DNA of 64,000 bases from Monocercomonoides exilis PA203 (lineage: Eukaryota; Protista; Preaxostyla): positions 434,001 to 498,000 of the forward strand of contig LSRY02000046.1 of the NCBI GenBank assembly GCA_001643675.2. The letters are read 5' to 3'. The translations under genes were made by a program, and so were the position numbers. The notes below the pieces were generated by a model. It had not been told where the DNA came from. It ran no database searches and saw nothing but the letters and a program-made list of their open reading frames with translations. Below are positions 1-64,000 of the stretch, piece after piece. Each line of letters opens with the position of its first letter. The first letter of the stretch is position 1.

Positions 1-1691
1 TGCCCCGCTCAGCCAGCAGCTCGTCCAGCTTTGTGATCTGCTCTTCAAACACACTCTGCGACACCCCATTCAGATTCAGCGACCCTGCTGCCTCTGCTGT
101 CTCGTTGTCGAAGTAGTACACAACCTGCACCACACACCACAAAAGACAGACAAAGACATTGTCAGGCAGATAGATAGATTGATATAGGTGAGTGAGTGAG
201 TGAGTGAGTGAGTGAGTGAATAAATAAAGATGCATTCAAAAAATAGAAAAATAAATTGATAGAAATGATTGCTCAGTCTGCTGCACAGCAAAAGCAAAGC
301 AACTGAATGCACACCGGCGCTGTGACGCTGAGCAGTTCATCCATCGGCTCCAGCACCCCAATCATAAACGCATCCTTCACATCCTCCATTGAGCTGTTCA
401 GCGACCCACTCTGGCTGTGCATCGAATCAGCCAACAAAAAAAGCACACACACAGAACATATCGACAATTTGTGTTTCAATACAAATGCAACACAAAAAAA
501 GGAAAGAGAAAAAGAGAAAAGAGAAAAAGAGAAAAGAGAAAAAGAGAAAAGAGAAAAAGAGAAAAGAGAAAAAGAGAAAAGAGAAAAGAGAAATGTGAAT
601 GGAAAATGCTCATCTTCCACAAAAGTGCAGATGAAGGGCAGACTCTTTGATGTGCGAAATCGAATCGTTCAGCAGCTGCGCAAAATTCGAAAACGAGACT
701 GTTGGCAGCTCTGTCTCGCACAGCGTCACCACAGCCTTCAGCCCTGCAAACAACTCCTCTTCCGCTGCCATCCAACCAATCGCCAATAAACAAAATATGA
801 AATGAGAAATTGGCAGAAGCCGCAAAGACACACATTTCTGCAGAAGCTGCACATATTCCGGCAGCTCCCCATACGCCTTCTTGAACGGAGACAGCGACTC
901 GTTCATCGATGTGAAGTTCTTCGGCAGCATCGCCATCGACACCATCGCTGCAACAGCAAACACCCTGCAACAAACACACACACAGCTGTCCCAACACCAA
1001 CCAAAAAAAATGAACGAAAAAAAAAAGGCACACAGCTCGACCAGGAGTATCACATAGAAGATGATGCGCGTGGTCCACACACACCCTGCCTTCGGGCCCA
1101 GGTCTGTCCAGCAGTCCGTCTGGCAGCAGTGCCACTCCTCCTCCTCCTGCGGCGGCGTGCTGCAGCACTGCGTGCACATCCACACATACGTGTACACCAT
1201 CGCCCCCACCCACAGCAAAAGCACCACAATCGCTGGCACAAGCACCGACTGCCAGCCACGCCCACGAAACAACATTTCATTGTATTTTATTAATAATAAA
1301 AAGGGAATCTGGAGGAATAACGAAAATTGGGGGAAAAATGGTGTCAAGGCACACAGCAGCTGTCCCAGCAATTTTGCTCGTGGAAACATGCCCAAAGTCC
1401 ATCGTCCCGTTCCGCAGGAACATCTCCTCAAACGCCGCCCCCAGCGACGGATACAGCGGGAGCCCAAACAGGCTCCCCGTGCACACCCTCCGCACAAGCG
1501 AGAACAGCCCCTGCCCCAGCTGCGTAAACATATCCGCGTTCCTGTAATCTGCACAAACACCCAAAAACATCCCAACTCCTAGAAGACTTGCAAATGCACA
1601 CACCGTCCGCCCCATACAGGACGCAGCGCTCCACAAGCAGCACAACCGGCAAAAAATACATTTCAAAAGTACTATGATCAGTGCTTGCCAT
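1..1691 (-). CDS. Multi-exon membrane protein, prominin/tweety-like architecture; 3' end runs off the window
   Basis: Joining GT-AG exons gives MASTDH...YGAD|DYRNADMFTQ...GTAA|SVLVPAIVVLLLWVGAMVYTYVWM (TM), a Cys-rich loop CTQCC...HCCQTDCW, a second TM IIFYVILLVEL|VFAVAAMVSM, then helical exons. The introns contain microsatellites. Family call is by architecture only. Confidence 0.5.
188..219. repeat. (GAGT)n microsatellite in intron
   Basis: About 8 tandem GTGA units. Confidence 0.9.
503..592. repeat. 15-bp AG-rich tandem repeat (AAAGAGAAAAGAGAA) in intron
   Basis: About 6 tandem units, visible as KEKRE repeats in spurious ORFs. Confidence 0.85.
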
Positions 1692-1828
1692 AAAGTTTTA
1701 TGAAAAATTAATATTTTTTATAATTGAAAATCTTTCAATAATTTCCTCCAATTATAAGACAGTGTGGATTAAAGTTAATTTGAAATGAAAAAATGAAAGA
1801 AAAAACACATTGAAATTGAAACTTCAGT

Positions 1829-3895
1829 TCATTTCCATGAAGAAAGTTCTTTCAACTTTTTAATTTCCATCTTCCTGTCTTTTTCTGCTTTATCCAAAGC
1901 GAGCAATTTCTGGACTTGCTCAGATGGATCCTGCTTCAGTTTTCTATGTCGAATCCTTCTTTGTCTTTTTGCTGTCTTCCACTCTTCTGTTGCGTGCTCG
2001 TTTCTTTTGTCAAATGGCTGTTTGCGCTTGCCTCTCCTGCCCTGCTCAGCTCTACCTTCATCTTCCTCCTCCTCTTCTTCGCTTTCACTTTCCTCTTCCT
2101 CTTCATTATCATCCTCTCCTGCTCCTTCTCCTTCCACCATCAGCCCATCAAACCTGCCTTTTCCTTTGCTTTTACCTGCTCCAGCGGTTTCCTTCATCTC
2201 TTTCGTCTCCTTCCCTTTAATCTGCTTTCTCTTCTTCCTCCCTCTCTTCAGCACATTCCGCATCTCCATCACAGACAGCTGCAGCCCTTCGCCCACCAGC
2301 GCCTTTCCGTCTTTCTTCAGCGACGTCAAAAGACTCTTCGACTGAAGAGACGCATCAGCCGCGTCTCGAACCACGATCGATGTGCGCGGCGCTTCTTCCT
2401 CTGTGCTGTCGGCCTTCCCCACTGCTCCATCCTCACCGTCAGATTCCAGCTCTCCAAAATCAAACTCGTCTGTGTCGCTTGATGAGTCATCATCGTCATC
2501 GTACTCTTCTTCTTCTTCTTCGTCTTCGTCTTTGCTTGCGCCACCAGCCCTTGCCAATGGCTGCTCTTTCCTCTCTTCTTCTTTCGCTTCCACAAGGCCA
2601 TCAAGCGGATTAACATTTGATTTAGCTCCGCTTCTCCTTGGCTTCTGATGGTGTTTGCGGGGGCTGCCAACTTTTTCCTCGAAACTGTCATCGTCTTGCT
2701 CTTTCCCTTCTCTTCTCATCCTCTCCAACCTCCTCCTCCTCTTCTCCTCCTCTATCGCTTCCTCTTCCTCCATTTTCTCTCTCTCTTCTCTCTCTTCTTC
2801 TCTCTTCCTTCTCCTTTCCTCCTTCTCCTCCTCCTCCCACTTGTCCTCCTTAAACCTCCTCTTCAGCAGCCCCTTATTCCGCGACGCATTCCACTTCGCC
2901 ACGTATTCGCTCAGCGTCAGCTCCGGAAGCCGTCGCAGCACAGAATACACTCCGTTCATCTCCAGCCGCACCTTCCCGTTCGGCAGGCGCAGCGATCGGC
3001 AGTGGAAGCCATAGTACTTCCCGACACAGTGTGCAAGAAGTCGGTGGAATGCATCATTGTCACGCACCACAAACGGCTTAATGCGTCCGGGATGTGGCAG
3101 CTTCGCCTCGCTTTTTGGCGCTGGAGCCGATGCCGTTGCGGAGGTTGTTGAAGAGGAAGAAGGGGAAGAAGAAGAAGAAGAAGCAGGATGTGAAGCAGAC
3201 GAAGAATCTTCTTTTTGAGCAGATGATGAAACAGTTGTCTGATCATCAGTATGACACAACTCATAAGCTAAAAGCAATTTTTCTTGGACTCCATGTATGT
3301 ATTCAAGGAGGTTAGATTCTACACTTGCCAAAAAATCAGGATCTGGTTCTCTTCGGAGTACATTTTTGAAATTTTTTGGAACTTGAACGTTTCTCCACGA
3401 ATGTGCCCTTCTCCGTGCTTGCCTATGCTTGCGTGCAAATTTTGATGATTCCATATCTTTTAAGTAACGTTCTTGATTCGCAATTGTTGTTTCTAAAAGT
3501 GGTTCCCATTTTGACCACAGTTGCTTTCTTTGCAAAAGCTTTTCATGTGATTCTTCACCATTAATCGAACCGAAAAGCATATCAAACATTGAACGAGAAA
3601 CATATCTCGCTCGCTGTTGAGGTGCATATTCTTCGTCGCTAAATCCTTCATCGTCACGCTTTACGGTTCCATCCTGATTTAATGCAGGATGGCGGAAATG
3701 ACCCAGCCTATTTTCTTCGGCATTATCATCTTCTCTGAGATAAGTGCCAACATTCTTATGCTTTTGAATCCTATGCAACGCTCTGCGTTGAGCTTTAATT
3801 CTCATTCGGGAATACTCACTTAGTTCTGCTTCTGTAGTTGAGTATTCATAAGTTTCTGAGAAATCACTAGTTTCTAAAGCTTGCCTATCTTGCAT
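1829..3895 (-). CDS. R3H-domain protein (R3HDM4-like) with long charged C-terminal tail
   Basis: 688-aa ORF; R3H motif DNDAFHRLLAHCVGKYYGFHCRS (R-x3-H) preceded by an R3H-associated-like segment. Confidence 0.75.
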   Translation of the reverse strand: MQDRQALETSDFSETYEYSTTEAELSEYSRMRIKAQRRALHRIQKHKNVGTYLREDDNAEENRLGHFRHPALNQDGTVKRDDEGFSDEEYAPQQRARYVSRSMFDMLFGSINGEESHEKLLQRKQLWSKWEPLLETTIANQERYLKDMESSKFARKHRQARRRAHSWRNVQVPKNFKNVLRREPDPDFLASVESNLLEYIHGVQEKLLLAYELCHTDDQTTVSSSAQKEDSSSASHPASSSSSSPSSSSTTSATASAPAPKSEAKLPHPGRIKPFVVRDNDAFHRLLAHCVGKYYGFHCRSLRLPNGKVRLEMNGVYSVLRRLPELTLSEYVAKWNASRNKGLLKRRFKEDKWEEEEKEERRRKREEEREEREKMEEEEAIEEEKRRRRLERMRREGKEQDDDSFEEKVGSPRKHHQKPRRSGAKSNVNPLDGLVEAKEEERKEQPLARAGGASKDEDEEEEEEYDDDDDSSSDTDEFDFGELESDGEDGAVGKADSTEEEAPRTSIVVRDAADASLQSKSLLTSLKKDGKALVGEGLQLSVMEMRNVLKRGRKKRKQIKGKETKEMKETAGAGKSKGKGRFDGLMVEGEGAGEDDNEEEEESESEEEEEEDEGRAEQGRRGKRKQPFDKRNEHATEEWKTAKRQRRIRHRKLKQDPSEQVQKLLALDKAEKDRKMEIKKLKELSSWK

Positions 3896-4135
3896 TTATA
3901 CTTTATAGTTAATATTCTAGGTTTTAGAACAAAAAATTACATAAAATGAATAAACAAGGCCATAATTAAATTATCAAAAATAAAAGTGTTATCATCGTTC
4001 AGAAAAAATGTCATTTGCTTATAAACCTGTCATGCATCGTATTTTAATGGATCATGCTATCTCTTGATTTCAAACTGAAATATTTTGAAAGAAGATTGTA
4101 AACCATAATATATTTATTATTCACACCAATATGTT

Positions 4136-7100
4136 ATGTCGATTATTGCGAAAGATAGCGAGCTAAAGGGGTATCAGTTACAAAGATATGATCGCTTTAT
4201 TAATTCTACGACAGCAGAGCTCACTCGAACATGTGGAAACTTTGGATTATTCGAGCTTCGTCTTCGGAAAAGAACAAACTCACTGAGAGAAAGAAGGAAA
4301 GATTACTTTGAATATAATTCATTTACCCATGAACAAAAAGCACGGCATTTTAATTTTTATTATTTTATGTTATCTTTTTTTGTTTATTCTATGAAAAAAA
4401 CGTTTTTAGATTAATAGATGCTCACGACTTCTTGAGAGCTTACCTGGTTATAGCAATGAAAATAGCTGTCGAACACTTGACGAAGTTCAGCGAATGATCG
4501 AACAAAGTTTTATTATATTTTATTTTAATATTTTTTATGAAATATTTTTTATAAGTTAATGAGAATAGCTTTTTGTTAAAGCTTGTAAATCAAACGAATA
4601 TTATTTGCATATGCTCATCGTTATTATTGCGTGACAAGGAAGTGAAAATTGTTGAAAAGGCGCAAATGATTTTTATTGATTTGCTTAGTGTGCAAATATT
4701 TTTTGTGATTTTGATTCAATAAAAATTTTTCTCAAGAATCCAAGAACACTGAAATTATTCATGCGGTTGCGTATTCTGATTTTTCCTCGTACTTGCCTTT
4801 GCTTTTAAAATCTTCGTCAGCTGTTGTTGTTACAAAAGTTTGTAAGCAAAATAGTGATAATTATTTTTCAATTGAATAAAAACCAAATTTTTATAATTTT
4901 TTCCCTCTGCATTTCATTTATTGCGTTGACTTTCTCATTCTTTTTTCCAGGCCCTCTTTAGCATAGCGCTTATTGCGCGTGAGAGCGACAGCCTTCGCAA
5001 CTATGTTCTTGTCAATGACATTGTCGGTTCTGTTGTGCGTCTCGTCTGCAGCGATGCTGTTGATGACAGGCTTCGGCAGGTTGCACTGCACACTTTCTGC
5101 GCACTCAGCAAAAGCCACGAAAGACACAGCCGCACTCGCACTGCCATCATCCTGCGATACATCGCCTCTCCTCCGCCTTCTGTTGATTCACATAATGCAT
5201 CGTGCTCAGAGTGTTATGCAAAAGAAGAGAAAGAAATGAATTCAGAATGCACAAGTGAATGCGCAACGAAATTCCAGCCGGCAATAAAGCAGCATCCTGC
5301 TGCTTTGCGTCCATCATGTTCCTGTTCCTGTATTTCTCCTTCATTTCCTACTCTGTCTGAAACACCTGCATTTCCCACGGGACCAATCCAATCACAACAC
5401 CAATTTCTGATTTCTTCCCAGACTTCATCATTCACACGATGTACTTCTCTTGCATCATTACCTTCAGCACCCACCACTTCACTTCCACTTCTCACAGACT
5501 CACATCAACGTTGCCAATCACCGACACCCACTTCATTCAGTTCATCAAATCACTTTTCCGTTTCTTCTCTTTCTTCCCTTTCTTCGTCTGAACCAATCAC
5601 AGAAGAAACGAATTTTGATGTCTCTCCAGAATCCTTCTCGCATTCATCACCCGCTCTTCATCCGTCTCACATTTCGTCTCTTTCTCCTACTTCCCCTCCG
5701 TTCAGCTGCCTTCCATCATTTTCCTATCCCCAACGCCCTCCTTTTGTTGTCCACATGCGCCCGCTCCAGTCCGGAAACAGCGGAATCTCCTCGCAAATCG
5801 AGTCAGCCGAGGCGCAGCTGCGGAAGGCGATTCCGTCTGTCTCTTCGTTTCTGGCATCAACAAACAACAAAACGCTCCGTTTTGCCCTGTGGGCGCTCGC
5901 CAACATTTCTGAGCAGAGTGCTGAGGGTGTGCATTTGGCTGTGACTTCTCCGCAATTCGGCCTCGTCACTGACCTTCTGATGTCCTCTGAGCAAAGTGTG
6001 AGAAGCGCGGCGCTCTCGTTTCTGGTGACACTTGTATTCACATCTGCTGAGGCCATTCAGGTTTGTGCATGTTACGTTGAGTGCTTTTGCGAGTGGAAGT
6101 TGTATGGATTCATTTTCATTGATGTGTCTTTCTTTGCTTTCATTTTGTTTAAATGACTTCAAATTAATTGAGAAAATAATTATTCATTTTCACAAAAATT
6201 TTATTTTTCCATATAATTTGGATGATTTTTGATTAGACGATAACCAATTCGCGTATCATCTATGCGCTTGTGGCGTTGCTTCGATCAGACAATTCTGAAG
6301 AGGCCGTCAGCTCAGCCCGGGTTCTGTCTGCTGTTGCGAGCGACCGTCTGGAAGAAGGAGCAACGATGCTCCGCCCAGCAGTCCTCTCTGAGGTGGTGCG
6401 TGCTCTCAACAAATCCACACGCCAGATTCAGAGAGAACTGTCGTATGTGCTGCTTCATCTGGCGATCCGCCCGGAGAATCGGAGAATTGCATCGCACCCA
6501 TTTTTGCTAAAGGGCGCGTTGCTGTTTCTTGTGACTCACTGCATTCGATGCGACAAGGACATTTTTGCAGTAGAAAATGTGCTGCGGATGATTGAAAGCA
6601 CGCTGGCAAACACTCAACAGCCCACATGCCCTGAAGAAAGAAAAAGAATGAACATAGAAGATAAATGCAGAGCTGACAGAAGCTTAACTGCAACAGCCGC
6701 AACCACATTTCTGTCAGCAGATGTTGGAACCGCTTTTGTGTTTGCTCATTGCCTGCAATCAAAGTGTCTGCCATCGCAAACCGTGTGCAATGAAACTCCT
6801 GCCAGTTTGCTTATCAGCTTTGGAGCGGTTGAAATTATAAGCTCACTTGTTCAAAGGCGTTGTGCCTCCTCAGAAACGTGTCACGAGCAGCGTAATGAAT
6901 ATCTGCTGACTCTTCCTTCTGTCCCCACAACAGCAGGAACAGCAGCTGTGGCATGGCGACTGTTGAGGCATTTGAACGATCATTGCCTCGCACACGTCGA
7001 CCAGGAGGATGGCTGTTTTGAGGGGAGGAGCATTGAACAGTTGTGCTTATTGCGAGATGAACTGGTGAAAGAGTCGGGAGCGATGAAGAGAGAATCACTG

Positions 7101-7145
7101 AAAGATGCCAACTATGAATTGAGCGATGAGAGAGATCATTTATAA
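4136..7145 (+). CDS. Divergent importin-alpha-like ARM-repeat protein, ~6 exons
   Basis: Basic IBB-like N-terminus (ELRLRKRTNSLRERRK). Spliced ARM helices LPLLLKSSSAVVVTK|ALFSIALIARESDSLRNYVL, FALWALANIS, VRSAALSFLVTLV, IQRELSYVLLHL. Approximate exons 4136-4339, 4410-4506, 4556-4687, 4737-4837, 4950-6060, 6238-7145. Confidence 0.7.
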
Positions 7146-7719
7146 TCAATTGTTTTATATCATGTGGAGAGTTGTAGAGGCATCTTGAGCAATGAAGAAG
7201 AAGAAGAAGAAGGAAAGAAGAGGCGATTATTTGAGAAAGCTGGAGTTTTCTGGTTGAGAAGCAACAATCTATCCACCAATCACCAAAAGAAAGTCTTGTT
7301 TTCTTTCAATTCGCAGACATCTTTTAAATCCTTTTTTTGTGAACTGGATTTTGATTTCTCTTTTTCAGTTCACTGAAATCATAAAGAATTTGGTAAAGCA
7401 AATAAAGAAGCCAAAGAATGAAAAAATGTTCAAAAGAGTGGAGGAGATTCTTTGAAAGCTGATGAATGAGAAAGTGAATTTTGATATTTCTTCAAAGAAC
7501 TGAAGAACATTTAAATCATTTGAGGAAAATTTCTGAAGAAGAAAAGACGAAAATGGTACTTTTAAAATTCTCTTTTTTTCTTTATTTCATTCAAATGAAG
7601 CGGGACGAAAAAATACAAAAAAAATTGATAAATCTTTCACATGACTGTTTTCATACCATTTTGCGTTTGATGCAATTTGGAAAATTGAAATTCAGAGAAG
7701 CAAAATTCAATTCATTTTC

Positions 7720-9131
7720 TTAAGCATTCACAAAATAATCAGAAATATTCAACGATAATTCATCATGAAATTGTTCCTTCAAAAAGTCAAAGATTTTATG
7801 AAAACTCTCAATGCAATTTTCATATCCTTCTTCTTCCATCCATTCATATATCTCCATTTTCATCATTTTACTTTCCTCTTCTTCCTTTTCGTCCTCCTCT
7901 TCTTCTTTCAATCTGTCTGAAATATTCAAAAAGAAAACCAAACAATTCCACATCAAATCGTGATTTATTGTTGGCTGCTGAATCTCCTCCAAAACAGCAC
8001 CAACAGCACTTCCTCTCAGCAATCCATCAATTTTAACATTTCTATAACCTGCTGCATCTCTGAAAGAATAAATGCATTTTGTATGAATTTCTATGTAATT
8101 ATCTCTTGATGCTCGAAATACTTGAACAATTCTGCTAATTAGATCAACAAATTCTTCACTCCACGATGTGCAAAAGCATAAGTGATCATAAATCGCATTG
8201 AGCCATCTCTCGATAATAAGCAATTCTTTCAACTCTTTTTCTCCATTTCCCACTTTTTTTCTCTTCCAATCCACACTTTTTGCAAGCTCTTCCAATTCTT
8301 TTCTTGCTTCTCTCACAAAATGCATTGCATCCACAATCATTCCTTCTAAGCTATCGTCTTTTATCACTCTATAAATCAAAAACTGCCAAGCAGACTGATA
8401 GGTGATGTGAGTCAGATTGTGATGCTCCTGATGATATTGGATTATCTCTTTGATTTCATTCAAATACAGCTCTTTTTCAATTTTCTAATTAAAATCAGAA
8501 AAAATCAATAACAACAAAAAGGAAATTAAATTTCGCACACTTTATCTCTAATGCTGCTCAAAGCCAGCAAAGCCATTTCCACTTCATTTTGTGCTTTTTC
8601 GCTTTCCTCCTTATTCAATGCAAATTTCAGAAGGCAAGGCACACAAATTGAAAGAAATTCAGATGAGAAGTCATAAACAAGAGTTAGATAGCATTCGCAA
8701 AGATCAACAAGAAGCTTTTCATTCTTAACATCAATTTTTTTCTTATCTTCATCAAAAATCATCTTTTCAATTCTTCTTTTCAACAAAGATATATCAAAGC
8801 CATAAATGTACATGTCTTTCAGCCCTTTCAAATATCCCATTCGCTTTAGCAATACAATGACATTTTCCATTGACATTTTCTTTTCTTCAATCATCTTGTG
8901 CATTTTATCGAATAGTTCTTTTGTGAAAGCCGACTCGATTTCTTCTTTCTCTATTTTTTCAGCAATTCTGTTGATTTCATTTATTTTCTGTTGCTGTTCT
9001 TTCTCATTGCAATGTACAAGCTCAGAAAGCAATTCTTTAACAAAAAAATTGAAATAATAGAAATAAATGAGAACTCAAATTCAATAATATTGCAAACCTT
9101 TGAGATTTTTTGTGTTGTTAGTCTCCTGCAT
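7720..9131 (-). CDS. Lineage-specific helical-repeat family protein
   Basis: ORFs 8526-9032 and 7720-8463 join in frame across a GTGTGC...TTAG intron (RDK|KIEKELYLNEIK). A paralog lies at 26.7-29.1 kb. The 5' exon is uncertain. Confidence 0.7.
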
Positions 9132-12100
9132 CTTTAAAAAGAATTTCATTCAGAAAACAACACAATTTTGATATTCACGTTGAACATGCAAAAGTTTGGA
9201 AAGAAGAATTAGATGAAATATAAATACTCTAAAAAAAGTCTTAAAATATATGCACTTATACCTTCATTTTTTGCATATGTATTTTTGATTAGTAATTATG
9301 AAGAAAAATTACGCTTCTTCGATTTTTCTTTATCTTTTTTGGTTTGTTGTTATGGATGTTTTGATCGATTTATTATTTCGATTTGGAATAAACAATGACA
9401 AATGAAAAATCTGTAAATAATTAATGACTACGAAATATAAAATTTAATTGTTAGCTGCACCATGAATCACTGGAAAGACAATGCCAACAATGGAATTCAA
9501 TGTTATTATTTTTGTCAATTGGATTACCAAAGAAATCCAACAATTTCATTAATAACACAAAAGACGTAATGCATGTTATTTATACTGTTCTATTGATTGT
9601 GAAGATATTTCCATCTGTATCCTCTCCAAAGTGCAGGAATGTGAGTTATTATTGAAATGACCAATATCCGCTTTGGAGAGCATAATGATGAGAATGGAGC
9701 AGATAATTGTTTGACAATTGTTAAATAAAGGAATGTGTGCAAGATACATGATTCATAATTTCTTGATTGGAGCAAGAGGTGAAACAAATTCGACTGTTAT
9801 TTTATAAAATGTTGATTTATGGATTGTATTCTGAGAAAAATAAGGAATAATCAAAATTAGATAGGATTTTGGAACGTGAGGCAGGAAAGTGGTTTTTTGG
9901 CAAGGAAAGTGGATGGCAATATCAAGGGAAGTATGCTTATCACAAAAAATGCGATAATTCAATGGAAAAAAGGAAAACCCCAAATTGTCAATTTCATTTA
10001 TAAGGTTTTCCTGTTTCTTGGGCTGCACCAGACAGATATGGAAAGCAAAGAAATTCAATTTCTGATTCCGCTTTTGAAGCAAAACAAATGAGAAACGCCA
10101 ACGACGAGACATTTAATAATCGAATGTTTGTTAGCAGTCGAACAGCGAAATGTTCAGTTGCATTTGGATTTCATTCTTCGAATGGACAGCCATTTTGAGC
10201 AAGTCAATTGATTATTGTTCGATGTTTGAAAGCGTTTGTAATATGACCAGCATCAGATTAATTGGAGATAAGTGTCATTTTCGATTTGCTCTTCACTCTT
10301 CATTCTCCTTCCAAAAGCACAGTTCTTGTGTTCTGTTTCGATTTTCTGTGACTGTTTAATGGCTTTCAGTTCTTGACTATCGAGAAATGCAACGAGGCCG
10401 TGCCATCTTTCTCAGCATGGGAATTGTCAAATTAAAGCCAACTTTTTTCAACCTTCTTCCTCAACATTGTTGAAGAAGAGCCAGCCCCGCTCAGTTCGCA
10501 TTCAACTTCCCTCAAACTCAACATTTGCGTATTTCATCTATTTTTCTTTCTTTTTTTGAGTGCCTTTCATTCACACAGACCGAAGAATCGCATTCATTAA
10601 ACATTTCGACATGAATGTAACTGTCTTTTCAGCAGATCCACTTTGTTTGCCTCAATTGGCATTTCTTCTTCTTCCTCTTTTTCTTCTTCATAAAATTCAT
10701 CGTCATTCCACCTTTTCATCCTTCTTCGCCTTCTTTCACTTTCACTTCGACTCAGATGACTCAATCAAGCACAACAAGGCACATCAATATTCAAAGCAAA
10801 AAAGAAGAAGAACAAATTTTGTGATTTGAGATAATTTCAAAGTTATTAGCCATATTTTCTGTATTCAGAAAAAATCAAAATATATCTTTTTTGAGTCCAC
10901 ACTTATGAAAGTTATTGAACTGTCTTCACAAAAGGAGAAGTTGAATCCAGCAAGATCATCATCAATTCGAGTGGGACATCCAACAAGCTGGCATCTTTTG
11001 TTGGATTCTGTGAAGAATATGACGTCAACGATGAAGAAAGAGAGGCATGCTTCAAACAACCAATTCAGGGCATTCATTTCGATTTGCTGAGAAAGAGTTG
11101 AATTGAAAATGAGAACGCAAGAAGAGGAATGATGTGTATTTGATTTTGCTATTTGCATCCTCGTCTTTTCACCAAATGCTTTTTTGGCATTGCACTGCAA
11201 TTTCATTGTCTATTTCTTTCTTTTTATTTTCATCGACAATCCTGTAATGATGTTTTCGAAGCGATTTCAGACTTTTCTGGGAAAACATTTCACAATGTCA
11301 TTTGTGATTTCAACAGAAATGAAGAAGATCTTCAGTTTCGTTGCATCCCTTCAATTTCTTTCCCTGTTCAGTTGTTCGAGAAGCATTGTTTCGTTCTGCC
11401 TCTCATCAAAACCAAAACTCGTTTTTTCTTTTCACCAATTTTAACAAGATAATTATTTTCTTTTTTTTTAATGAGGAGGGACAAGAAAAAAAACTTTGCA
11501 ACACCTTTTGTTTTGAAATTTCTTTTCGTTTTGCCAATTTGTCTCTGAATTTATTTTTCAACTTCGAATTTGAAAAAGACACCAATACACTCATTTTTAT
11601 TTTCTCCAAATAATTTTTGATGCTTCTTTTTCATTCACTTTATATTTGTTTTTTTTTAAGCCTTTGTGACTGAAAATGAAATTATGTTTCAAGTAAGTCA
11701 GTGACTTATAGATAATTGATCAAAAAAGATCAAAAAATTGTGATCATTCCGGTACCATAATATAGAGAGTGAAAATACAAAGAAGATTTCTTTTTGCTAA
11801 TACTGTGATATTAATTCAAAATTGGCATTCTATCATATTCAATTTTAACTTTTTTGTCTTTTTAACTTCTTAATACTGTTAATTTCTAGCCATTTTAGAC
11901 AACCAAACAATTGGTTAATAATTTTTTGTTTTCATTTCATCCATTTATTTTTCATTCTTATTTTTCTAATGCTTTCTTTCTGTTAAACAATCTTCTTTGA
12001 TGTGTTTCAAAAAGATAAAACTGCTTATCTTGGAATATTTTTTTTTAGAAATATAACATTGTGAAAAATTCAACATTTAATTGCTCATTTCAATTGAACA

Positions 12101-12249
12101 ACATTCAAAATGAATAACATATGGAACAATAAAAGAATTTTTGATTAAAAAATAAAATGTTTCATCCATTTTCCCGCAGAAATTCTCTTTAATTTACAAT
12201 TCAAATCAGCACTCACATCTCATTCATGAGACGCAATCATCTTTCATAT

Positions 12250-13510
12250 TCTTCATTGTTTTTGCTTATTCATCTGTTTTTTTAAAAAAATTTCTTCTCG
12301 TTTAGATTTATCATCAAAGAAATCCAGCTCCTTCTTGTTCCATAACTCAAAAATGATCAGCTTTTTGAACTTATCTACCTCTTTTTTCAATGAAGATATT
12401 GTCTTTGCACCAGAGAAGGAGCTTCCAACTTGTTCGATGACTTTTCTCAAACAATATCCATTTTGCTGCCTCTGTGAAGCAGTAGTCTCTTCGCTCTGCG
12501 TCTTTATCTTCTTCTCAAAGAACAGCACGCTGATTCACTTCGTCATTCCGGAGGTAGAGCAGCGATGAAAAGAAGGCGGAAGGAGATGATGAGTCATCTT
12601 CATCATTATCATCAGTTCAAATGATTGACTTTTCGGATGAATCGGAGGTGGAGGCGTCATTCACTTTGACTGCAGCGATGAACGACATCGAGAGACGGCT
12701 GGGGATTATTTTAATCAAAAGATGTCGTTACTAAGGGAGCAATAGACGCTGCGGGGATATGTTGTGGCTCTGCGGGCGGTGCTGTATGGGGGTGTTGCGT
12801 GTGCATACGATGTGGCGCTTTCGGCGATGCTTTTGGTTCCGCTGGTGGCGCAGCTTCCGTCGCTTGCAGCGTCGATGGGCACAAAGTCGGGGAGCAAGCG
12901 GGTCTTTTCAGCGGCAGGTGCGAATTCGTTCATGTCGATCTACGATCTGTTTGACCCGTCGCTGCAAATATGGCGATCGCAACAGTCGAGGCGTGTGGAG
13001 GTGAAGCTGGACGAGGAAGCGATGAGGCGAGGGGTTGCAGTGTGTGAAGTGGGAGAGATTGTGGAGAAAGGGTTGGATGCTGCGGAGCTGAGAATGGAGG
13101 ATATGGTTCTGTCGCCAGCAGCGATTGCTCTGGCGGTGCTGGAGGAGCGAGAAGAGGCAGAGGAAGGAGAAAGTGGAGGCAAAAAGGGAGGCAAAGAGTG
13201 AGAAGAATATGGAGGGAGAGAGTAAGGTGATGGGAATGAGGAGAAAGGCAGGCATCCGACAGCGCACAAATAGTTTATGGAGAGAATCGAAAAGATTCAG
13301 GGGATGCTGGAAGAAGCGATGGCGCCGATGGTTGTGGAGGTGCTTGGGCTGAGTGGGCTGAGGTTTGAAAAAGCGGAGACATTGAAAGTGATTTCCTCAG
13401 AGTGTCGTTTGTTACAGATGATGTACTCTGCACACACTTTGCGTGCCTGCTATGTCACTTTGGAATACGCGAGAAATAAGAATGTTACAGCAGGAAAAAA
13501 TATGAGTGTT
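12250..13510. pseudogene. Decayed gene fragments (cargo), homologous to 17800-18975
   Basis: Short broken ORFs. MEDMVLSPAAIALAVLEEREE matches IENVVLSPAAIVLHLLEERKE; LIIFELWNKKELDFF matches LIFFDLMEKKEQNFF. Confidence 0.6.
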
Positions 13511-16500
13511 TGAGTGTTTCTCTAATAAAAAGTCGAATTGAAATAACTGGAGATGTGGAGCAGTTGTAAATATTAGTTGATCGTTTGACAATGATTGAGG
13601 AAAAAGACAAATTCGATGAAAAAGTTGGGTGAGAAAGTTGTTGTTGTTGTGCGAAAAAAAAGAAGGCGACGAAGACCGAAAAGAAGAAGATGATAATGAG
13701 GATGAGGAAGAAGAGTAAGAAGAAGATATCAGATGATGATGATGAAGGATAATGTGAAAGTTGTTTTGAGATGTTTGTTATGGGGAGTTTTGAATTGAAA
13801 GATGTGGAAGATGCCAAAGAAGAAGCAGATGAAAACATTTAAAAAGAATGTTGTTGAATAATTCACTCAAAAATGACGAGGAAGGAAATGAAGAATAAAA
13901 AGAAGAAAGAAAAGAAGCAGATGAAGTGAGAAGTGAATTGCGAATGGCAAATGCAGATATGGAAGAAGGTGTTGAATTGAATGAAATGAAAGGTCGCAAA
14001 TAAAATGGAGTGTTTTACATGGTGTTATTATGAGAAAGGTTAAATTTATGTGAAGAAGTTGAAAGCGATGTGGAAGAAGAGGAAGAAGAAGAGGAGGAGA
14101 AGGAAGATGATGATGATGAAATGGAAAAAGAAGAAGAAGGTTTTCCTGTTGTGGAATTCAAATTTTTTGCTTTGTCGTTGGATGCTGCTGATTTCGGTCT
14201 TAAAAATGGTTTTGATGAAGAGCGCTTTGGTGCCAGTGGTATTTTGGTTTGTTGAGACAGAGATGAGAATGAGGGAGAAATAGGAGAAGAAGAAGAAAAG
14301 GAGGAGGATGATGATGATGATGATGAGTTGGCAGCTGATTTTTAGGTAGTATTTAGTGAGAAAGAAGAAGAAGAAGAAGAAGCAGAAGAAGAAGAAGAAG
14401 AATCATTCTCACTCTTTCCAAACAATTTCAGCTTTGGCAGCATCAGCTGCCTCACAAACTCCGTCGGATCTGTTTCCGTCACATTCTGTGTAATTAAACT
14501 TTGTTGATTCGAATTCAATGGCTGAGGTTTTACTTTGCCCTCTAACAATATTCTGACAGAGCCATTTTGTCAAACAACTTTTCTGTCAGTTTCTGATCGA
14601 ATTGCGCAAAATACTTCCTTCTTTCACTCAATAAACTTTGTTTTTTCTTTTCTTTTTCGTCTTTTTTCTCCTTTTCGCTCTTTCTTGCGGTCAAATCGAG
14701 GGCAGAAGTTGTTGTTTTTCGGCTGTTTCGATGGCGAAGGAAAGAAGATGCTGTGCCATTTGCCGAGAGGCCTCGATGAAGGATGCATAAGCAGGAGGAG
14801 GGACAGTCGGGTTAAATGATAAATCAATGGAAGATGATGATATTGGAGAAATAGAAGAAGAAGAGGAAAAAGAGGAAGAAAATGATGATGATGATGATGA
14901 TGATTGAGAAGAAGTAGAAGAAGTTTTTTGTGTTATTTTTTTGTATCTTTATTGTTATTTCCCTTCATCCAATCATCCGATTTCACAATCGACGGCAAGA
15001 AAAGTGGCTCCAGCGAAGTTAAAGAATTAGCAGACATTTGATCAGAAAGAAAAAACGAAGGCAAAACATTGAAATTTCTGTTATTTTCTGGATTTTCTGG
15101 ATTTTCTGTGAAATTTGTCAAATTTTCCTGATGAAAATGGTTGGAAAGAAAAAGTTGTGGAACAAAATCGAAGATGCTGATGTGAGAAGAGAGTTAAGAC
15201 TTCTTGTTGACTCAGAAGAGAGGAAGTGTGTTTGGATGGAAATGAGAAGAGGAAGAGGAGGAAGAAGAGGAAGAAGAAGAAAGGAGTCATAACGTTCATT
15301 CTCAACCGCTTATTTTCACGCCTTCGGAACACTCATTGGAATAAGCTCTGATAATGCACAGACTTTATGAAATGGCCGATAACGTTTCGCAGTTGCATTG
15401 ATCACCGTCTTCATAGCATTTTGCCACATTCTCTGAGCAATCAATTCTTCAAGTCCGATCTGTTGTTTGACAAAAAGAATGGGCTGGCTGTCTTCACTCG
15501 TCATTCTTCTTTTTGTCTCTTCTCCTCCAAACCTGTCAGCAGCGTCTCCAGATCAGGTGCCCCATCAAACACACTCTTAAACGCATGTTCTCATGTCATA
15601 GCTGCACAATTGGTCAGAATCTTCTTCACATTGCCTGCATTCGCTTTTTCTATGCTCTGCTAATCGCGTTAATCTCCCACTCCGTTGTTGACTTCACTTT
15701 CACCGAATCATCTATGTTTAATCACGACCGACTCTGCAACTTCACAGCACAGCTTCCGAAGATGAAACGGGATATGTGTGTTCGCATAACATATCAGCTC
15801 CTTCAGACCAATTCAGATGTAGTAATCAAAGTCGCACTTCTCTGCTTTTCCTCGATCCCTTCGACAAGCGTACAGAACTTATCGCACAAGTCTCTTTTTT
15901 TTTCCTTCTTCATATTTACACCATTCCTTATCCCATGATGAACAAAGATTTATAAATACTTTAGGGCCAAATGCCTCTTTAGTGTTGTTCTTCCACTGTA
16001 TCTCTGCCCGTCCACTCAATCCGCTTCCTGGCTTCTTGCCTGCAGCATGTCCAGCTCGTCCAGCACGGTCACAAACAGCTTATCTGCAAAGCACACACAC
16101 TATTCGTTGACTGCCTTGTTGGATCAAAACACTTCTCTCAAGCTCACCATCAGATTAAACAACAACGAGCACTCCGCTCTTCTGCCTTTGCTCAACCTCT
16201 CCTCCTCCTTCTTCTCATTCTCATTCTCATTCTCCTTCTTCCTCTTCTTCTGCTCTGTTTTAGCTCCACAAGTTCAAATAGTGTCTGAACTCCTTTGTTC
16301 AACTATGGCTTCCCTCTCTCCATAATCCTCAGCTCCATCACCTCCTGCGTGCTGCCTTCTTGAACAAAATCCTCGGTTGTCATTTTCAGCTGTCCACTTT
16401 ATTCTTCTGCGCTTCAGCAAGTCTGCAAGAAGATGTGGAGAAATAAAGAACTTCACCTTAAACATCACGGAGTGAGGAAGCAGCGCATTTGGTTTCAGCA

Positions 16501-16749
16501 TCAAGAATGTGATGTAGTATGTTGGATACGACATAAAAATCTCACCTTCTTTTCACTTGCATTGCTGTCCTTAGCTCCTCCATCTGCACTTACTCTTTTA
16601 AAAGATGAAAACTCTTTTTCTTTTCCTTCTTATTCCTCTTCCTCTTCCTCTTTCATTCGATCTCATCAATCACTCAATAACCAACCCCTCCTCGTCTCAG
16701 CTACCTTCTGAAAAGCAAAGATAACAATTGTAATTCTTCCTCTTCTTCC

Positions 16750-16784
<35 letters not shown>

Positions 16785-16952
16785 CTCTTCTTTCTTTTCT
16801 TTCTTTTCTTTTTCATTTTCCTCTTCGGAGATAAAGATTGAAGTGGATTGTTCAACGAAAATAGTTTTATTGTTATTTCTTTTTATTGTGTTCATTTCAT
16901 AATTGTTCTTATGATAGAGATAATGTATTTTTTACCTTATTTATTGAGATAT

Positions 16953-17192
16953 GTCAAAATATTTTTGAAAAGTTCCTTTTGTTTAATTTTCAAATAAAGA
17001 AAAAATTTTATATTACGATAAAATTTCTGTTCCCACTCACCAAATTTCTCTGTAATGAAAACAAAATCTTGACAATGTTTTTATTTTATTTTAAGTGAAG
17101 TTTCGTGAGCAGGAACAGAAATTTAATCGAAATTTGAAATTTTTTCTTAATTTGAAAATTAAACAAAAGGAACTTTTCAAAAAAATTTTGAT
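16953..17192. mobile_element. ~240-bp MITE (GTCAAAATA-type end)
   Basis: Imperfect ~85-bp TIRs starting GTCAAAATATTTTTGAAAAGTTCC; ATAT on the left; inverted copy at 46821-47059. Confidence 0.8.
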
Positions 17193-20100
17193 ATGGGTCA
17201 TTCTTTTTGAAAAGTCGCAAACGTTTAACTGATCTGAAAATATGATCAAAAATGATCAAAAAATGTTGATCATTCCGTTACCATCATATATTGCTGAGAA
17301 TTATTCTTTTCAGTTTTGTCACCCTATCCCCGAGTTTTGCGTTTCAATAAAACAGATTTCATATATTATTTACACTGTAAAATCATATCGATGTTATCAA
17401 ATATAGTTTTTTCTTGTTTTTTGTTGCAACTAAATAATTTGTTCATATTTCTTTGTTTTTGTTTCAACTGTTCATATAAACGTTTTAATTTTTTGAATTG
17501 AGACTCCACTTTAATTATTTTCCTTATTTGAAAGACAAATAGATTTTGACTTGCTTTTATTTGAGTATTTTTAAAAGAAATTATTAACCAGGAAAATTTC
17601 ATCTCAACTGTCCTCGTTGCAATTAACAGAAATTAAAAAAATTGTTAATATTGAACAGTTATTAATTTTATAATAAATAATTAAAAAAACAACATATAAT
17701 TTCTGATGTCAAATGTCCTTTTATAAAAATTCAAAAAAGAAATGATATCTCATGTTTTGAATCAAATCATGAATCATATCTTAAATAGCTTTCAACTTTT
17801 CATTTTCTTTTTTGCTTATCTTTTTCTTCTCATTTCAATTCCCTTCCAAAAGAAATTCTGTTCCTTCTTTTCCATCAAATCAAAAAAGATGAGATTTCGG
17901 TGATGATTGGCGTTTATAATTTGAACATGGACTTTGTGTTTGTGACTCGAAAGCAGCTGCAATTTTGTGTGATGAGTTGTATCAAAAAGCTTCTAGCGGG
18001 AGTGAAAACAATTTAGTTGTCTCTTCGATCAGCTCCTTTTAACTTCGTCTTCTTCAAGTGGAGTAGCACGCAGATCTTCTTCACATTCCGGAGTCCAATA
18101 AAAGAAGAGAAGAAGGTGACAGGGGATGTACGGATATTAGCATCTTCGTCTGTACGTGCATTTTACACTTCGGATGCCTCGAAGATGGAGGATTCATAAA
18201 CGCTTGAATTGGCATGGTTGAATGAAATCGTTAGGCGGCTGAGGATAGTCGTGAAGAAAGCAGCTGAGCTGCAAAAGCTGGATGGTTATGAAGCTGTCAC
18301 TGCTCCTGTCGCTGCGGATGTTGCACACGCTGCGAGGTTTCAATGTTGACTTGCTGCGCTCTGCTGAACAGAACGTGCTGTGTCAATTCAATGAATAATA
18401 CTTTTCATTCTTCTTGTTGCTTTGCTCCCATTTCTTGAGAACTTGCTGAGAAAGAAGTCGTTGAAGAAGCCGATATTAACAGTAGTTGATGAAAATGCGT
18501 TCCTGTTAATCTGCAATACGCCTGATCCATCGCTGGCTCCGTTGGCCATTGAAAGGCTGGCGAACAGATAGAAGAAGACGAGGTATGCGGAGTGATGAAG
18601 CTAGTCAACAAAATGAGGAAGCGAATGGTTGCAGTGAATGAAGTGGAAGAGTTTGCGGAGAAGGCGCTGGAGGCGGTGGGGCAGCGGGGCTGATGATTGA
18701 AAATGTGGTTCTGTCGCCTGCAGCAATTGTGCTGCATTTGCTGGAAGAAAGAAAAGAAGAAGAAGAAGTTGGAAAAGGAAAAGGAGGAGAAGCGGACGAG
18801 CGTGCTGGAAGAGCAGCTGCAGGAGAAGGACAAGTTCATCTGGATGAATCAGAGGAAGATTCTGCAGCTGAGCGAGAAGCACAACGCAGAGGTGATGCAG
18901 GTGAAGGAGGTGAAGGAGCAGCTTGTGACGATGAAGAAGAAGAAGGAACTGATTAATATGAGGATTGAGAAGTGAAGAATCGATGCGCACAGCAGGGCAT
19001 GGTGGTGAGTTGGTACAGCAAGAGTTCGATGCAGGAAATTGAAGTTTCCCTCGCAACGTCTTCTTTGTTAATGTCTGTATGTGGACGTAAAATTTTGTCT
19101 AGGGCTTCGTTGATTCCGCTGTTGGGCTGTGTAAAAAGCACAAAGAGAAGTTTGCAGCGAGCATTGTGGTGGCAGCGCTTTTATGCTTGAGCTGGATTCC
19201 TCTTGGAAGGCTGTTGTTGTTTAAGCGAGGAGCGGAGTGAGTGTTGTGAGAAAAACAAACAACGATAGTGGAAGAGGTGGTGGAAGTGAGGGAACGAGAT
19301 CTGGGTTCAGCAAGAGATCAGAGAAGAAAGGCGTTGGGACAAATGGTGGTGGTGGTGTTAGTATTGGCTGTGAAGGAGGAGTGGATGCAAAAGTGCAGTA
19401 GAAGATGAACAAGATGGAAAAGGAAACTAAGATGCTGATTGCATTGTCGAAATTGCAGAAGTGGATGATAAGCATGCAGAAGGCGCCGTTCAATGAGGTG
19501 ATAGAAAAGGAGCAGACGGCGCTTGCGCAAAAGAAGCAGGAGCAGAAGAAAATGAAGGCGTCGTATGAAGAGAAGGTGGATCGGCTGGTTGTTCAGGTTC
19601 GGGAGCTGGAGGAGCAGGTGTTGCGGGGGAGATTGGCGGGGGCAGGGAAGGAGGGGCAGAGGAGAAAGGGGGGAGAGGGAGGGATGGGGCGGGGAGGAGG
19701 AGGAGGAGGAGAAGCAGAAACGGAGGGGGAGAATACGAGGAGGCAGAGGAGGTGGAAAAGGCAGAAGAAAGAGATGCAAGCGCGGTGAATAGGATTCCGC
19801 TGTTTCAGCACAACAATCCGAAGAGAGGGAGCGGGATGATTGCATGAAAACTGTGGTTCCAACAGTGGTAAAGAAAGGTTAAGGGAGTGCGAATGTTATG
19901 TAGTGGCCGTTCATGCTTCTTGAACAGACGACAGAAAGCAGAGATAGGGAAGAATCGGAGTGGTCTGTGACTTCTCCTGGTGTACTGAGGGCAGGGGTGT
20001 CTGGGGCAGGTGGGGTGCCTTTGCAGGCGGTGTCGATCGCGAGGGAGTGACTGATGAGTGCAGTGTCTGTGTCGCTGGAACAAGAAACGTTTTAATCAGC

Positions 20101-21235
20101 ACGTGTGCTTCGGGTGCCACACACGCGGAGGTCATCCGTGCAGATGAAGCGTTTGTTGTAGTTGCTGAAGATAGGTCTGCAGTCTTAGCTAATATGGAAG
20201 CTGTCGAGGATCCGGGGGTAATGCGGAGACTTTATTTCAGCAGATCTTTGAATGGGGGTGGGAGTGCAGAGGCAGGGGTTTGTGGATTTTGTGTACATGT
20301 GGCTGGGGGAGAAGCAAGCGGCGCAGAAGAAGAGCGATGCGATACTGTGGGCAAGAATGAATGGGGAAGAACTGTTCCGGAAGGACTTTGTAAAGATGAA
20401 ACTGTTTGAGGAATTTATGTGGAAAGAGTAAATTTGAGGTGAATTGGAGTTTTCCTGATAATTGAATGGTGTTAGAATGGGTGTGGGAGAAGAGATTAAA
20501 ATGTCTTTTGGCTGTTTGAGGGGATTCAGTCGGAGAAGACGAATGCAGACACCTTTATGTTCATTGCGTTTCTACTGAATAACTTTAGGGAAGAAGCAGC
20601 TTCCTGATATTTGTAATGAAGCTGACAAGTTACAGCCTTTATAGCAGTCTTTGAATTATGTGATTGCGAAGGTCACAAGATGGCGTTGGTCAACTTGGAG
20701 AAGGAGTTTTACACAGTATCGAAGGTGACGTGTAAATGGTGCTGAAGCTACATGTGAAGATTGTTCAGTTGGTGAAAGAGAAGAAAGAAGGGTGGTTGAC
20801 GTTGTTCCACATTGTGCGGCTGCCTAGAATGCTGTTGGGGCTGAGGCTGTGAAGGAACAACTCAAAAAAAGCGACGAACTTTGGTCTTTCTCCAGAGGAT
20901 GGGCAATGAGTGGTGCAGTTTCTGCAGACGATGGCATCGCTGAGGGAGTTAATAGCGAAGCCTTACCATATTCTTCATTAGTATTAACATTATCCTTATC
21001 GTATTCTTCTTCTTCTATTCTTCTTCTTCCTCTAACCCCTCTTTTTCCTCTTCCTCCTACTCTCCTCTTTCTTCTCATTCTTCTCTTGTTCGTCTTCCTC
21101 GCCGCTTTGCCCGTCTGCTCAATCTTGTCTCTTTCTCTGTCTCTTTCCTAATGATCGAAATGTGGTCGTTTCCTCTCCTTCGCTTTGCAGAATTCGTTGC
21201 TTCGTTTTGTATGGCTGTTTGTGTGAATGGAGAGA

Positions 21236-21585
21236 GAGAAGAAAGAGAAGAAGAAGAAGATGATGATGAAATGCTTTTTGATTTTGAATTTGAAGGAGAA
21301 GATGAGGATGAAGAAGGTGAAGAAGAAGAAGAAGAAGAGGAGGAGGAGGAGGAAGAAGATGATGATGAAGAAGAAAAAGCAGATGAGGAGGAGGAAGAGG
21401 AGGAGGAAGAAAAAGAGGAAGAGGAAGAGGAAGAGGAAGAGGAAGAGGAAGAGGAAGAGGAAGAGGAAGAGGAAGAGGAAGAGGAAGAGGAGGAGGAAGA
21501 GGAAGATGAAGAAAAAGAAAGAGGAAGATGAAGAAGAGTAAGAAGAGGAAGAAGAAGAGGAAGAGGAGGTAGAGAAGGAAGAGAC
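21236..21585. repeat. GAA/GAG-rich tract including (GAGGAA)n
   Basis: More than 10 perfect GAGGAA units around 21415-21490. Confidence 0.9.
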
Positions 21586-21750
21586 AATTAAAGAACAGAA
21601 GCTCCTTACGAATTCCTCGAACAGTTGTTGAATGATGAATCAACAAAAGAGGTTGCTCCTGAAGTTTTTTCGTTCATGGAAATGATACAGTAATCAGACA
21701 ATTTCACCCGCATTAGCATCAATTCCATTCAGCACAACACTTCCACATTG

Positions 21751-22465
21751 TCAAATCTCAAATGCATTTGTTGTTGATTCAATTTGTTCCTGTTTCACAT
21801 TTGTGATTGAGACCTCATCTCCATTTAACAAATAAGGAGGCTTAATGAATGATAGCAGTGATATAGAACAGTTATCAACATGAAGAATTCCATTTTCGAT
21901 GTTCAACAATGTTGAATTCAAAACTATAGATTCAATGTTTTCTGATTGGCTAACAGAAGAGATGTTAACAAATGAAAGAGATAGCTGTCCAGTTGCTTCA
22001 TGGATAATAGAATTTCCTGAATAAGAAAATAATTGACCAAAGTGGATTTTCAATCTCTCAATCCGAACAGTCTCTGTTGAAGTGATAATACTCCCTTTGT
22101 TGGTTATTGTTGAGTTCAGATGCAACAAAGCAGTTGAGGGAGATTCAAGTGAGCGGATGATCACACCATGCACATCACATTCACCATTGATGATAGTTTC
22201 CTCTGAAACCAACAGCTGAGAATAAGATGATGAAATGATATGCTGAACTCCCACATTCAACGAATCACAAGGCATCCTGGATTCCCCACATTGCTTGCTG
22301 TCTCCGTGGTTGCCTGTTGCTGAAGAAACAAATATCGTCTCGCTCTGGTATTTCACAACCCTCAGCAGAAGTTCTTCTTCCCCAACAAACAATTCCGTTG
22401 TGACTCCCCAGATCGCCATTTCTTTCATGTCAGGCTCTCTGTTAGTACTGCAAATTTGCCAAGCT
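21751..22465 (-). pseudogene. Fragment of large beta-helix-like surface-protein family
   Basis: Motif FVSSATGNHGDSKQCGESRMPCDSL; truncated at both ends; inside the 5.8-kb element. Confidence 0.65.
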
Positions 22466-23052
22466 AAAAAAATGAATAATTTTATCAGAATTATAAAAAA
22501 AAACATTCAAATAAAAGCTAAATGAAAACCTTTTGATATGTATGCTTTTCATCTTTATCAAACTTGTGGGAGTAATCTACGCATTTATTAAAAATCCACG
22601 CACATTCTGTGAAATGAAAAATTTCAATCAAATAAGAATTTTATTTATTAACGAGTCTCAATTTTTTGTTGAAATAAAATCGAAACACACCTTGTTCATT
22701 TCATTAATAAACAATTGCAGAGTGGTTCAATCAAGCGATACTCTTTTTCATTGAAAAACTGATATTTAAATTTTGATCAAAAAATATGATACATAATTTT
22801 TTTAAAAAAAGTATTTCTTCTCATAAAGAAGTTTGTTATGAACCAACAAACATCACTGTGAAAGTTTAATGTTTTTTTTTGTATTATGGTAACGGAGTGA
22901 TTTTTATTAACTTTCATGGGATTAATTTTTGATCCGTAGCGACTTTTCAAAAAGAATGACCCATATATATATCAAAGTTTTGGAATATGAAATGTGTCAA
23001 AAGAAACTTAGCTGTACAAAATTGTTGGAAAAATGAATAAAGAAAAACTATA

Positions 23053-26052
23053 TTAAAAGCAATGCGTTGAGAGTGTGAAATGAAAGAGAGTGTCTGTGAT
23101 CTCCAGTTATTCTTTTCATCCTCAAGAAAATTAGCTCACAGCTTCATTCGCTGCACTGGGATGAAACAAAAGAAAAACAAATATTCGAATATATGGTGTG
23201 ATTGAAACTTTTCTTAGATAAATTCATATTATAAATTTGAGCATTATCTTCCACAACAGAACTTGGCGATGCACTCAGCTCACTTTGGTATATTTTCAGA
23301 CACAATTCTTTCAGCTTTGGATCTTCTTCAAATAAAACAGTTAAAATTTGTATTTCAAACCATCGCTTTATCCTATTGCTCCAATCTGACGTGATGCAAG
23401 AAGAAAAATTGAGGCACATTTCGTCTTCTTTGTCAGTCGAACATGGTGAGATGATATCGAAAACTTTGCTTGCAAAAAGCAATTCAACTTCATCATCTTC
23501 CGATTCAATTGCAACATCAATTGATTCGTTCGTATGTGAAAATGATTCAGATGGTTTTGATGATTGTGATATTTAAAGATGATGGAGAAGGCCAAAATGA
23601 TGAGGAAGAACAAGATGAAGACGATGAAGATAATGAAGATGATGAAGATGAAGATGTTGATCTTATGACTGACTCAAAAATATTAGCTGCTTGAAAATCA
23701 GGATCTTTCATATCTTTTTCTACCAATAAAATTCCAAGAGGGTCTTCTTCAAAAATAATTCGGTTCGTTTTAAAATTCCTCTTTTGTCTTTGGTTCTTCT
23801 GGCTGTGGTGCTTCGCCCCTTTCGACTGTATCTGCAATTCGAAGGAGTTTAATGATTTCTGCACAGATGTCATCTAGTTTCTTATCTTTGTTCATATCAT
23901 CAAAGCAATTGAGGAACTGAGACATTGTGAAAAAGCTGATCTGTTCATCTCTAACATATGAATGAAACCTTTCCAAAGCAAGATCGAAACTGTAATTTGA
24001 TAAATAGGAATTATGTGTCATAGAAAAAGGAGAAAAAATATTAATTGTAAAAGGAGAGGAAATATCACAAAGTTAATTTTTATACAAACTGGAAGAAGAA
24101 CAATTGGATAAATTTGATTGCAATGAAGATGAAAAAAAAGAATTTGTTGAGTTCAAAAAATCTGAGTGTGATGAAAAATTCCTTGGTTGTGAAAACGAAA
24201 AAGATCTCATTTGAACTAATCTATTGTCTTCATAAAAATGACCTAATTGAAAAATTGTTTTTTCCGAATTAGAATGCTTACTGATTGAATGGAGAAGATT
24301 TACTGTTCCTCCTTTTGAATCCAACTTTTCTATTACGTGTTTTGCTTCAATAAATGAATCTGTAAATTCATTTCTAATGAACTTTTGCATTCCAACTGGT
24401 GTTAAAATGTATGCCAGTGATATCATTTCACATGTTTTTCCAAATAGAAAATGGTTATGCATCAGAACAAGAATATTGGTGATTGCATTTTGCCAATTTG
24501 AAGATCTGAATCTATGGAAGCATTTGATTCCATGTAAAATTCCAATTGTTTGAAGGGTCATGGGGAAAATTTCACCAAGTTTTGTGTGATCGCTTTCCAA
24601 AAAAAGTTGCAACCTGTGAAAAGGAAATAACAATAAAACCATCAATACTGAATTAAACACTTTATCTGTAGAAAGTGACGAATGTTTTAAAATGGCCACG
24701 CTGTTTTTCCTTATAAATGAGCAAATTGGGTACAAACAAAGCCATCTCGTTTGAACTAATGAAGGAAATTTTTGCTTTTGTAACTTTCTGATTGCCGAAG
24801 AATGGGCAAATTTAGAAAAAAATGTAAGATGGTTCAATATTTGCCTAAGAAAAACAATTTTCGTGAAAGCTTTTGTAATAACAAAATTTAAAAGATGGTT
24901 AGAACCATAAATAAAAAATGTAGCAACTTAAATTTTTGATAGCAAAGATTCTTCATATTCTTCAAGTGATGTTGTGAAGTTTTCCAGAGCTTTTTTCTGA
25001 GGTATTAAACCATCTGAACAGAAACACTTAATACTTGCATGCAATTACTCCAATTCTTTTATTATGATCCAGGCTAATTTTCTATAATGACTAGTAATGA
25101 AACAAGGAGGATAAACTTTCCAAAAAAGGTTGTAGTTTCTAGTGACAGAGGAGCAATTGTGACAACGGTGCATTTTTGTCCTCCAACTATTCCACCATCC
25201 ATCATTCCGCAAATGCATTTTCCAAATAATTCTTTCGCCCTCTTTTCTTTTGCGATTTCTCTTTAAGAAATTATCAAGCTGCTTAATTTCCTTCTTGTAA
25301 AATATAGGAATATTTTTGTAGGATGTTTTCTGGATTTTCTTAAGAAATTATAATAAAGGCAGTTATGAAATAATTAAATTCTTTCGATGATGCAGAAGCT
25401 ATGGAAATGTTGCAGTGACTCACAATTTGCGCAAATAGAAATTCCAAATTAGTGCTTGTGTAGCTAACTGAATAATCAAATTTTTTTTGACAGGATCATC
25501 ACGATTTTTAATCACAGAAGAAAATTGTTTGAAACTTGAAATATTTTGTGTTAATAAAATTGAACAATGATGATTTTTAATTCCAGCATAATTTTTTTTT
25601 CCACTGACACCGCAAACTGCATCTCCTCTTGCATTTGGACAAAGGAATTGTTTGTGATATTCCCTAACTGGCGATCCGCATTCGTTTGATGGGATGAAGG
25701 ATATCCATAATTTTTCGTTAACAACTTCCAACGTTACTTTTGTTAAAAACTCTTTATCTTTAACAGGATGTTTGTAGACTTTGAATAATTTTTATTTCAA
25801 ATCAAAATAAAAGATATTCACAAGCAAACCTGCTCCTTTTTCATTTCGTTCCACCAGAGTGAGATTCAAAAAGGAGCCTCCGAATTTTTTTAATTCATCG
25901 AGTTTTCTCAAATAACTCATTGCCTTACAATAAAAAAAATGTTTTACAAAAAAATGCAACATTAAAAACAATAAAACAATTTTCGAATCTGTTCGTGCAT
26001 CTTGAAACACTTTGAATAGTGAATCTTTGTTTTAAATGATGGGCCCTAACAT
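23053..26052 (-). pseudogene. hAT transposase pseudogene, intron-containing
   Basis: Motifs in the expected order: BED-finger-like CPNARGDAVC...GIKNHHC, MMDGG (D1), FCSDGL (D2), NHLLNF (CxxH region), QTRWL, LFPFHRLQLFLES, LAYILTP, SE*SCELIF...ITGDHRHSL (E, dimerization domain). Several stops and frameshifts. Confidence 0.8.
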
Positions 26053-27001
26053 GACTTTTTTGACTGAGACACAAAAAGATTAACAAGTCACAGACTTGGA
26101 AATTCCCTAATTGTTGATCTGGTCATTTTCCATAATTAACGAAATATTCAAATAGATTTTTTCCATGAAGTTATGATTTGAATATATGAAATTTATCAAA
26201 ACTGAAATAGCGAACAAATTCTAAAATTGAAAGTTATATATTCCAAATCAAAAAAAATATAGCTTTGACCTGAAAAAAAGAAAAAGTCAGTCAGAATTGT
26301 AATCATTGTTGTAAAAAGTCAGTAAGTCACAAAGGCTTAGTTTTTTTCATTAATTTTTAGATATGGAGAAGTTTTATAGAAAAAAGGAAAAAAAGCCAAA
26401 AATGATTTATATAAAGGCAAATTGATCAATGGGCAATTCTATTTCCAGTTCTTCACGGAAAGCACATGAGGTTAGCGCTGCTTCCGCTTTGATTTCCGAA
26501 GAAAACGCATCTTTTTCACTTATTCATTTCCCTTCTTTTTGAAGCACTTTGCCATGCAAACTGAACATGCCGTTTTGGCTATTAGAATGAAAGCGGGCTC
26601 TGATGATGAGACAGAAGATGGAATCCAAAAATCGCAGATTGCGCATAAGATTTTGAGTTTGCTCGCCTTCCCTTTTGATTTAACTGTTGTGAAATTTGGA
26701 ATTTTTTAATCATTTTTCAGAATTGTTTTCTGAGCTTGAAAGCTTCAATGGGAAAGAGCAGAAGGAGAAAATCCTTGAAATAAATGGTTTTGTAGAAAAT
26801 ATGAATGAAAAAAAATTAAAATCTGTTTTCAACAAAAGTTTGTTCGACAAAATTTACGAAATGATTGAAAAAAAGAAAATGACAATTGAAAATTCAGTTT
26901 TGATGTTGAAGCACGTTGGGTATTGCAAAGAGATGGAAATTGCATGGAGCTTAAGCTTTGAAGAATCTCAATTGAGCAAAAGAGTTGGGAAGATGATGGT
27001 T

Positions 27002-28082
27002 TGTGAGTCACAACTTTAAGTAACATTCAGAAACTCGTTTTTTTCGGATTTTTTGTAATAGAATGATTTAATATCTAAAATTAAAACATGCTAGAGGTGA
27101 AATTTCCATTTTTAGTATATTTTTATTTCAATGAAAAAAATCAATTTTTCGAAAATATTACGGTTATGATCAAACTAATTTCTAATAATTTGAAATGAAA
27201 TCAACTTTTCTGAAGGATTATTAAATTTTTTTATATGATTAAAAGCTTTCTTTTTTAATTTTATAAAAAGAAAATAACAAAAGTTCTCAATTCATTAAAA
27301 TATTTATTATTTTCATCTTTCGTCTTGCGCAATCATTGAAACATAAGTTTTTTTTTGTGTTAAAAATTGATTTTTCGATTATAACCCTAACCATATGGGT
27401 CATTCTTTTTGAAAAGTCGCAAATGTTTAATATTCAAATAAATCAAAAATTTCATATCTTGATCAAATTTCGGTTCCCGCTCATGAAACTTTACCAAAGC
27501 GGAGGATATAATTTGACAACGCTATTTAACACATTCCTGTGAAGTTGTATGAGCGGGAACCGAAATTTGATCAAGATATGAAATTTTTGATTTATTTGAA
27601 TATTAAACATTTGTGACTTTTCAAAAAGAATCACCCATATTTATAAAATATAGAAAACAAAAATTAAACGCAAACTCAAAACCTAATATTTCGATTCGAG
27701 AGAAAACCCTAATGCAGAACGAAACACTCCAAATTCATTTTCACGAAATTTTAATTCTTAAAAACTCACAAAACAATCATATAAGAACTTCAAATATTTT
27801 TAATTCACTTCATATGAATCGAAAGATTTTTTCTAACAAATTAATTTGTTCCAAACAATAAAATTTCCAAAAATCGTTCAATTTTCAAACAAAAAATTTC
27901 AAAATTACTTTTGATCATAACCATAATATTTTCGAAAAATTGATTTTTTTCATTGAAATAAAAATATACTAAAAATGGAAATTTCACCTCTAGCATGTTT
28001 TAATTTTAGATATTAAATCATTCTATTACAAAAAATCCGAAAAAAACGAGTTTCTGAATGTTACTTAAAGTTGTGATTAACC
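27002..28082. mobile_element. 1.08-kb non-autonomous element with ~170-bp TIRs and 8-bp TSD
   Basis: TGATGGTT duplicated at 26994-27001 and 28083-28090; near-perfect inverted arms 27008-27174 / 27910-28076. Confidence 0.9.
27397..27636. mobile_element. 240-bp MITE (GGGTCATTC-type end), nested
   Basis: ~90-bp near-perfect TIRs; ATAT TSD; same terminus as the 17195-22962 element. Confidence 0.92.
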
Positions 28083-29224
28083 TGATGGTTGTTGAAAATG
28101 AAAAGAAAGATGGAAAGAATGAAAGTTTACTAATTGAACATTGTGAATGCTATATTTTGGTTAACTACACATTTTCGAAGAAAATGTGTTCAATTTGTTA
28201 GCCTCATCTTCTGAAAGTTGCATTGAAAAAAGAGGAAAATGAGGAAACGCAAAAGAAAGTGGAAATAACTTTGATGACACTGAACAATATTGGGTTCATT
28301 AAGGCATGATTTGTTCATTGATTGATTTATAGAATTGCTTTGTTCTTTCGTTGATCTATATGGCGAAATGTTTTGAAAAAAAAATGTATTTGAATGAAAT
28401 CAAAGAGATAATCCAATATCATCAGGAGCATCACAATCTGACTCACATCACCTATCAGTCTGCTTGGCAGTTTTTGATTTATAGAGTGATAAAAGACGAT
28501 AGCTTAGAAGGAATGATTGTGGATGCAATGCATTTTGTGAGAGAAGCAAGAAAAGAATTGGAAGAGCTTGCAAAAAGTGTGGATTGGAAGAGAAAAAAAG
28601 TGGGAAATGGAGAAAAAGAGTTGAAAGAATTGCTTATTATCGAGAGATGGCTCAATGCGATTTATGATCACTTATGCTTTTGCACATCGTGGAGTGAAGA
28701 ATTTGTTGATCTAATTAGCAGAATTGTTCAAGTATTTCGAGCATCAAGAGATAATTACATAGAAATTCATACAAAGTGCATTTATTCTTTCAGAGATGCA
28801 GCAGGTTATAGAAATGTTAAAATTGATGGATTGCTGAGAGGAAGTGCTGTTGGTGCTGTTTTGGAGGAGATTCAGCAGCCAACAATAAATCACGATTTGA
28901 TGTGGAATTGTTTGGTTTTCTTTTTGAATATTTCAGACAGATTGAAAGAAGAAGAGGAGGACGAAAAGGAAGAAGAGGAAAGTAAAATGATGAAAATGGA
29001 GATATATGAATGGATGGAAGAAGAAGGATATGAAAATTGCATTGAGAGTTTTCATAAAATCTTTGACTTTTTGAAGGAACAATTTCATGATGAATTATCG
29101 TTGAATATTTCTGATTATTTTGTGAATGCTTAAGAAAATGAATTGAATTTTGCTTCTCTGAATTTCAATTTTTTTTAATTTTTATTAAAGTTCCATTTCA
29201 TTTATCAGCTAAAAGTTATTAATA

Positions 29225-30270
29225 GATTTTTTCACAGGAAAAACATTTTCTATGGATTGTCAAATTTTTCTGTTTATGATGGAAACGTTTGAGAAGTTTC
29301 TTCAAATTCTGTTTCTTCGATGGCAACACTGCCGAAAACGGCAGAGGAAATGATGTGTTCTTCAATGGCAGCATCATCATTCAATCCCCATTTGAAAATT
29401 GTGGATCAACAACCCAAACAAAAAGAGTGTGGAATAATGGACAAGCAGACAATGAAACTTTCAATGACTGGATCCCTCTCATCGCCCAGAAGAAAATCGT
29501 TTCTAACAGCGGAACTGATGTCGATGCCTGTGGCAGACCCCAACAGACCCCATGCGCCACCATCAAGTATGCCCTCAACGGCTTCATTTCCCTCCTCCAA
29601 GACGCTTCCCTCACCCTCCTCACTTCAACATTTGTTCCAACTCAAACACTCACCTTCAGCGCGGTTGATACCAAAATCACTGGAAATGGCACAGATGCCA
29701 CCACCATCGCCTCCAGTAACATTCACCAATTATCAAACTCATATTCGCAGTCATCACAATCAACATCATCATTTTCATCGTCATCCTCATCAATATCAAC
29801 ATCTTCTTCACCAGATCCATCTGCCTCGTCTGCCCTCTTCCAACAGACCCAGGGCTCCCTTACAGTCTCTGCCCTCGCCATCACCCACAACTCCTCAAAT
29901 CAAATCACCCCCATCCTCTTCCACCTCTCCGATAACTCCCCTTCCCTCAACCTCAACACAACCACCATCACCGGAACAACCCCATCTTCATCATCAATCA
30001 CAACCCCCCTCTTCTTCCTCACTGCTGGCTCCATCGCCCTCAACCACACAGCAATCACCAGTTTCCCCCTCAACAGCCAAAGCATCTTCCACCTCGCCTC
30101 CCTCACAGCTCCCCTCACCCTCAACTCCTCCAACATCACCCACATCACCTCCACTGCCTCCCCCACCAGCTGTGTCCTCTCCTCTGCCACCTCCCCTGAC
30201 CTCTCCATTTCCCCACAAACTGCACCATGACCAACATCAACTCAGCTCCAAAACACCAACAGACTGCCTC
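29225..30270 (+). pseudogene. Surface-protein family fragment (beta-helix-like, S/T-rich)
   Basis: GNTAENGRGNDVFF and VSNSGTDVDACGRPQQTPCATI motifs; no proper start; frameshifted end. Confidence 0.65.
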
Positions 30271-31174
30271 CAATAGATAATGAATATCATTCACCTCTTA
30301 TGCCATTGTCAATACATTTTCGGTGAGCAGAATCTATTTCAGAGAGTGCAGCGTGAACGAATGAAAGAGAAGAACTTTAGAAATTGAGGAGAATGTATAA
30401 TTTGAGAATGGGAAACGTTCATGAAAATAGATGAATTGTGTAATAAAAAAATATTTCAAAATAAAATTTTGTTTTAAGATTTTTGTGGGTTATTTTGAGT
30501 TAATTCACTTATTTCAAAATAACCAAGTTTTATTCAGTGAGACCGTCTAATTTTGAGTTTTCAGAACAACAATGATTTTTTTGCAACTTTTTGATGGAAT
30601 GAAAAATGTCAAACTTTCAAATTTCATTATCCAAATAATGAATAAGCACCATATTTGTGAAATCAATGCTTTAAATCAAATAAATCCTATTATAAAATCT
30701 GAAAGCAATATCAATTCGAATCAAATTACATGAGAATTTTTAATTATTGCAAAGATGGATACATGACAGTTTATTATGATTCAAAGCAAAAACCTTACAA
30801 GAAACAATGAAATTCCCAAAAAGCACAGATTTTTTTTTGTTTATTCACCAATAAAATAAGACAAATGATCAAATGAAATCAACAGCTCAATTTTTTTTTC
30901 AATTCATAAAGATGAAAGCGAGTTTTGATTGCAACGGGTGTAAAAGAAACAAATCTATTATGGTTTAATGAAAAATTAACTGTGCTTGGACTTTTCTTTA
31001 TAATTAGAATGGATTCGATATAAATTTTCAATTACCGCATTACTTAAAACTTTAACGAGATGACCTATTTGAAAAAACAAAGAGTTGTGTGGGTAAATGC
31101 ATTGATCTGTATGCAATGTTTGATAATTTGGTTATCTATAATTTTTTAAAAAATAATTTTATTTATTTTCAGAT

Positions 31175-32394
31175 TGGAAAACTTGATTCATTGGAGATGA
31201 AAATGGAGAAGGGGAGAGTGCGTGTGTGTTTGATTGCACTTTCACTTCATGTTCACTAACAAGCACTGGATGTGGAGGCATATATTGCCAAATACTCCAA
31301 TCACACAATTCAAAATGAGGAGCATTCAATTCATTTCGTGCTCGGCAGTGTCGTGTGGCGGAGAATTGTGTTTCAATCCAAGCCAATCAACACCTCCAAG
31401 CAACAACCTTTATTGTTCTTCTTTTTCCACGATTGCAGTTGCAACGCTTCCCTCCATATGGCCACGATGTGTATTTTGAAGATCGATACAATCTGTTCTC
31501 ATCGAATAACCCGTTCTACGAATCGTACACAACGAATAGCGATGCAAACAGACTATGCCATGCTTATTATTCAGGCGGTTGGAATTATCAGTATACAGAA
31601 AAGAAGGATTGGCTGAAGGAAGGGATGAAGGATCGGTATGTTGGGGTGGGTGGAAGTGACACGAGCAATCTGTGTGGAACGAGCGAGACAACGCCTTGCC
31701 TCCGGTGGGGCATGCAGTGGAGTCGAGCAGGACACAGACAAGATTGATTGTCATCCCAATGGAAGGAGATCACAAAAGCGAAGAAACAACAATTGAGATT
31801 AAATCAATAAAGGTTTCAGTCATTGGTGCAGGCAAAGAGAAGAGTTCAATTGGAACAGGAGCACTTTCTTCAGCAGAGACTCTGTTCAGTGTGACAACAG
31901 GTCACCTTGGTTTATTGCACATGAAGGTTGACTGCAACTCAAATGCAAATCCTTCTTCGCCGAGTGTGGTTGTGGTGTCTGATGGAGGTGGTTCGCTCTC
32001 GTTGGAGGATGTTGTGATCACCACCAGTGTTTCTTCAGGAGACTATGTGATGTCTTCGTCAGTGTTTGTAGTGCAGTTGTCGCAGCTATCAATGGTTGGT
32101 GTGGAGATCATATTAAAGAATATTTCAAAATCATTGTTCTCTGAGCTTGATCTTTCTTTTTCATTCTCTTCATCTGTATTGTTCTTATCGTTGATAATAT
32201 TGGGAGATAGCGTGCTGGAGAATGTTAAGGCGAAGAATGTGAAGCCTATGGGCGGAGATGGGGTGGTTGCAGCAAAGGCAGTGGAAGCAGGAAAGTCATT
32301 TGCAATGCGGAGCACAAGAACAAAGGAGGGGCAGAATTTATGTGCATTGGAGAGAGGCGATTCTGCTATAAATTTTTGTCTTTTTAATTTTTGA
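31175..32394 (+). pseudogene. Surface-protein family fragment with frameshifts
   Basis: YGHDVYF and YVGVGGSDTSNLCGTSETTPC motifs spread over several frames. Confidence 0.65.
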
Positions 32395-33592
32395 TGTTAT
32401 TTGATTTGAATAGAGAAAGAAATAGACCACAAAAAATTCTTTTTTTTCTGATTTGAAGTAACTCAATTGATCAACTAAAAACTGTGAAAATCTCTACTGT
32501 TATACTCGATAATTTTTTGTTAACGCATGGAGCAGAACTATTTTGTTAAATTTTTTTTATTTAAAATTAAATAGAAGAAAGAAATTTTATGGTACTACAT
32601 TATTAATCAAAAATGAGGCTTTATTAAGAAATATATTTATGATCTTCAAAAATTTTTTGTTAAACAGAATAACATATAACAATGAAATCAATTTTTACTT
32701 AAAAATTTTATTTTCACGGTATATATATGAATAATATTAGAAAGAATAAATGTCAAAAATACTCTCAAAAAATAAGCAACCATGAAATGAAAAATTATTT
32801 TATAAAGCGCAGCAATATTTCAATATTGATTACATATCAAAATAAACGTAGTTATTCAAAGGACTGATGTTGAAATAAAGAAAATTAAAAAGAAGGCAAA
32901 TTCTTTCCAATAAACGAGTAAACAGTTTTTAATTTCATTGTTTCGAATGAAACTGCAAAAAACAAATTTTTTACCTCATGCATGTTTCTTTTGATGCTTT
33001 TCAAAACGATGAAAATGACTAAATAATTAAAAAATAATTTGTTATGTGATACTGAAGATCAACTATTGTGTTTTTGTGTCAGAATACAGACAACAAAAAA
33101 ATTAAACAACCAAAAAAGAGAATGACAAATAATTGCAACAAGACAGAAAAAATAATAAAAGTTTTTATGTGTATAATCAATAAGACTGACTTTTTTTCAA
33201 AAGAATTAGTAAAACTCAAAAAACCATCGAAAAACTCGAAATTTGTGGGTTATTGCAAAATAACTTGATTATATCAAAATTGGCATATTCACAAATAAAG
33301 GGGCAGATTTTATCTTACAAAGTATTTTTATTATTTTTTTGTGTTAAAACTCAAAAATAAACATTGCAAAAATAGATTGGTTTAGGTTTTAGGGTTAGCG
33401 TTTCAGATCTTGGGTTTAGGGTTATGTTCCCGCTCTTCTATTTAGGGTTAGCACTCAAATAAACTTGATCTTTTTTGGATTTTTAGGGTTAAAGTTAAGC
33501 CAGGTTTAAGTTGAGTCAAAATGAAATGAAAGAACTTAAACGTTGTGTTATTGTCAATAGCAATTGTTTTTATCAACCTCTTTTTATCAAGT

Positions 33593-33846
33593 GGGTTATA
33601 ATTTTTGAAAAGTCGCAACTGTTTAATATCTGGGTTAAATAAAAATATTCGTAATTAGATCATTTTTTTTCAATTTATTCATCAAACTATTTTAATATGC
33701 AAATATAAAAATTCAAACCTATTTGATGAAAGAACATTTTCATGGCAGAGAAGCTTGATGAATTTCTTGCAAAAAATGATCTAATTATGAATATTTTTAT
33801 TTAACCCAGATATTAAACAGTTGCGACTTTTCAAAAATTATAACCC
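33593..33846. mobile_element. 254-bp MITE (GGGTTATAA-type end)
   Basis: ~75-bp near-perfect TIRs; 4-bp TSD AAGT at 33589-33592 and 33847-33850. Confidence 0.92.
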
Positions 33847-33986
33847 AAGTACTAAAACAAAAAAGTCAAAGATAAAACGTTTTGATTCATTCACGATGAA
33901 TTAAATCAAAAGTGGGACAAGGGGATCACAAAAAAATTACCAAATAATGTATTCTTTCGATCTATTTTTTCTATCTTATTCTGAAA

Positions 33987-36015
33987 ATGAGTCAATCAAA
34001 TTTTTTGGAAATTTTAACTCACGTTGAAGAAAGAAATGTTCTTCCGAAAATTACTCACCAAAAAGAGGAAGAAAAGAAACTGTCATTGATCGAAAACGCA
34101 TTGTTCAAATTCACTAACAAAGATTTGGGCTTTTTCAGAATGACTGGTTTCACAAAGAGTGAGTTTGACCTTCTTGTTCGTCTGGTTCAACCTGAGATAT
34201 ACCCTCATCCGGGTAAACGCAGAGTTATTGAAAAATTGGACGATCAGTTATTCTTGTTGATAAATTTTTTTCCTTTTGGATCGCCAACAGTTTCTCATCT
34301 CATCAAATCACCTTTTCTTAAAACGCAAGATGCAACTCTCAGATTTATACATTCGATCTTGCAATCCGTCAAAGTTTCTTTATCTGATGTGTTTCTCATG
34401 TTTGGACCTTACAGAATTCGTGGAATGAAGGAGGTGGCACTTGTTTTGGACTGTACAGTTTTGCCGGAAAACAAAACAGGAAAAGAATTTAATTGTGGAA
34501 GCGATTGTTTCAGTGGAAAGTACAAAATTTATTGTGTAAAAGTTGAAGTGGGAGTGAATCCAAAAACAGGAACTGCAAGTACAGTCAGCAAGGTTCATGG
34601 TGGAGCAGTTCACGACTATGTCGTGTTTCGTGAGCATTACTCTCAGTTCGCAGCACATTTGGAAGGAGGAAAAATCACGGCAGATTCGGCTTATATTGGT
34701 GCTACAATTGAATTAGGAACAATAATTACCAAACCTGTTTGGACACCAGAGCTTGCAGCACATAGAGTTATCGTCAAACGCTTTTTTGGTCGTTTGAAAA
34801 CATTAATTACAATATTTCGTCGACCTTGGCCCTTAAAAATTTCTTCAATTGCTGAATACTTTTACGTTGCGAGCTGTTTTACAAATAATCACATACTGCA
34901 AAACCTATTATCGGAGGCAGATTTCGAGGCTCATCAACTTTTCCTCTCTGATCTAATTACAAAAGTTGAGCAAAAAAGACAGAAAAAAGAATTGGCAAAT
35001 GAAAAATATAGAGCCAGATTACTTAATCGATTGAACCCAAGTTCAACTCCAACTTCAAGTGTAACATCTTTACATGCACTTGAAGATAGTTTGAATTTTC
35101 ATATTTTAGCCATATTGACTTTATTTATATTAACAATTAAGTTTTTATTTTTTTAACGTACCATATTAATATTTTTATTCAGCTGATGCAACAAATGAAC
35201 ATCAAACACAGATCAAAGAGAAAAAAGGCAAAAGCAGCGGAGATCAGAAAGTTGTTTTAGCAATGAATGAAGATACTCGAATTTCATCGATTTCTGAAAG
35301 AGATGAAGGTTTTGTTTCCAATGATAATGAATGTTCTTTTAAATGGCTGCTTCCTAATCAATGGAAGTCTGCCAAGCAACTTTTTTCTTCATATAATTCT
35401 TCTTTTTAAACTGCAGCATCAGCTAATTCTTCTTCTGTTCTATTCCCACCTATACAAAACCTTTATTCTTCTTCAAATGAAACCTCATCTTCATCAACAA
35501 CTCAACCAGCTTCATCTGCATCTCCACAACCTCCAACAACAATTCTTATTTCGGATCAAACAACACCTTCTCATTCATCTGAGTTGCAATCATCACAAGA
35601 AACATTTATGAATGAAGGAGTAATTTCCACTAATACCTCTCATTTAACTTCTTCTCCGACTTCAATTTTTTCTCAACCATCAACGTCAAGTTCAATTGAA
35701 ACTCATCCAAGTTTTCATTCGTCTCAACCAACATTGGGAAAACAAAAACCTTCAAGTTTATTATCACAACCACGATCTCTCAATCTGGAACAATTAATGC
35801 CTTCAAAGAAAATTCACTGTCATCATTCCTCCATCCATCCTCCTTCTTCCACTCAGTTTATTCAAACAGAACACAACCAGAGTCCTGATAACGATTGTTT
35901 GTGTATTGCAAAAGCACCAGCAAAATCCTGCAAAAATCAAAAAGTGCCCAGTTCTAAACAATACCAACACAAGCGAACTGTTCTCGAGTATCTTTTAAAT
36001 GTTAACAGTTCTTAA
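33987..36015 (+). mobile_element. PIF/Harbinger/ISL2EU-type (DDE_Tnp_4) transposase, probably inactive
   Basis: FFRMTGFTKSEF (HTH region), LVLDCT (D1), FSGKYK, HGGAVHD, TADSAYIG (D2), HRVIVKRFFGRLK (E replaced by K). Probable intron ~35079-35181, then a Ser-rich tail with a stop. Element ends not found. Confidence 0.85.
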
Positions 36016-36699
36016 ATAATTGTCCTTAATATATTTTTCATCGGAATTAGTATCTTTTCATGAATATTTTTATTAATTGCGTTTGTTTTTTCTCCAAAAG
36101 TTTTCCCATCTCCTTTTTGAATATTTTTCATCAATTATTTAACATAATAAACAACTAACAATTATTTTAAGAAACGATTTTTGTTAGAAAAAATCACTTT
36201 AAAAAATAGAACTTTATTGCACGTTTGGGACCAAAAATGATACGAAAAAAAACGTTATTAGTGATATTCAACGCAAAAGTTTCTTTATAAGTAAAAAACA
36301 TTGCTGTGAATCTCTGTTTCGCAGATACTTTCATTAAAAAAGCAAATTCACTTTGAACTTCCGATGTAGGTTATATTTTCTTCATTGATAAGTCGAAAAA
36401 ATGATAATGTTAAAAAATCGCAAGATCTGAAAAAAGTTGAGCATAATGATCATGAATAAACATTCAAAATTCAATAACACAAAACATATCTTCATGCTGC
36501 ATATATTTGAAACGTTATTTATTAGATATGGAAAAAAAAATATATGATCAACAAACATCATTTTCAAAAATCTGCGATACGGCCCGTCATGATAAAACCA
36601 CAACCGTTTTGAATTTATCACGACGAAACAGTGAGATCTAAATTGATTTAACGTTCACAATACGTTATTATATGGCCATATCGTTTTGGTTCTTAAGAT

Positions 36700-36797
36700 G
36701 GGCTTTGGTTCGAGTAGCGCAAGCGGTAGCTTCCTCGACCATTGATATTCCGTTGGTTAAAGGTCGGGTGTTTGACTCCTGACAAAGCTCTTTTTTT
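36700..36797 (+). ncRNA. Candidate Pol III small RNA, vault/Y-RNA-like or tRNA-derived
   Basis: GC-rich island. Terminal stem GGGCTTTG/CAAAGCTC; box A TAGCGCAAGCGG; box B-like GTTTGACTCC; T7 terminator; TATA-like sequence near -30; no valid cloverleaf. Confidence 0.65.
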
Positions 36798-37279
36798 CTG
36801 TGTTTTTCATTATTTTTTTCATTGAAATTTTTTTGCCCCTTTCTCTGTGAATATACATCAATATTTTTCTAATATTTCAAATATTTCACATTTCATCTGA
36901 TACGAATATTGTCACTTTTTCGAATTTGAATTATTTTTCTTCGAAAATTAAATGTTAATCCCGAATTTGAATTATTTATTTTAGAAATAGAATTATTTTT
37001 GGTGTATAAAATAAATAGAAAAACGAATAATCGATTTCAGATAACTCATCAAATCACTGGGCAATGTCAAAATCGAGTTATTTTCCGAAGAAAATCAAAT
37101 AATTGAAAGTCAAGGATTGCATTATTCACCAAAAAATCATTGATAACAATTCAAATACACAAATAAATCTGAAATAAAACAGAACCTCAATTACAGTCAA
37201 GGAAACTAAAGAAAATAATCTGATTTCTTGATCTTTGATAGCACAGATAACAGACAAATATTGGATTGCTGGTCCATCG

Positions 37280-37350
37280 AAAATAAAATAAAATAAAATA
37301 AAATAAAATAAAATAAAAATCAAAAAAATAAAAATAAAAATAAAAATAAA
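37280..37350. repeat. (AAAAT)n / (AAAAAT)n microsatellite
   Basis: Tandem pentamer and hexamer units. Confidence 0.85.
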
Positions 37351-37746
37351 AAACAGAATAAATAAATGATTAAATAAATAAACTTTATAACTCCTCTGTG
37401 CAGTTTGTTGTTTCTCTTATACAATTAAAAAATTAATCTCAACAACTAAACATATATAGCAATAGATATGGAAAAAATAGCGAAATTAATGAAGATAATA
37501 ATTTCTTTGAATGTGCATTAATAATGATCTGAATTTCAAAACTATATTAATTAGCAAAAATATTTCAATGCTAATATAAACTTATCTTCAAAAAAATACA
37601 TATAAAAAGAAACATATTCAATGTCTGTATTTTAATGGATCATGATTTGTGACTTCCATGTGGCTTAATGGCAGTTCTCCGTCAATAACATCAGTAACAG
37701 AAATAATAGCTCGTTCATAAAAAAAACTAAATATCAACAATACCTG

Positions 37747-40700
37747 TTACAATGAGTACCCAACCATGTCTTGTGTCACATCATCACTTTCCATCTGGAT
37801 CTTCTTTCTCTCATCGTCCAGAAGAGGCTCTCTGCTCATGCGACCTTTAAAGCTTGATGCCTTCCACTTCTTTTTGCAGCAGCCACAGAACAATTTCCCG
37901 CTGAATATAAATTCCACCACCGGAATCAGCTTCCCAATGTAATTCAAATACACAAAAGTTCCTCCCAATGCAGTGATCAGACCAACAGCCGACGTCTTAA
38001 ACGACCTCGTCGTCACAACCACCGTCTGTGACAGCTCCACAAGCACATCCACTCCCACACTAAGCGCAAGGCTTAATCCGCTGTTCTTCACTTGAGAGCC
38101 TGGCTTGATTGAAATCCTGCTCGCTTCGTGCCCCATCTGCACAATGTGCTTCCACTTGTTCTCCTCATACTTGCTAACCATCAGCTCAGCAACAACCTGC
38201 GTTTGTTCTCCGCCTTTGAAAATATGCGCTGGATCACCATCAAAATGACTTTCTGCTTGTGACTGGTACGAAGAGTCAATGAAGAAGTACCCTTTCTGCT
38301 GTGTTATTCCGGAATCAACTGAAATGAACCCATCGATTCCATAAAAGAACGCATCTTTCTCTTTCGAATAGAACGACAGAAGTTTTGCTCTTCTTTCAAT
38401 CGTATCAACGCTTATGTTTTCTCCTGAAAGTCGAATTGAACAGTCTGTTGTTGATGCGAATAATTTGTTTGGAGACGGAGACTGACTGCATCTTGGCTCG
38501 ATAGCAACCGGTTCAGTGGGATAAATATCTAAAAAGTTTCATTTTGAAACAACAAGCAAAGCAGATTATAAAACAAGAAATATGAAAACAATTTATTTTT
38601 CAAAGATAAACTTTAATTTTTTTGAAAAAAATTACAACAAACTTAGTGGGTCATATGACGTTTTTCCAATCCCAAGAAGTGAAGAGCATTCTCCTTGTGC
38701 TTCAGCAAGTTTATCTTTCACATCCTTTACGCATTCCCCCGAATAATCTCTCAACCGAATTATGAACTCCATCTTTTTGTTGGTGTATTTATCCAGCGTT
38801 ATATTCTGGACTTTTGAGTCAACATAAATTCGATTCTCGAGCGTGTTGATCAAAAAAAATAACACAATTACTGCTGAAGCTGCACCAACCACAAAGCAAA
38901 TGCCAATTATCGAAACACATCCCCCATAACTCGTTTTCTTAACAGTCTTTATAGCTTTGTGTGTCTTTTCATCCAGAACATCCTTGTAAGTGTTGGAGTA
39001 TTGATCCAGTTTGTACAGTTTGTCTCGTGTTGGCAGGCAAAAGCACACAACAGCTACAATCAAGCCAAGTGTCAGTGACACACCATAAAACAACACTGTG
39101 AACATTGTTTCTTTGTTCGAATTAGGATCATACGATTTTGGCTGCTCTGTGCACTCAAACGGCTTTCTCTGCAACGTGTTGTTGTTTGCAGCTGACCCAA
39201 CAATACAGCTACTATTTGATTCACAATCCGTGCAATTATAATGGTTAATTTCTGGCATGTATGTGCCTTCTTTACAAGGAACACATGAATAAATCGATGA
39301 TCCAGATCCCCATGAATCTGAGCCAATTGGGCATTTTTCGCATTCTGTTTGGTTCAAGCGCGAAGAATATGCTGCATGATCACAAAGATCACATTTATTT
39401 GTTTCATTGTTAAAATATGATCCTGGAGCGCAGCCAGAAAGGTGACTCTTCAATTTTATTCTTGTGAATTTGTTTGTGGCAATCGGAAGTGGAGTCATTC
39501 TGTCGCTAACTGCATAGCCGCCGAGACAATAAAGTGAATCAAGTGCAAAAGCGCAACTACCGTGCACTATAGGGAAATCCATTTCCTCTCTATCCTCGTC
39601 ATATTTGTGTGTGGCAAGTTTGATTTCTCCGTATTCATCGAAAGTGGACATGGATAAGTATGATTTCTTTGCAACGCCAGATTCCTCTCCTCCAACAACA
39701 AATACAATTTCTCCGTCTCCAACAACAACTCCAGAGCTACCAATAGGGAATTTTGGACCCTTTAATTTTATCCATCCTCCATAAGAATCTGAAACCTCGA
39801 GCGGATGCGCAAAACAAGCTTCGACTGGCTTTTCTCTTTCATCTCCACCACAAACAAATAAATGTGGAATTGGCTTTTGATCATCTCCTTTAACTTTTTC
39901 GTTCAAAGCTTTCAACTTTTCCATTTCATTATTCAAATATTGGCTTTTGCTTTTTTTAGGATAAATTAAGTGTTCTCTTGGAATGATGCTTTTCACAAAT
40001 ATTGTTGGTCTCTGAACCGCAATGCGCATTTCCATAACTTTGAGCCATTCTGATGTGGCAAAATTGAATGCCCATATGCCTTTCTGCAGAATTTTGTTCA
40101 TATCGCAACCTCCAGCAATGTATAACACCGATTCATATATTGTGGCACCAGAACGGCACATTTTCGGTGGTTTGAAATCATTTTTCACTTTTATCTTTTG
40201 CCAAGAATGTGAAACGTCATTGTATTCAAAAAGGTCATTGCTCATTGTTGCAAAATCTCCATTGCTATCATAAGTCGCTCCGCCAAATTCAAAAATTCTT
40301 CCATTTAACGCAGCAACTGCAGCTTCAGCAACAAAAGGTACGTCTTCAGAACAATATTGAAAATCAAACGGTTCTATCCATTCCCCATAATAAAGATCAA
40401 ATAATCTGTTAATTGCCATCATTTTCTTTAACTCAGGGTTGTATCCTCCCACGATAGCTATTTCTCCATTCAATTCAGCAAGATGATGTTTTGTCACAGG
40501 AAGTGAAGTATCATAAAATTTGCCAGACAATCCAATTTCAATGTTTCTCTTATTGTTCAGAATAAAAGATAAGTGTTCCGATTTATTGGTCAAAAATGAG
40601 TTGATGGCTTTTTCACTTTTTGAGCCTGTCCATTCTTTTTTTGATGCGCGATGAAGTTTGTTTGTTGCATAATCTCCGTTTTTTCCGCCAAATGCATACA

Positions 40701-41667
40701 AGGTTCCTTCTTCATCCATCGTGCAAGATATTCCCATTAGACCAAATCCAGAATTAAATATGAAACCATATAGCGTGAAATTTTTCACGTTAGGGTTGAT
40801 CCCAGTTGCAGTCAGATTCAAAACAAATAAGATATCCAACGGTTTTGCATTTGTTCCTTCCTTCCCGCAATATATAAATCCGAAACATTCTGTTTCCGAA
40901 GTGTAACTTGTTAATCCAGATCGAAAAATAGCTCCACTAAAAGGATAATCAGTAATTATTTCAATTAACTGGCAATCATCAGGATTTGACAGTTTCATCC
41001 TGTAAACATTTGGATTGTCATCAATATTATTTGTCAGACCTCCAAAAACAAACAAATAATCTTTGAATACGCATGCTCCCCCATCGCGAAGCGGGGGTGG
41101 ATTTTTTGTGGGATCATTTTCGCGCAAGCAATGCCACAAAAATGTCTGTTTGTCCAGTTCCCACAAATCATTCAAAAGTCCATGAATTCCCTGTCCACCA
41201 AAAATATAAACGTGAGACGACGTTTCCGCCGTGCAGGGGGCATATCTCTCGCAAGGTATTCTTCCTGATTGCGGGAAGATTTCCCAAGAGCCTCGTTCAA
41301 ACTCAAATGAAAGCAATTCTTTGCAAAGTCCACAACTGGTTAATCCACCCCAAATATACATAATGCCTTCAACGCAAAATGATACGCACATGTACCGATC
41401 GGGAAGAACATCAAGATTTGTCGTTGGAGCAATATTCCACAAATTCCGGCTCAAATCATTAAAATATGCATCTTTAATGATATTTCCATCAACACCCCTT
41501 CCACCACCGATAAACAATCCTTTTCTTTGTGGGGTATTGATGAAATGGAAGAATGATCCTTCTCGGGGACAAGGTGGAGAGCCAAATTTTGGCACACTTT
41601 CAACTGCTTCCACCAAATCCATATCTTCAGAGAAAACGATTTGGATGTAGTACAAAAATATAAGCAT
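37747..41667 (-). CDS. Kelch-repeat, Cys-rich (TNFR/GCC2-GCC3-like), three-TM surface protein, ~1,270 aa
   Basis: Signal peptide; about 12 kelch GG motifs (YIWGG, YIFGG, FVFGG, YAFGG...); CAPGSY...CEKCPIGS...CVPCKEGTY; three hydrophobic helices. One intron 38529-38642 joins ORF 38632-41667 in frame to ORF 37747-38181. Confidence 0.85.
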
Positions 41668-41745
41668 AACAATGTGATAAACTTATAATTCGAATCTTCC
41701 CCGTAGTTATTAAAAAAACAATTTCTTTAATAATCAATTTTATAA

Positions 41746-41967
41746 TGGGTATTTTCTTGAAAAAGTTGTATGTTTTTCAAATGAATGGAAAATGGAATAA
41801 GCGCTTTTTTTTTGAAGAGAGGTTCAGGAAAATTAAAAAATTTTTATTGATGAATGTTTATCTTCAACTCCAACTATTATAGAATAAATGATATTTTTTG
41901 AAAAATTGTGAAGTCTGATTTGTCAAAGTGCTTTCATTAAAATAAAAGCATTTGAAAAAGAATGAAC
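41746..41967. mobile_element. Possible degenerate MITE of the 4-bp-TSD family
   Basis: GGGTATTTTCTTGAAAAAGT ... TTGAAAAAGAATGAAC at a similar spacing to the intact copies; heavily diverged. Confidence 0.3.
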
Positions 41968-42090
41968 ATTATTTATCGAATTCTCAATGATATTGACTTT
42001 TTGGCTTTTGAATATTTTTATTAATTAATTTATTGGAGAAAAAAGAATAAATGATTCGAATATATATCATGATTGTTTTGAAGAATTTTT

Positions 42091-45000
42091 TAGGCCTCTG
42101 CGACACATATTTTTTGCATGCAATTTGTCGGTCGAATAATTATTCATTTGTCGAAAAGATTGATATGATTGTTTTTTCCCGAATTTTGCAATTCGTGAAT
42201 ATATCTGTATTACCTAAAATTTACTGTTTCTTTCTTTTTTTTTTTATTCTTTTATTTTTTTATTTTTTTATTTTTTGAAATTTTTTAAAAATTTTTCAAC
42301 CATAATAATAATGTATTTTGTGTTTTGAAAACAAATGAGACATTTTTGAAAAAACTGGAGAAGATATATGAAAGGAATCCCAAAGATTGCTGTTTTGTGA
42401 TAAATTCAATGATTATGAATGGAAGATTTTTGTGATATCTTTGCTGTTGATGTGGATTTGATAAATAGCGATAATTTTTACGTTGTTATTTAAAAAGCTC
42501 GAAGAAAAATAACTCATGCATTAAAATTTTTCTATTCTTCTTCTTCATCCTCTTCCATTTCATTTGTTCCTTTGCTTCTGCCCACTACAACACAGCCATC
42601 TTCAATTGACACTCAATTTCCATTTCATGCCACTTCATCACAGCACCTCACATTACACTCTACAACTCCATCTTTCATATTACAAGTGCCTTAACTTTCT
42701 CTTTTTCCTCCTCCTCCTCCTCTCATATCCTTCCTTCACCTCTTCTCAGTCGCTTTAATTAACCCAACTCCATCCTCTTCCCTTCATCCAATCACCTCCC
42801 GCTCTTTCCAGCTCACTCCGTTGTCTCCTTTCTCCACTGCCAGGCTCCTATCCACTCCACCTGCTTCTCTCTTCTGCGGCATTTCTCCCGCACGCACCGC
42901 TCGCCTGCGCCCGCTCGCACAAAGTGTCGATGGAACATTACGTCGTATGCTTTTAAATAGAATTGATTAATTTACAACTTTTTATAATTGATTTATTGAT
43001 AAATTGATTTCTTCGACTTTGTTGATTTTATTTATTTATCCATATCAACGTTTCATAAACATCTCATAAAAGAAGAATCACAACGTCCATCATCAGCATC
43101 AAGACAACAACTTCCCGCTCTTCGTCGACCTTCTTCTCCTTCTTCCTCTTCCTTCTCTTCTTCTTCTTCCACATTCACTCCAGGCCGTCCTGTTGGCCGA
43201 GACTACCCTCTATTCCAAGGCCAAACACAAACGCAATCACAAATTTTGAATCAAATTCAAAGTCAAAATCAAACCCAATTCACTCCTCGCTTCACCAACC
43301 CGTTTGCTTCTGATGATTCAGATGTGATTGTGTGGGAAGCAACAGACAGACTGAAAAACACCAATGCCAATTTCTGTCCATTTTCTGATGCTTCTTCTTT
43401 TTCTTCTTCTTCTCAAATGAGAGCTTCATCTGCTGACGGAGGCGGAAAAAGCAGAAGAATGGTGCTTCCACCTCTTTCTGCTGTGAGACAGGCGAAAGAG
43501 AGAGGGATGACATCGAGGAATGTATATGGAAGAGAAGGAAGAGGAGAAGGAGAAAGAGAAGGAGAAAGAGAAGGAAAAAGAGAAGGAAAAAGAGAAGGAG
43601 GAGAAGGAGGAGAAGGAGGAGAAGGAGGAGAAGGAGGAGAAGGAGGAGAAGGAAGTGAAATCAATAGAAATGGAGATGTGAGTGTGGGTGTGGATGAGAA
43701 TGATCCGATTGTGCAGACAGCAACGATGCTGATGAATTCGAAGATGCAGAGAGCGTTAGCTGGTTGGAATGTGGACAAGCTGAAGGTTGTGTTAATTCTG
43801 TTTATTGAAATCATGGAGTTGATATTTATTTGTGATTATTCTTTTATATATATGTTGCAATTTAAATGATGTCATTTATTTTTATTATTTAATATTATTA
43901 TGATCATCTTTCTTTCTTTATTTTTTTCTTTCTATGTGTATAAATGAAATATCAACCATTCTATTCCACTTCCCTTCACTTCCCTCTTCTTCCCTCTTCT
44001 TCCCCCTCAGGATTTTTCACCCAAAGCAATCGCCACGCTGAGCAAGCAGCTTCATTCGAAGGATCCAGTTGCAGATACCGAGATGCTGTTGAGAGATTTG
44101 AAGTACAACGAGAGGGTGGAAGAGAAGGAAAGGACAAACGGAAGATGGGAGTTTACAATTGATGGGGTTAAGAGAGAAAGACAGGTTTGATAGAAAGGAT
44201 GAAATTTTTTATTTATTTTTGTTTTTTTGAGAAAGAGAGAGAAGGAGAAAAGGAGAGAAAGAGAAAGAAAAGAATTCTGTGATGCGATTGTTGTTTCATT
44301 GCACTTTTTGAGTGACTTTTATTTAGCGATTTAATATTTTTGGTTTTTTTTTGAAATAATTTGATTTTGTGGTGTATTTCATTCAATGATAATCTTCTTT
44401 TCCATTTCACTCATCTTTCTAAACTTTATTACCATTTTCTTGTCAAATTTCTTCGTCACTATCTTCTCCTCCTCCTCCTTCTCCTTCTTCTCCTTCTTCT
44501 TCCTTCTTTTCCTTTTTCTCCTCCTCCTCCTTCTCCTCCTCCTCTTCATCACATGATTTTTCAAAATCTTTTATTTCTTCTTCCTCTTCTTCTCATTCTC
44601 ATTCTTCCCCCTTTCGCCTTCTCTCTTCTTTCAAACAATTTCTTTCGACAAATGTGACGTTTTCCACGTCATCAAACTATTTCATCATTCCAGCAACCTT
44701 CTTTTCCACAGTCCTCTTCGGGTTCGCATGTAGCTCCATCTGATCCTTCATCATCATTTCAGTTTCCTAATTTTCATGTCATCTTGCTGATGCACTCCAA
44801 TAGAGTGACATTTCATTCTCTGGATAATACGGAATTATCTGAACAATGATTCTTCACTTTTTTTGTTTAGAAAATAGAATTTCGACCCTTATATGTTATC
44901 ACAGTTTCATGTTATAGAAAAAGAATCGCATCATATATTTTTGTGCAAATTTTAACTTTGAACAAAAGATTTTTGAAATTATTAGTAATAATAACAGTCT

Positions 45001-45684
45001 TCAAACAACCATTTTATCATTTCATAGAATTACCGCAACAATCAAATGTTATGACTGAAACAACGTTATCAAATATGAATCAAAAATAAAAAACAAAAAA
45101 CATAAAATAAAAAACAAAAAATAAATAAATAAATGTTTGTTGTTTGAAACACAAAATACTCTGTTTCTTCTTGTAAATAATGATTAAAAAGCGTTGTTTG
45201 AACAATGCATCATTTTAAATAAAATTTATCCAAATCATTGAACTTCAAAAAAAGAAATCGAAACAAGCATGATTCAAAAATGAAAAAAAGTGAAATCTTC
45301 AAGTGAGTGAAAGTCTCAAAATAAAAAATAATAATTATTTGTTAAAAAATCATTTATTCACATTTACATTTTACAACTCGACTGATCTTTGTCAAACGAC
45401 AGATCTTTGTCGTTCGACTGATCTCGACAAAGATCTGTCGATAACCCATTTTTATTATTAGAATTTTTTAAAAAAAATAAAAAATTATGATTTTTCATTT
45501 CCACATTTTTTAATGAATATTTATCGATAAAAAAACATAAATTATGATTTTATTTCGTTTTTCATTAACAAAAAATTAAAAAAAAATGAAAAAATCTTTT
45601 TAATAATTAAAAAATTAAACTCGACAAAATTGTTGGTCGAGTTGTCGAGTTGTTTAAAAAATGTCGGTCTGTCGCAGAGGCTTA
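42091..45684. mobile_element. 3.6-kb non-autonomous hAT (Pack-hAT) with captured intron-containing gene fragment
   Basis: TIR TAGGCCTCTGCGACA / TGTCGCAGAGGCTTA (14/15); perfect 8-bp TSD GAATTTTT; subterminal CGAC/GTCG motifs; TIR related to the 11657-26339 element. Confidence 0.9.
42760..43784 (+). pseudogene. Captured host-gene fragment (two exons with intron)
   Basis: Exon ...AQSVDGTLR|GTATGC, AT-rich intron, exon KESQRP...WNVDKLK|GTTGTG; includes (GAAGGAGGA)n. Confidence 0.55.
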
Positions 45685-46820
45685 GAATTTTTATTCAGAT
45701 TCTTGTCTGTGAACTTGGAAAAACAATTGAATAAAACTTTAATAAATATCTTCTCATTTTTGATAGAATTTTTTGTTGCAAAAAAAGATATTTTTGAAGT
45801 GTAACGCTCTGAGCATGAAAACTCAAAAGAAAAAGATAAAATACAGAAAAAAAAAATTTGAAGCTGCAGTGCCTTTTTTTACAATTAAAATAGTGGAACA
45901 AAAAGAAGCCAGGACAGAATTTCACACTTCAGATATTTTCATTGAAAAATTATGAACTTCTGAAAAATTTTTTGTGATTTGGAAATGTGAAAAAAATGGG
46001 TTAATTTTTTGATTAACACATGTGAGGCCTCAAACCATTATATTATCAGAATAATAACTCTTGTTTTCAGACATGAAAATCCAAATTTATTTGAAATTTG
46101 AGAAAGATAAATTAAGTCATGAGCGAACCAAATTTTTTATTACAAATGCGAAAAAATTTGAAAGTTTTTTCCCACAGATGGAAAATGAAATTAATGATAC
46201 AGATAATGAAGACTCACCTTATGAAAATGTTTCAATAGATACTGAAAATCACTTTGCAAAGCTCCACCCAGAGCTGAAAAGAAACACATAAAAAAATGAA
46301 AGTGCCAATCGGCTTGCGAAATTGTACCAATGTGTTTGTAATTATTGCATTCACAGCTCGACTATTTTCATGGAAAAAAAAATTATGAAGATCTGATATA
46401 AAAATAGGATGAATTGTCGCCGAGAGTGCTTTCAAACTCAAAACATCACGTGAATAATCCGAAAAATGAAAACTCTTGATTCGTATAAGAACCACAGAAA
46501 ATTGAATATTTTTCTGTTGTTGATCCTGAATCTGCTGATGGGTTTGCACTTCCATCTGTGATTTCATGACTGAACAAGAGCTTTCCTGATGAAATGAAGG
46601 CGCTTCTGCAACAAACTCACAGCATCTTACAAAGCTTAATTGGCTGGATGATGTGAAAATAATTAAAAATACACTCATAGACAATCCTCCACCCTTCAAT
46701 TATCTATAAAAGAAAACACTTATAATCTTGACACTTTCACCACTTGCTTTTCATCTACTTCAACACTTTTATTAAAGATCCAACATAATAAAGATAATTC
46801 TTTAAAGAGAGTGAAAATTT

Positions 46821-47059
46821 GTCAAAATTTTTTTGTAAAGTTCCTTTTGTCTAATTTTCAAATGGAATAAACATTTCATATTTCGATCAAATTTCTTTTC
46901 TCTCTTATGAAACTTCACAAAAATGGAAATAATAACATTGTCAAGATTTTGTTTTCATTACAGAGAGATTTGGTGAGTGGAAACAGAAATATGATCGAAA
47001 TATGAAAATTTATTTTTTTTGGAAATTTAACAAAATGAACTATTCAAAAAAATTTGGAC
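46821..47059. mobile_element. 239-bp MITE, inverted copy of 16953-17192
   Basis: GTCAAAATTTTTT...AATTTGGAC ends; internal AACATTGTCAAGATTTTGTTTTCATTACAGAG is the reverse complement of 17048-17079; flanks ATTT/ATAT. Confidence 0.8.
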
Positions 47060-47119
47060 ATATTTCAAAATATATTTTAAATAAGTTTAATGTGATTAAT
47101 TTACAGGTGAAAATATAAA

Positions 47120-47255
47120 TTCAATATTTTCATCATAATTTCATTCCAGCTTTCAAAATGTCATTATTTTTGATATATTAACATTATCGAAGTTTTATTT
47201 CGATGCTGATGATATTTGTTAAGCTGAAATCAGAATTTGATGAAAATATTCAATT
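47120..47255. repeat. Degenerate foldback (imperfect ~45-bp inverted repeat)
   Basis: AATATTTTCATCATAATTTCATTCCAGCTT... versus ...AAGCTGAAATCAGAATTTGATGAAAATATT. Confidence 0.55.
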
Positions 47256-48594
47256 TTTTATCATTCATGAATTTTTCAAATTGAACTTTTTCGAAAAATA
47301 TTTAACCTTTTGAAGTATTCATTTTTCTCTGCACATAACCACCCAACCACTCCACAGAGGTATTTTTTCACTTCTCTTAATAAAGCAAAAAATGAAAAAA
47401 TGAACCAACTTGTCCATTGACATCATCATAAAAAAATATATCTTTTGAATATTCTGCCACAAGAAATTCAAGTTTCCATCTCACCTGCTGTCATGAATTA
47501 AACTATCGCAACCACAGGCGTTCTTCAACACAAATCTGGATTGATTCTCATGAAGCTTCCAGTAACTTCGGAATATGCATCTCAGGTTCATGTAAACAGT
47601 TTCGACTTCTTTGAAAAGCTGTTTATGATGAGAAGCTTCTGGGTGATTTGAGTGAACAGAAATGAATTAAAAAAGAAAATAGTCCTGATGAAATAGAATA
47701 TTCAGTTGATATGAAAAAAGCAGAACAAAAAGAAGAAGATAAAATAGAGAAGTTTGCTGAAATAACCAAAACCAAGAGAAAATTTGAAACGAAAAAAGTT
47801 ATCAAATAATACTCAAAGAATGAAGCGGACATTAAGAATGAAAGAAAAATGAAAAAGAAAAGTCACATATCAAGTAAATTTGTTTTTTTTAATTACTTTT
47901 GCCTTTTCTTTCATTTCTTCTTCTTCTTCTTCTTCTTTTCTTTTTTTCCATTTCTTTTCTTTTTTTCTTTTCTTTTTAATTCTTTTTCTTTCTTTTTCAA
48001 TTATTCTGATTTGAAACGTAAATTGAAAAAAGACATTTGTTTGCCAAACACAAAATTATAGAGAACTTTTATAAGTGAAATTGTGAATATTGTTAACGTC
48101 AAGAAAATAACTTTAACAACGATGTTGTGCAAAAAAAAGATATGGATGAGATTATCAAAATTTCATTTCACATTCATCATTAATAATTGATAATCAAAAA
48201 TATATATTTTTTGAAAGTTCTTGCTTGTTAGTTGATGAAAAGCAATTTTTTGATATCACTCTATTGATCTGAAAATCCAAATCATTTTCACAGTTTTGAG
48301 AATTCTTTTCTTTCTTTGATGCTAAATTTCTTTAATTGCTGCCTTATCTTTGATGTAGCATTCTTTTCGTCAACCATCCAAAAAAAAAAGGAAAATAAAA
48401 TGAAAAACCATCTCATTACCAAACAACGGATGTTTTCATTCTCATTTTCATTTTTAGTGAAAAGTTTGTCAAAAAAAATAATAATAAATAACAAAAATTA
48501 AAATCTACATATAACTCAAAAAAATTAAAATTAAAATTAAAATTAAAATTAAAATTCTTTTCCCTTTGAAAAATTATTGAAACTTGATTATTCA

Positions 48595-51500
48595 TCATTG
48601 AAATGAAGCATTTGGCTTTTTTTCCTTTTCAATTGCTTCCAATTCTTTTATATTTTCAATGTTTTCCAGTTCGACTGCGTTAATTTCATTGTGAATAATA
48701 TCAATTGCTTCTCTGCTCACATAAAATGAAGGACATGATAATATTTCAGTGTTAGGAGTTGAAACAGTTCTCTGATGAGTAATAATCATCGATGAATCAT
48801 CTGCTTCAATCTCTGAATCAGTTGCAAAACTTTCCAATTTAGAATGAAGAAGTTCAGGCTGCTCGAAAGCGTAACCGTTAGAATCGTTGTTTTTACCATT
48901 CACAAAAAGTGAAGATGAAAATGGCATTTTTGCGCCAGACTCTTCTTCGAAATGAGTCCAATCCAAGTCGATTTCAACATTTGATTCATCAAATTCTTCT
49001 TCGTTGAAATTCTTTTTGTTATCAGCTTTCGATAATGAGATGAGTGGAAATGGCATGTTAATGCCTTCCGAGAAAGATACTTCGTTCGTCATTGTAATCT
49101 TTTCAATGTTTTCCTTAGAAGTCACGAGTGATGTTTTATTATTTTCAGCTTCTTTAAATTCTTCTCCGGAATTTTCTATGTCTTGTTCCTTTCCTTTGCA
49201 ATTTTTGTCTCCCCTTTCAGTGACATCAAAAAGTGCTCCTTCTTCTCTGCTTAACAATGGAGGGAAAGTTGAATAAATGCAATCGTTCGGTTGATACGCA
49301 GGAATAACTTCAGCATATTTCAATAACACCAACTGTAGCTCCTCGTCCACATCAATTTCATCCTCTTTTTTCTCGTTCTTGCTTTCTTTATCCTGTTTGC
49401 TCATGCAGTAATGATTCCTTTCATAAATTTTTTTTGTATTTGCGTTCACTGAATTTGTTTCCATTAAACTTATATTTGCTATTTTATATTGTTTTTCTTT
49501 CTCTGATATTTCTTTCTCTTTATCTGATATCCTCTTTGACATATACCGCGATCCGGTCCATCCGCTTCTAAAAGCTGTCCAAAAGATGCTCATCAATCCT
49601 GCTCCGCTGTGCATCAAAGGAAGAAGCGGTTGCCCAAATGACTGCGAAGGCAAATGCACCTGTAGTAGAGGTAACATCCCTGAAGGCAACTGCAGCTGAT
49701 GTGTATGCGTTTGTTCAGGATGCGACAGAGAGGCAGTCAGTCGCTCGAAAGGAAATGTTGACTTGATCTGATTGAGTGGATAGAAACCTCTGAATGGAAG
49801 TGCAAACACACCATCCATCTTCAATTTAAAAGGAGTCAAGAAGTATTGATTTTGTCCTGCAAAACTTGTTGAAAGACCACACTTCGCTTTTTCATTTTCA
49901 TTTAATTGCAAAAATTCATAATTTCTGTCTTTGCTATTTGAACAATTAACCTCTTCATGAAAATTTTCTTGCTTTCTTGGAAAGAATGAAAGACACTTAT
50001 TTTTGTGCCTTTTCCAGTTGGGAATGATCCTTCCTTTCAGCTCCGCAACAGCATTTATTCCTAAGTCATACATAAGTGGATCGTTTAACGCAATAATGGC
50101 AGATGTATTGTTCATATCAACAAGCACAAGCGAAGAAGAAGAAGAAGAAGAAGTTGATGATGATACAGATGAAGAAAGCACTGAATTGTCAACAATTTCT
50201 GTTAATTCCATTGGTATTGAAGATAACTCAGAAAGTTGCGATTCGTTCGACAATTCTAAACTTTCATTTTGTTTTTCTGTAACCATGTTCTTTTTCAATC
50301 CATCGTTTTTTTCATCCTTAACATCTCCCAGAATAATGCTTGCATCATCCATTTTCCCTCGTATAAATAAGTTTGCATGCACATGATCATGCAACACCAT
50401 CGGAAAGATAAAGAAAAGCAGAAGCTGCAAAATGGAAGGCAGCGCACGAGTTATTTGGATGATGCTGTGCTGGAAAGTGATATCGATGCAAACAGGCGGA
50501 AGAAAGATTGACTGAAGAAGAAACGAAAAATAATCTATTTCTGAGGGAGAAAGCGAAGAGAACGCTGAAGAAGGATCTTGCTGTTCGGTGGAGAAGCGTG
50601 TGAGGTTCGGATATTGTTGAATGTGTGGAATAAGTGAAGTTGAAGTCAAATACAAAGAAGGAGATTGAAATGAGGCGCACTTGCTTGAATCTTTTTGATT
50701 GTTTGAAGAAGGCTCGGATGCTAATTCTTGTGCAGAAGAACTACAAGGGCTTGGATGCGACAGTTTCGAGTAATAAAAAGGATACCTGTGCTTAAGAAGC
50801 TCGGTGAGGAATGAAACATACAAAGATGAAAAAAGAGGATTATTTTGTTTGAGATTTGCAGATGCGGGAAAATGAAAAGAATTTTCCAATTGCACGCAGT
50901 TATTTTTGTCAATATTCGAAGTATTAATCGGTCCAACAAAAGAATCAGTTGAAACATAATCAGAGGAAGCGGAATCAACAGATAAAGGAGATGATGATGG
51001 AAGAATGTCAGATTTCCCGAACGATATTTCTCTATCATCTTTTCTATGATTGCTGCCTGAATATATCCAATCTTCTTCACTTTCTAATATTTCATCTGAA
51101 TATGACTTTTTGGCTTTGTGAGATTCAATTCTGCTTCTTTGGTTTGGATTGTCAAAATCTTCAGCCCTCATGTTAAACACCCCTCTCTCATCTTCTTGAT
51201 AGGCATTTCCTTCCCATTCATTTTCCTTCTCTTCTTCTTCTTCTTCTTTTATTCTTTCTACATTTTCTTCTCTAATTCTTTCCATTTCTTCTCTAATCTT
51301 TCTCTCTTTCTCCGCTTTTTCTCTTTCATTTTCCAAATATCTTCTTCGTAATTCTGCATTCAGCCACGTTTGGAACGGATACTCAAATGAATGCGTTCGA
51401 TGCTTTTCAATTCCTGGCGGGGGTTTTGTGGGCGCATGCACATCAAAGACTATCATCGGATCCGAAAAATACTGCAAAGAAGACAAAGGAAGAGACAAGG

Positions 51501-52806
51501 AACTGAATTTCTCATTTGACTTACAATCGCTTTGAGATTTGCTAGATTTTTTCTCTTTATCAAGTTCCTCTTCACATTCTTTTCTTTTGGGACCCTTAAT
51601 CTCCTTATCAAATCCAAAAGACATTTTTTCTTTTTTCTTTGAAAGAACTTTGCGATCTCCAAGTTCTGACTGCAAAAGAGGTGTTAAAACATCCATTGAA
51701 TCGACAGAGCCTGAAATATGCAGCAGCTTCCAAGGAAGAACAGGAAGAAGCAGATCAGAAGAAGCGAAAGAAAAGGAAGAAGATGACGCTGATGACGATG
51801 AAAGTGTGGTTAAATGAGTCTGAAGAGGACCATTCGAAGAAGTTGGGATATCAGTTGCTTGTGTTTCATTGCATTCTAAATCTCTTTCTCTTTCCCAACT
51901 AACTCCAGCTTCTTCGATACGTTCGTTTTCTTCCTCATCTTTCTCAAGCAAAGAAGAGCAGAATTCATTTACAGCATTATTGTCTTCTTGCAAGCACACC
52001 ACACGGTCCATGCAATCAGCGTAAAGATTTGATATTTGCTGGCCAGAAGGAACACTATTGCGCTCAATGGAAGGAAGTGAAGGCTTATACAGAAACCTCC
52101 CAGGCTCCATCTTAACTTTGATTCCGTTAAGTTGAACAGCAAAGAAAGGCAACTGAGTTAAAAAAAAAGTAGAAGAAAGAAGAAAAAGGAGTTCAAAAAT
52201 AAATTAATGATATAAAAGATTAAAAATGGGTCAAATATCCAAAATAAATATTGAGAATTATTTTATTTCTCAAAATCTTAATTAAAATAAAGCATTCATC
52301 TTAAAAATTCTTAAAATCCGATCGTTTTCATTGCTCATAATTTCAAATCAACATTACAATTTCAAAACATCCAAAATTTTAATTACCAAAAAATAAAAAT
52401 GTGCACATCCATTCACTCAGATTCCAACTCAAACAACCACAAATAATCACAAAAAAGAGCCTTTCACACACACCTCAGTCATATTCTTCGTCCTCTTCAT
52501 AAGGGGCACCTCCTCCTCCGTCGCTATTTTGTTTGCCAAGTTCAGCAGCTGCCTCTTCCAATGCTCTTTTGCAGCAGTCCCAGGCAGCTTGATAGGAGGC
52601 GATTCAGACACAAGGCGATGAATGCGAGTGAGCCAGGAATAAGAAGAAGAAAGTGACAAAGACAAAGAAGGGATGTTGATGTGGATGGCGAAGGAGAACA
52701 GAGGATGATTTGATGGTGCTAATGATGAAGATGATGTTGAGGAAGTAGAAATATCAGAAGAGGAATGAAGCGAAGGAGAAGGTGATGTTGTAAATGATGA
52801 TGATTG

Positions 52807-52896
<90 letters not shown>

Positions 52897-55800
52897 AGAT
52901 GAAGAAGGAGACAATGGTTGAGGCGAAAACTGTGTTTCTGGGCATGTAACTTCTCCCCTTTGTCCTTTTGCTTTGAACAAAGATTCGTTCGCAGATAGCA
53001 GCGGAATCATCATTGGAGATATCTTTTTCTCGCTAAGCAGACGAATCTTTTCTTCATTCACCATCCTCTCAAACATTTCACTTTCGGTCATTCGTCCATT
53101 TTCATTGCTTTTCCCACTTTCATTCAATCTTGTTTTCTCTTTCTCTTTCTCTTTCATTTTGGCTTTCCCATCCTTTCCATCCTTTTTCGCCTTCCTTAGC
53201 TTGTTCAAAATGTCCTTTAGCATTTTCTGAGGAAAAGCCGAAGAAGATTTCTCTATTGCCATCTGTTTGTACACACTCAAAAACGACGAAAGCGTAGCCA
53301 GCATCGAAGTGAGTACTGAATAAAGAGAACGGCAGAGGCTGAATTCAATTGGGGTGGACGAGACGTCGAGACTGATAGACGAAGGAGCAAGTGAAAGCGG
53401 AATCTTTCGGTGTGAACTGGAGAAAGGTGAGGGAGAGGAGCAGAAGGAGGGCGAAGAAGAAGGAGACGGAGATTGAAAAGGAGAAGGAGAAGGAGTTAGT
53501 GAAGGAGAAGGAGTTAGTGATGGATGAAGTGACGGAGAATAAGAAGAAGAAGAAGGAACCATCGGAGAAGCTAAAGGAGAGCTAACAGGTGAAGGTGCTT
53601 GTATGAAGTGTGCAGATGTTTGTTCGTGTGGAGAAGAGAAAGGATGAGAAGGATGAGAAAGAAAGATGGAGGAAGCATTAGAAGAAGAAGAAGATAATGA
53701 AGAAGACGATGATGATGATGAAAGAGGTGATTGAGAACGAACTGCTGGCGAGTGATGTGAGAAAGAAGGCAAAGAAGGTGAATAAGAAAGAGTAAGTGAA
53801 GGAGAAGGCGAACGCACAATCAATGGAGACATTTTGTTTTTTCCATTCATTTCTCCTGTGAGATTAGGAGTTGTCAATGAACTGCGCAGAAAAGCTGGAG
53901 AAGAAGACGAGCAATTCTCAACAGGAATGGAAAAGCTCTTCTTCTCATTCAAAATTCTGTTTGTTATTCTCACAGCATCAGAAGAGGAGAGCTTTGGCTG
54001 TGTGTTGTTTGCAAAGAAGTCAGAAGCGACGTTCATTTGGAATGCTGAGTGCTTCAGCAGCATCTGCCAGCGATGGCGGATGGGCAGATAAACAGCAACA
54101 AACAAGCCGTCGAGAAGAACGCGAGATAAAATGAATGAAGAAGGAGAAGAGGAAGAGGAAGGAGAAGAAGAAGAAGAAGAGTAAAGTGAAGGGGTATTAA
54201 TGAAGTTAGAGAAGGAAGAAAAAGGAGAGGGAGAAGAGGGAGAAGATGGGGAGAAAGCCAACGAATGAGAATTGACAGACAAAGATGCAGAAGAAGATGA
54301 AATAGCAGAAGAATCAGTGGGCAAAGGCTGTGACAACGCTGATAAGCTCAAATGTGGTGTGGAATTCCTTTGAAGAGCTCTTGATGAATTGCTTTCAAGT
54401 GAATATTGGTCCAAAGATGATGGATTAAACTTATAATTAGTAAATTTATCTTTGTTTGAAGAAGAGAAGGAAGAAGAAGAGGAAGAAGAAGAGGAAGAGG
54501 AAAAAGAAGAAGAAGATGGTGATGGAGATAATGCATCGAAAGTTGCAGAAATAGCAGCAGAAATCGAAGTCGGCACGTCTTTGCCTTCAAAATGCACAAT
54601 GCTCAGCGGATGAGGCGTTGCATAGTTTCTGATAAGACCTTCCTTTTCTCTTTTTTCAACTAGCAAATTTTCACCAATAATTCCTCGTTTCTTCTTCTGA
54701 TTTTTCGCATTTTTCTTTTCTTCTCTTTTCCTTTTCGCTTCTTCTTTTCGCTCTCTTTCGGAAGATGAGACAGGCCCTGTGACAACAACTGGGCCGATGT
54801 GAATAACCAAAAGTGGAGCTAAATTTGCTGTTAAACTGGAATTTTGATATAAAGAAGAAGAAGAAGAAGATAATGATGATGAAGATAAAAGAGAAGAAGA
54901 GAAAGCAGAAGAAAAAGAAGAAGATGAAAGACTTCTTCCAAATATGGAGGAAATTGATGAAAGATGCGTTGAATGTCTTTCTTTTGTTTGATTGCTCTCA
55001 AATTGTTCTTTTTCTTTTTCTTTTTCTTCTTTTTTCATTTTCGCCTCCTGTTTTTTCATCTCATCAACTTTTGGATAATTCATAATTGGCATCACAATCA
55101 AAGCATCAGAAAGTTCGATCAAAACGTCCTCTTCCTTCATAAACATTATTCCACGTTGGATTTCATTCAGCAACGAAGGCAGAAAGGCTGATGATATCTC
55201 CATTTTCTTCTTCTTCTTCTTCTTCTTCTCTTCTTCTGTTCTCTTCTTGGAAAATGTCTGATTTTCATTATCATTTTTTTCACACATGTCATTTCTCTCT
55301 TTTTCACTATTCATTTGCTTGTCTTCAATCTGTTTTTTAAGCTTTGAATTTCCTGTCTCTTCCAATCCTCCGTTTTGGTGCTTCATCAAAGAATGAACAG
55401 AAGCTGATGTTTGTTCAGTCATTTCATTTCCATTTTCTTCCACAATTGTATACGAATCAAGCATTTCGCTATCCAAATTCAACGGCGATGGAGTTAATGT
55501 ATCTTCTTTGTTGTTGTTATTATTATTTGCTTTTTCACCCAAAAACTTTATGTCTTTCTGATTTTCAATTTCTGTTTCTCTAACAGTCGCTATTGCTTCG
55601 CTTCTTCCCTTTTCCTCATTCTCCCTTTTCTCAGCTTCTTTCTCTCTGTTATCATTAGCATCATCATCTTTGCTGTCATTTTCCATCTCTTTCTCGACAT
55701 TCAATGAAGAAAGCGAATAATCCAGTGTTTCAGCGACAAGACACGCTGGAAGCAGAAGATGGAATGGCTGAATGAAACACGACAGCTGGCAGCTGATTGA

Positions 55801-58800
55801 AGAATCATACACCAAATACACACGATCTGATGAATTTGAAGAAGATAAAGAGGAAGAAGAAGAAGATAACGACAATGAAGAAGAAGACGATGAATGTCTG
55901 TTCATTTCAGGAGACAGAGAAGGAGAAGCTGATGGAGCAGGAGTCATCAAAAGCCTTGGCGTAGTGGCAATGATTGGCGTAGATGCTGAGGAAGAAAGAG
56001 CAGGTGTAGCTGAAGGAGCAGGTGTGTATGGCCGCAAAGATGCTGAGAAAACCGGCGAATCAATGGAAGAATTCGCATAGCTCTTCTTTCCTCTCTCTCG
56101 GCCTCTTTTCTTGCTGGTTGAATTTTTGCTGTTAAAGTCGCTATCTTCACTCACCTCAGCCAGAACGGCCAAAAGCTTCGTTCTCCTGTGTATTTCGAGT
56201 GTGAGCGAAAGTGCAGGGCGGGAGGCTGGCAAAGGGACAGCAGAGGAAGAGAAGCAAGGAAAAGTCTGCTTCAGCTCTTCTTCGACTTCTTCTCTGTCTT
56301 CTGCATCTTCTGTGTCTTCAGATACATTCAACATGAGTCTCCCTCTTTCTTCTCCATAAGCTGAAAGGGTGGAATGCATTTTTCGATAAATTGACTGACA
56401 ATTCTTGTTGTTTTCTACCTCCACAACGCGAAATCGCTTCATTGCTCGCCTCAGCTCTTCATCGTTTGCATCTGAACTGCCAGACAAAACTTCAACTCCA
56501 TCATCATCAAAACCTTTCTCTCCTTCTTTCAATCTGTTTCCATTCAAAATCATCATCTTCCTCTTCTTTATTTCTCTTCCTTCTTTCCTTTCTTTCTCTC
56601 TTTTCCTCCTCCTCTCACTCACCAAACTCACCACTGCATTCCTCGTCAGCCCAAAACGAGGAATTGGAGTCAAAGGAGTCATCAGATCAAGACGATAAGC
56701 AGGTGATGCAAAGATCCTTTTGAGCTCTTCCTCTGCAAATGGAGATTGAATTGGCTGTGGCTGCTGCAGCTGGCTGACAAGAGGGTTGTTTGAGTTCTTA
56801 TGGAATTTCAGTCTTCTGTTCTGTTCTTTGAAGCTGAGTGAATACAAAGAGGAATAGGAGAAATAAGGAGAAAAGGGGAAAGGAGAGAAAAAGGGAGATC
56901 TAGATCTTCCGCATTCTTTCCTTTTTGAGCTGCAGATATCAAGACTTGAATGAGAAGAAGAGGAGGAAGAGGAGGAAGAGGAAGAAGAAGAGTTGAATGA
57001 AGAAAACGAAGGTTGCATATGAATTTTGCGTGAAATGGGCACTGAAAGGATGCCTTGTTGTTGATGTTGATTGTTATGAGATAAACATGAACTATCTGTT
57101 TGTTCAAGAAGAGAAGAAGAAGAAGATGATGATGATGACGATGATGACGATGATGAACGAAATTGCATTGTTTCATTGCCTTTCTCATTCTCTTCTTTTC
57201 CTTCATTGTTTTCTATGACTGTTGTTGTGGTGGTTGTAACTGTTGTTATTTGTGTGATGCGCTTAACTGCTCCTGTTTCTGATAGCTCTGTTATTGTTTC
57301 AGTCTTCGTGACTTCTTTCTTTTCTTCTTTCTTTTTCTCTTTTTCTTTCTCTTTCCCTTTTTCGTTTTCGTTTTCGTTTTCTCTTCCACTTTTGTTGTTT
57401 TGTATTAATGATTCATTTTTCTTTTCTTTTTCTTTTTCTTTTTCTTCATCCACAAATTTCATCAGCATCCTTCTTCTCTCTTCCAATTCTCGTTTTCTCC
57501 TTTCTCTTCTTCTTTCTTTCCATTTCTTCTCCTTTTTGTGAATTTCCTCGTAATTCGGCTGCTGCAGAGGAAGAGATGTTGGCCAAAGAAAGACGACTCC
57601 ACTTTGGCCAATGAAAAGAGGAGGAGAAGAATTCTTGGCTTCTTTTAAAGATGAAGAAGAGGAATTTGAAGAAGAAGAAGATGATGACGATGAAGAAGTG
57701 ATATTTGAAATCAGCTCGTCCATTTTTGCTTTAGCGCTTCTTATTTCCTTTTCATTCTCCACACTTTCATCAGTTGTTTCTTCATAACAATCAGATGAAT
57801 TTTTGCTTGTAATTTTATTTCCATTCTCGTCAAATTCATCATCCTCTTCTTCCTCTTCTTCCTCTTCCTCTTCTTCTTCATTTCTTTCATCATCTTCTTC
57901 TCCTCTTCCTCTCTTCATCTCTCTCAACATCGCTTTTCTCCTCCTCTTCTCCTCCCTTTCCTCCTCTTTCCTCTGCTTCTGCATCTCCTTCCTTCTTGTC
58001 CGAATAATCGAATTTGTCAAAGTCGGCCTCACAGAAGGCACAAGGCAGGCATTTGGATGCAGCTCATCTTCAGCACTTTCAAAGAGAAAGTCTGCAGAAT
58101 ACACAAAAGACATCAACCTCTCCTTCAGCTCAGCCATCAGCCGTGCATCTGAAGACTCGCTGATTAATTCAGGTGGAATGCCAAGCTTTGCTCGTAGCTG
58201 CTTTATTCGCTCGTTTCGAGGGAGAGAATCTTTGAAAAGCAAATAAGAAGTGGAAGAAGCAGAGGAGGAAGAAGATGATGACGAAGACGATGATGATGAA
58301 GGCTGAAAAGAAAGAGAAGAAGCAGAATTTTCTGAATATTCTATCTGATTTGTATTTAAACTCATGTTATTTGAAGAAGAAGCAGAAGCAGAAGAAGCCA
58401 ATGAAGTTGTAAGAACAGTAACATAACTATCTTCCTCTTCACCCCCACTTCTGTTGTTGTCTTCCATTCTTTCTCCTTCTCTGCTTCTTTCCTTCGGCAG
58501 CTCCACAACATAAGTCGGAAGCACAACACACCCGTCCTTCGCTTTGTTCTTGTTCCACGTGGCAAATGAGCTTTCGCTCTCCCACAGCTCCATATTCATT
58601 TTTTCCCTCTCTTCCTCTTTCTCCTTCTCCTCCAGCAGCACCCTCAGCTCTACTGCGTCCTTGTACCTTCTCTTCATCGCTTCGCATTTCTTTGCAAAGT
58701 CTTCTCTTGTTCTTGCAGAATGCTCTACTTTGACAGACCCCACCACAAAAGACACGCCAACAGCCATCCACTCTTCGCCTGGCTGGAGACGAGGAGATGT

Positions 58801-61800
58801 TGATGGATCAAAAGCAGAAGGAGGAGGGGCACGGTGATGCTGGAAAGAGGAAGAAGAGGAAGACGGAAAAGAAGGGGAAAAGGGTGATGAGGAGGAAGAG
58901 TAGGATGAAGAATCAGAAAGGGAATATGATTGAGATGTGAGAGAGGAAGAAGAAACACTTCCAGATGAATCCTCGTTATAATCATAGAATGACTTGCTAG
59001 TTCTCAATCCATTTGCATTCTCCATAATAAATGGAATATTTCCTCCTTCTTTTGCACTTCTTTCTTTTCTTTTCTTTTCTTTGCCAATTTTCTTTTTATC
59101 TTTCTTCTGTTTTCCCATCAAATCATCCAGTTTATCTACAAAGTCGTCATCATCATCAAGCGCAATCACATCCATTGGATCAATCGATGAGAACAACAAA
59201 TGTGATTTTTCTCCTTCGTTCCCTCCACTTCCCCCATTTTTGAACATTTCTTCTTCTGCTTCGGCTTCTTCTTCTCTGCTTCCTTCTTTTCCTTTCTTTT
59301 CGCTTGCTGCTTTCTTCTTCAAATCCTTTTCACGCATTTTCAGCCATTCTGTCTCCTTCTCTCTTTCTCTTCCTCTCTCTTTCTCTCTCTCCCTCTCTTC
59401 TTCCTCTTCCTCCTTCCCCAGTTTCCCCTCTCTCGCCATCTGTGCATGCCTCAGCTGAATCCATCTTAGTCTTCTGTTTCTGAGTGAAGGAGCGTCTGTG
59501 CTTAGACAGAGAAGTGGAAGTGGATTAAACGCACGCTGCAGAATAAGCCTTGTTCGGGCAGAGGAATGTGGAAGGAGGGGGAAAGGCAAGGAATAAATGG
59601 ATGATGATGGATTCAAAGGATAAGAGGAAGAAAGCGAGGGGGGAAGAGGAGAGAAAGAGGGATGTGATGAAAGAAGATGATTTCGCGACAACGAAGAATA
59701 AAAATCATTTTTTGATGAATTTGAGCGTTTCGATTTTTTCTGGTGGAAAAGGTTGTTTATGCTTGTTGAATAAACAGTCAATGTTGAGTTGATCTGATTG
59801 AACTTTGAAGATTCTGACTGAAAACGAGGATACGATGAAGATGGCAGGCACGATGATTGAAGTAATTGGCATGTTTGTGTGGAAGATTGCCTGTTTATCG
59901 TTAATTCTCCGGTAGAATTAGGCAAATTCCACGTTTCGTCAGTCGTTTGTCTGCTGTTAATGTTCTTATTGGCTTCAATGCCATTCTCTAACTCAACTGC
60001 ATTGCTTCTGCTTTTCTTTTCTTTTTCCTCTTTTTCTTCTTCTTTTGCAATCTGATAAATGCTTTTCTCCATCTCTTCTTCTCTTTTCAGCATTTTTGCT
60101 GGTAACGAATGATTATCTTTTGTGAGGGAAACTGCCAAATGGATGTGCTGCATGTCAAATAGAACAAAAGGAGAGAAAGGAACAGAATCAAACACTTCCA
60201 ATGGAACTGAAATAGTTTGTCGAAAGCTCGCTGATGATGATGATGATAACAAAGAAGAAGAAGAAGAAGAGACTGCTTTTGAGTCTGCTTCATAAAAAGA
60301 CGATTGATGTGAATGATTAGCAACAGTTGCTGAAGACGGAAAAGTCATTGCTGAAAAGTTGAGTGGCTTGCGATGAAGCAAATGAACAGGCTGAACAGCA
60401 GACATGCTTTGAAACGAGGAGCGCTTGCGATGGTCCCAAGAAAGAGACACACGAAGTGCATTGAAAAAAATAGAAGCCGACAGAAAATTGAAAGAAAAAG
60501 TGGAAAATAACGAAGAAACAACAGAGGAAGAAGTAGAGGAAGAAGAAGTCGGCTGCAAAAGAGAACTTTCTGCTTGTTGATCAGACTCATTCTCTGTCTC
60601 TGTTTTGCATTCATTCGAATCTCCACTCTCTTCTCTTCTCTTCTCTTTCACGTCTTTTTCATCATCTGCCCTGTTTTGATGTCCATTTGCTTCATCATTT
60701 TCGCTGCCCTTTTCAATTTTTTGCATTTCATTCGCTTTCTTTCTCTTGTTTCCTGCTGCTTCCAACACATCCACAAGCTTCCCCAGCCACTTCAGCATCG
60801 TTCTGGCGGTGCGCAACGTGAGTGGAATGTTCAACGAGCCAAACAAAACACTCATCTGAATCGAAGTTATGCTGCGGAGTTGTGTGTTGTTGGTGAAGAG
60901 GAACTAAAAATTAGAGTTTTTTTAAAGGAAATGAAAATGAAAGGAAAAGAAAGAAAAGCAAAGAAATAAATAAATAAATGAAAAATGAAAAATGAAAAAT
61001 GAAAAATGAAAATAAAATGTTTATCAAATTATTTATGAAATGAAAAAAAATTAAGTTAAAACTCATAAAGTTTATTCGAAAATCAGCAAATTCTCTTTGA
61101 AAGCAAAACCACTGAAAGTTAAAAAAAAGTCTGTCATACTCTCACTTTCATTGGAAACGAAGGAATAAGTGGAATGCCTCCATCAATTGGCTCAAACAGC
61201 GGGCCGAACTGTGGCCAAAGGGAGTTTCTTCCTTCTTTTTCAGCTTCTTTCTCTTCTTCGTGTGATATTTGTCTGTATCTGAAATGTTTATGTCAATATT
61301 ACATTATTTCATTTTTTTATAAGAAATAAACAAATAAAGATAAATAAATAAATAAATGTCTATCAATATTGTGAATACCTCATCTGAACAAGCGATGCGG
61401 ATATTGAAGAGACAAGCAATTCCTTTCGATGAAATTTCTCAATTTTCCTTTGATTCCATTTTTCGGCAGTTGATATATCAGAAAGCTGATGTTATCGAAC
61501 GGGGAAATTTCATAAAACGGATAAATAATGAAACAAAAGATTTAGAATTGCAGGAAAGTTCAAAGAAAAACAATAAATAATCAAAATGCATAATTCTATT
61601 TGATTTATTTTTTCAAAATATTTTCATTTTGTTAACTTTTTGCACACATTCCAATTTGGATCAGTTGAATAAAGCCAAATATCTTTCATTTCGAAAATTA
61701 CGGCCCATGTTTTCGGAAGTGCAGTTGGAAGTTGTGAAAAACGGTTTGATGCAGGTGACGGCATTCTAACTGATATTTTGAGATTTTTTATCTCCAATCT

Positions 61801-62514
61801 AACATTTATTAAAATTTTGTTAATAAAATCGGGTAGATTGGTTGATAATAAAATCTGCTTTGATTCCTCTGTAATATCAAGAGTTTCAGATGTGCTACTG
61901 TTGTTTAATTCTTTATCTACTTTATTCTTTTGTTTTTGTTCTTTATATTCTTTTTCTTTTCTTTTCATTCGTTTTATTTCTCGTTTTTCGGTTTTCATTC
62001 TATCTTTAATCACTCTAGACAAAACTTCAGGCTTTAGAATTTCAGATTCTTCTCGAGGATCTGGTGGAGGCTCTAACGAAGCAAATGCATCAACATGCTC
62101 TATTGAGACAAGAACCGGCTCATGTTCAAATGAAGTCAAGGGAAGCTATCGATATAAAAGAAATACGTAAGTTATTTTTTATTTTCCTTTACAAACTCAA
62201 ACCCTCACAAAAATTCTGCTACATTTTGCACATTCCAAAAAAAATGGAATATTGAGAAGCTTTGTAATGTATTCACAGTTAATCTCTATTAAAAAGTTTA
62301 TTTCGGAAAAGCATTAGTGTTTAAAATTGATGTTTCAAATAATTTTAACCTGCATCCTGTATTACAGCTTTTCCAGATAAAATACTTATATCAACTGTTT
62401 TCGAATTATAATGAAGCAAAAATGGCTAATTTTTCATGAAAACAAATTAATATATAATGTTAAGCATATTATTGTGAATACTTCAAGATATTTTCCAATA
62501 AAACTCGAAATCAT
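48595..62514 (-). CDS. Giant Chorein-N bridge-like lipid transfer protein (VPS13/ATG2/BLTP3-UHRF1BP1-like), ~4,300 aa, ~8 exons
   Basis: Three small 5' exons absent from the ORF track splice to MISSFIGKYLE|PFLLHYNSKTVDISILSGKAVIQDA|EINCEYITKLLNIPFFLECAKCSRIFVR|LPLTSFEHEPVLVSIEHV...INKILINVRLEIKNLKI...IWLYSTDPNW, the Chorein_N pattern. The gene continues into the 2802-aa and 1185-aa ORFs. Confidence 0.75.
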
Positions 62515-62658
62515 AAAACTATTTCATCTAATAAATTAATATGGGACAAAAGATTTTTTGAAAAAAATCACTTTTCTGATCTTTTTGGACATCATTTTTA
62601 TAATTCTGAATAAAAAAATGTTAAGATAAAATTATTACAATATTTATTTTTGAAAATG

Positions 62659-64000
62659 TTAAAAATCTTCCAATAATTCGTCCAATAACTTTATAACTTC
62701 GATCAATGAAAGCCTTTCATTTGGCTCATCTGCCCACATCTTTTCTATCACCTCAACCAATTTTTCTTCTCCTTCAATTTCTTCTGTCAGGGGTCGCACC
62801 CCATCCCTTATCATTTCCTGCGCTTCTTCTGCATTGCATTCACTCAAAGGCACTTCCCCTATTGACATCTCATGCAGAATCAGTCCAAGTGAAAAAACAA
62901 CTGCCTTTTCAATTCCCTCATCTCCCGCTTCAGGTGCCTTCCATCGCTTCATTTCTTCCTTCTGCTTTTCATCCTCCAGTTCTTTTGTTAAAACAAATAT
63001 TTCATTTGTTTCTTCTTCAACAAAGATAGTATAAGGGCACAACTGTCTAGCCATCATTTCCACTCTTTCGTCTCCAATTGATATCAAATGCTCAAATAGT
63101 TCTGCCACTGTTTTCACGACTTCCTTCCCATCAACAACATCCATCGCTCTTGTTCCCAATGTGAAACCACCTTGCACTGAATGAATCACCAAATGAAGTG
63201 TTTTCAGATTCTTTTTCTCCTTCTCGTGAAATGGTTTCTTTGCTGATATCACATTAAATGAATGAGATTGTGAAACTCCACAAACTGAAACATCTTCAGA
63301 AAATGGCAATGGCGATTCCAAATCTGGAAGATCATTTTCATTCAGCTCTTCATTGCTCATCGAAGGAGGCTCTGGAAGATCTTCGTCGTTGTCAATGAGA
63401 AGTGGAATTTGGCTTGTCATCCCTTCCAGCAGTGTAGATGGCATGTCACTCATCTCAAAGCTCCCTCCGCTGTTTTCCCTTCTTCTCCTCTCTATCTTCC
63501 CCATAATCTGCGCGTTTTCCATTCTCTCTTTCTCAACTGTCTTTTCTGATTCTCTCAGTTTCTTTCGCAGAAGCACAACCACCACAACAAACAAACCAAC
63601 AAAAATCACCAGAACAACAATGCACCCAATAAATGCAACAACTCCCCATTCAATTTTTTCCTCTCCTTCAAACACTTTTTCATCACCTTTTTGTTCATCC
63701 TCACTTCTGTTCATCAGAATAAATGTCTGTGTTGATGAAGGAGATTCTTCATTCCCAAATAAAATACGCACACTCACCTCAACATCATTTCCACAGCTGC
63801 TGATAAGATCTTTTGCCACACTTCCTTCAACTTCTCTTTCTGACAAAAACCCACTTGAATCAAAATCGTATTTTTCAATCTCCTTCTCTTCTCCTTTTCT
63901 CCTCACAACTGAGAATAACAAATTGCATGGAATAAGAAGCGATCCTTTAAATGTCAGCTTCATTCTATTCGCCTCTTCTTTTGCTTCCACACTCTCCAAT
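62659..64000 (-). CDS. Single-pass receptor with TKL-like pseudokinase C-lobe; 5' end outside the window
   Basis: TM WGVVAFIGCIVVLVIFVGLFVVVVVLL-RKK; RWKAPE, VFSLGLILHEM...VP, MW.DEPNERLS; no HRD, DFG or VAVK motif. Confidence 0.8.
   Translation of the reverse strand, partial: LESVEAKEEANRMKLTFKGSLLIPCNLLFSVVRRKGEEKEIEKYDFDSSGFLSEREVEGSVAKDLISSCGNDVEVSVRILFGNEESPSSTQTFILMNRSEDEQKGDEKVFEGEEKIEWGVVAFIGCIVVLVIFVGLFVVVVVLLRKKLRESEKTVEKERMENAQIMGKIERRRRENSGGSFEMSDMPSTLLEGMTSQIPLLIDNDEDLPEPPSMSNEELNENDLPDLESPLPFSEDVSVCGVSQSHSFNVISAKKPFHEKEKKNLKTLHLVIHSVQGGFTLGTRAMDVVDGKEVVKTVAELFEHLISIGDERVEMMARQLCPYTIFVEEETNEIFVLTKELEDEKQKEEMKRWKAPEAGDEGIEKAVVFSLGLILHEMSIGEVPLSECNAEEAQEMIRDGVRPLTEEIEGEEKLVEVIEKMWADEPNERLSLIEVIKLLDELLEDF

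Follow-up and report, generated by a model that had tools for sequence, protein, structure and literature searches.

A decayed transposon copy at the locus

The window, by which we mean the whole 64,000-nucleotide stretch of Monocercomonoides exilis PA203 DNA analysed here, contains a GC-rich block of 91 nt at positions 36700-36790 of the plus strand. It has an 8-bp closing stem (GGGCTTTG/CAAAGCTC), a box-A-like motif (TAGCGCAAGCGG; 36715-36726) and a degraded box B (36770-36780), and is followed directly on its 3' side by a run of seven T residues (T7, 36791-36797, plus strand) that resembles a Pol III terminator and is found in nearly all copies described below. An earlier sequence-only reading had taken this block for a lone unannotated small RNA gene, and its placing of the block, the stem, the box-A-like motif and the T-run was accurate.

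The block is a decayed tRNA-like module within a non-autonomous Merlin element of 3576 bp (33282-36857). The element is flanked by 8-bp TSDs, TCAAAATT at 33274-33281 and TCAATATT at 36858-36865, which match each other at seven of eight positions. Its left 23-bp TIR (33282-33304, plus strand) starts 5'-GG and has three mismatches to the consensus GGCATATTCACAGAGAACGGGGC, and its right 23-bp TIR occupies 36835-36857 on the minus strand. The left arm (33282-33530, plus strand) corresponds to positions 1-247 of a 408-bp MITE backbone (86%) and contains TTAGGG-like repeats, while the right arm (36694-36857, plus strand) corresponds to MITE positions 246-407 and is the unit common to 17 copies in the genome. 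Between the two arms lies a nested PIF/Harbinger-like transposon (33531-36693, plus strand) with the ends AGAACTTAAACG... and ...CGTTTTGGTTCT, flanked by GAA at 33528-33530 and TAA at 36694-36696. This nested element sits 6 nt upstream of the module and contains a 389-aa ORF (33987-35156, plus strand) that matches PF13359 (DDE_Tnp_4, E 5.7e-14), a Harbinger-type DDE nuclease.

Three other copies (L055, L057 and L054) carry this same nested element at the corresponding site. Because the window copy and L055 share this cargo and have different 8-bp TSDs, the composite has moved as a unit by Merlin transposition. We considered cargo capture ("Pack") as the origin of the interior of these elements and rejected it, as the internal pieces are nested transposons with TIRs and short TSDs of their own. 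The TATA-like motif that had been proposed as an upstream promoter element, TATTATAT, does lie about 30 nt upstream of the module (36666-36673), but it is located inside the nested transposon, which ends at 36693, and is missing from insertion-free copies.

Contigs of four sequencing runs from one sample were compared with the region 33000-37200. Those from X1 and X2 cover all of it and confirm the assembled sequence across the module. Contigs from X3 and X4 fall almost only on 33987-35819, which comprises the Harbinger ORF and the next 650 nt, with nothing meaningful over the module; such a distribution would fit transcriptome libraries, and if that is what they are, this Harbinger family is expressed. 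Elsewhere in the window, two uninterrupted minus-strand ORFs of 2802 aa (52447-60855) and 1185 aa (48595-52152) have no Pfam match, and a further minus-strand ORF (38632-41667) encodes a Kelch / ephrin-receptor-like protein.

The island is the right subterminal module of Merlin family A

We searched the M. exilis PA203 genome (82.3 Mb, 101 contigs) and found 17 copies of the module at 82-93% identity. The supposed lone gene is therefore a real sequence but not a unique one, and it forms part of a transposon. The shared unit of about 162 nt (window 36695-36856) extends 66 nt beyond the T-run and stops sharply at a transposon terminus, ...GTTCTCTGTGAATATACC. In nine copies a 250-nt left part starts with the inverted sequence GGCATATTCACAGAGAACGGGGC, and left and right ends pair genome-wide into elements of 0.4 to 5.7 kb. 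The TIRs are 23 bp long and start 5'-GG (GGCATATTCACAGAGAACGGGGC versus GGTATATTCACAGAGAACGGGGC); perfect 8-bp TSDs, differing in sequence, surround 11 copies. Dispersed copies bounded by TSDs were what the sequence-only reading had itself named as grounds for abandoning its proposal, and in spirit that is what the genome contains, except that the TSDs bound a Merlin DNA transposon and not a SINE.

The autonomous copy is 1508 bp long (G000:C10:32742-34245) and encodes an intact 355-aa ORF (L056:125-1189) that matches PF12762 (DDE_Tnp_IS1595, E 1.6e-23), with a weak match to Zn_ribbon_IS1595. Hallmarks of Merlin elements are TIRs starting 5'-GG and TSDs of 8 or 9 bp (PMC8101967), so the termini, TSDs and DDE_Tnp_IS1595 transposase together establish membership in this superfamily, with which family A also shares a single-ORF autonomous element of about 1.5 kb accompanied by non-autonomous derivatives. 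The 8-bp TSDs had first suggested a hAT element, an assignment that was dropped since the autonomous copy encodes an IS1595/Merlin transposase. The 91-nt island is thus the right subterminal module of a Merlin (IS1595-type) cut-and-paste family, here termed family A.

The presence of Merlin in M. exilis is already published: more than 100 copies in at least seven families have been described from Monocercomonoides sp. PA203 (PMC8101967), and we obtained more than 114 Merlin transposase matches in the genome. Unlike what we find in family A, that description mentions no tRNA-like or structured subterminal module. The word "tRNA" occurs zero times in the article, and the family A TIR was not found in the accessible part of its supplements. 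Neither the tRNA-like module nor its use as a target was found in PMC8101967, PMC8767320 or PMC5911963.

The module lies 66 nt inside the right end of family A elements. In the autonomous copy it lies on the transposase strand, about 220 nt 3' of the stop codon, and a poly(A)-signal-like AAATAAA motif is found 5-11 nt upstream of it. M. exilis poly(A) signals have been reported as AAAUAA and AAUAAA, placed 20-30 nt before the cleavage site (PMC8767320); with this spacing, the transposase mRNA probably ends at or in the module. Every non-autonomous derivative of family A has kept the module, and the 408-bp MITE retains 194 nt of the right end and only 38 nt of the autonomous left end.

Several family A loci have features of their own. 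MITE positions 39-214 (L004; 176 nt; window 33340-33520) are absent from the autonomous copy and rich in telomere-like TTAGGG/TTTAGGG repeats. On G000:C30, an inverted segmental duplication at least 2.9 kb long and 99.9% identical holds two MITE copies, L002 (about 604 kb) and L003 (about 610 kb); their TSDs are identical, and we treat them as one insertion event. At L010 (G000:C6, about 321 kb) the MITE left arm has a run of about 50 A residues followed by unrelated sequence, and a left TIR is found 25 kb off, at C6:346285, which may reflect a large insertion or a rearrangement. L107 (G000:C1:771300-774400) is a degenerate relative of family A with many stops, 80% identical in nucleotide sequence over positions 4-1342. 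It lacks a right TIR and breaks off some 10 nt short of where the module would be, and is therefore uninformative on the module.

Module structure and tRNA resemblance

The family A consensus has a perfect box B (GGTTCGACTCC), with T7 directly after the 3' end of the module. Box A (TAGCGCAAGCGG) has one extra base and lies 16 nt from the 5' end in family A rather than 8. The order box A - box B - oligo-T that defines type 2 Pol III genes is thus present in the consensus, with a near-consensus box A, whereas the window copy, for which such an architecture had been proposed, is decayed and its box B degraded. We regard a Pol III-type architecture as plausible for the family.

Decay of the window copy can be traced to six substitutions that are private to it relative to the family consensus, at module positions 10 (C>T), 33 (A>T), 59 (C>T), 70 (G>T), 74 (C>T) and 84 (C>A); five of the six replace G/C by A/T. 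They turn the perfect box B into GTGTTTGACTCC, so that the box B variant noticed in the sequence-only reading (36770-36779) is a decayed form of the consensus. The private substitutions also yield the motifs GGTTCGA, CTGAC and TTTGAC. GGTTCGA and CTGAC had been put forward as Y-RNA motifs, and each needs one of these substitutions: the consensus reads GGCTCGA and CTGCC at the same places. What was observed in the window is therefore real but belongs to a decayed transposon copy.

The same holds for the fold. The closing stem of the proposed panhandle is real, but the fold of the window copy as a whole (-29.5 kcal/mol, z -1.6) is not clearly better than chance, as 12 of 200 shuffled sequences fold equally well. 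For a consensus-like copy the fold reaches -42.0 kcal/mol (z -4.9), which none of 200 shuffles equalled. Family A and its sister family B (see below) both fold as rods; a cloverleaf can be drawn for the module, yet it is 17 kcal/mol worse than the rod. Within family A, substitutions mostly break pairs and there is no covariation above that of shuffles, a pattern that follows from the neutral decay of inserted copies and is silent on master copies. The sense strand folds better than the antisense strand by 10.4 kcal/mol in family A and 4.5 kcal/mol in family B because of G:U pairs. This asymmetry would favour an RNA, or a single-stranded sense strand, as the form in which the module acts.

The 3' third of the module aligns with the T-arms of genuine M. 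exilis tRNAs at 20 of 24 nt, with a local alignment score at the upper edge of the shuffled null, and the remainder has no tRNA resemblance. In common with tRNA genes and the heads of tRNA-derived SINEs, the module has a box B (GGTTCGACTCC), a T-arm-like 3' third, an oligo-T end, an upstream box-A-like motif at workable spacing and an acceptor-like closing stem. Unlike them, it has no cloverleaf match and no hallmarks of retroposition, and it is mobile only within a DNA transposon. From these likenesses we infer that the module is a tRNA-derived, Pol III-type unit with predicted transcription.

No vault, Y or tRNA match for the module

The sequence-only reading had taken the island for a TROVE-binding RNA of vault or Y type. 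A cmscan of the whole window against all Rfam families gave nothing at gathering thresholds, and within 36600-36900 there was no match at E<=10, with Vault, Y_RNA and tRNA among the models; the consensus-like copy and the sister family likewise had no Rfam match at E<=10. The TROVE domain of TEP1 and Ro60 (PF05731) had no match in a six-frame search of the genome, where introns could hide weak exons, and the control was positive in two genomes. The vault repeat of the major vault protein (PF01505) also gave no match, but here the control genomes could give no signal either.

The module resembles vault and Y RNAs in its length of about 90 nt, its closing stem, its internal Pol III promoter elements and its oligo-T/U end. 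It differs from them in having no covariance-model match, in being multi-copy within a transposon, in the absence of the diagnostic motifs from its consensus, and in that no TROVE protein was found in the M. exilis genome. Judged by the grounds on which it was itself to be judged, the vault/Y interpretation of the island fails. A false lead is thereby removed: M. exilis gains no vault or Y RNA.

The companion claim, that the island is not a tRNA, holds. ARAGORN predicted no tRNA genes in the window or in 15 family loci, and the tRNA covariance model (RF00005) had no match at E<=10 to the window copy, the consensus-like copy or the sister family, whereas genuine tRNAs of the same genome score 58-71 bits with this model.

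A sister Merlin family carries the module at the same position

A second Merlin family, family B (L059/L060), has at least 10 copies and a transposase 46% identical to that of family A. It carries a 64-nt version of the module at the same distance from the right end, followed by a T-rich run, and this version also folds as a rod (-29.3 kcal/mol, z -3.5). Families A and B align over the entire right end, with its T-rich tract and TIR, whereas their neighbouring non-coding DNA cannot be aligned. The right subterminal region of family B also has a telomere-like motif, TTAGGGTTAGGG.

A 10-bp closing stem is complete in both families. Comparing helices by hand and by script on a hand-made alignment of these two lineages only, we found that the stem differs at six of its ten pairs, five of them by double compensatory changes, and that an inner CGACC/GGTCG helix is common to both. 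Chance alone would produce a 10-bp stem at fixed positions with a probability of about 1e-4. MAFFT followed by RNAalifold returned no consensus structure for A and B owing to a misplaced gap, and for this reason no covariance model was built.

The module is absent from five other Merlin families of this genome, which implies that Merlin transposition does not need it. Looser pattern searches of the genome for further module-bearing families recovered only A and B.

Transposons insert just upstream of tRNA genes and at the module

In a sample of 67 genuine M. exilis tRNA genes, about 15 have a transposon end 4-12 nt upstream of the mature 5' end. Three families are involved: pogo-like, Harbinger-like and an unclassified family X, whose ORFs have no Pfam match. 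Pogo-like ends (...CCCCGACT) lie 4 nt upstream of Thr-CGT, 6 nt upstream of Thr-TGT, 7 nt upstream of Gln-CTG and 8 nt upstream of Glu-TTC genes. The corresponding distances for Harbinger-like ends (...AAGTTCT) are 4 nt for Arg-ACG, 6 nt for Gln-TTG, 7 nt for Thr-TGT and both 9 and 12 nt for Glu-TTC, and for X (...TATTTGACACGC) they are 8 nt for Arg-ACG and 10 nt for Lys-CTT. The tRNA loci with insertions, or their paralogs, are L034, L085, L089/L090, L097, L037/L038, L044, L083, L096, L100/L101, L030/L031 and L043. Among them, the Gln-CTG paralogs offer a filled site (L089) and an empty one (L090), with the insertion at TA. Many insertion-free tRNA genes (L018-L051, L078-L106) have a T-rich stretch and then a CAAGAA/CAACAA-like motif within the last 12 nt or so before the mature 5' end (for example ttttcaagaa or ttccaacaa); it may be a start-site element, and Merlin modules do not have it.

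The same three families are found at the 5' edge of the module. In family A, the Harbinger-like element lies at -7 (the window copy, L055, L057 and L054), X at 0 (L052) and a pogo-like element with a PF03184 ORF at +7 (L053); L052 has a stack at the module edge, first a Harbinger-like element and then X. In family B, Harbinger-like elements are found in L075 and L073 and a pogo-like element in L072. Module insertions thus lie anywhere between -7 and +7; the spread is broader than at real tRNA genes, and it is shifted. Since the targeting elements have symmetric TIRs, we claim no orientation preference. In L053 (G000:C41:742823-746532) the pogo-like element (TIR AGTCGGGGAGTTAACC..., PF03184 ORF) follows module position 7, and a second copy of its TIR adjoins at C41:744717-744755, which suggests tandem or nested copies.

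Pogo-like ends total 48 in the genome. When their coordinates were compared with a partial tRNA list, four adjoined listed tRNA genes and two adjoined Merlin modules, a coincidence out of reach of random insertion in 82 Mb. The occurrence of the same transposons at tRNA genes and at the module suggests that the cell reads the module as a tRNA-type gene, and the insertions look like Pol III-gene targeting by cut-and-paste transposons.

Pol III-directed integration has so far been documented for retrotransposons of yeast and Dictyostelium, and the Pol III-gene-targeting elements reviewed, Ty3, Tj1, TRE5-A and DGLT-A, are retrotransposons only (PMC5911963). The M. exilis elements resemble these in accumulating on the 5' side of tRNA genes, no more than a few bases away. 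They differ in that at least two of the targeting families are cut-and-paste DNA transposons, as the pogo-like family has TIRs and a PF03184 ORF and the Harbinger-like family has TIRs and a PF13359 ORF.

Discussion

We lean towards the view that the right subterminal module of Merlin family A, present in the window as a decayed copy, is a tRNA-derived unit of Pol III type that is likely to attract TFIIIC and TFIIIB. Ty3 depends on TFIIIC and TFIIIB that have been loaded onto boxes A and B (PMC5911963), and it is by analogy with Ty3 that we infer the loading of Pol III factors on the module. In chromatin, the module would most likely assemble TFIIIC and TFIIIB, and their presence would explain why tRNA-targeting transposons are found at its 5' edge. 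An RNA made from it would fold as a rod-like hairpin. As to what Merlin might gain, we would guess that the module either forms a boundary or roadblock at the transposase gene's 3' end or yields a small structured RNA.

In an account that we consider unlikely, the module serves transposition as a cis-acting DNA element, for example as a subterminal transposase-binding site or a cruciform-forming palindrome, and it gives rise to no functional RNA and attracts no Pol III factors. The subterminal position, the lopsided retention of the right end by the MITE, the alignment of the whole right end between families A and B through the T-rich tract and TIR, and the form of the module as a long imperfect palindrome are all consistent with it. 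Against this, the G:U pairs favour the sense fold by 4.5-10.4 kcal/mol, which a cruciform would not; the stem sequence has been replaced through compensatory changes instead of being kept as a binding site; and five other Merlin families do without such an element. The account also leaves the tRNA-targeting elements at the module's 5' edge unexplained.

Were the module instead a neutral relic, a tRNA gene fragment captured once by an ancestral Merlin element, one would understand why the T-arm portion is tRNA-like and the remainder is not, and why changes within family A look neutral. Its persistence across transposases only 46% identical, amid nearby non-coding DNA that can no longer be aligned, speaks against this, as do the five compensatory pairs that maintain a closing stem with so small a probability by chance and the perfect box B of the family A consensus. 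We therefore judge this explanation improbable.

Hardly any weight can be given to an independent tRNA-derived SINE inserted into a Merlin element. The module has the tRNA-like head and the A and B boxes of such a SINE, and its dispersed copies are many, but all occurrences of the 91-nt unit are at Merlin ends. The unit keeps a fixed distance of 66 nt from the terminus, has neither TSDs nor a tail of its own and recurs at the same position in the sister family, and its T7 run would halt Pol III ahead of any SINE body. A vault or Y RNA bound by TEP1 or Ro60, which the size, closing stem, A/B-box-like motifs and oligo-T run had called to mind, is almost certainly not what the module is, given the Rfam and TROVE searches, the restriction of the Y-like motifs to one decayed copy and the place of the unit in a 17-copy transposon.

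The tRNA-derived, Pol III-type reading can be carried further. The module may be a working tRNA-mimic Pol III unit, shared by two Merlin families and mistaken for a tRNA gene by pogo-like, PIF/Harbinger-like and X elements, so that inserted elements aimed at Pol III genes would ride along when Merlin moves the composite. We hold this fuller version tentatively, and rate its chances at a little below even. If it is true, Pol III-directed targeting by DNA transposons would have no earlier example, going by the review cited above (PMC5911963), and one transposon would serve as both landing pad and vehicle for others.

For Merlin, the comparison of families A and B indicates that this lineage has kept a structured tRNA-like module for long, a feature that the published description of the superfamily (PMC8101967) does not mention. 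For the elements that use it, the module is a natural reporter: those that insert just upstream of tRNA genes also insert here, which points to Pol III-factor-directed integration by cut-and-paste transposons. If confirmed, a 64-91-nt module and its known targeting elements would offer a compact test system for transposases that read Pol III chromatin, and would account in part for the nested, composite make-up of transposons in the M. exilis genome.
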